From Nodularia chucula CCY0103 (lineage in GTDB: Bacteria; Cyanobacteriota; Cyanobacteriia; Cyanobacteriales; Nostocaceae): a stretch of DNA of 27,446 bases. Below the pieces are notes generated by a model. The model was not told the DNA's origin. It saw only the letters and a list, made by a program, of their open reading frames with translations, and ran no database searches. Position numbers and translations under genes: made by a program. Numbering within the stretch: position 1 is the stretch's first letter; each line of letters opens with the position of its first letter. The DNA lies in assembly GCF_963923915.1 (NCBI RefSeq), contig NZ_CAWUOL010000071.1, positions 1-27,446 on the forward strand, read 5' to 3'. Of the stretch, positions 1 to 27,446 are shown in pieces.

Positions 1-245
1 AGCAAATTCTTACACAGCAAGCTTTTTGCCCCTTCCTCTCCGTCGAACTCACGTTTAGTTAAAGTTTTAGGACTCAATCCCGTGCGATCGCTCAACTGTT
101 CTAAAGTATATAAATTACCTCCATTGTCACGCACTGCGGCTAAATACTCTGCGGCTTGTAATCTTTGCCAACCTTGAGAACTGATAACAACACCTCTCCT
201 GCGTTTCTGGACTGGAAATTCTGCGGATTGATCATGATTCGACAT
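1..245 (-). CDS. 5' fragment (81 codons, runs off the left edge) of a protein with an HTH-like N-terminal module, of the kind that heads large cyanobacterial signalling/STAND proteins
   Basis: Reverse-strand ATG at 245-243, open to position 1: MSNHDQSAEFPVQKRRRGVVISSQGWQRLQAAEYLAAVRDNGGNLYTLEQLSDRTGLSPKTLTKREFDGEEGAKSLLCKNL. It is absent from the ORF track because it has no stop in the window. The family call rests only on remembered similar N-termini. Confidence 0.4.
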   Translation of the reverse strand, partial: MSNHDQSAEFPVQKRRRGVVISSQGWQRLQAAEYLAAVRDNGGNLYTLEQLSDRTGLSPKTLTKREFDGEEGAKSLLCKNL

Positions 246-668
246 TGCCAAGGGTATAGTGTAAACCTGATCTCATTGAATATCATTTGTTACCTGATTT
301 TACAATTTTTTCCTTTTTCCAAATAAATTTCTATTTTAGAGACTTAAGTTGCGGGCTTAAAATTCTATCAGTGCTAGTAAGTTATGGTTTTTAGTGTCAA
401 AATTTAGATAGGGAATGATCAGTACATATAAAAGTAATTAGTTATACTTATATTAAGGAATGTAAAAATATGGTTTTTGCAGTTAGTATTATGATTTTAT
501 TTCTGTCAATCCCCGTGATGGAGATTTGCGGATAGCAACACTTCTGACATTTACCTATTGAAAATTGAAAAATAATATAACCTATGGCTGATTGACAGTT
601 TTCAATTTACGCTCTAAAAAGAGAAATTTAAAGTTTTAATTCATTCTAAATATCAAAAAATTTTCATT

Positions 669-3600
669 ATGGAATCAGGATCGGCATTCTTATTGCATAA
701 TTTTTTATCTTCCCAATATATACCTCATGGACATTGCTATCTGTGGCAAAAGCCTCTGGTAGCCTTACATTTGCTGAGTGATGCGTTGATTGCGATCGCC
801 TATTTCTCCATTCCCATCATGCTCATCTACTTTGTCAATAAGCGCAGCGATATTCCCTTTTCCAAAGTATTTCTCTTATTTGGCGCGTTTATTATCCTCT
901 GTGGTACAGGACACTTGATGGATATATGGACTCTCTGGCATCCAGATTACTGGTTATCAGGCATCATCAGAGCGCTCACAGCCTTAGTTTCTTGTTATAC
1001 GGCATTGCAACTGGTGGAACTACTACCACAATTTTTAGCATTGCGATCGCCCGAACAATTAGAAGCCATCAACCAAGAACTCCAAATAGAAATAGAAAAA
1101 CGCAAAAGCACCGAAAAAACCCTAGAAATGATCGTTGCAGGTACAGCTTCTGTCACTGGGAATGATTTTTTCCCTGCCTTAGTAGAGAATTTGGCAATGG
1201 CATTAGATGTCACTTATGCCTTCGTTTTTCACACTCTTGATAATTCCTTACAAAAAGTTAAAAGTATTAATTTTTGGGCAGTAGATCATATAGGAGAAAA
1301 CTTTGAATATGAACTAATTAACACCCCCTGCCAAAAAGTGATTCAGCAGAAAATGCTTTGTGCATATAGTAGTGGATTGCAAGATGTTTTTCCTGACAAC
1401 TTATTATTAGAGCAGTTAGAGGCAGAGAGTTACATAGGTGTCCCCTTACTGGACTTAAACGAAAATGTTATTGGCAACCTGTGTATTGTCGATGTTAAAC
1501 CCCTAGAAATCAGCGAACGTACCAAAACACTATTACAAGTTTTTGCAGCACGCGCTTCTGTAGAACTGCAACGGAAATGGGCAGAAGAAGAGAAAAAGCA
1601 GGCTTATGAACAACTAGAATTTCGAGTAGAAGAACGCACCGCAGAACTTGTGGAAGTTAATCACACCCTCGAAAGCGAAATTCAAGAAAGAATTGCCACA
1701 GAAGCCGCAATGAGGGTAATGGCAGAACGGGAAAAAGCCACCAGCCATATCATTCAGCAAATGCGTCAAAGTCTGAATCTGGAATCCATTTTCCAAGCAA
1801 CCACCGCCGAATTACGTCAAGCCGTAGAATGCGATCGCGTCTTAATTTATCGCTTTCAACCAGACTGGAGTGGAGAACTAGTTGCTGAATCTGTATCCAC
1901 ACCTTGGCGTTCTGTGATTCCAGCATCAGATCAAAATAGCAAAATCATAGAAGTAGCCGTAGATCACAACAACTGTTCAATTTTTGAACTAGCCGACTCC
2001 AACGGCATAATCCGTGAGACTTACTTCCAGGAAAACGACGGCAAAATCAGTAAAGAACAATCCACCTATTACTGTGTTAATGACATTTACACCGCAGAAT
2101 TTGATAACTGTTATCTCCAACTATTAGAACAATTACAAGCACGCGCTTATATCATCGCTCCTATTTTCTGTGGTCATCAACTTTGGGGCTTATTGGCAGT
2201 TTATCAAAATGGCACACCACGACAATGGCAAAATCCAGAAATTCAGATTGTTACCCAAATTAGTAATCAACTGGGAGTAGCAGTACAACAGGCGGAATTA
2301 TTTTTCCAAACCCAAGAACAAGCCGCAGAACTCAAAATTGCTAAAGAAGCAGCTGATGCCGCCAGCCTCGCCAAAAGTGAGTTTCTAGCCAATATGAGCC
2401 ACGAATTACGCACTCCACTCAACGCCATTTTAGGTTTTACCCAATTGATGCAACGAGATCAAACCTTGACTCCAGAACATCAGAGATACACAGAAATCAT
2501 TAACCAAAGTGGCGAACATCTGTTAGGGCTAATTAATGATGTTTTGGAAATGTCCAAAATCGAAGCCGGCAGAATGATTTTATGTGAATCAGAATTTGAT
2601 TTGCATGACTTACTGCATAATTTGTTAGCCATGCTGCAATTGAAAGCTATTTCCAAAGGCTTACAACTAACATTTGATTTTGAGCCAACCATACCCCAAT
2701 ACATTAAAACTGATGAACACAAGCTGCGTCAAATCCTAATTAATTTATTGGGTAATGCCATCAAGTTTACTAAAAAAGGACAGGTAACTCTCAGAGCTAA
2801 GTACCAGCAATTACCTGGAAACTCTCAATCAGGATTACCCAAAATACACCATCTATTTTTTGAAATTGAGGATTCTGGAGATGGGATTGCCTCAGAAGAA
2901 ATTGGTCATCTATTTCAAGCATTTCAGCAAACACGCTCAGGACAGCAATCCAAAGAAGGAACAGGTTTAGGATTAAGAATTAGTCAAAAATTTGTGCAAT
3001 TAATGGGTGGTGAAATAACTGTAGAAAGTCAACTAGGTAAAGGCACTTGTTTTAAGTTTAATATTCAAATTGATGTCCCGAAAATTTTACCCATTGACAA
3101 ATTATCCTCTCCCAATTTGGAGAACATTAGTATTGCCACTGGACAAAGTAATTATCGCATTTTAATCGCTGAAGATAATCCTGCCAATCGATTATTAATG
3201 AATAATATCTTGAGCCGTTTTGGTTTTGCTGTGCAGGAAGCAGAAAATGGACAAGAGGCGATCGCACAATGGCAAGAATGGCAACCTCATCTGATCTTCA
3301 TGGATATGCGGATGCCGATTATTAATGGTTATCAAGCAGCGCGGCAAATTCGTGACTTGTCCGCACAATTAAACCATCACAACGGAGAAATTTCCACACC
3401 GACAAAAATTATTGCTCTCACAGCCAGCGCTTTTACCGAACAAAAGCAAGAATGTTTAGATGCAGGTTGCGATGATTTTGTCAGCAAACCATTTCGTTGG
3501 GAAGAAATTTTAGAAACCCTAGCCCAGCATCTAAAATTAGAATACATATATGAAAATACAACCATAACTGAGACTTTCCCTACAGCTAATTACATCCTTG

Positions 3601-3815
3601 ACAGCGCATCTCTAGCCATTATGCCAGCTAGTTGGATTACCGAATTACACCTAGCCGCAGCCCAAGGAAACGATAGCACTAGTCTGGAATTAGTGGCTCA
3701 AATTCCTGCTGAAAACACAGGTTTAATCGCCGCTTTAACTCAATTAATTGAAACATATCAATTTGATCAGATCATAGAACTTACACAAGTCGTAAATTTG
3801 TCAGAAAAGTTATGA
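669..3815 (+). CDS. Hybrid sensor histidine kinase with an N-terminal ETR1-type ethylene-binding domain (EBD-GAF-GAF-HisKA-HATPase-REC)
   Basis: 1048-aa ORF. aa 35-120 ([53 protein letters not shown]...[18 protein letters not shown]) aligns almost residue for residue with the three-helix ethylene-binding domain of Arabidopsis ETR1 as I recall it ([24 protein letters not shown]...[20 protein letters not shown]...LTAVVSCATALMLVHIIP). The Cu(I) ligands are present: Cys78 (nt 900-902) and His82 (nt 912-914), equivalent to ETR1 C65/H69. D38, Y45, I48 and P49 match D25, Y32, I35 and P36. Downstream domains: GAF (aa ~160-300), coiled coil, phytochrome-like GAF (aa ~366-545), H-box SHELRTPLN (His578, nt 2400-2402), HATPase boxes [12 protein letters not shown] / DSGDGI / GTGLGL, REC (Asp879, nt 3303-3305), and a ~110-aa tail of unknown function. 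Confidence 0.9.
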   Translation: [1048 protein letters not shown]

Positions 3816-5140
3816 AAACCTATATAAAAGAGGAAATAGTTGTCGCTGACATTCTCATTGTTGATGATAAATTGGAAAACATTCGGTTTTTATCCGATTT
3901 TTTATCTCAACATAACTATCAAGTCCGCAAAGCTATTCATGGCAAAGCAGCATTAACATCTGTGAAAACCTTGCCACCGGACTTAATACTTTTAGATATT
4001 AATATGCCCATTATGAGCGGGTATGAAGTTTGTCAACACCTCAAAAATGATCCGGAAACTGCGGAAATTCCTGTGATTTTTTTGAGCGCTGGAAATGAAG
4101 TTAATGACAAAGTTTTAGCCTTTGAAGCCGGCGGTATTGACTACATTACCAAACCATTTCATTTAGAAGAGATATTAGTCAGAGTAGAAACTCAATTAAA
4201 GGTACAGAAATTACAAAAAAAATTGCGCGATCGCAATCAAGAAATAGAACGGATGATGCTAGAACTACAAAAAACTGAAGCTACACTCGTTCAAAAAGAA
4301 AAGCTAGTTAGTGCTTGTCAAATTACCGCCGGAATTTCTCATGAGATTAACAACCCCCTGAGTTTTATTATGGGTAATCTCAAACCTGCATCTGAATATA
4401 GTGAAAACTTAATTACTCTGATTGAGCTTTATCAACAAGCCTTTCCAGATGCTACCCCAGAAATTCAAAACTTTGTCAAATATATTGAATTAGATTTTTT
4501 AATTACAGATTTCCGTCAAGTTATTCACTCCCTACATACCGGATCTGAGCGGATTCTTTCGGTGATCAATGCTATGCATATCTTTTCTCGCGTCGATGAA
4601 TCAGGTATCAAACCAATAGATATTCAAGAAAATATCGAAAGTTTGCTGACTATATTAGGTTATAAACTCCTTTCAAAGGATGGTTCATTTAAAATTTGTA
4701 TCATCAAAAACTATGAAAGTATTTCTAAATTTATTGGTCAAGCAAATCTCTTAAATCAAGCCTTACTAAATATCTTCCAAAATGCGATTCAGGCGGTAGA
4801 ATTAAAAATCAACTCAGTACCTAAAAATTCATTTAAACCCACAATCTGGCTGACAACATCCACAACAAACCAAGAGCAAATCAGAATTAGTATTAAAGAT
4901 AATGGTGCAGGAATTTCCCCAGAACACCAATCTCGAATATTTGAACCATTTTTCACCACTAAACCACTGGGTACAGGAATAGGACTAGGTTTATTTACCA
5001 GCTATCAAATCATCACCGAATTTCACCAAGGTAGTTTAACCTACCATTCTTGTCCTGAAGGAGGCTCAGAATTTGTAATTGAAATTCCGGTAAATCAATC
5101 ATATACAAAATCTTATTCCCATCCCTATCATCTTTCATAA
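3812..5140 (+). CDS. Response regulator receiver-histidine kinase fusion (REC, coiled coil, H-box, HATPase_c)
   Basis: 442-aa ORF whose ATG overlaps the upstream stop (ATGA at 3812-3815). It has an N-terminal REC (ILIVDD...DLILLDINMPIMSGY...ITKPF), H-box GISHEINNPL, and ATPase boxes LLNIFQNAIQA, DNGAGI and GTGIGLGL. Confidence 0.9.
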   Translation: MKTYIKEEIVVADILIVDDKLENIRFLSDFLSQHNYQVRKAIHGKAALTSVKTLPPDLILLDINMPIMSGYEVCQHLKNDPETAEIPVIFLSAGNEVNDKVLAFEAGGIDYITKPFHLEEILVRVETQLKVQKLQKKLRDRNQEIERMMLELQKTEATLVQKEKLVSACQITAGISHEINNPLSFIMGNLKPASEYSENLITLIELYQQAFPDATPEIQNFVKYIELDFLITDFRQVIHSLHTGSERILSVINAMHIFSRVDESGIKPIDIQENIESLLTILGYKLLSKDGSFKICIIKNYESISKFIGQANLLNQALLNIFQNAIQAVELKINSVPKNSFKPTIWLTTSTTNQEQIRISIKDNGAGISPEHQSRIFEPFFTTKPLGTGIGLGLFTSYQIITEFHQGSLTYHSCPEGGSEFVIEIPVNQSYTKSYSHPYHLS

Positions 5141-5189
5141 TTCGCTTGTAGACAGGTTTTAGTCACAAAATTACCAAAAAACTGGGTTT

Positions 5190-5217
5190 AAAGCCCCGTT
5201 CTTCTAGGACGGCTTTT
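5190..5217 (+). terminator. Weak candidate intrinsic terminator after the REC-HK gene
   Basis: AAAGCCCCGT-tcttctagg-ACGGCTTTT: an interrupted 8-bp stem with a 2-nt bulge. The T-run is partly within the stem. It lies 50 nt after the stop at 5140. Confidence 0.3.
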
Positions 5218-5772
5218 AATTCATTAGTGTACCAGTATGCTGCTATACTAATTGTAGTGGAAAGGTAATCAACCACTTAAAAAACCTAGCCGTCGAAAGA
5301 CAAAGCACTGTTAGCGCTAGCTTGGCGTTAGCCATACCTTGATAATTAAACGGCAGTTGCTCTAATTGGGGAAACCCCAAGACCGCACTGCCTCATCTAT
5401 GCGGTTCTACTGCATTATTCTAGTTTCCTCCTAGCAGTAGGTAAAAGATTTATAGGGACTAGACGAATCAGCATTTTGAAACAAATTGTTTCAAACAAAA
5501 CAGGACTTGCACTAATGCAAATAGGGTAGGGCATACCCGAATTAACGCTTGGGGAGAATCCCACCTCTGGTCTAGATGACGCAAGGACTCTAGGTTAAGT
5601 GGTTTCGTTGAGCCAAGAATCCCTGGCGATTTATCGTGGGGAGTGTCAAACTGATAGATATGGCTTTGTTCCCTTAAAACCAAAATTATGATGTCCTAAC
5701 GTGTATGCGTAGTGCTATAAGTCATGCTACTAACTTACCAGTACAAACTCAATCCTAATAGAGATAATAAAA

Positions 5773-5841
5773 CCCAATCCCCAGTCCCCAGTCCCCAATC
5801 CCCAATCCCCAGTCCCCAATCCCCAATCCCCAGTCCCCAAA
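5773..5841 (+). repeat. STRR1 heptamer tandem array (CCCCAAT/CCCCAGT, about 10 units)
   Basis: Direct reading: CCCAAT, then CCCCAGT x2, CCCCAAT x2, CCCCAGT, CCCCAAT x2, CCCCAGT, CCCCAAA. It matches the STRR1 consensus CCCCA(A/G)T described for heterocystous cyanobacteria. Confidence 0.9.
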
Positions 5842-5844
5842 CTG

Positions 5845-5868
5845 AAAAACCCCCAGATTTAAGGGGGC
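5845..5868 (-). terminator. Intrinsic terminator of nadK (and probably of the whole ndh-nadK transcript)
   Basis: The minus strand reads AGCCCCC-TTAAATCT-GGGGGTTTTTCAGTTT, a GC-only 5-6 bp stem followed by a T5 run. It lies about 65 nt after the nadK stop. Confidence 0.6.
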
Positions 5869-5930
5869 TGAGATAACTTAATTTCCACAGACAACTTCTA
5901 GCAAAAGTGCTTTGTCTACACCTAAATAAA

Positions 5931-6851
5931 TCAATTACGGTGATTATTACTGTAGCGAACCCTTGTACCAGCCCAAAGTAACTTTTCTCGCAGTGTCTGA
6001 TAGTATGAATTGTTCTCTCGCAAAATAATAAACTTTGCCCGGCAATCAGCCATACGCACATCAACTCGATGTCCTGGCCAAATTGAAGTAGATAACACCC
6101 CATCCATCCACAGTTTTGTACTCAAATCATAGTCTCCCAAAGGCCAAATGCTTACCACTGAACCAGGTGGCAAAACCAGAGGGCGACTAGAAAGACTCAT
6201 AGGACAAATGGGAGTAATGGTAACTGCTTCCATCCCATCGTGCATAATGGGGCCACTAGCCGAGACAGTATAACCAGTAGAACCTGTAGGAGTGGAAATA
6301 ATTAAACCATCTCCCACATATTGATCCACTACTTCACCATCTATTTCCATTTCCAGAATAGAAGTAATCATGCGGTCAGCAGAAGCGGGTTTAACGCAAA
6401 ATTCGTTTAAAGCCAAGTAGCGATCTGTCACAGCTTCCAAATTAGTGCGATGACCTTCATAGACTGCCGCTTGTAACATCATCCGTCGCTGGATAGCATA
6501 GCGATCTTCAAATAGTCGATCCCAAACCTTCTCTGTATCTTCAAATTCATCTACTGACTCGGTTAAGAAGCCGAGATGACCGCCAACATTCACACCCAGA
6601 ATGGGTATACCAGCCGGGGCTAAATGTCTAGCACTGGTTAAAACAGTCCCATCACCGCCGAGTACCAAAGCCAAATCAATGGGTTGGGTTGCAGAAGCCA
6701 AAAATACCGGGTATGGGTTATCTTTTGGCCCACTGGGACCCATTAAAACTTGACAATGGCGGTTTTCTAGTTGTTTAGCACAGAGTTCTGCCCAGCGTTT
6801 ACTCTGGGAATCTCGTGCTTTATAAGCAATGATTACCTGCTTGAGTTGCAC
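5931..6851 (-). CDS. nadK: NAD(+) kinase
   Basis: 306-aa ORF with the NAD-kinase signatures LVLGGDGTVL and STPTGSTGYTVSASGPI. Confidence 0.9.
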   Translation of the reverse strand: MQLKQVIIAYKARDSQSKRWAELCAKQLENRHCQVLMGPSGPKDNPYPVFLASATQPIDLALVLGGDGTVLTSARHLAPAGIPILGVNVGGHLGFLTESVDEFEDTEKVWDRLFEDRYAIQRRMMLQAAVYEGHRTNLEAVTDRYLALNEFCVKPASADRMITSILEMEIDGEVVDQYVGDGLIISTPTGSTGYTVSASGPIMHDGMEAVTITPICPMSLSSRPLVLPPGSVVSIWPLGDYDLSTKLWMDGVLSTSIWPGHRVDVRMADCRAKFIILRENNSYYQTLREKLLWAGTRVRYSNNHRN

Positions 6852-6857
6852 GAAAAA

Positions 6858-7163
6858 TTACCACTTCAGGAGATTAAACTGCTCCATATCAACGGTGTCG
6901 CGGTTGCGATAAATAGCCAGCACAATTGCTAAACCCACCGCCGCTTCAGCAGCTGCCACGGTAATCACAAATACGGTGAATACCTGACCCTTAATTAAAG
7001 TTGAATCCAGAAAGTTGGAAAATGCCATTAAATTCAGATTAACTGCATTCAGCAGTAATTCAATGGACATCAATACGCGTACAGCATTACGACTAGTAAT
7101 TAAGCCATAAATGCCAATACAGAACAAAGCTGCTGCTAGTAATAAAAAGTATTGGAGTTGCAT
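6858..7163 (-). CDS. ndhE: NAD(P)H-quinone oxidoreductase (NDH-1) subunit 4L
   Basis: 101 aa from the Met at 7163 ([44 protein letters not shown]...). It is a three-TM NuoK/ND4L-type protein. The 115-aa start in the ORF track (7205) adds a non-conserved leader and is less likely. Confidence 0.9.
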
Positions 7164-7250
7164 AGATTCTGATTTTCCTTGTGATAGCTTGGGTGGCATA
7201 GCCATAAAAAAATATGGCTTTTTACCTGGGAAAATAAGTTTTCCCCAACG

Positions 7251-7865
7251 TTACTCTTTTGTTTCGCTACCCGCCGATACCAAGTCTCTGGGGCGTTCTG
7301 GTAAAGTCAAAACTGTTTCTGGCAACTGTGAAGATGTTGGTTCTGTGGGTAAATATTCCCGGCGGGCTAAAATGATGGCTCCGACCATTGCTATCAACAA
7401 TAATACTGACGCTAGTTCAAAGGGTAGGAGAAAATCAGTAAAGAAATGCTCACCAATCACAACTATAGAACTTTCGGGAGCGATCGCACCAGGGGTTGAG
7501 GATGCCCAAGGAGTTCCTAATACCATGACGCTCAACAAGCCAAATAATCCCAAACTGACTAACCCGGTCAATATTTTCCGCAGTCCAGCACTGGGAAATG
7601 GGGCGAAATCTTCACGCTTGTTCACCAACATAATGGCAAACAAAATCAAGACGTTAACTGCGCCAACATAAACTAAGACTTGTGCTGCTGCGACAAAATC
7701 ACCATTGAGCAATAGGTAAATTCCCGCCATGCTGATAAATACGCCTCCCAGCAGAAAGGCAGAATAGACGACGTTGGAGAACAGGACTACTCCTAAAGCT
7801 GCTCCAATCATCATCGCGCCCAGTATGGCTAAGGCTACAAACTGTACTCCTTCAGCTAGATTCAC
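7251..7865 (-). CDS. ndhG: NDH-1 subunit 6
   Basis: 204-aa polytopic NuoJ/ND6-like protein. It sits between ndhI and ndhE, as in the conserved cyanobacterial ndhA-I-G-E operon. Confidence 0.9.
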   Translation of the reverse strand: MNLAEGVQFVALAILGAMMIGAALGVVLFSNVVYSAFLLGGVFISMAGIYLLLNGDFVAAAQVLVYVGAVNVLILFAIMLVNKREDFAPFPSAGLRKILTGLVSLGLFGLLSVMVLGTPWASSTPGAIAPESSIVVIGEHFFTDFLLPFELASVLLLIAMVGAIILARREYLPTEPTSSQLPETVLTLPERPRDLVSAGSETKE

Positions 7866-7977
7866 TTTTTTCGATCCTTTTTGATTTCTAATACATAGTT
7901 AAGTGTTACAGCAAAGCGGAGATCGCAAGAGGATTCAAAACATTTTATTTTTGAATTACGAATCCCGCCTAGCTGTA

Positions 7978-8568
7978 TTAGCCACTGGTCTGTTCTGTTT
8001 CTACTAAGTCTTCTGGACGAGAACCAGCACGAGGCGCATCAGCAGGTAGGTTGTGAGGTTCCATGACTCCTTTGGGTAAGTAAGCGAGTTCGCGCAGTGG
8101 TGTAACCATTGGGTCATTGGTGACTTTGTAAGGTAGACGACCTAGTGCTACGCTGTCATAGTTGAGTTCATGGCGATCATAAGTAGATAGCTCATATTCT
8201 TCTGTCATTGATAGACAGTTAGTTGGGCAATATTCTACACAGTTGCCGCAAAAGATACAAACTCCAAAGTCAATGCTGTAGTGTTTGAGTTTTTTCTTTT
8301 TGCTGGCTTTCTCAAATTCCCAATCGACGACGGGGAGATTGATGGGACAAACCCGAACACAGACTTCACAGGCGATACATTTATCAAATTCGTAGTGAAT
8401 CCTACCGCGAAACCGTTCGCCAGGAATTAGTTTTTCGTAAGGATATTGGACGGTGACAGGGCGACGCTGCATGTGGTCAAAGGTAACGGCTAATCCTTGG
8501 CCGATGTAACGTCCGGCTTGTACTGCTTCTTTGGCGTAATCACCGACTTGTTTGAGGAACTTTAGCAT
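7978..8568 (-). CDS. ndhI: NDH-1 subunit I (2x[4Fe-4S] ferredoxin-type)
   Basis: 196-aa ORF with two CxxCxxCxxxCP motifs: [12 protein letters not shown] and [12 protein letters not shown]. Confidence 0.95.
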
Positions 8569-8649
8569 TTTCGTGTCTCTCTCTTTTCAATTGAGGGTTG
8601 CGGATTTTAGATTTCAGATTCAATCTAAAACCTAAAATCTCAAATTGGT

Positions 8650-9768
8650 TTAGCCACCAAAGGCAACGGGAAAGGCAAGTTTCAGCGCTGCGGTTACTAG
8701 AAGATTAACCAAAGCTAGGGGTAACAAAAACTTCCATCCTAAATCTAGCAATTGGTCAATCCGCACCCGTGGTACTGTCCAACGCAATAAGATGGCGATA
8801 AATACTAGCAAGTAGGCTTTGATTAGGGTCATGACGATACCTAAAGATGCAGTTGCTACTTGCAATACTGGATCAAGTTCACTAATTCCAAGCCAATTAG
8901 CAATGACTTCCACGGGAATGGGAAAGTCCCAACCACCCAGGTATAAAACTGCTACCATTAGGGCTGAAAGCACTAAATTGACGTAGGAACTGAGGTAAAA
9001 CAGCGCGAATTTCATCCCTGAGTATTCGGTTTGATAACCAGCGACGATTTCTTCTTCTGCTTCTGGTAAGTCAAAGGGTAGGCGTTCGCATTCTGCTAGG
9101 GCGGCTATCCAAAAAATGAGTAAGCCTACTGGTTGTCGCCAAATGTTCCAGCCAAGGATGCCATACCCAGATTGTTGGTTAACAATATCAATGGTGCTGA
9201 GACTGTTAGACATCATGACTACAGCTAACACGCTTAAGGATAGGGGAATTTCGTAGCTAATGGACTGTGCGGCAGCCCGTAAGCCACCGATGAGGGAATA
9301 TTTGTTGTTGGATGCGTAACCAGCCATTAATAAGCCTATGGGGGCAATGCTAGAAAAGGCAATCCATAAGAAGATTCCCATGCCAACGTTGGTTATGACA
9401 ATATTCTGTCCGAAGGGGACGATTAAATAGGACAGAAATACTGGTAGTACAACTAAGATGGGGCCAATGGTAAATAACCAAGGGTCGGCTTTGGCGGGGA
9501 CGATATCTTCTTTAAACACCAACTTGAGGCCATCGGCTACTGGGGCTAGTAGTCCAAAGGGTCCGATAAATTCTGGGCCAATGCGCTGCTGTACTGATGC
9601 GGAAATTTTCCGTTCTAGCCAAACACAGACTAGTACGCCTACGGTGGCTCCAATGAGCATGAGTATCATTGGTAAAGGCATCCATAGGGCTTTGGCTGCG
9701 CCGGCTGGTATGCCTAAATCCATGACGGATTGAATAAACGTTCCTTGGAGGTCAATTCCTGAATTCAT
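8650..9768 (-). CDS. ndhA: NDH-1 subunit 1
   Basis: 372-aa NuoH/ND1-family membrane protein ([52 protein letters not shown]). It is the first gene of the ndhAIGE block. Confidence 0.95.
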
Positions 9769-10110
9769 GTTTCCGCTCTTTTAGGTGAACTGAAGTATGA
9801 AGTGTGAAGTTATCAAGTGTAATTTTCGGCTCCTTCATGCTTCATTCTTTTATGGTGTGATGAAGACGTTTGATTGCAGATTTTTGCTAATTCCCATGCC
9901 TAGTATATCGTCGGATGGTTTTCAGCCCTTGCAGCTATACAAGAAGTTCTACTTATGGTCAGGATTGGAATTTTTTGGGCTTGAGAAGATGGGGGAGGAG
10001 AAAGATCCTCTACATCCCCCTGATGGGCTGAGTTTTGCCTAACAAGGCATGATAAATCTGTTGCCGACTTTGTGGCAATGGTTTTGTGTTTCTGAGAGTC
10101 TAACGGCTAG

Positions 10111-11247
10111 TTAACGCTGATCTATGGGTTGGTACGTAACTTCATGCTTACCGTTATAAATCTGGGTGGGTCGGAAGATGCGGTTTTCTGCGAGTTGTTC
10201 TTTCCAGTGGGCTAGCCAACCTGCAACGCGGGCGATCGCAAATATTGGTGTAAATAGGTCTGTGGGGATTCCCATTTTCCTGTACACTAAACCAGAATAA
10301 AAGTCAACATTGGGATAAATCCCTTTGCCAGGAAGTTTTTCGGCTACGACTTTTTCCATTTCTAGGGCAATGTCGTAGTATTCGTCATGGCCAAATTTGG
10401 CAAATAATTGTTCTGCCAAGTTTTGTAAGACTGTGGCTCGTGGATCTTTGACTTTGTAAACACGGTGTCCAAAGCCCATAATCTTAGCTTTTCGTTGTAG
10501 TAAGTTGTCTACATAAGGCCGGACATTTTCCACTGTGCCAATTTCTTCTAACATCTGAATTACTTCTTCGTTAGCTCCACCATGTAGAGGACCGCCTAAA
10601 GTTCCTACTGCACTAGCGACGACGGCGTAGGGGTCGGTTAAAGTGGAGGCTGTCACCCTGGCACTGAAAGTGGAAGCGTTCATTGTATGCTCAACGTGAA
10701 GAATCAAGCAGATGTCAAAAATTTTGGCCGCTAAGGGATCTGGTTCTTTCTCATTCAGCATATAGAGAAAGTTGGCGGCGTAGTCTAAGTCATCACGAGG
10801 CTTTACGGGATCGTTGCCTTTTCGCATTAACTGAAATGCGGCTACCATTGTGGGAATAGTCGCTAATAAGCGAACTACGGCATCCCGAATATAGACTGGA
10901 TTGTGTAAGTCCCGGCGGGCATAAAATAAACCTAAAGCCGCAGCTGAGGCTTGTAGGGCATCCATTGGGTGTCCGCTTTCGGGGAAGCATTTCATCATGT
11001 CCCGAATGCGATATTTTATGCGTCGGTGGTAACGAATCTCATGCTCAAACGTTTCCAATTCTTCTTTACTTGGCAGTTCACCCCAGATTAAGAGATAAGC
11101 AGTTTCCAGAAATGAACTTTTTGCTGCTAGTTCTTCAATCCGGATGCCACGATATTCTAGAATTCCCTTCTGCCCATCAACATGACTAATACTCGATTGG
11201 GCGGCGGGAATGCCTTCTAAACCAGGCTTGTATTCGCACACCATCAT
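10111..11247 (-). CDS. gltA: Citrate synthase
   Basis: 378-aa ORF with citrate synthase signatures LILHVEHTMNASTF, GPLHGGANE and MGFGHRVYKVKDPRA. Confidence 0.95.
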   Translation of the reverse strand: MMVCEYKPGLEGIPAAQSSISHVDGQKGILEYRGIRIEELAAKSSFLETAYLLIWGELPSKEELETFEHEIRYHRRIKYRIRDMMKCFPESGHPMDALQASAAALGLFYARRDLHNPVYIRDAVVRLLATIPTMVAAFQLMRKGNDPVKPRDDLDYAANFLYMLNEKEPDPLAAKIFDICLILHVEHTMNASTFSARVTASTLTDPYAVVASAVGTLGGPLHGGANEEVIQMLEEIGTVENVRPYVDNLLQRKAKIMGFGHRVYKVKDPRATVLQNLAEQLFAKFGHDEYYDIALEMEKVVAEKLPGKGIYPNVDFYSGLVYRKMGIPTDLFTPIFAIARVAGWLAHWKEQLAENRIFRPTQIYNGKHEVTYQPIDQR

Positions 11248-11358
11248 GGCAACACCATTTGCTTGTTGAAATATCTGAACACGGTAACTTACCAGAAATC
11301 ATTGTCGCTGTCACAGTTACTGATGTCACAACATTTATAGAAAAATGTTGAAAAACTG

Positions 11359-11853
11359 TTACAGCAGGTACTTGGGGGGTGTCAACCAAAACATTTGACT
11401 ATTACCCAAAGGTGAACCTATTTCTGGTAGTTTTATCCCGATCATACCTGCTTTTTTCAAGACTAAACTGTGTTTAACTTCTCCCAACAGGAGAATTTCT
11501 GCCCAACTGCTTAAATCAGGTTCATGTCCTACTAGAGCTATTTGGGTGTTTTGGGGATAATTTTTGGGTGTTAACCAGTAGTTGAGCCAACTGTCAATAT
11601 TGCCGTTGGGGGCTAGATGTGTGGATTCTTCCCAGGCGTTACTGAGTTCTGCGGCTACGAGAATTTCTGCTGTTTGGCGCGCTCTAACTAAGGGACTTGT
11701 GACGATGATATTAAATTCTAAACCGAGTTTTTTAATTCTCTGGGCAACTTTTTCAGTTTTTTGTCGTCCTTCTTTAGTAAGCGATCGCTCTTCATCTTTG
11801 ATCTCTGGTTGCCTCTCTTCAGCGATACCATGACGAATTAAGTATATTTCCAT
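11359..11853 (-). CDS. sixA: Phosphohistidine phosphatase SixA
   Basis: 164-aa ORF with the histidine-phosphatase RHG motif at the N-terminus (MEIYLIRHGIAE), SPLVRARQTAE and a later GHEP motif. Confidence 0.85.
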   Translation of the reverse strand: MEIYLIRHGIAEERQPEIKDEERSLTKEGRQKTEKVAQRIKKLGLEFNIIVTSPLVRARQTAEILVAAELSNAWEESTHLAPNGNIDSWLNYWLTPKNYPQNTQIALVGHEPDLSSWAEILLLGEVKHSLVLKKAGMIGIKLPEIGSPLGNSQMFWLTPPKYLL

Positions 11854-11870
11854 ATTTTTTTTGAATGCTG

Positions 11871-11990
11871 TTATGGATATGGTAATAGCTTTAAATTTTC
11901 AATAAACCTGTAATCCCTTTGATTTTTACTGATAAACGGGTAATTCCAGACGATGAGAATATCAGTATCAATGATGGTTAAGTTAATCAT
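11871..11990 (-). pseudogene. 39-codon stump of a PIN-domain (VapC-like) toxin gene
   Basis: Translated by hand: MINLTIIDTDILIVWNYPFISKNQRDYRFIENLKLLPYP*. The start overlaps the antitoxin stop (ATGATTAA). The N-terminus has the PIN hallmark hhhDTshLI with the first catalytic Asp. Intact PIN domains are about 130 aa, and only 130 nt separate the antitoxin from sixA. Confidence 0.5.
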
Positions 11991-12228
11991 GGGAATCTGA
12001 CCATTCACGTTCTCGAACACCACGCACCCAAGCAGTGCTGTCAGTTAAATCTTGGCGATCGCTCCACATCCCAATAAAACTATGATTAATAAAATTATCG
12101 TCTGATGACTGCGAAGCAGGTTCAACTACTGCATATCTTTGTCGTAAGAAAGCAATAAAGTCTATAACTTGACGCTGTGCTTCAGCAGGAAGGGATAAAA
12201 ACTCATTCAACAATTCTGGCTGTAACAT
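11983..12228 (-). CDS. DUF2281-type antitoxin-like protein
   Basis: 81 aa from the Met at 12228: MLQPELLNEFLSLPAEAQRQVIDFIAFLRQRY...FIGMWSDRQDLTDSTAWVRGVREREW. This is the typical DUF2281 pattern (LP...Q.V.DF..FL N-terminal part, G.W....E.WV...R..W C-terminal part). These proteins are usually partnered with PIN toxins. Confidence 0.6.
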   Translation of the reverse strand: MLQPELLNEFLSLPAEAQRQVIDFIAFLRQRYAVVEPASQSSDDNFINHSFIGMWSDRQDLTDSTAWVRGVREREWSDSHD

Positions 12229-12408
12229 TTTTATACATCTCACAAAGCAGAACTGATATCGGTCTAAAGTTATATCAATCTTAGAATAGGGGTTCGGCTT
12301 TACTCTTGGTACTCAGAGCATTTGCAGCCAACCCCCACTAAGTCAATATTTTGAGTAGGTTTCGATTAGTTGATATTACTGAGGACACCTTACACTAAAA
12401 ATACACCA

Positions 12409-13704
12409 TTACTCAGACTGAATAGGGTTATCTTGAGGATTGACTAACTTCAGTAGCTTTTGCTTGATTTGAGAATCATACACTTCCCATTTGAGTTTGG
12501 CATAGGATGAATTTTCGTTACTACCAGACAGAAAACCCATAGGAATTTCAAAACCACCTGCGCCTGTACGTCCACCGCCAAAAAATCTACCTGTGTTATC
12601 TTGTCCAAAAGCTTCTTTGATAAACTCATCCGGGTCAAGGGTAAGTTTAGCTGTTCTCAAGGAGCCAATAACTACTTCTAGCTCGTCTTCGTCGTGAACA
12701 ATACCAAAAACTACTGCGGTATGAACGTTTTCTTCACTAACTAGAAAATCAGCCGCTTGGGGGATAGCATCGCGGTCTTCGTAGCGCAGATAACCAACAC
12801 CAGCAATGGAAAAGTTATTTTGGACGATGCGATTTTTCAGCGATCGCTCAATCACATCCATTACCCGTTTAGAACGATTTGCCTGTAAAATGGCATTCAG
12901 CAGTTGAGCATCATAAAATCGACTCAGATATGCTGCCGCCATGAAATCTTCTTCTTGGGCTTGCATCAGTCGATTGGTATCTGACCGCAACCCATGCATT
13001 AAAGCTGTAGCACATTTGACGTGTTGGCCGATGCTGCTATCTAAGGCTAGTAAACCGGATTGCAGATACTGAGTAAAAATTGTTGAGGTGGCTCGCACAT
13101 TCGGACGAACATCAACAAACTCTGACTTGTGTTCCGCCTGTAAAGTATGATGGTCAATGACGGCAATTATGGGGATTCCGGCCTGCTGTACGGCTGTCAT
13201 TAGTTGACTTGTAGTTCCCTGGTTGTCAATTAAAATACAGCCTTGATAGGATGACAAATCTTTAGTTTTCAGCACTTGGGATGTCCAGCGCTGTGCGGGT
13301 AATCCTGTAAGTTTAACTAAGGCGATATTTTCCTGATGACTGAGAGTACCTGCATAAATAATCTCGCACTTGATATCATATTGCTGAACTATTAATTGGT
13401 AAGTCCAAGCACAAGATAGGGCATCTGGATCTGGGAAATCTTGTAAAATTACCAGATGACGCTCATGTCGGTGTGCTAAAAGGATTTTTTGCAGTTCCTC
13501 AGATTTATGAAAAGCCAAGGAATTTAGCCGTTGACCTCCATTTTTACCATTTCCTGGTTCGCCATTGGCTGATAATAAGGATGGCTGATTGAATGAAGCC
13601 TCCCCTGCTCTTTTGTCTATATCAGCGTCCTCTTGGCTCGGTTCTGTGGTTAATAAAAAGCTTTCTGATGGCTTTAAGGAAGAATTCAATTGCATAGGGG
13701 ACAT
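12409..13704 (-). CDS. DHH-family phosphoesterase (NrnA-like oligoribonuclease/pAp phosphatase)
   Basis: The ORF is open to 13749. I prefer the Met at 13704 (MSPMQLNSS...), which has GGAGG about 15 nt upstream. Motifs: DHH motif AVIDHH, FPDPDALSCAW (DxD-type motif) and a C-terminal Gly-rich DHHA1-like GGGRTGAGGFEIP. Confidence 0.8.
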   Translation of the reverse strand: MSPMQLNSSLKPSESFLLTTEPSQEDADIDKRAGEASFNQPSLLSANGEPGNGKNGGQRLNSLAFHKSEELQKILLAHRHERHLVILQDFPDPDALSCAWTYQLIVQQYDIKCEIIYAGTLSHQENIALVKLTGLPAQRWTSQVLKTKDLSSYQGCILIDNQGTTSQLMTAVQQAGIPIIAVIDHHTLQAEHKSEFVDVRPNVRATSTIFTQYLQSGLLALDSSIGQHVKCATALMHGLRSDTNRLMQAQEEDFMAAAYLSRFYDAQLLNAILQANRSKRVMDVIERSLKNRIVQNNFSIAGVGYLRYEDRDAIPQAADFLVSEENVHTAVVFGIVHDEDELEVVIGSLRTAKLTLDPDEFIKEAFGQDNTGRFFGGGRTGAGGFEIPMGFLSGSNENSSYAKLKWEVYDSQIKQKLLKLVNPQDNPIQSE

Positions 13705-14288
13705 CTTGATACGTGTGAGCCTCCATTGATTTGTAAAGAAATAATACAACCAACATTAATCTGTTTGGGAGACAGATTCTGATCTTGGCAAAAATATAGG
13801 GTTGTTGGCATACTTATATGGGTCTATTTTTCGCCATTTTATTAGTCAGCAATCTGCTATTTTCTGCAAATTGCCTGATCAAGTGAAGATAAAGATTTGT
13901 AATTTCAAAGATGATCTGTATTTTTAACTACCACAAGAGTTTGTGACTATATCCCTAGTTTTACCGGAATATTTCGGACTCATTGTGTTATTTTACAATA
14001 TTTTGGGGTAGGATAAATACCTTCTAAATATTTTTTCTGAAAATTGGACATAATCATCCCATAGATGCAGCAAAGCATCCTAGATTCTTTGTAGCCCAAT
14101 TTTTTCAAGCCAGAAAAGTCCCTAATCTCAAGGGTTGCATGATCTGTTTGCGGGCTATTAAGCGCTGTCAGTCGCTGTCACTACCCCAAGGCTAAAAATT
14201 GTGATTGATCGTGTTTAAAGCACAGCATGAATTTCACACCCTTAACGGGTGAGCATGATGGCAGCTTTTAAAACTTACTCTGGTAGCC

Positions 14289-14786
14289 TCAAAGACCAAT
14301 TACATATTTTTGCCACTCGTTATGTAGTCCACTCTTGAGATGTTTACTCACCTCAAAATAAAGGCTACTATAAGGTTGCCTTGGAGGATGACGCAAAGGC
14401 ATATGGGCTTCGTAGGGTGTGCGGTTCCCTTTTTTGACATTACAACGGACACAGGCTGTAACAATGTTTTCCCAGGTGTCGCCTCCCCCACGCGATCGCG
14501 GTATTACATGATCTAATGTTAATTCGTCCCCGGTATAACCGCAGTACTGACAGGAGTGGCTGTCACGGTGCAGGATATTTCGGCGAGTGAGAGGAATTTC
14601 CTTGTAGGGTACGCGCACGTAATGGCGCAACCGAATTACAGTCGGTAGAGGAAAATCTGAATACAGAAACTTACCATTATGCTCTATGCGTTCCGCTTTG
14701 CCTTTAATGAGCAGAATCGCAGCTCGTCGCCAACTAGTGATGTTGAGCGGTTCGTAAGACGCGTTTAGGACTAAAACCTTCCCCAT
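14289..14786 (-). CDS. Small stand-alone HNH endonuclease
   Basis: 165-aa ORF with CQYCG...LTLDHVIPRSRGGGDTWENIVTACVRCNVKKGNRTP (HNH with a Cys4 zinc scaffold). Confidence 0.9.
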   Translation of the reverse strand: MGKVLVLNASYEPLNITSWRRAAILLIKGKAERIEHNGKFLYSDFPLPTVIRLRHYVRVPYKEIPLTRRNILHRDSHSCQYCGYTGDELTLDHVIPRSRGGGDTWENIVTACVRCNVKKGNRTPYEAHMPLRHPPRQPYSSLYFEVSKHLKSGLHNEWQKYVIGL

Positions 14787-14877
14787 GGGTTAACGCTCGA
14801 GGTATTAGTTTTACATATATTAACACAAATATATTCTTCTGGGGAGATGAGAATAATTTATACTTTCGGAATGATTT

Positions 14878-14937
14878 GGGGACTGGGGACTGGGGACTGG
14901 GGACTGGGGACTGGGGACTGGGGACTGGGGACTGGGG
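14878..14937 (-). repeat. STRR1 heptamer array in the opposite orientation (GGGGACT x8 plus GGGG on the + strand)
   Basis: Eight perfect GGGGACT units, the reverse complement of AGTCCCC (the CCCCAGT register). It lies in the divergent HNH/alr intergenic region. Confidence 0.9.
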
Positions 14938-15025
14938 CGTGTTTTCAAAGTCTAGAAGTAGGTTGGGTTTGAAAACAATCACTAGGAGTAGGGGGAAAAT
15001 AGGCAAATCTAAGAGTTGACCCAAT

Positions 15026-15050
15026 AATTACGAATTACGAATTACGAATT
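15026..15050. repeat. Short heptamer tandem repeat (AATTACG x3 plus AATT)
   Basis: Direct reading of aattacgaattacgaattacgaatt. A single related copy (gaattacgaat) lies near 7953 in the ndhI-ndhG spacer. Confidence 0.7.
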
Positions 15051-15184
15051 AGTTTGTCCCTCTTGTATAAAGTCCCTAATCGACGTAAACTTCCTGATTA
15101 ACTCTGATGTCGCTGCTAACAGTGTGAATAAAAATTTATAGAGGATCACTGAAGCTCAAGAGTGGTGTGATAGGAGTATAGAAA

Positions 15185-16372
15185 ATGTTAAGTGGCAAGG
15201 AAACCCCTACCTTTACTGACCAACAACAGTGTGATGCTTATGCTTGGTTCTCCCAACGGGCTTGGGTGGAAATTGATTTAGGGGCGTTATCTCATAATAT
15301 CCGGCAATTAGTCCAGTTTTTATCGCCACGGACTCAATTGATGGCTGTGGTAAAAGCTGATGCTTACGGACATGGATCTGTGACGGTGGCTCAAACAGCA
15401 CTGGAATCAGGAGCGCGTTGGCTAGGTGTGGCTACTGTTCCAGAGGGGATTCAATTAAGGCAAGGTGGGATCAAAGCTCCTATTTTGATTTTAGGTGCAG
15501 CCCACACACCAGAGCAAATTCAGGCGATCGCTCACTGGAAACTCCAGCCAACTTTGTGCAGTCCTCAACAAGCCCTAATTTTTTCCAATATTTTAGAAAC
15601 CATTAATGATGGCTCTCCTCTACCCGTACACATTAAATTAGACACGGGAATGTCTCGCTTGGGGACTAACTGGGAAGATGCTGTGGAGTTCGTCCAGTTG
15701 GTGAAAAACTTACCTCACCTTAATATTGCCAGCATTTATTCTCACTTGGCTACGGCGGATGATATAGATACCAGATTTATGCAAGAACAGCATAAACGAT
15801 TTGAGTGGGCGATCGCCCAACTAAAAAGCATCGGTATTCATCCACCTTGCTTACACTTAGCTAACTCAGCCGCCACACTCACCAATCCGGCGTTACATTA
15901 CGACATTGTACGTGTCGGGTTAGCTATCTATGGACTTTATCCAGCCACTCATCTACAAAATACAATTAACCTCAAGCCAGTTTTGCAACTGAAGGCGCGA
16001 GTAACTCAAGTCAAAACAATCGCCGCAGCTACTGGAGTGAGTTACGGACAACAATTTATTTCACCCCAGGAAATGCGCCTAGCGGTGGTTGGTATTGGTT
16101 ACGCTGATGGAGTTGCGCGCCATCTTTCCCAGAAAATGCAAGTGTTAATTCGTGGTCAGCGCGTGCCACAAATTGGCACAATTACTATGGATCAGTTAAT
16201 GCTAGATGTCAGCGCTATTCCCGATTTACAAGCTGGAGAAGTAGTTACCCTCCTGGGACAACAAGGACGAGAACAAATTTCGGCTAATGATTGGGCGGAA
16301 AAATTAAACACTATTTCTTGGGAAATTCTCTGCGGATTTAAGCATCGTTTGCCTCGTGTGGCAGTAATGTGA
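15185..16372 (+). CDS. alr: Alanine racemase
   Basis: 395-aa ORF with the PLP-lysine motif AVVKADAYGHG, an N-terminal WVEIDLGAL.HN segment, and a C-terminal GYADG / ITMDQLMLDV segment. Confidence 0.9.
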   Translation: MLSGKETPTFTDQQQCDAYAWFSQRAWVEIDLGALSHNIRQLVQFLSPRTQLMAVVKADAYGHGSVTVAQTALESGARWLGVATVPEGIQLRQGGIKAPILILGAAHTPEQIQAIAHWKLQPTLCSPQQALIFSNILETINDGSPLPVHIKLDTGMSRLGTNWEDAVEFVQLVKNLPHLNIASIYSHLATADDIDTRFMQEQHKRFEWAIAQLKSIGIHPPCLHLANSAATLTNPALHYDIVRVGLAIYGLYPATHLQNTINLKPVLQLKARVTQVKTIAAATGVSYGQQFISPQEMRLAVVGIGYADGVARHLSQKMQVLIRGQRVPQIGTITMDQLMLDVSAIPDLQAGEVVTLLGQQGREQISANDWAEKLNTISWEILCGFKHRLPRVAVM

Positions 16373-16451
16373 AGATATAGGGCATGGGGAAAATGATTTT
16401 CTCTTTTCCTCTTCCCATATAATTTTTTTTGTGCTAGTATTAGATACTGAT

Positions 16452-16533
16452 GCGGATGTGGCGAAATTGGCAGACGCGCTAGATTTAGGTTCTAGTTCCG
16501 CAAGGAGTGAAGGTTCAAGTCCTTTCATCCGCA
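16452..16533 (+). tRNA. tRNA-Leu (anticodon UAG), class II with long variable arm; CCA not encoded
   Basis: Folded by hand. Acceptor GCGGATG/CATCCGC plus discriminator A. D arm GCG-AAATTGGCAGA-CGC. Anticodon arm CTAGA-TTTAGGT-TCTAG (anticodon TAG). Variable arm TCC-GCAA-GGA. T arm GAAGG-TTCAAGT-CCTTT. Total 82 nt. Confidence 0.9.
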
Positions 16534-16550
16534 TTTTGAAGAGTTGATTC

Positions 16551-16580
16551 ACCTCCAAGAATTATTTCTTGGAGGTTTTA
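16551..16580 (+). terminator. Intrinsic terminator after tRNA-Leu
   Basis: ACCTCCAAGAA-TTA(T)-TTCTTGGAGGT, a perfect 10-11 bp stem followed by TTTTA. It starts 18 nt after the tRNA. Confidence 0.75.
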
Positions 16581-16769
16581 ACTTTACATATATTTTTTGT
16601 TGCCAAAGTATTAATATATTTGAACTCCTCACCTTTGGATACTCTGGGAGTCAGGAGAAAGAAGATAGTATGCGATCGCCTTACCCCCGATTTCTCACAA
16701 AGAAATCAAAAAAAGGGGTCAAAAACTGCGAAAATGTATATATACAAAGCATTTCAGCAGTTAAAAAGC

Positions 16770-17281
16770 ATGACCCCAATCATAACAGATTGTATACCAA
16801 AACAGTTCACTTTTGAACAAGAAAAATTACCGCCAGTAGTAGTAAATTTCCAGGGTGGGTTAGTCACATCTGATGCCGGATTAAGCTTAATTGCGGATAT
16901 AGATCGAAAACGGCAAATCACATCAAGATTAGCTCAATGTTTCCAAGATTACCGAGAGCAGAATCGCAGTTTACGTCATGATCCAATGTTTGCTTTAGCT
17001 CTAAAAAAAAGAATAGGTCAAAAAAAATCAACCCGTTATATTGGCAGGTAAAAGTACATTTATCGGTTACATTTTAATGAATGCGTTACGAAGCCAATGT
17101 TTGGTTAAAACCGAATTACAAAATGCTCAAGTTGGAACTATATGGCTACGCCACGCTACGCGAACGTACCAAATTATTGAAATTAGGAGCATTGATTACT
17201 GTGAGTACGCGGCGAGTTTTAATTGTGATTAATAGTTCTTGTCCCTACAAGCATATCTATGCTGCTGCCTACCGTCGCTGA
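16770..17281 (+). pseudogene. Internally deleted IS1380-family (DDE_Tnp_1_4-type) transposase remnant; non-autonomous IS derivative
   Basis: Three frames carry pieces of one transposase. (1) The N-terminus MTPIITDCIPKQFTFEQEKLPPVVVNFQGGLVTSDAGLSLIADIDRKRQITSRLAQCF.DYR (compare the IS1380 F.GG.LTS.AGL.LL motif). (2) LRHDPMFALAL and LAGKSTF. (3) The extreme C-terminus TELQNAQVGTI / KLLKLGALITVSTRRVLIVINSSCPYKHIY. The whole catalytic DDE core (about 300 aa) is missing. Element ends were not determined. Confidence 0.65.
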
Positions 17282-17345
17282 CAATTATTACTAAATTACG
17301 GTTAATTCTCTTGGGGCAATTATTCGTGAATTGTTCGCTAAAAGT

Positions 17346-17380
17346 TAGACTTGAGAAAAAGTTTTTCTCAAGTCTATTTT
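17346..17380 (+). terminator. Strong hairpin plus T-run (terminator-like; could also be an end structure of the IS remnant)
   Basis: TAGACTTGAGAAAA-agt-TTTTCTCAAGTCTA, a perfect 14-bp stem followed by TTTT. Confidence 0.5.
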
Positions 17381-17594
17381 GAGATGTCTTATTTCACTAC
17401 TAAAATATTTCTTCGGTACATATTCAATAAATAATGCCTTATATTTAACAATATTAATCAAAAAATACTTAGGATATTTTCTTTTGCCAGCTTTGTTAAT
17501 TATGTATTAAATAAACTGTCCTTGATATTGCCCTTCATGAATGATTTTTTTCTCTTGTGAGAAATCCGGGATTAAGTGTCATAATCTAAAAAAC

Positions 17595-17772
17595 TAGGAG
17601 TTACGCATTGACAGGAAAACCAAATGTATGATATGTATTTCAGGCATTAAACCTTGATTTTTCGATACTTTTTAGGCGATCGCTATTTATCAAAGGATGA
17701 TTGATCACAGCCTAAAACGACGTGTTTTCGTTGACACACAAGATGATAAATTTGTACAGTGCGTAAGTCCTA
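17595..17772. mobile_element. MITE-like element (~178 bp) with imperfect terminal inverted repeats
   Basis: Left end TAGGAGTTACGCATTGACAG. The reverse complement of the right end is TAGGACTTACGCACTGTAC, about 15/18 identical. Both flanks read AAAAC, a possible target-site duplication in an A-rich context. There is no ORF inside. Confidence 0.45.
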
Positions 17773-17913
17773 AAAACCTCGTTTTCATTGAGTTTAATTA
17801 TCAACTTCACCGTTAAAAATTTGTAATATATAATACCAAGAACTATTAGTTAAACTGTATTGGGAATATTAACCCAGCTACCGCCCAACTTTAGCTGAAG
17901 AAATACAAACAAA

Positions 17914-18948
17914 ATGAACACGACTCATTTAAGTGGCTACTTACTTCAGAAACTACATCCTGTATCTTTACTAGCGCAACTAACTAAGCGCCATGCTACT
18001 GGTTGCTTACGGGTATCTGCTCAAACCGACACTTGGTCAATTCATTTAGAAAATGGTAAACTAACCTACGCCACTTATTCTGAAAGTCTCTTTGACCGTT
18101 TGGATAATCATTTACAACGGTTGAGTCAAAAAAATACCACTGTTGAAAGTGCAACTCGTTCGCAAATGCGACTGATGTTTGAAGCAAAAAATCAAAATCA
18201 ATCGATGTTGTACGCAGATTATCAGGCAATTTGCTGGTTGATAAAGCACAAACATATTACTCCTAACCAAGCAGAAACACTGATAAGTGAATTAGGGAAA
18301 GAAGTTTTAGCAACATTTCTGGTGTTAACAGCAGGAAATTATGAATTTTCCCTGGATAATACTTGGGATGAATTACCAAAATTTTGCCATTTAGATTTAC
18401 AGTCATTAGTAGAATCCTGTCAAAAGCAGTTACGAAATCGGTTAAATATCCAGCCAGAAGTTAACAGTAGTCCACTTGTACGGATAGGAAATACTCCGAA
18501 TATTCAACAGTTTTCTCCAGCCAGAAAGCTAGAAAATCCTGACAACAGTAACTACCCAAATTCGCAGCAGCTTGTGAAAAATAGGCTGTACACAATTGCC
18601 TGTATTGATGATAGTCAAACTGTATTAAATTCTATCAAAATATTTTTAGATGATAGTAAATTTTCAGTAGTTACAATTAATGATCCGGTGAAAGCGTTAA
18701 TGCAAATTCTGCGGAGTAAACCCGACTTAATTTTACTAGATGTCACCATGCCGAATTTAGATGGCTATGAATTGTGTTCTTTATTAAGAAAGCATTCTGG
18801 TTTAAAGGATACCCCCATTATTATGGTGACAGGCAGAACTGGATTTATCGACAAGGCTAAGGCTAAAATGGTCAGATCCTCTGGTTATTTAACTAAGCCT
18901 TTTACACAGCAAGAGTTACTAAAAATGGTGTCAAAATATATGAATTAG
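17914..18948 (+). CDS. PatA-type response regulator (N-terminal PATAN domain plus C-terminal REC); PilG/HmpA/TaxP-like
   Basis: 344-aa ORF. The N-terminal ~170 aa are PATAN-like (LLAQLTKRHATGCLRVSAQTDTWSIHLENGKLTYAT). The C-terminal REC reads YTIACIDDS...DLILLDVTMPNLDGYELC...IIMVTG...YLTKPF. It is the first gene of the chemosensory cluster. Confidence 0.85.
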   Translation: MNTTHLSGYLLQKLHPVSLLAQLTKRHATGCLRVSAQTDTWSIHLENGKLTYATYSESLFDRLDNHLQRLSQKNTTVESATRSQMRLMFEAKNQNQSMLYADYQAICWLIKHKHITPNQAETLISELGKEVLATFLVLTAGNYEFSLDNTWDELPKFCHLDLQSLVESCQKQLRNRLNIQPEVNSSPLVRIGNTPNIQQFSPARKLENPDNSNYPNSQQLVKNRLYTIACIDDSQTVLNSIKIFLDDSKFSVVTINDPVKALMQILRSKPDLILLDVTMPNLDGYELCSLLRKHSGLKDTPIIMVTGRTGFIDKAKAKMVRSSGYLTKPFTQQELLKMVSKYMN

Positions 18949-19016
18949 TTTGGGTATTTCCATGAAGAGAATTGAGTTTTATTTATAGATAGTTTTTTAA
19001 ATCAGGAGGTAGGATC

Positions 19017-19394
19017 GTGAGTATGACTTTATTTTACAAAGTTTTAATTGTAGATGATTCACTTAGTGAATTAGAACTGATGAGCTATTATCTCCAAGAT
19101 AGTGGTTACAAAGTAATTAAGGCTGCTAATGCAAAAGAGGCTTTGAATAAAATTTCTTCCGAAAAAATAGACTTAATTGTTACTGATGTAGTTATGCCTG
19201 GAATGAGTGGATTTGAGCTGTGCCGTTGTCTGAAAAAAAATCCGATGACTCAAAAATTACCAATAGTTATTTGCAGTTCTAAAAATCAAGAGATTGATAA
19301 ATTATGGGCAATGCGACAAGGGGCTGATATCTATTTGACTAAGCCCTATACAAAAGAACAGCTATTGCTGGCTATTAAATCACTGGCGGGTTAA
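19017..19394 (+). CDS. Single-domain CheY-like response regulator (PilH/HmpB-like)
   Basis: 125-aa ORF (GTG at 19017, 7 nt after AGGAGG at 19004-19009; alternative ATG at 19023). Motifs: VLIVDDS...DLIVTDVVMPGMSGFELC...ICSSK...YLTKPY. Confidence 0.9.
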   Translation: MSMTLFYKVLIVDDSLSELELMSYYLQDSGYKVIKAANAKEALNKISSEKIDLIVTDVVMPGMSGFELCRCLKKNPMTQKLPIVICSSKNQEIDKLWAMRQGADIYLTKPYTKEQLLLAIKSLAG

Positions 19395-19398
19395 ACTC

Positions 19399-19896
19399 AT
19401 GAATAATTCCAGAATTATTGTTGAGCAACAGTCTGTTAAGGCTAACTTAGAAAATAGCTATCTGAAGTTTTACTTAAATGAACAAACTCCGGCTATTTTA
19501 TCAATGAATTATGCCCAAGAAGCTGTCATGTTACCAGTTGAACTGGTAACTTCTATGCCAAATATGCTACCTTGTATATTAGGATTAATGAATTGGCGGA
19601 GTCGCGTTATTTGGGCAATTGATTTACCCAAAATGCTGAATTTAGAATCTTTAGAGGGTAGATTAAAGCAATATAAGATTGTAGTGATTCAGGTGGAATC
19701 GCTACTTTTAGGTTTGGTTGTCCATGATATCAAAGGTGTGACTAAGTTTATGCCTGACAGTATTCAGTCTCCTGTAGGACAAGTAGCATCTAGTTTAGTG
19801 CCTTATTTAAGCGGATGTGTGCAGCAATTACCAGAAATATTACTGGTTTTAGATGCTAAATCTCTAGTACATTCTCCGCTTTTTCACAGTAATTAG
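19399..19896 (+). CDS. CheW-like coupling protein (PilI/HmpC-like)
   Basis: 165-aa ORF starting 4 nt after the cheY-like stop. The CheW fold pattern is present (YLKFYL......A.....V.EV......T.MPNM..CILGLMNWRSRVIWAIDL). Confidence 0.85.
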   Translation: MNNSRIIVEQQSVKANLENSYLKFYLNEQTPAILSMNYAQEAVMLPVELVTSMPNMLPCILGLMNWRSRVIWAIDLPKMLNLESLEGRLKQYKIVVIQVESLLLGLVVHDIKGVTKFMPDSIQSPVGQVASSLVPYLSGCVQQLPEILLVLDAKSLVHSPLFHSN

Positions 19897-20058
19897 GTGC
19901 TAGTAACACCATAAGTTTCTTCCTCTTGGCGGAGAGAAGTAACAAGGGGGGATGGGGTTGGGGTAGGATTCAATCTCAGTCAACTGAGAACTACTACATT
20001 TACATCCTCTTAGGTCAGTATAATAGGAAAAAGTAATAATTATTATGGGAATTATCTA

Positions 20059-22146
20059 GTGATATATATTCAACGAGTCAGTTTAAAACCAAAAGTGGTA
20101 ATTTTAGCGATCGCCATCACTACTTTACCAATATTCGGCATGGGTGCGATCGCTTATCAGTTGGCACAGAAATTTACCAATAGACAAATTTACCAATCTC
20201 ATGCAGCCACTGCTACCAGATTAACAGACGAAATTAACCGCTTGATGTTACAGCGCTATGCAGATTTGCAAATTATCGTTAATTCACCATTTTTTACCAA
20301 TACTAGAACCAATATAAATACAACTACTGCCAATAAGCGACAATTTTTAGATGACTTTGTGAATACTGAAGTCTATAGCAGCATCGCTGTGTTTGATCCT
20401 GCTGGTAAATTGATTGCTCAATCTACAGACGCACCTTTAGGTAATGAAAAAACCCCTAAGTCTTTACAAGAAATTATTGCCAAAGATACTGCTGTCATTA
20501 CCCAGCCAGAAGGATCAGTAATTAATATAACTGCACCCATTAAAGATACTGTTAGGGGTAATACTATTGCGGTGGTGAGTGCCGAAATCCCTCTAGAATA
20601 TTTACAAGGGATAACGCAGAATTATACAGATAATGGTAGTCAATATTATTTACTTGACAGTCAGGAGAGAGTTTTTCTCTCAACGCAAACAGAATTATTA
20701 GATGGAACCTTTCCTAAAAATGATTTAACTTCAAGTAGTAAATACACCACAATTCACCCCATTAGAGAACAGCCAAAACTACTGAGTTATGTACCATCAA
20801 TTACAGGAGAAACTTTACCTGGCTTAAACTGGCAATTAATTTTAACTACAGATGAAGCCGTTGCATTGCAACCGCAAGAACAACTATTACGAAGAATAGT
20901 CATAGCTACAGGATTATTCGCATTAATTGGAGGTGGGTTGGGTGTTTTATTAATTCTAAAACTGACACAACCAATTTTAGATGGGGCTATGGCTTTATCC
21001 CAACTAGCGGAAGGTGATTATGATAGCCGTTGGGAAACTCCCACACAATATGATTTAAAGAAACTTAGTGATGAATTTAATCATGTTGCCATCCAATTGC
21101 AAGTTTTAGCCCAACAAGAAGCACTCAAGAGTATGGGGGGAGACCATATTAATGAAGCAATGCAATTGCAACTTTTAGAATTATTGACTCAAGTAGAGAG
21201 TGCAGCTAAAGGTGATTTTACCGTGCGTGCAGAAGTGACGGCGGGACAAATTGGGACTATTTGCGACTTTTTTAATTCCATTGTGGAAAGCCTCAGAGAT
21301 ATTTTCACTGAAGTGAAACAATCTAGTAGCCAAGTAAATCAAGGAATTGGGGCTGATGAAGCTGCTATCCGTAAACTAGCAGAGGAAACACTCACCCAAA
21401 CGGTGGAAATCAACCGTACTATACAGGCTGTTGATCAAATGACTACTTTTATGAAAAGTGTCGCTGAAAATGCGGAAAAAGCAGCAATTATTACTAATAA
21501 TGCGGCTAAGTCTGCTACAAATAGTAGACAAGCAATGGATTTAACAGTAAATAATATTCTGAGTTTGCGGGAAACAGTGGGTGATACTACTCACAAACTC
21601 AAACGCTTGGGAGAATCTACTCAACAAATTTCTCATGTGGTGTCTTTAATCAACCAAATTGCTACCCAAAGTAATTTACTCGCTATCAACGCCAGTATTG
21701 AAGCAGCGCGGGGTGGTGAAGAAGCACAAGGTTTTGCTATGGTTGCGGAAGAGGTGGGAGAATTAGCCATTTGCAGTGCTTCAGCTACTAAAGAAATTGA
21801 GGAAATTGTCACCAATATCCAACGGGAAACTAGCGAGGTTTTACAAGCTATGGAAATCGGAACTTCCCAGGTTATAGAAAGCACTGAAATTGTGGAAGCA
21901 GGGAAGCAAGATTTGCATCAAATTTCGGATGTTTCCCAACAAATAGATTTTTTGGTACAGTCGATTTCTACAGCAACTGCATCTCAATTACAAACATCCC
22001 AAGTTGTGAGTGATTTGATTCAACGTATTGCTGCTATTTCACAACGTACCAGCGATTCTTCTTCTGTGGTTTCTCAATCTCTCCATCAAACTAGGGAAAT
22101 TTCCCAGCAGTTACAAGCAACTGTAGAAACTTTGAAGGTGAGTTGA
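20059..22146 (+). CDS. Methyl-accepting chemotaxis protein (TM, ~250-aa periplasmic sensor, TM, HAMP, MA domain); no GAF/bilin domain
   Basis: 695-aa ORF with a GTG start. TM1 is at aa ~12-33 and TM2 at aa ~280-300. The conserved signalling hairpin tip is NLLAINASIEAARGGEEAQGFAMVAEEVGELA. Confidence 0.9.
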   Translation: MIYIQRVSLKPKVVILAIAITTLPIFGMGAIAYQLAQKFTNRQIYQSHAATATRLTDEINRLMLQRYADLQIIVNSPFFTNTRTNINTTTANKRQFLDDFVNTEVYSSIAVFDPAGKLIAQSTDAPLGNEKTPKSLQEIIAKDTAVITQPEGSVINITAPIKDTVRGNTIAVVSAEIPLEYLQGITQNYTDNGSQYYLLDSQERVFLSTQTELLDGTFPKNDLTSSSKYTTIHPIREQPKLLSYVPSITGETLPGLNWQLILTTDEAVALQPQEQLLRRIVIATGLFALIGGGLGVLLILKLTQPILDGAMALSQLAEGDYDSRWETPTQYDLKKLSDEFNHVAIQLQVLAQQEALKSMGGDHINEAMQLQLLELLTQVESAAKGDFTVRAEVTAGQIGTICDFFNSIVESLRDIFTEVKQSSSQVNQGIGADEAAIRKLAEETLTQTVEINRTIQAVDQMTTFMKSVAENAEKAAIITNNAAKSATNSRQAMDLTVNNILSLRETVGDTTHKLKRLGESTQQISHVVSLINQIATQSNLLAINASIEAARGGEEAQGFAMVAEEVGELAICSASATKEIEEIVTNIQRETSEVLQAMEIGTSQVIESTEIVEAGKQDLHQISDVSQQIDFLVQSISTATASQLQTSQVVSDLIQRIAAISQRTSDSSSVVSQSLHQTREISQQLQATVETLKVS

Positions 22147-22160
22147 TTTGGGGAGAAGCA

Positions 22161-22251
22161 TATAGCCTTGGCGATTAAAATCGCGGCTATACAAACAATG
22201 TCCGCCTGCGCGGACTAACTTAAAATTAAGGTTTTCAACCCGCGTAGGTGG
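22161..22251. repeat. Decayed copy A of a Nostoc-type hairpin MITE (left arm intact)
   Basis: Nested hairpin TATAGCC-TTG-GCGAT-TAAA-ATCGC-GGCTATA (22161-22191). Hairpin GTCCGC-CTGC-GCGGAC (22200-22215). Then GGTTTTCAACCCGCGTAGGTGG (22230-22251). It is related to copy B at 25181-25312. Confidence 0.6.
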
Positions 22252-22334
22252 CCTTCCTGACCGGATGACGCGAACAGTCACGCCTGGTGCAAGATATGTG
22301 GAAATTTATCAATGACTAATGATTAAACAAAGCT

Positions 22335-25145
22335 ATGTCAAAGGATAAAGAGTTAGAAATCCAGATGCAGTTTCTGGAAGAAGCAAGAGATTATTTGAAT
22401 ACTCTAGAGGCGGTGTTGCTGGAAATCGATACTACTAAACGCATTGATGTGGAGAAAATTAATGCTGCATTGCGAGCCGCTCATTCTATTAAGGGCGGTG
22501 CTGGGATGATGGGTTTCCGGACTTTGAGTGATTTAGCTCACCGTCTGGAAGATTCTTTTAAGGTTTTGAAAAGTCGCAAAAATTCCCGCGATTTTGACTC
22601 AGATTTACAAACTTTATTACTTTCTGCTGTTGATTCCCTGCGACAAATTGTAGAATTAGTAGCGCAGGGATATGAGATTAAGAATGAGTGGTTAAGTAGG
22701 GTTTGTTATCCAATATTTGATGAACTGCGCGATCGCCTGGGTGAACCTAGTCCAGAAGATGCTGCTACTATATTATCACCAGAAGATGGACAAGATATTG
22801 TTCCCATGCTGTTTGAAACAGAGGTGGAAGGATGTTTGCAACGTTTGGAGTCGGTATTAGCAAATAGTGCTGATGCTGATTTACAGGAAGAAGTAGTGGT
22901 GATGGCGGCTGAGTTGGGGGGTTTGGGCGAAATGCTGGAATTACCAGCTTTTACAAGTTTGTGTCAATCTATAGAGAATTATATCGGTACTGCTAGCAGC
23001 GATCGCATTCTAGAAATTGCTCAGTTATCATTGCAAACATGGCGGCGATCGCAAGCTTTGATATTAACTAATCAACGAGATAGTTTACCAACACAACTGG
23101 ATTTAACTAATTATACCAGTAATCAACCACAATCAACAGATGGCATCTCTCAGTTGCAACCAGAGAAAGCATCGACAGATAATTTTACATCTGTGAATAT
23201 TCCCGAAACTACTACAATGGTGTATCCAGAGGAGGAAATTACTCTTAGTAAAGATAGGGAAATATCAGAAAATACAGTTAGAGTTCCCAGTAAACAACTG
23301 GAACAAATTAATGATTTATGTGGGGAACTCACTATTCAGCGTAACGGTTTAAATTCCCAACTAGAAAAATTACACAATCTCGTGCTTTCTCTCAATCAGC
23401 GTGTGCAGAGACTTGACCGAGAAAACTATGAATTACGCACAGCATATCGGAAAATTACTCAGACAGAGGATACAGCAGAATTAGCCATCAATTCAGAGGA
23501 TAAAGTAAATGTGCGATCGCAAGAAGTTACAGAAACCATTATCCAAGTCCAAGAAGTCACCACAGACATTCAATTAAGTCTAGATGATACAGAACAAATA
23601 GCCCGGAAACTGAATAAAACATCCAAACAATTACAAAGAAAATTCACACACATTCGGATGCGTCCATTATCCGATTTAATCGAGCGTTTTCCTAGAGCTT
23701 TACATGACCTCAACATTGAATATAGCAAAAACGTTCACTTGCAAGTTGAAGGCGGCAACATCTTAATTGAACGCAGCATTTTAGAAGCCTTAAACGAGCC
23801 AATAATCCACTTATTAAGAAACGCTTTTGATCATGGCATAGAAGACTCAAATACTCGCCGTCAATTAGGAAAACCAGAACAAGGATTAATCGAAATTACA
23901 GCCAGTAACCATCACAACCGTACCATAATTACCATGCGTGATGATGGGCGAGGAATTGATTTAGATAAAATTCGTTCCCGTGCCGTAGCTATGGGTTTAG
24001 ATGCTACCCTAGTTGCCAATGCTAGCGAAGAAGAACTACTATCAATCATTTTTGAACCAGGTTTTACAACATCTGACCAAGTAACAGCCTTATCAGGTCG
24101 TGGAGTGGGTATGGATGTAGTACGAAATAACCTGAAATCAGTGCTGGGAGATATAACAGTTAATACAGAATTAGGAGTTGGCACTACCTTTACTTTATCA
24201 GTACCATTTACACTTTCCGTAGCACGAGTTCTGCTAGTAGAAACCAATAAAATGTTATTGGCGTTTCCCACAGAAGTCATCTCGGAAATATTTTTATTAC
24301 AAAACGAGCAGATATCCTCAACCGGAGATAGTGCAGTTATTAATTGGCAAAATAATCCAATACCATTAATACGCCTCGCTAGTTACTTCCAGTTTAATTG
24401 TCCCCGCTACGATAACCCAGAATTAGAAATTTCCCCAGCCATCGATGCTGACAGTATCATCATAGTCAAAGGCAATAATCAAACAGTCGCCATCCAAGTA
24501 GACCGTTGTTGGGGTGAGCAAGAAGTAGCCATCCGCCAAATAGAGAGTAATATACCTTTACCCGCAGGCTTTAGTAATTGTACAATTCTCGGTGATGGGC
24601 GAGTATTAGCATTAGTAAATACCAACGATTTATTATATTGGATTGCCACTAATCAACGCAGTCCTCAAAATCATCAATTACCATCAGTGACGTTAAAAAC
24701 TCCCTTTCTCTTCTGGGAAAATAATAAACTCTCAGCAACATCTACTACCCATAAAAACACAATTTTAATCATCGATGATTCAATTAATGTTCGCCGCTTC
24801 TTAGCAATGACTTTAGAAAAAGGAGGCTATGAAGTGCAACAAGCAAAAGATGGTCAAGATGCCTTGGAAAAACTCGAAAGTGGTTTGAAAGTTGCCGCCA
24901 TAATTTGTGATATTGAAATGCCTCGTCTCGATGGTTATGGCTTTTTAGATCGGTTAAATTCTAACATAAAAACTAAACATATTCCAGTGACAATGTTAAC
25001 ATCTCGGAGTGGTGAAAAACATAAACAAATAGCGATGCAATTAGGCGCAAAGGCTTATTTTTCTAAACCTTATAATGAGCAAAAATTATTACAAACTATC
25101 GCCGAACTTGTTGGAAATGTTACTGATACAGCAACTTCTAGTTAA
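22335..25145 (+). CDS. CheA-type hybrid histidine kinase (Hpt, dimerisation/coiled coil, HATPase_c, CheW-like, REC); PilL/HmpE-like
   Basis: 936-aa ORF. Hpt motif AAHSIKGGAGMMGF (His50, nt 22482-22484). N-box HLLRNAFDHGIE. G1 DDGRGID. G2 SGRGVGMDVV. A CheW-like domain spans aa ~630-770. The C-terminal REC reads ILIIDDS...ICDIEMPRLDGYGF...SKPY. Confidence 0.9.
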   Translation: MSKDKELEIQMQFLEEARDYLNTLEAVLLEIDTTKRIDVEKINAALRAAHSIKGGAGMMGFRTLSDLAHRLEDSFKVLKSRKNSRDFDSDLQTLLLSAVDSLRQIVELVAQGYEIKNEWLSRVCYPIFDELRDRLGEPSPEDAATILSPEDGQDIVPMLFETEVEGCLQRLESVLANSADADLQEEVVVMAAELGGLGEMLELPAFTSLCQSIENYIGTASSDRILEIAQLSLQTWRRSQALILTNQRDSLPTQLDLTNYTSNQPQSTDGISQLQPEKASTDNFTSVNIPETTTMVYPEEEITLSKDREISENTVRVPSKQLEQINDLCGELTIQRNGLNSQLEKLHNLVLSLNQRVQRLDRENYELRTAYRKITQTEDTAELAINSEDKVNVRSQEVTETIIQVQEVTTDIQLSLDDTEQIARKLNKTSKQLQRKFTHIRMRPLSDLIERFPRALHDLNIEYSKNVHLQVEGGNILIERSILEALNEPIIHLLRNAFDHGIEDSNTRRQLGKPEQGLIEITASNHHNRTIITMRDDGRGIDLDKIRSRAVAMGLDATLVANASEEELLSIIFEPGFTTSDQVTALSGRGVGMDVVRNNLKSVLGDITVNTELGVGTTFTLSVPFTLSVARVLLVETNKMLLAFPTEVISEIFLLQNEQISSTGDSAVINWQNNPIPLIRLASYFQFNCPRYDNPELEISPAIDADSIIIVKGNNQTVAIQVDRCWGEQEVAIRQIESNIPLPAGFSNCTILGDGRVLALVNTNDLLYWIATNQRSPQNHQLPSVTLKTPFLFWENNKLSATSTTHKNTILIIDDSINVRRFLAMTLEKGGYEVQQAKDGQDALEKLESGLKVAAIICDIEMPRLDGYGFLDRLNSNIKTKHIPVTMLTSRSGEKHKQIAMQLGAKAYFSKPYNEQKLLQTIAELVGNVTDTATSS

Positions 25146-25180
25146 GAGGATGTTTTAAAAGTTTTGGGCGAATATAATAG

Positions 25181-25312
25181 AGCCTCCGGCACGCTACGCG
25201 AACGCTACTACACAAGCAAAGTCAACCTCCGTGGACTAATGAAAAATCGAGGTTTTCAACCCGCGCAGGCGGGTTTAGTTTGTGTAGCCGCGACTTCTAG
25301 TCGCCAGGGCTA
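25181..25312. repeat. Decayed copy B of the same MITE family (right arm intact)
   Basis: GGTTTTCAACCCGCGCAGGCGGG (25251-25273) matches copy A at 20/22 in the same orientation. The hairpin AACCCGC-GCAG-GCGGGTT follows. TAGCC-GCGAC-TTCTA-GTCGC-CAG-GGCTA (25285-25312) is the inverted counterpart of the copy A hairpin. The left part carries CACGCTACGCGAACG (25190-25204), also seen at 17152-17166. Confidence 0.6.
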
Positions 25313-25406
25313 GTAATAATCGATACTGTAATAAATTAGACTTTTTTTCTCTGTTGAGAAGTGGTTATACTGAGTAAAATAAGTATAATCTCTGAATATT
25401 ATTGAT

Positions 25407-25862
25407 ATGGAACCAATAACAGCTGCTGCGATCGCCACCCTAGTTTTTTCAGAAGCCTTGAAGGAAGGGGGAAAAGCTTTAGGTAAAGGGGTTTCAGAAC
25501 AAGTTGCTCAACTATTGAGTGCAATTAGGCAGAAATTCCAAGCGGCGGGAATGGAAGGACTACTGAAAAGAGCCGAAGAAAATCCTACAGAAAAGAATAC
25601 CTCAAAGTTCCAGGATGAACTGGAAACGCAAATGGAGGAAGATGCAGCTTTTGCTAATCGGTTGCAAGAACTGATGACCCAGCTAAAAGCCAATCAAACC
25701 ATTAATCAAATAGTCCTCAAGGGAGTCAAGGTACAGGGTAAAGCCAAGGTAGGCGATATAGATTTGACCGCGACAAGAGAGGGTGCAGTGAATCAAGAAG
25801 CGCTGGTTGATTCTCAATTTGGTGATGATCTTGACCTTGGCAATATCAACATGAAGGCTTAG
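25407..25862 (+). CDS. Small helical Bell/HeLo-like putative membrane-targeting effector with a C-terminal double 21-residue amyloid-like motif
   Basis: 151-aa ORF. It has a hydrophobic N-terminal helix (PITAAAIATLVF), a Gly-rich turn (GGKALGKG) and about 95 aa of charged helical sequence. The tail is N/Q/G/V/D-rich and holds two pseudo-repeats (aa 99-119 and 128-148). The ORF stops 4 nt before the NB-ARC gene. The functional call is an inference from architecture. Confidence 0.6.
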   Translation: MEPITAAAIATLVFSEALKEGGKALGKGVSEQVAQLLSAIRQKFQAAGMEGLLKRAEENPTEKNTSKFQDELETQMEEDAAFANRLQELMTQLKANQTINQIVLKGVKVQGKAKVGDIDLTATREGAVNQEALVDSQFGDDLDLGNINMKA

Positions 25863-25866
25863 GATC

Positions 25867-27063
25867 ATGAGCGAAAATCGCCCTAATCCTGAGCAAATAC
25901 GGCAGAACGCCTTTGAGAATGTTCAAGCCCGTGATATAAAAATTGGAGTCTTTAACCAGTCTATAAATCTGGGCGAAACTTCCCAAGCCATTGGTATTCC
26001 GCAAAATTTACCCCTGAGTGGGGTGGTGAAATTTGTGGGACGTGATGAAGAACTGCAAAAACTCCACCAACTTTTACAGGAAAATCACCAAGTAGCCATT
26101 GCTGCGATCGCGGGAATGGGTGGACTGGGTAAAACAGAACTCGCCTTGCAATATGCAATGAGTCAGCGCGACACCTACAAAGGTGGACTGTGCTGGTTAC
26201 AACCGAAAGCTGAGGATGTGGGCGTTCAACTGGTGCGATTTGCCAGAACTCAGCTTGATTTAGAACTACCAAAAGATTTGGTGGATTTACCCGCACAAGT
26301 GCAATTCTGCTTGCGGAATTGGCGTGAGGGTGATGTGCTGCTAGTGGTGGATGATGTCACAGATTACCAGCAAGTCAAAACTTACCTAAATGGGCTATCT
26401 TCCAGATTTAGAGTGTTGATGACTACGCGCCAACTCTTGGGTGCATCCATCAAGCAATTACCTTTGGATGTATTACAACCAGAAGCAGCCTTGGAGTTGT
26501 TACGGTCTTTGCTGGGAGAAACACCAGAGCGAATTGATAGAGAATTAGATGTAGCAAATCAGTTGTGTGCATGGCTGGGATATTTACCCTTGGGTTTGGA
26601 GTTAGTGGGGCGGTATCTGGCGAGGAAACAGGATTTATCCCTCTCGAAAATGATGGGGCGCTTGGATAAAGAGCGATTAGAACAAGCTGCACTTGTTAAG
26701 CTCGACGATGACAACAAAGAAAAATTGGGAGTGAAAGCAGCCTTTGAGTTGAGTTGGCAGGAATTAGCAGAGGATGATCAGCAATTAGGCTGTTTAATCA
26801 GTTTATTTGCAGCTGCACCCATACCCTGGAAATCAGTAGAACAGTGCCTACCAGAAGATGATGAGGAAGATTTAGAGAAAATTCGGGACGATAAGCTGCT
26901 GTATCTGCATTTACTCCAGCGCAAAGGTGAGGGAATCTATCAATTACATCCACTGCTGCGGGAATTTTTCCAGTCTAAGCTTACAGGTTTAGAGCAGGTA
27001 GAGGAATTTAAGCGATCTTTTTGTCAGGTAATGGTAGCAGTAAGCGATCTTTTTGTCAGGTAA
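25867..27063 (+). CDS. NB-ARC (STAND, NLR-type) NTPase module, truncated by a frameshift; the N-terminal 30 aa carry the motif shared with the upstream protein
   Basis: 398-aa ORF. Motifs: FVGRDEELQKL, Walker A GMGGLGKTELA (nt 26113-26136), Walker B VLLVVDDV, LMTTR, GYLPLGLELVG (GLPL-like). It terminates at TAA 27061-27063 inside the second copy of a 32-bp tandem duplication. Confidence 0.85.
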   Translation: MSENRPNPEQIRQNAFENVQARDIKIGVFNQSINLGETSQAIGIPQNLPLSGVVKFVGRDEELQKLHQLLQENHQVAIAAIAGMGGLGKTELALQYAMSQRDTYKGGLCWLQPKAEDVGVQLVRFARTQLDLELPKDLVDLPAQVQFCLRNWREGDVLLVVDDVTDYQQVKTYLNGLSSRFRVLMTTRQLLGASIKQLPLDVLQPEAALELLRSLLGETPERIDRELDVANQLCAWLGYLPLGLELVGRYLARKQDLSLSKMMGRLDKERLEQAALVKLDDDNKEKLGVKAAFELSWQELAEDDQQLGCLISLFAAAPIPWKSVEQCLPEDDEEDLEKIRDDKLLYLHLLQRKGEGIYQLHPLLREFFQSKLTGLEQVEEFKRSFCQVMVAVSDLFVR

Positions 27064-27072
27064 TGGTAGCAG
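27009..27072 (+). repeat. Perfect 32-bp tandem duplication (2 x TAAGCGATCTTTTTGTCAGGTAATGGTAGCAG)
   Basis: Copy 1 is 27009-27040 and copy 2 is 27041-27072, identical at 32/32 when compared base by base. 32 is not a multiple of 3, so the reading frame shifts. Confidence 0.95.
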
Positions 27073-27446
27073 TCGCCCAAGAAATTCCTCACACCCCCAC
27101 ACTTGAGGAAATTAATGCTGTTTCCCTTGCCATACCTCATATAGCTGAAGTAGCAAATCATCTGATTCAATACGTTTGTGATGAAGATTTATATTGGGTT
27201 TTCTTCGGCTTGGGTAACTTCTATGAAGGACAAGGTTTGTATATCCTAGCCGAACCTTGGAGACAGCAGTGTTTATCAACCGCACAAGACCGCTTGGGAG
27301 ACAATCATCCCGATATCGCCGCTAGCCTTAACAACTTGGCAGAACTCTACTGTTCCCAAGGAAGGTACGACCAAGCCGAATCCCTGTATCTCCAAGCTTT
27401 AGAACTCTTTAAACGCCTGCTGGGAGACTATCATCCCAATATCGCC
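27063..27446 (+). CDS. TPR-repeat (kinesin-light-chain-like TPR_12) C-terminal part of the same NLR gene, in the +2 frame; runs off the right edge
   Basis: The frame is open from 27012 to the window end, with ATG at 27063-27065 overlapping the upstream TAA (TAATG). Hand translation: MVAVAQEIPHTPTLEEINAVSLAIPHIAEVANHL...FYEGQGLYILAEPWRQQCLSTAQDRLGDNHPDIAASLNNLAELYCSQGRYDQAESLYLQALELFKRLLGDYHPNIA. Confidence 0.8.
   Translation, partial: MVAVAQEIPHTPTLEEINAVSLAIPHIAEVANHLIQYVCDEDLYWVFFGLGNFYEGQGLYILAEPWRQQCLSTAQDRLGDNHPDIAASLNNLAELYCSQGRYDQAESLYLQALELFKRLLGDYHPNIA

Follow-up and report, generated by a model that had tools for sequence, protein, structure and literature searches.

A predicted Bell/BASS4-NLR gene pair in Nodularia chucula CCY0103 with a 32-bp tandem duplication in the sensor gene

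Bell/NLR amyloid-relay pairs are the predicted bacterial counterpart of the fungal HET-S/NWD2 system and of RHIM-based necroptosis signalling. In Podospora anserina, HET-S combines a HeLo head, the N-terminal helix of which is proposed to enter membranes, with two pseudo-repeats, each about 21-23 aa long, that have a loop of about 15 aa between them; the adjacent gene encodes NWD2, a NACHT-WD40 NLR with a single N-terminal copy of the motif (R0). For Nostocales, Bell-side/NLR-side pairs of the BASS4 type were listed by Dyrka et al. (2020; 10.1101/2020.01.06.895854, Table S2), among them OYE01065.1/OYE01066.1 and OYD94771.1/OYD94772.1. The sole bacterial case with demonstrated function is Bab/Agp from E. 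coli, a Bell-type amyloid system of abortive-infection phage defence located in a prophage defence island. Its motif, BASS11, is present in single copy and recurs at the N-terminus of the sensor encoded next to it (Ibarlosa et al., 2024; 10.1101/2024.11.07.622273). In the published Bab structure (PDB 9H9V; head of about 80 aa) and in Bell models, four helices cup helix 1, and the authors describe the topologies of Bell-type domains as variable. The same study reported an N-terminal 'MEPIS' signature in Bell, Hell and Avast2, and explicitly termed the function of Bell/NLR pairs unresolved. In the 'MEPIS' antiphage STAND proteins Avast2 and bNACHT02/11/23, a similar N-terminal helix is coupled to the STAND NTPase within one polypeptide, so that an amyloid relay is needless. 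Assays of BASS motifs in the literature cover BASS1, BASS3 and BASS11, and BASS4 is not among them. As the motifs of a BASS3 pair from Nostoc punctiforme gave prions and fibrils heterologously, the original prediction that no cyanobacterial example had been tested holds for Bell/NLR pairs and for BASS4, but not for BASS motifs in general.

The window analyzed here comprises 27,446 nucleotides of Nodularia chucula CCY0103, and all features described below are on its forward strand. The effector gene (25407..25862; ATG at 25407, TAG at 25860-25862) encodes 151 aa and is identical at the protein level to WP_414529697.1 (Nodularia chucula). After a gap of 4 nt (gatc) the second ORF starts in the same direction with ATG 25867, exactly the arrangement that had been predicted, and the two genes are probably co-transcribed. 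The first piece of this NLR gene (25867..27063, 398 aa) covers R0, NB-ARC and a winged-helix/linker region. The NB-ARC NTPase domain was assigned by Pfam to aa 60-272 (26044..26682; E=7.5e-15), and all of the signatures originally read from the sequence were located by motif search: FVGRDEEL at aa 56-63 (26032-26055), Walker A GMGGLGKT at aa 83-90 (26113-26136) and Walker B LLVVDDV at aa 158-164 (26338-26358). DNA homology to the closest relatives begins in a conserved leader immediately 5' of the effector gene (25342..25406): blastn alignments with L001, L002, L042 and L043 start at window 25342-25366, and the sequence further 5' is unrelated to their DNA. The chemotaxis-like genes upstream of the effector were shared by none of the 43 related loci in the synteny comparison. 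An Rfam scan of the whole window gave one tRNA and nothing else, and a promoter/terminator scan of 25050-26000 performed no better than on shuffled sequences.

The effector corresponds to expectations for Bell proteins (about 120-150 aa) in being short with an all-alpha N-terminal domain of ~100 aa. Its predicted Bell-type head comprises aa 1-97 (25407..25697). The N-terminus, MEPITAAAIATLVF, forms the hydrophobic MEPIT helix (aa 4-19), the hydropathy of which peaks at aa 4-14 (ITAAAIATLVF; 11-residue window), followed by the Gly-rich turn EGGKALGKG and four more amphipathic helices (27-47, 50-58, 62-78, 80-96). In the AlphaFold2 model, which was based on a 49-sequence alignment, helices were drawn at 6-13, 16-19, 27-47, 50-58, 62-78 and 80-96, the last ending at aa 96. 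The mean pLDDT was 80.9, with values of 88-95 across aa 31-90. Hydropathy, model and composition thus agree with the anticipated order of a hydrophobic helix, a Gly-rich turn, about 95 aa of helices (five helical segments in the head model) and an N/Q/G/V/D-rich tail. Residue E2 was invariant among the 49 homologues. The 'MEPIS' signature asks for an N-terminal hydrophobic helix and for acidity at residue 2 or 3, and the MEPIT start matches it, which was counted as evidence for the Bell class. The effector is intact in Nodularia chucula and, judging from dN/dS values of 0.04-0.15 in the head and 0-0.22 in the tail, under purifying selection.

Scans of the effector with Pfam, NCBIfam and PADLOC gave no family above threshold and no enzymatic Pfam domain, in line with the predicted lack of enzymatic motifs. 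When PDB sequences were searched with the family profile, the only matches were chance ones to designed proteins. No significant match of the head to HeLo or MLKL bundles was obtained: neither HeLo nor Helo_like_N matched in Pfam at E<1, and a Foldseek search of the model against the PDB gave no match at E<1, to HeLo, MLKL, Bab or otherwise. The top-ranked, non-significant Foldseek entries were the HELLF and HET-s amyloid folds. The head is therefore not a member of the HET-S (HeLo) family, and the module would resemble HET-S in its working only.

The tail (aa 98-151) is rich in N, Q, G, V and D (together 48%, vs 25% in the head) and contains no proline. It consists of two BASS4 pseudo-repeats of 23 aa each, R1 (aa 98-120, 25698..25766; TINQIVLKGVKVQGKAKVGDIDL) and R2 (aa 127-149, 25785..25853; AVNQEALVDSQFGDDLDLGNINM), joined by the 6-aa linker TATREG. 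Downstream of the helices, AlphaFold2 drew short strands in two groups, each in register with one of these repeats (99-105, 112-115 and 118-121 for R1; 128-134, 141-144 and 147-150 for R2). The type of R1 is that of the tail of OYD94771.1 from Table S2, KSNETINQIVLKGVEVKGKAKVGDINL. One matching repeat, R0, is found on the NLR, at its extreme N-terminus (aa 10-32, 25894..25962; QIRQNAFENVQARDIKIGVFNQS). The layout thus shares with HET-S/NWD2 the adjacent NLR gene with one N-terminal R0 copy, the two effector pseudo-repeats of similar length with a short loop, and an N-terminal helix as the putative membrane-entering element. It differs in the shorter loop, in the NB-ARC-TPR architecture of the NLR, in the head, which has neither sequence nor detectable fold homology to HeLo, and in its bacterial host. 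With Bab/Agp it has in common a motif on the N-terminus of the adjacent sensor; the BASS type, the copy number and the longer head set it apart. For the BASS4 tail, modelling predicts beta strands; cross-beta fibrils seeded by R0 would be expected by analogy with related systems.

The original prediction placed a recurrence of the tail motif within residues 1-30 of the NTPase, and this held at the family level only. The alignment of partner N-termini comprised 33 sequences. An HMM trained exclusively on the N-terminal regions of other genomes' NB-ARC partners, the window NLR being left out, gave E=1.4e-6 for aa 10-31 of the window NLR; a further R0 HMM run gave E=2.9e-6 for the same N-terminus. 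Profile-profile comparison with hhalign linked R0 to R1 (P=1.2e-7), R0 to R2 (P=4.5e-8) and R1 to R2 (P=5.5e-10). When the R0 HMM was run against 4,967 ORF fragments, ~30 effector tails ranked above the first unrelated fragment (E about 0.8), with the matches falling on the R1 and R2 positions. The window effector gave two matches to the R0 HMMs at these positions (E=0.24-0.53). At the family level, sequence comparison thus places the same motif on the effector C-terminus and on the N-terminus of the adjacent partner. In contrast, the window R0 is of the 'ARDIKIG' subtype and matches its own tail poorly: the Smith-Waterman score was 22, while shuffling of the tail gave 20.1 +/- 4.2 (p=0.31), the cognate tail ranked 19th of 21 for this R0, and identity estimated by eye was about 22-26%, whereas cross-seeding pairs proven by experiment share 43-56% motif identity. 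The predicted co-variation across orthologous pairs was found. Among 21 non-redundant pairs, cognate R0/tail combinations scored 41.2 and shuffled pairings 35.2 +/- 1.5, with a permutation p of about 5e-5 that ignores phylogenetic relatedness among the pairs; clade-specific matches between sensor and effector sides were seen in, for example, L006, L032 and L037. Sensor and effector motifs hence co-vary across clades, yet single pairs can be poorly matched.

A total of 59 close effector homologues were identified, those with names being cyanobacterial. After 50% clustering the family contained 729 representatives (E<=1e-3), nearly all of the named ones again cyanobacterial. The effector at locus L014 is exactly OYE01065.1 (Nostoc 'Peltigera cyanobiont 232'); it aligns with the window effector over aa 1-151 at 49-51% identity (E=2e-43). 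As Dyrka et al. classed OYE01065.1 as the Bell side of a BASS4 pair, the window effector can be assigned to Bell by homology, and the class had been named correctly from the outset. The window pair resembles the Nostocales Bell/BASS4-NLR pairs in its homologous effector, NB-ARC-TPR partner, gap of a few nucleotides, co-directional genes and motif positions (aa 96-122 and 125-151 in the effector, aa ~9-31 in the NLR), and deviates in the mismatched R0 and in the 32-bp duplication of the NLR gene. In ~30 of the 41 genome loci a co-directional gene lies directly 3' of the effector, mostly within 3-5 nt, and the N-terminus of this partner has the motif [IV]xQxxFxNVQAxGNITVG[DN]ITQ. In other genomes, non-NLR partners are also headed by the same BASS4-type motif. 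Furthermore, the effector head occurs with other tails, and the tail is found on a divergent head (P0054, P0057). Dozens of genomes keep effector and motif-sharing partner adjacent, even as the wider neighborhood varies. This module type is already catalogued, to which the Nodularia member is a new addition; neither the Nodularia chucula pair nor the NIES-3585 orthologue GAX37122.1 is among the pairs that Dyrka et al. (2020) list in their Table S2. The 32-bp duplication in the NLR and the non-NLR partners headed by the motif elsewhere are likewise new.

The frameshift noticed ahead of the TPRs proved to be real and was traced to a perfect tandem duplication of 32 bp, 2 x TAAGCGATCTTTTTGTCAGGTAATGGTAGCAG, at 27009..27072 (Tandem Repeats Finder; 100% match, 2.0 copies). 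The duplication shifts the reading frame and thereby creates a premature TAA at 27061-27063. The remainder of the NLR (27063..27446) encodes TPRs in another frame; its ATG (27063-27065) overlaps the premature stop as TAATG (27061-27065). Deletion of one copy in silico restored a continuous NB-ARC-TPR frame, and on the repaired protein Pfam identified TPR_12 (E=1.8e-27) and TPR_10 (E=1.6e-16) at aa 437-514. The 3' end of the gene is beyond the contig, which stops inside the TPR repeats. Relatives that align over this position all carry the unit once, as determined base by base for L001, L002 and L006 and by translation for Nodularia sp. NIES-3585 (L042); by these alignments the duplication is private to the Nodularia chucula copy. 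The NIES-3585 orthologue resembles a further fragmented NLR, but its apparent break is due to a stretch of N in the scaffold, not to a mutation. With R0-NB-ARC and the TPRs of the NLR separated by the duplication, the sensor is most likely inactive in this genome, and because of the frame shift the module may be dead here. A further point from this locus is that the module shifts between genomic contexts and has an easily broken sensor.

Taken as a whole, the region is probably a Bell/BASS4-NLR module of two genes, belonging to the class that Dyrka, Saupe and co-workers described in 2020, with the death-relay mechanism proposed for it. This adds a Nodularia member to a class predicted from sequence; the tail of its effector is a clean unit of two repeats, matched by one repeat on the NLR. 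If the module works as HET-S/NWD2 and Bab/Agp from E. coli do, the TPR array of an intact NLR would bind a ligand, upon which the NB-ARC domains would oligomerize. The R0 segments clustered in this way would adopt a cross-beta fold, on which R1 and R2 of the effector would be templated to form a beta-solenoid of two rungs. The head would then be destabilized and helix 1 set free, which would enter the membrane and kill the cell. Killing may serve abortive infection or cell death at the level of the filament.

The amyloid step of this scheme could be replaced by docking. The tail would then be a small beta-solenoid in a constitutively folded state and would bind R0 by ordinary heterotypic beta-sheet completion, with no self-propagating amyloid; such docking would be an adaptor interaction resembling that of a death-fold. 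It would agree with the ordered strands that AlphaFold2 assigns to the monomeric tail (pLDDT about 66-83) and with the low R0/tail identity of the window pair. However, the BASS11 motif, which is validated, is likewise given amyloid-like folds by AlphaFold (10.1101/2024.11.07.622273), related BASS motifs act as prions, and the layout of two effector repeats and one sensor repeat is that of HET-S/NWD2, as already noted for BASS4 (PMC8086366). We therefore regard docking without amyloid propagation as rather improbable. Far less credit still is given to a role outside cell death, with the effector acting as a helical stress or accessory protein, for example GvpT/GvpP-like, and its adjacency to a STAND gene carrying no signalling meaning. 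A weak NCBIfam match to GvpT/GvpP was indeed obtained (E=3e-4, 21.3 bits), and 22 of the 49 family members have it too. Its score is far under the curated cut-off of 80 bits and the window contains no gas-vesicle (gvp) genes, for which reasons GvpT/GvpP was rejected as the identity of the effector; the persistence of the effector beside a motif-sharing partner, despite changing surroundings, argues against the accessory role as a whole and for the Bell/BASS4-NLR module.

The duplication itself permits further readings. It could be an artefact of assembly or sequencing, or be present in part of the population only, in which case the NLR would be intact and the module fully functional. In favour of this, the window makes up the whole of a short contig (27,447 nt) of a draft assembly that ends within TPR repeats, the two 32-bp copies are 100% identical, and the relatives all have a single copy. 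A clean 32-bp tandem duplication in unique sequence is, on the other hand, a rare product of assemblers, and we consider this explanation unlikely, if the least so of the alternatives. Conversely, a genuine duplication might be a reversible OFF switch of a suicide module, which is conceivable because loss of one 32-bp copy by slippage would restore the sensor exactly; or the NLR might be made in two pieces by TAATG-coupled translation, with R0-NB-ARC and the TPRs on distinct polypeptides that still signal together. Either would be a new way to regulate an amyloid-relay death system, and both together are judged very unlikely compared to simple inactivation of the sensor.

Intact orthologues are present in Anabaena subtropica FACHB-260 and Nodularia sp. 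NIES-3585, which makes these better experimental material than the Nodularia chucula copy. Whereas Bab/Agp is found in a defence island, the pair in this window adjoins housekeeping and chemotaxis-like genes.

The effector gene (25407-25862, +) encodes a 151-aa protein identical to the database entry WP_414529697.1 of Nodularia chucula. As originally predicted, it lies 4 nt ahead of an NTPase ORF: its TAG stop occupies 25860-25862 and the ATG of the NLR follows at 25867. The expected motifs FVGRDEEL (NLR aa 56-63), Walker A GMGGLGKT (aa 83-90), and Walker B LLVVDDV (aa 158-164) were all located in this plus-strand ORF. An NB-ARC domain was detected by Pfam (E=7.5e-15), and repair of the reading frame added TPR_12 (1.8e-27) and TPR_10 (1.6e-16), in agreement with the proposed NB-ARC/TPR STAND identity. 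The window covers the contig (27,447 nt) in full, and the contig ends within the TPR array.

The pair is a Nodularia chucula member of the published Bell/BASS4-NLR class, and the kind of system is not new. Two relevant pairs are tabulated under 'bass_04 cya_02' (10.1101/2020.01.06.895854, Table S2), namely OYE01065.1/OYE01066.1 (Bell side TRDGSVEQEMLKGIKAT-NIDLGNLNQE, NLR side VVQRILENVWAGRDITIGDIHQ) and OYD94771.1/OYD94772.1 (Bell side KSNETINQIVLKGVEVKGKAKVGDINL). The effector at the related locus L014 is exactly OYE01065.1, which bore out the class named in the original prediction, and the tail of OYD94771.1 is of the same type as R1, the first tail pseudo-repeat of the effector studied here. 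On the Bell side, BASS4 frequently occurs in repeated form, as it does in HET-s, which is also its closest grammatical match (PMC8086366). The pair differs from the tabulated ones in that its sensor is split by a 32-bp duplication.

The predicted effector architecture of N-terminal helix, Gly-rich turn, further helices, and distinct tail agreed with an AlphaFold2 model (49-sequence alignment, mean pLDDT 80.9). Specifically, a helix at aa 6-19 and the Gly-rich turn are followed by four helices (aa 27-47, 50-58, 62-78, and 80-96) and, at aa 99-121 and 128-150, by two groups of short beta strands. These match the positions of two pseudo-repeats of 23 residues, R1 (TINQIVLKGVKVQGKAKVGDIDL, aa 98-120) and R2 (AVNQEALVDSQFGDDLDLGNINM, aa 127-149), which are related to each other (hhalign P=5.5e-10). 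Purifying selection acts on the head as well as on the tail (dN/dS 0.0-0.22). The protein starts with MEPIT, E2 being invariant among homologues, and this start matches the 'MEPIS' signature that Bell, Hell, Bab, and Avast2 are described as sharing (10.1101/2024.11.07.622273). The close homologues (n=59) are cyanobacterial wherever an organism name is given; 729 representatives were found at E<=1e-3 in a library clustered at 50% identity.

Pfam and PADLOC scans gave no family match for the effector. Its sole named match was to GvpT/GvpP (NCBIfam), which covered aa 9-93 (within 25407-25697) and recurred in 22 of 49 homologues, with a best score of 21 bits (E=3e-4) that falls below the cut-off of 80. 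The window holds no gas-vesicle genes, and the similarity may be compositional or reflect a very distant relationship among small helical proteins associated with membranes. No support was obtained for a HeLo or MLKL homology of the head: Foldseek of the model against the PDB returned nothing at E<1, these folds included, and a PDB sequence search with the effector family was empty. The top Foldseek matches, the HELLF and HET-s amyloid folds, aligned to the tail and were not significant (E 1.4 and 3.9).

Linkage and motif sharing were surveyed in 41 related genome loci. In about 30 of these, a co-directional gene follows the effector, mostly at a gap of 3-5 nt, and the partner N-termini share a conserved motif with the consensus [IV]xQxxFxNVQAxGNITVG[DN]ITQ. 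When an HMM of this partner-side motif (R0) was run over the loci's full set of 4,967 ORF fragments, the partner N-termini ranked first, followed by about 30 effectors matched at R1/R2, the first unrelated fragment appearing at E ~0.8. Profile-profile alignment related R0 to both R1 (P=1.2e-7) and R2 (P=4.5e-8). Over 21 non-redundant pairs, cognate R0/tail combinations scored 41.2 against 35.2 +/- 1.5 for shuffled pairings, so that the anticipated co-variation was recovered, at p of about 5e-5, a significance inflated by kinship among the pairs. Co-variation is clearest in certain clades: L032, L033, and L036 carry GG...F.F/GNLTQ-type variants on both the effector and the partner side, L037 a matched variant on both sides, and L006 has R0 ENVQVAGNMKVGNINL and tail KGVQVKGKAKLGNIDL.

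The claim that the tail motif recurs at the NTPase N-terminus held at the family level. A stricter HMM, built from NB-ARC partners only and leaving out both the window and the two relatives nearest to it, scored NLR aa 10-31 at E=1.4e-6. Within the pair itself, the window R0 (QIRQNAFENVQARDIKIGVFNQS, aa 10-32) scored 22 with its own tail, no better than the 20.1 +/- 4.2 with shuffled tails (p=0.31), and this tail ranked 19th of 21. The putative motif assignment therefore rests on family homology rather than on the pair alone. The similarity between the two motifs is unusually weak: by eye, R0 shares about 22-26% identity with R1 or R2, whereas pairs that cross-seed experimentally show 43-56%. 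The absence of the Nodularia orthologue GAX37122.1 from Table S2 of 10.1101/2020.01.06.895854 fits this weak match.

What was observed here is the order and spacing of the genes, their domain content, three motif copies (R0, R1, and R2), and motif conservation and co-variation across pairs, together with an effector predicted to have a helical head and a tail of beta strands. If the pair works like HET-S/NWD2 and Bab/Agp, a ligand would drive NB-ARC oligomerisation, and the oligomerised NLR would nucleate a cross-beta fold of R0. This fold would in turn template R1-R2 of the effector, which would free head helix 1 for membrane attack. In bacteria, the only functional demonstration is abortive infection by E. 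coli Bab/Agp (BASS11, TGP sensor), and the function of Bell/NLR pairs is stated as yet to be elucidated (10.1101/2024.11.07.622273). Experimental tests were limited to BASS1 and BASS3 motifs in the study that included a Nostoc punctiforme BASS3 pair. The main interest of the present pair is as one more, damaged, candidate for a first functional test of the class in cyanobacteria.

The predicted frameshift ahead of the TPRs was confirmed and traced to a duplication. The NLR ORF ends prematurely at 27061-27063, within a perfect tandem repeat of two 32-bp units (27009-27072, Tandem Repeats Finder); removal of one copy regains ...EEFKRSFCQVMVAVAQEIPHTPTLEE... and reads onward into the TPRs. Within TAATG (27061-27065), the last base of the premature TAA is also the first of an ATG from which the TPR frame starts. 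The duplication is private, because every relative aligning across the site has a single copy, among them L001 (Nodularia MAG, ~91% nt identity), L002 (Anabaena subtropica), L006 (Nostoc), and L042 (Nodularia sp. NIES-3585), and recent, because its copies show no divergence. An apparent NLR break in L042 comes from a stretch of N in its scaffold. A second broken sensor adjoining an intact effector was seen in a Nostoc MAG (L003, 7463-9000), where the orthologous NLR has an in-frame stop after ~170 aa (REYQQV*PYLP). Truncated effectors occur at L016, L035, and L038-L041.

In other cyanobacteria, the same BASS4-type N-terminal motif also heads non-NB-ARC partners, for which leave-out HMM scores ranged from 3.7e-4 to not significant. 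These comprise membrane-anchored TPR proteins without NTPase (L013, 7730-9067; L018, 7540-9564), a NACHT protein with transmembrane segments (L027, 1145-3208), HEAT-like proteins of ~870 aa (L032, 7471-10077; L033, start near 7441; L036, start near 5971), and an unassigned 940-aa protein (L037, 5058-7880). Between effector and present partner, L027 carries a 59-aa ORF fragment (710-886) with an R0-type motif (E=8e-8, NB-ARC-partner HMM), which resembles what a displaced sensor might leave of its N-terminus. In P0054 and P0057, a window-type tail follows a divergent head; the window-type head is joined to unrelated N/G/Q-rich tails in P0088, P0112, P0120, P0128, P0148, and P0169, and to long C-terminal regions (387-682 aa) in P0125, P0126, and P0121. 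Such modularity is expected under the Bell/BASS concept.

The pair behaves as a self-contained cassette, because DNA homology with the closest relatives begins only ~50-65 nt before the effector ATG and neighbourhoods differ between genomes. The orthologous pair of NIES-3585 (L042, 6001-8283; 91% nt identity) is flanked by a P450 gene upstream and by HicA/HicB-type toxin-antitoxin genes and DUF433 downstream. Here, housekeeping genes and a chemotaxis-like operon (17914-25145) lie upstream, the latter immediately adjacent and comprising a DUF4388-REC response regulator, a small ORF (19017-19394), CheW, MCP, and a CheA-CheW-REC hybrid kinase; this neighbourhood was absent from all related loci compared. 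In the intergenic region 5' of the effector, a stretch of ~118 nt (25203-25319) recurs inverted with 84% identity in Nostoc minutum (L025, 2864-2981) and probably represents a small dispersed repeat. A GC-rich hairpin within it (25258-25275) may double as the terminator of the CheA gene. Elsewhere in the window, a hybrid histidine kinase (669-3815), whose N-terminal domain resembles that of ethylene receptors (ETR1_N, E=1.7e-42) and which also has GAF domains and a receiver domain, is followed by a second REC-histidine kinase (3812-5140), and the sole Rfam match is a tRNA gene (16452-16533).

Follow-up and report, generated by a model that had tools for sequence, protein, structure and literature searches.

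In the HET-S/NWD2 system of Podospora anserina, a membrane-targeting helical effector ends in two pseudo-repeats of about 21 residues, and the NLR encoded beside it starts with a single copy, R0 (bioRxiv 10.1101/2024.11.07.622273). Bacterial motifs of this kind (BASS), BASS4 among them, were described by Dyrka et al. 2020 (bioRxiv 10.1101/2020.01.06.895854), with the data set in PMC8086366, where the repeat of the motif on the Bell side was already noted. By the published definition, a Bell domain comprises about 100 aa and is all-helical, its first helix being hydrophobic and residue 2 or 3 acidic; in BASS-type pairs, the adjoining collinear gene, usually no more than 10 bp away, encodes an NB-ARC or NACHT protein with TPR or WD repeats. 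In the literature searched, amyloid/prion formation and NLR-to-effector transmission of the fold have been shown for BASS1, BASS3 and BASS11 only, with BASS1 and BASS3 forming prions and fibrils and their NLR-side motifs converting the Bell-side motifs. The sole bacterial case with a demonstrated biological role is Bab/Agp (BASS11) of E. coli, an amyloid-triggered antiphage abortive-infection system, and the same source says of Bell/NLR pairs that their biological function 'remains to be elucidated' (bioRxiv 10.1101/2024.11.07.622273).

Here we analyze a gene pair in a 27,446-nucleotide stretch of Nodularia chucula DNA, hereafter the window. The effector gene (25407..25862, + strand) encodes 151 aa, a Bell-type helical domain followed by a C-terminal double BASS4 motif, and is collinear with an NLR gene that starts after a gap of 4 nt and, as now read (25867..27063, + strand), encodes 398 aa comprising an N-terminal r0 motif and an NB-ARC domain (Pfam 4.1e-15, aa 60-272), shortened by a frameshift. 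An exact look-up returns WP_414529697.1 of N. chucula as identical to the effector, and the host is, like those of BASS4 pairs, a filamentous or multicellular prokaryote. We consider this locus quite likely to encode a Bell effector and an NB-ARC-TPR NLR of the BASS4 amyloid-signalling family. As in known BASS4 pairs, a Bell protein of about 150 aa is followed within a few nucleotides by a collinear NB-ARC-TPR gene in a filamentous cyanobacterium, and the motif falls in the BASS4 cluster (C06, or ucluster_06, of the motif data set) rather than in another BASS family. In that data set, BASS4 entry A0A218Q5G9 is identical to r1 at 31 of 32 positions, and its string, NETINQIVLKGVKVQGKAKVGDIDLTATREGA, occurs in GAX37122.1 of Nodularia sp. 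NIES-3585, a protein that shares 148 of 151 residues (98%) with the window effector. Table S2 of Dyrka et al. classes an orthologous pair, OYD94771.1/OYD94772.1, as bass_04; the window Nodularia pair and its 'NVQARD' variant of r0 are absent from that table, and the first of the two parts of the BASS4 data set lists from this clade only r1, not r2. The arrangement picked out by a previous sequence-only reading, a motif doubled on the effector and present once on the NLR, is real and holds across more than 20 homologous cyanobacterial gene pairs, yet it had already appeared in print in 2020-21 under the name BASS4, and the window pair is a further example, not a discovery.

The layout also resembles that of Bab/Agp, in which a small Bell-related effector carries a C-terminal amyloid motif and is activated by an adjacent gene product that has the same motif at its N-terminus. 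The two systems differ in motif family, in the single motif that Bab carries as described, and in setting: Bab/Agp resides in a prophage defence hotspot, whereas the window pair lies amid housekeeping and chemotaxis-like genes (ndh genes, citrate synthase and a chemotaxis-like cluster), with no obvious defence island. The PADLOC defence models returned nothing meaningful on the window, which, like this setting, counts against the amyloid-signalling reading. Conserved synteny was rejected as a clue to function, since the flanks vary even among Nodularia genomes.

The window pair also departs from known BASS4 pairs in its frameshifted NLR. The Walker A/P-loop of the NB-ARC domain, read from the translation as GMGGLGKT (aa 83-90; 26113..26136, + strand), occupies the same position in the NLR orthologs, which are uninterrupted NB-ARC and TPR_10/TPR_12 proteins of 696-1215 aa. 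In the window, a perfect 32-bp tandem duplication (27010..27073; two copies of AAGCGATCTTTTTGTCAGGTAATGGTAGCAGT, starting at 27010 and 27042) shifts the NLR frame into a stop at 27061-27063. The unit is single-copy in the orthologs L001 and L002, and the duplicated 32-mer was not found in L029 or L030. Downstream, the NLR continues in the shifted frame as Pfam-detected TPR repeats (27045..27446, + strand; TPR_12 4e-30, TPR_10 1e-18) that run past the window end and are collinear with the uninterrupted NLR of Nodularia sp. NIES-3585 at 91% DNA identity. The duplication splits the NB-ARC domain from the TPR sensor, and the gene pair is probably inactivated in this N. chucula genome, unless the duplication is an assembly error.

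The locus may be a decaying remnant in which the TPR sensor has been lost by frameshift and the motif geometry is a fossil that no longer signals; we regard this as a possibility that falls short of even chances. The perfect duplication with its premature stop, the absence of that duplication from the orthologs in a Nodularia MAG and Anabaena subtropica, the lack of the duplicated 32-mer in Nodularia sp. NIES-3585, and the resumption of the TPR repeats in another frame all speak for it. Against it, the effector ORF and r0 remain intact, as do the P-loop and the remaining NB-ARC domain, all with 90% identity to the ortholog in NIES-3585, so the duplication must be either very recent or an artefact of sequencing or assembly. 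Decay, moreover, would bear on activity in the N. chucula strain only and not on the nature of the system, which we continue to take as a BASS4 pair.

The coordinates given in the sequence-only reading for the three motif cores (effector aa 99-119 and 128-148, NLR aa 11-30) are exact on translation. The first pseudo-repeat, r1, spans effector aa 97-122 (25695..25772, + strand), with core INQIVLKGVKVQGKAKVGDID at nt 25701-25763, and the second, r2, spans aa 126-151 (25782..25859, + strand), with core VNQEALVDSQFGDDLDLGNIN at nt 25788-25850; both are supported by matches to a profile of r0 sequences (aa 99-118 and 130-148, respectively), by hhalign and by AlphaFold2 strands. In the AlphaFold2 model of the effector, a helical domain precedes one strand pattern that occurs twice, 29 residues apart, at aa 99-105, 112-115 and 118-121 in r1 and at aa 128-134, 141-144 and 147-150 in r2. 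The motif consensus reads phi-x-Q-x-phi-phi-x-x-phi-x-phi-x-G-x-phi-x-phi-G-[DN]-phi-x-[QL]. In place of the 21-residue unit and 8-residue linker proposed earlier, the conserved unit measures about 26 residues and recurs after 29, leaving a connector of about 3 residues (REG) between rungs; much of the supposed linker is thus structured.

The NLR-side copy, r0, spans aa 9-34 (25891..25968, + strand), with core IRQNAFENVQARDIKIGVFN at nt 25897-25956, and is supported by its match to the r0 profile and by conservation of the motif, in 25 loci, at the N-terminus of the partner encoded downstream. The window r0, a degenerate form with one residue deleted ('NVQARD'), matches the effector profile only marginally (2.1 bits), and the r0 profile from 21 other genomes with 31.2 bits (E = 7e-12). 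A weaker additional copy had been suggested at NLR aa 29-47, but this copy is not supported, as the segment scores -0.9 bits against the r0 HMM (p = 0.31); only 'FNQSIN' overlaps the r0 tail, and the remainder is conserved linker to the NB-ARC domain. In related loci, the r0 motif also heads partners that are not NLRs, a hint that sensors of several kinds may be coupled to BASS4 effectors.

RHIM, the fungal PP motif and BASS3 are, as in the window pair, short amyloid signalling motifs of cell-death pathways. The RHIM core is (I/V)Q(I/V)G, and many r0 relatives carry 'NVQVGGN', which resembles it. The corresponding window segments (KVQGK, DSQFG and NVQAR) depart from this core and gave no Pfam RHIM match, and in the published classification it is BASS3, not BASS4, that forms the RHIM-like family.

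The two effector repeats covary in charge. With r1 and r2 in register (shift 0), 159 charge pairs are opposite and 7 are of the same sign, as compared to 19-66 opposite-charge pairs at other shifts (permutation p < 2e-4), and polarity has flipped independently at least 5, 4 and 3 times at motif columns 12, 18 and 26. In the window effector, the in-register opposite charges are K112/D141 and K114/D143. At the same columns r0 is neutral, with mostly Q, T and I. Covariation of this kind supports a putative in-register stacking of r1 on r2, in which three or four inter-rung salt bridges, at motif columns 4, 12, 18 and 26, would hold the rungs together, and the lack of charge on r0 at these ladder positions would allow identical r0 copies to stack on each other. 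The BASS4 double repeat may be a bacterial counterpart of the HET-s two-rung beta-solenoid, with charge-locked rungs and a neutral r0, a proposal for which we judge the prospects evenly balanced. The literature searched yielded no statement of the r1/r2 charge covariation.

The likeness to HET-S/NWD2 put forward in the sequence-only reading stands as far as architecture is concerned, with two repeats C-terminal of a helical domain in the effector and one on the NLR N-terminus; it does not extend to detectable homology. Searched at E <= 10, none of the r0, r1 and r2 segments gave a Pfam HET-s or RHIM match, and no HeLo or Hell Pfam domain was found in the effector. The double-repeat profile retrieved nothing among PDB sequences, HET-s and HELLF chains included, and neither did the full-length effector profile. 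Foldseek comparison of the AlphaFold2 model to the PDB gave nothing at E <= 0.001, the HELLF prion 6eka ranking second with a non-significant E = 2 (TM 0.29). The components differ as well: the effector domain is Bell rather than HeLo, the NLR is NB-ARC-TPR rather than the NACHT-WD of NWD2, the connector between repeats has about 3 residues as opposed to a long flexible loop in HET-s (6-15 aa in HRAMs, the motif type of HET-S/NWD2), and the host is a bacterium instead of a fungus. Inter-rung salt bridges were reportedly described in the HET-s(218-289) beta-solenoid by Wasmer and colleagues in 2008; in BASS4 pairs, they are suggested by the covariation.

By analogy with HET-S/NWD2, BASS1/BASS3 and Bab/Agp, we infer an amyloid/prion conversion mechanism for the window pair. 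Sensing of a ligand by the TPR array would lead the NB-ARC domain to oligomerize, and the oligomer would gather several identical r0 segments into an in-register stack acting as a cross-beta nucleus. This nucleus could template the folding of effector r1/r2 into a two-rung beta-solenoid, which would then polymerize, r1 on r2, through salt-bridge ladders. Conversion would release the hydrophobic N-terminal Bell helix for membrane attack and, ultimately, cell death, either as abortive infection or as a non-self response.

The same repeats could instead serve for soluble docking, with r1 and r2 forming a stable two-rung solenoid in the native monomer and r0 adding a third rung. The effector would then be recruited or held in a 1:1 or oligomer-limited complex and would not polymerize in a prion-like manner. 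Consistent with such docking, the C-terminus of the AlphaFold2 monomer is predicted as a two-rung unit (pLDDT 66-82), which the connector of only about 3 residues would make compact, and the salt-bridge covariation points to an r1-r2 contact that could be purely intramolecular; in addition, the literature searched contained no experimental test of any BASS4 motif and no amyloid data for the family. A two-rung solenoid would nonetheless expose open edges, and the charge pattern equally favours intermolecular stacking of r2 on r1. Furthermore, the lack of charge on r0 at the ladder positions is expected if identical copies must stack, and the related BASS1, BASS3 and BASS11 motifs, which share the gene-pair context, make fibrils and prions. 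We deem docking improbable and retain amyloid conversion as the preferred mechanism.

The short, compositionally biased segments involved raise the question of whether the three copies might be unrelated and alike by chance, and a shuffle analysis of the window pair, proposed in the sequence-only reading, illustrates the concern. The fixed alignment of that reading has a sum-of-pairs score of 46, where shuffling within the segments gives -74 +/- 19; allowing for the choice of window, the best gapless triple yields p = 0.22, and Smith-Waterman comparison with shuffles yields p = 0.48 for the effector C-terminus against the NLR N-terminus and p = 0.13 for r1 against r2. Taken alone, the similarity of the window pair lies within the shuffle distribution, and a single pair cannot carry the motif claim.

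The family-level profiles decide otherwise. An r0 HMM built from 21 partner N-termini of other genomes, and containing no effector sequence, finds two places and no others in the full-length window effector, aa 99-118 and 130-148, precisely the predicted sites (shuffle p = 0.0085 and 0.001, respectively). Profile-profile comparison with hhalign recovers the register of the earlier alignment (P = 9e-5 for r0/r1, 1.7e-4 for r0/r2 and 6e-7 for r1/r2), and in column permutations the z values were 12.8, 15.5 and 15.2, with none of 120 permutations reaching the real score. Conversely, the effector-side profile scores up to 19 bits on partner N-termini and at most 1.7 bits on the N-termini of 125 control ORFs, none of which has the motif present at the partner N-terminus in 25 loci. 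The motif match between effector C-terminus and NLR N-terminus is weak in the window pair taken alone and evident across the family, where it is clearly not due to chance; a fortuitous likeness retains a negligible probability and is already refuted by these family-level tests.

The N-terminal domain of the effector (aa 1-96; 25407..25694, + strand) is Bell-like. The protein starts MEPITAAAIATLVF, and the AlphaFold2 model (whole-model pLDDT 80; block means of 87-95 across aa 31-90) places helices at aa 6-13, 16-19, 27-47, 50-58, 62-78 and 80-96. The domain thus agrees with the Bell definition: it is helical throughout its roughly 100 aa, its first helix is hydrophobic and residue 2 is acidic. 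Residues E2, A6, A17, G22 and G26 are invariant in homologs, E2 in all 44 of those compared. The assignment was made on helix pattern and E2, as Pfam, NCBIfam and PADLOC contain no Bell model, and no Pfam family matched the domain. The homologs found (59 proteins of 151-154 aa) are all cyanobacterial, and most of the named ones belong to Nostocales; none was found in the phage genomes searched, and plasmids contributed only distant Nostoc homologs (33-39%). That the effector instead regulates transcription or belongs to the gas-vesicle accessory proteins, as the name 'Fis family transcriptional regulator' of homologs in some public records and a weak NCBIfam GvpT/GvpP match (E = 3e-4, 21 bits) might suggest, is extremely unlikely, given that no Pfam HTH or Fis domain is present even at E <= 1, that the GvpT score is far under the cut-off of 80, both leads being judged spurious on these grounds, and that neither name explains the constant pairing with a downstream gene bearing the same motif.

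Little here is scientifically new: the family of motifs, the logic of the gene pairing and the doubling of the motif on the effector have been in the literature since 2020-21. For annotation, the analysis turns two 'hypothetical' or misnamed genes into a recognizable cell-death/immune module. The r1/r2 charge swaps, together with the neutral r0, provide evidence at the level of sequence for a stacked, HET-s-like fold in the BASS4 family and, like the non-NLR partners headed by r0, may be of use in research on amyloid signalling; the charge-swap pattern suggests direct mutational tests of the BASS4 fold. If the proposed correspondence with the HET-s solenoid is true, it would mean that cell-death switches of fungi and cyanobacteria share an architecture through convergence or very ancient origin, and it would give a simple sequence rule by which 'template' motifs are homotypic, with neutral ladders, and 'responder' motifs heterotypic, with charge-complementary rungs.

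The effector ORF (25407-25862, plus strand) encodes 151 aa and corresponds exactly to WP_414529697.1 of Nodularia chucula; the NLR ORF starts at 25867, 4 nt past it. On re-translation, the coordinates and translations of the three motif segments proposed in the sequence-only reading proved exact: the r1 core (effector aa 99-119) reads INQIVLKGVKVQGKAKVGDID and is followed by LTATREGA, the r2 core (aa 128-148) reads VNQEALVDSQFGDDLDLGNIN and is followed by MKA to the end of the protein, and the r0 core (NLR aa 11-30) reads IRQNAFENVQARDIKIGVFN. The NLR contains an NB-ARC domain (aa 60-272; Pfam, E = 4e-15) with its P-loop (GMGGLGKT) intact, and orthologous partners are NB-ARC proteins of 696-1215 aa with TPR_10/TPR_12 repeats, while a Pfam search of the small effector protein matched no family. 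In NCBI or UniRef, several effector homologs carry the name 'Fis family transcriptional regulator'. The window effector also has a sub-threshold NCBIfam match to GvpT/GvpP (21 bits versus a cut-off of 80); both the name and the match look like annotation noise.

Bell proteins of about 120-140 aa have been described in filamentous bacteria; their helical Bell domain, about 100 aa long, begins with a hydrophobic helix and has an acidic second or third residue (Dyrka et al., bioRxiv 10.1101/2020.01.06.895854). The same work sorts bacterial amyloid signalling sequences (BASS) into ten families, common to Bell C-termini and the N-termini of NLRs, which are encoded by adjacent collinear genes, often at most 10 bp away. 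In the data of PMC8086366, a follow-up to that work, cluster C06, identified as BASS4 by the accompanying README, includes 'NETINQIVLKGVKVQGKAKVGDIDLTATREGA' from A0A218Q5G9_9CYAN and, among its NLR-side entries, 'PEEILQSILQNVQVGGNLTTGNITQTII' (OYD94772.1). GAX37122.1 of Nodularia sp. NIES-3585, a protein that matches the window effector at 148 of 151 positions, contains the NETINQIVLKGVKVQGKAKVGDIDLTATREGA string. In their Table S2, Dyrka et al. (bioRxiv 10.1101/2020.01.06.895854) class the orthologous Nostoc pair OYD94771.1/OYD94772.1 as bass_04. The window pair is therefore a BASS4 Bell/NLR pair, a known type of system, and its earlier interpretation as a HET-s/NWD2-like arrangement, two motif copies on the effector and one on the NLR, is both supported and already published as the BASS4 arrangement. 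This Nodularia pair and its NVQARD r0 variant are absent from the tables of Dyrka et al., and r2 of this clade is not listed in the part of the BASS4 file (PMC8086366) covered here.

Motif similarity was assessed for the window pair and across the family. With the proposed three-way alignment held fixed, the sum-of-pairs score is 46, versus -74 +/- 19 in within-segment shuffles, a comparison that leaves the freedom of window choice out of account. With whole termini shuffled and the top-scoring windows selected anew, the single pair falls inside the shuffled range (p = 0.22 for three-way similarity), as it does in Smith-Waterman comparisons of the effector C-terminus with the NLR N-terminus (p = 0.48) and of r1 with r2 (p = 0.13). 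Homologous pairs decide for a real similarity against this outcome. We identified 59 effector homologs, all cyanobacterial and nearly all of 151-154 aa, with a conserved C-terminus of about 55 residues in which Q101 and Q130 are nearly invariant. In 25 of the 28 loci fetched, the next gene, usually 2-5 nt away, opens with phi-x-Q-x-phi-F-x-N-V-Q-x-G-G-N-phi-x-phi-G-x-phi-x-Q. An r0 HMM built from 21 partner N-termini and no effector sequences, leaving out the window and its two closest relatives, scores 31 bits on the window's own r0 and yields exactly two matches in the full-length window effector, at aa 99-118 (shuffle p = 0.0085) and aa 130-148 (p = 0.001). Global profile-profile alignment recovers the originally proposed register throughout (P = 9e-5 for r0/r1, 1.7e-4 for r0/r2 and 6e-7 for r1/r2), and column-permuted profiles reach the real scores in 0 of 120 cases (z = 12.8, 15.5 and 15.2). 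Conversely, an effector r1+r2 profile scores up to 19 bits on partner N-termini, exceeding 6 bits in 15 of 25, versus a maximum of 1.7 bits on the N-termini of 125 other ORFs from the same loci. On the window's own r0 this profile gives only 2.1 bits; this r0 is an NVQ-ARD sub-variant with one residue deleted in the GG turn, precisely where a gap had to be placed by eye. The motif similarity is confirmed across the family, and from the window pair by itself it would be unprovable. The weaker fourth copy suggested at NLR aa 29-47 did not hold up (-0.9 bits, p = 0.31 with the r0 HMM); its equivalent in relatives is the linker to NB-ARC.

An AlphaFold2 model of the effector, derived from a 44-sequence alignment (mean pLDDT 80), predicts helices over aa 6-96, followed by strands at 99-105, 112-115 and 118-121 and again at 128-134, 141-144 and 147-150, and thus an identical pattern twice, offset by exactly 29 residues. 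The conserved repeat unit spans about 26 residues (aa 97-122 and 126-151), so that the 8-residue linker originally placed between the repeats is half structured and the connector between rungs amounts to only about 3 residues (R-E-G). Across the 44 homologs, in-register r1/r2 positions form 159 opposite-charge and 7 same-charge pairs, whereas other registers give 19-66 opposite-charge pairs, mostly with more same-charge pairs. Motif columns 12, 18 and 26 alternate E/K with K/E(D) (EK 19 versus KE 10, EK 19 versus KD 12, and KE 12 versus EK 11, respectively), for which parsimony on a tree built without the charge columns requires no fewer than 5, 4 and 3 independent changes of polarity. The observed opposite-charge excess was never reached when r2 was shuffled among sequences (p < 2e-4), and the window itself has the in-register pairs K112/D141 and K114/D143. 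This covariation is the strongest new evidence for the putative r1-r2 stacking, and it may be the one result that goes beyond the published literature. At the covarying columns the NLR-side motif carries no charge (Q in 15/21; neutral, being T, N, S, Q or I, in 20/21; I or T in 20/21), a pattern consistent with self-stacking of identical r0 copies in an NLR oligomer and complementary pairing of the effector rungs.

The parallel drawn with HET-s/NWD2 is one of architecture; no sequence or fold homology was detectable. Searching the PDB with the double-repeat profile did not find HET-s or HELLF chains, Pfam gave no HET-s or RHIM match on r0, r1 or r2, and Foldseek with the effector model returned no significant neighbour, with the HELLF prion fibril 6eka second at E = 2. 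The two systems differ in effector head (Bell versus HeLo), in NLR type (NB-ARC-TPR versus NACHT-WD) and in the short connector between the window repeats. Many NLR-side motifs of relatives read NVQVGGN (e.g. r0 of loci L004:6467-6570, L010 and L012). Their VQVG tetrad resembles the RHIM core, (I/V)Q(I/V)G, whereas the window r0 reads NVQARD.

Direct support here extends to the gene pair, its domains, the three related motif copies, the predicted two-rung unit and, through covariation, the r1-r2 contact. By analogy with HET-S/NWD2, with the prion and fibril data reported for BASS1/BASS3 (bioRxiv 10.1101/2020.01.06.895854) and with Bab/Agp, an antiphage abortive-infection system triggered by amyloid (bioRxiv 10.1101/2024.11.07.622273), the TPR array would sense a signal and NB-ARC would oligomerise, clustering r0 segments into a cross-beta nucleus. 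The literature searched yielded no experimental test of any BASS4 motif. The main rival, in which r0 docks in soluble form on the same two-rung unit, pre-formed, and polymerisation plays no part, appears improbable. Under the templating mechanism, the r0 nucleus would instead drive the Bell protein's r1/r2 to form a solenoid extending by r1-on-r2 stacking, and this refolding would free the N-terminal helix of the Bell domain, leading to membrane damage and cell death.

The window NLR ORF is cut short at 27063 by a perfect 32-bp tandem duplication (27010-27041 and 27042-27073) that shifts the frame between NB-ARC and the TPR repeats; beyond it, the other frame encodes TPR repeats up to the window end (TPR_12, 4e-30). 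At this site the 32-bp unit is present once in the orthologs of a Nodularia MAG and of Anabaena subtropica, and a search of Nodularia sp. NIES-3585 loci, L029 included, did not find the duplicated 32-mer. Since effector, r0, P-loop and NB-ARC (90% identical to NIES-3585) are intact, the duplication either arose recently as an inactivating mutation or is an artefact of assembly. A run of N interrupts the TPR region of the orthologous NLR in the NIES-3585 assembly (L029:~7950-8010), so the '534-aa' and '92-aa' gene calls there reflect an assembly gap and no real split.

Upstream of the pair, the window encodes a 1048-aa ethylene-receptor-like hybrid histidine kinase (669-3815, plus strand; ETR1_N, 1.7e-42, then GAF, HisKA, HATPase and receiver domains), ndh genes, citrate synthase, alanine racemase and a chemotaxis-like cluster whose last gene encodes a CheA-type kinase. 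An HNH endonuclease gene (14289-14786, minus strand) and a 160-aa DDE transposase fragment (16569-17051, plus strand), signs of earlier mobile-element activity, separate the housekeeping genes from this cluster. The intergenic stretch from the CheA-type gene to the effector (25164-25313) holds a spurious-looking 49-aa ORF and a GC-rich hairpin, AACCCGCGCAGGCGGGTT (25258-25275), which is single-copy in the window and had no further copies in the fetched loci; the stretch resembles a terminator or one of the short repeat elements of cyanobacteria. Similarity to NIES-3585 starts at window 25356, just 51 nt ahead of the effector gene, and its flanks (P450/BMC/HetZ upstream, HicAB downstream) are unrelated to the CheA-type flank of the window; the Nodularia MAG has only 59 upstream nt in common with the window. 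The pair thus occupies different sites in related genomes and behaves as a cassette. Distant effector homologs reside on Nostoc plasmids, and none were found in phages.

Among the aligned effector homologs, identity for P0025 is 76% in the N-domain and 31% in the motif region; for P0054 and P0057 it is 21-26% in the N-domain and 75-77% in the motif region. The N-domain and the double motif at the C-terminus thus evolve separably, as modules, which suggests that effector heads and amyloid tails have recombined. The r0 motif also heads partners other than NB-ARC proteins (L021:6471-9077, L022, L024, L025:5455-8088; L016:6540-8564; L013:6730-8067; L014:6461-6976; L020:559-1074): proteins of about 870 aa lacking any Pfam domain or Walker A (GxxxxGK[ST]) match, proteins in which r0 precedes TPR-like repeats and stretches that by eye look hydrophobic and membrane-helix-like, and proteins of 171 aa. 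It seems that several types of sensor are coupled to BASS4 effectors.
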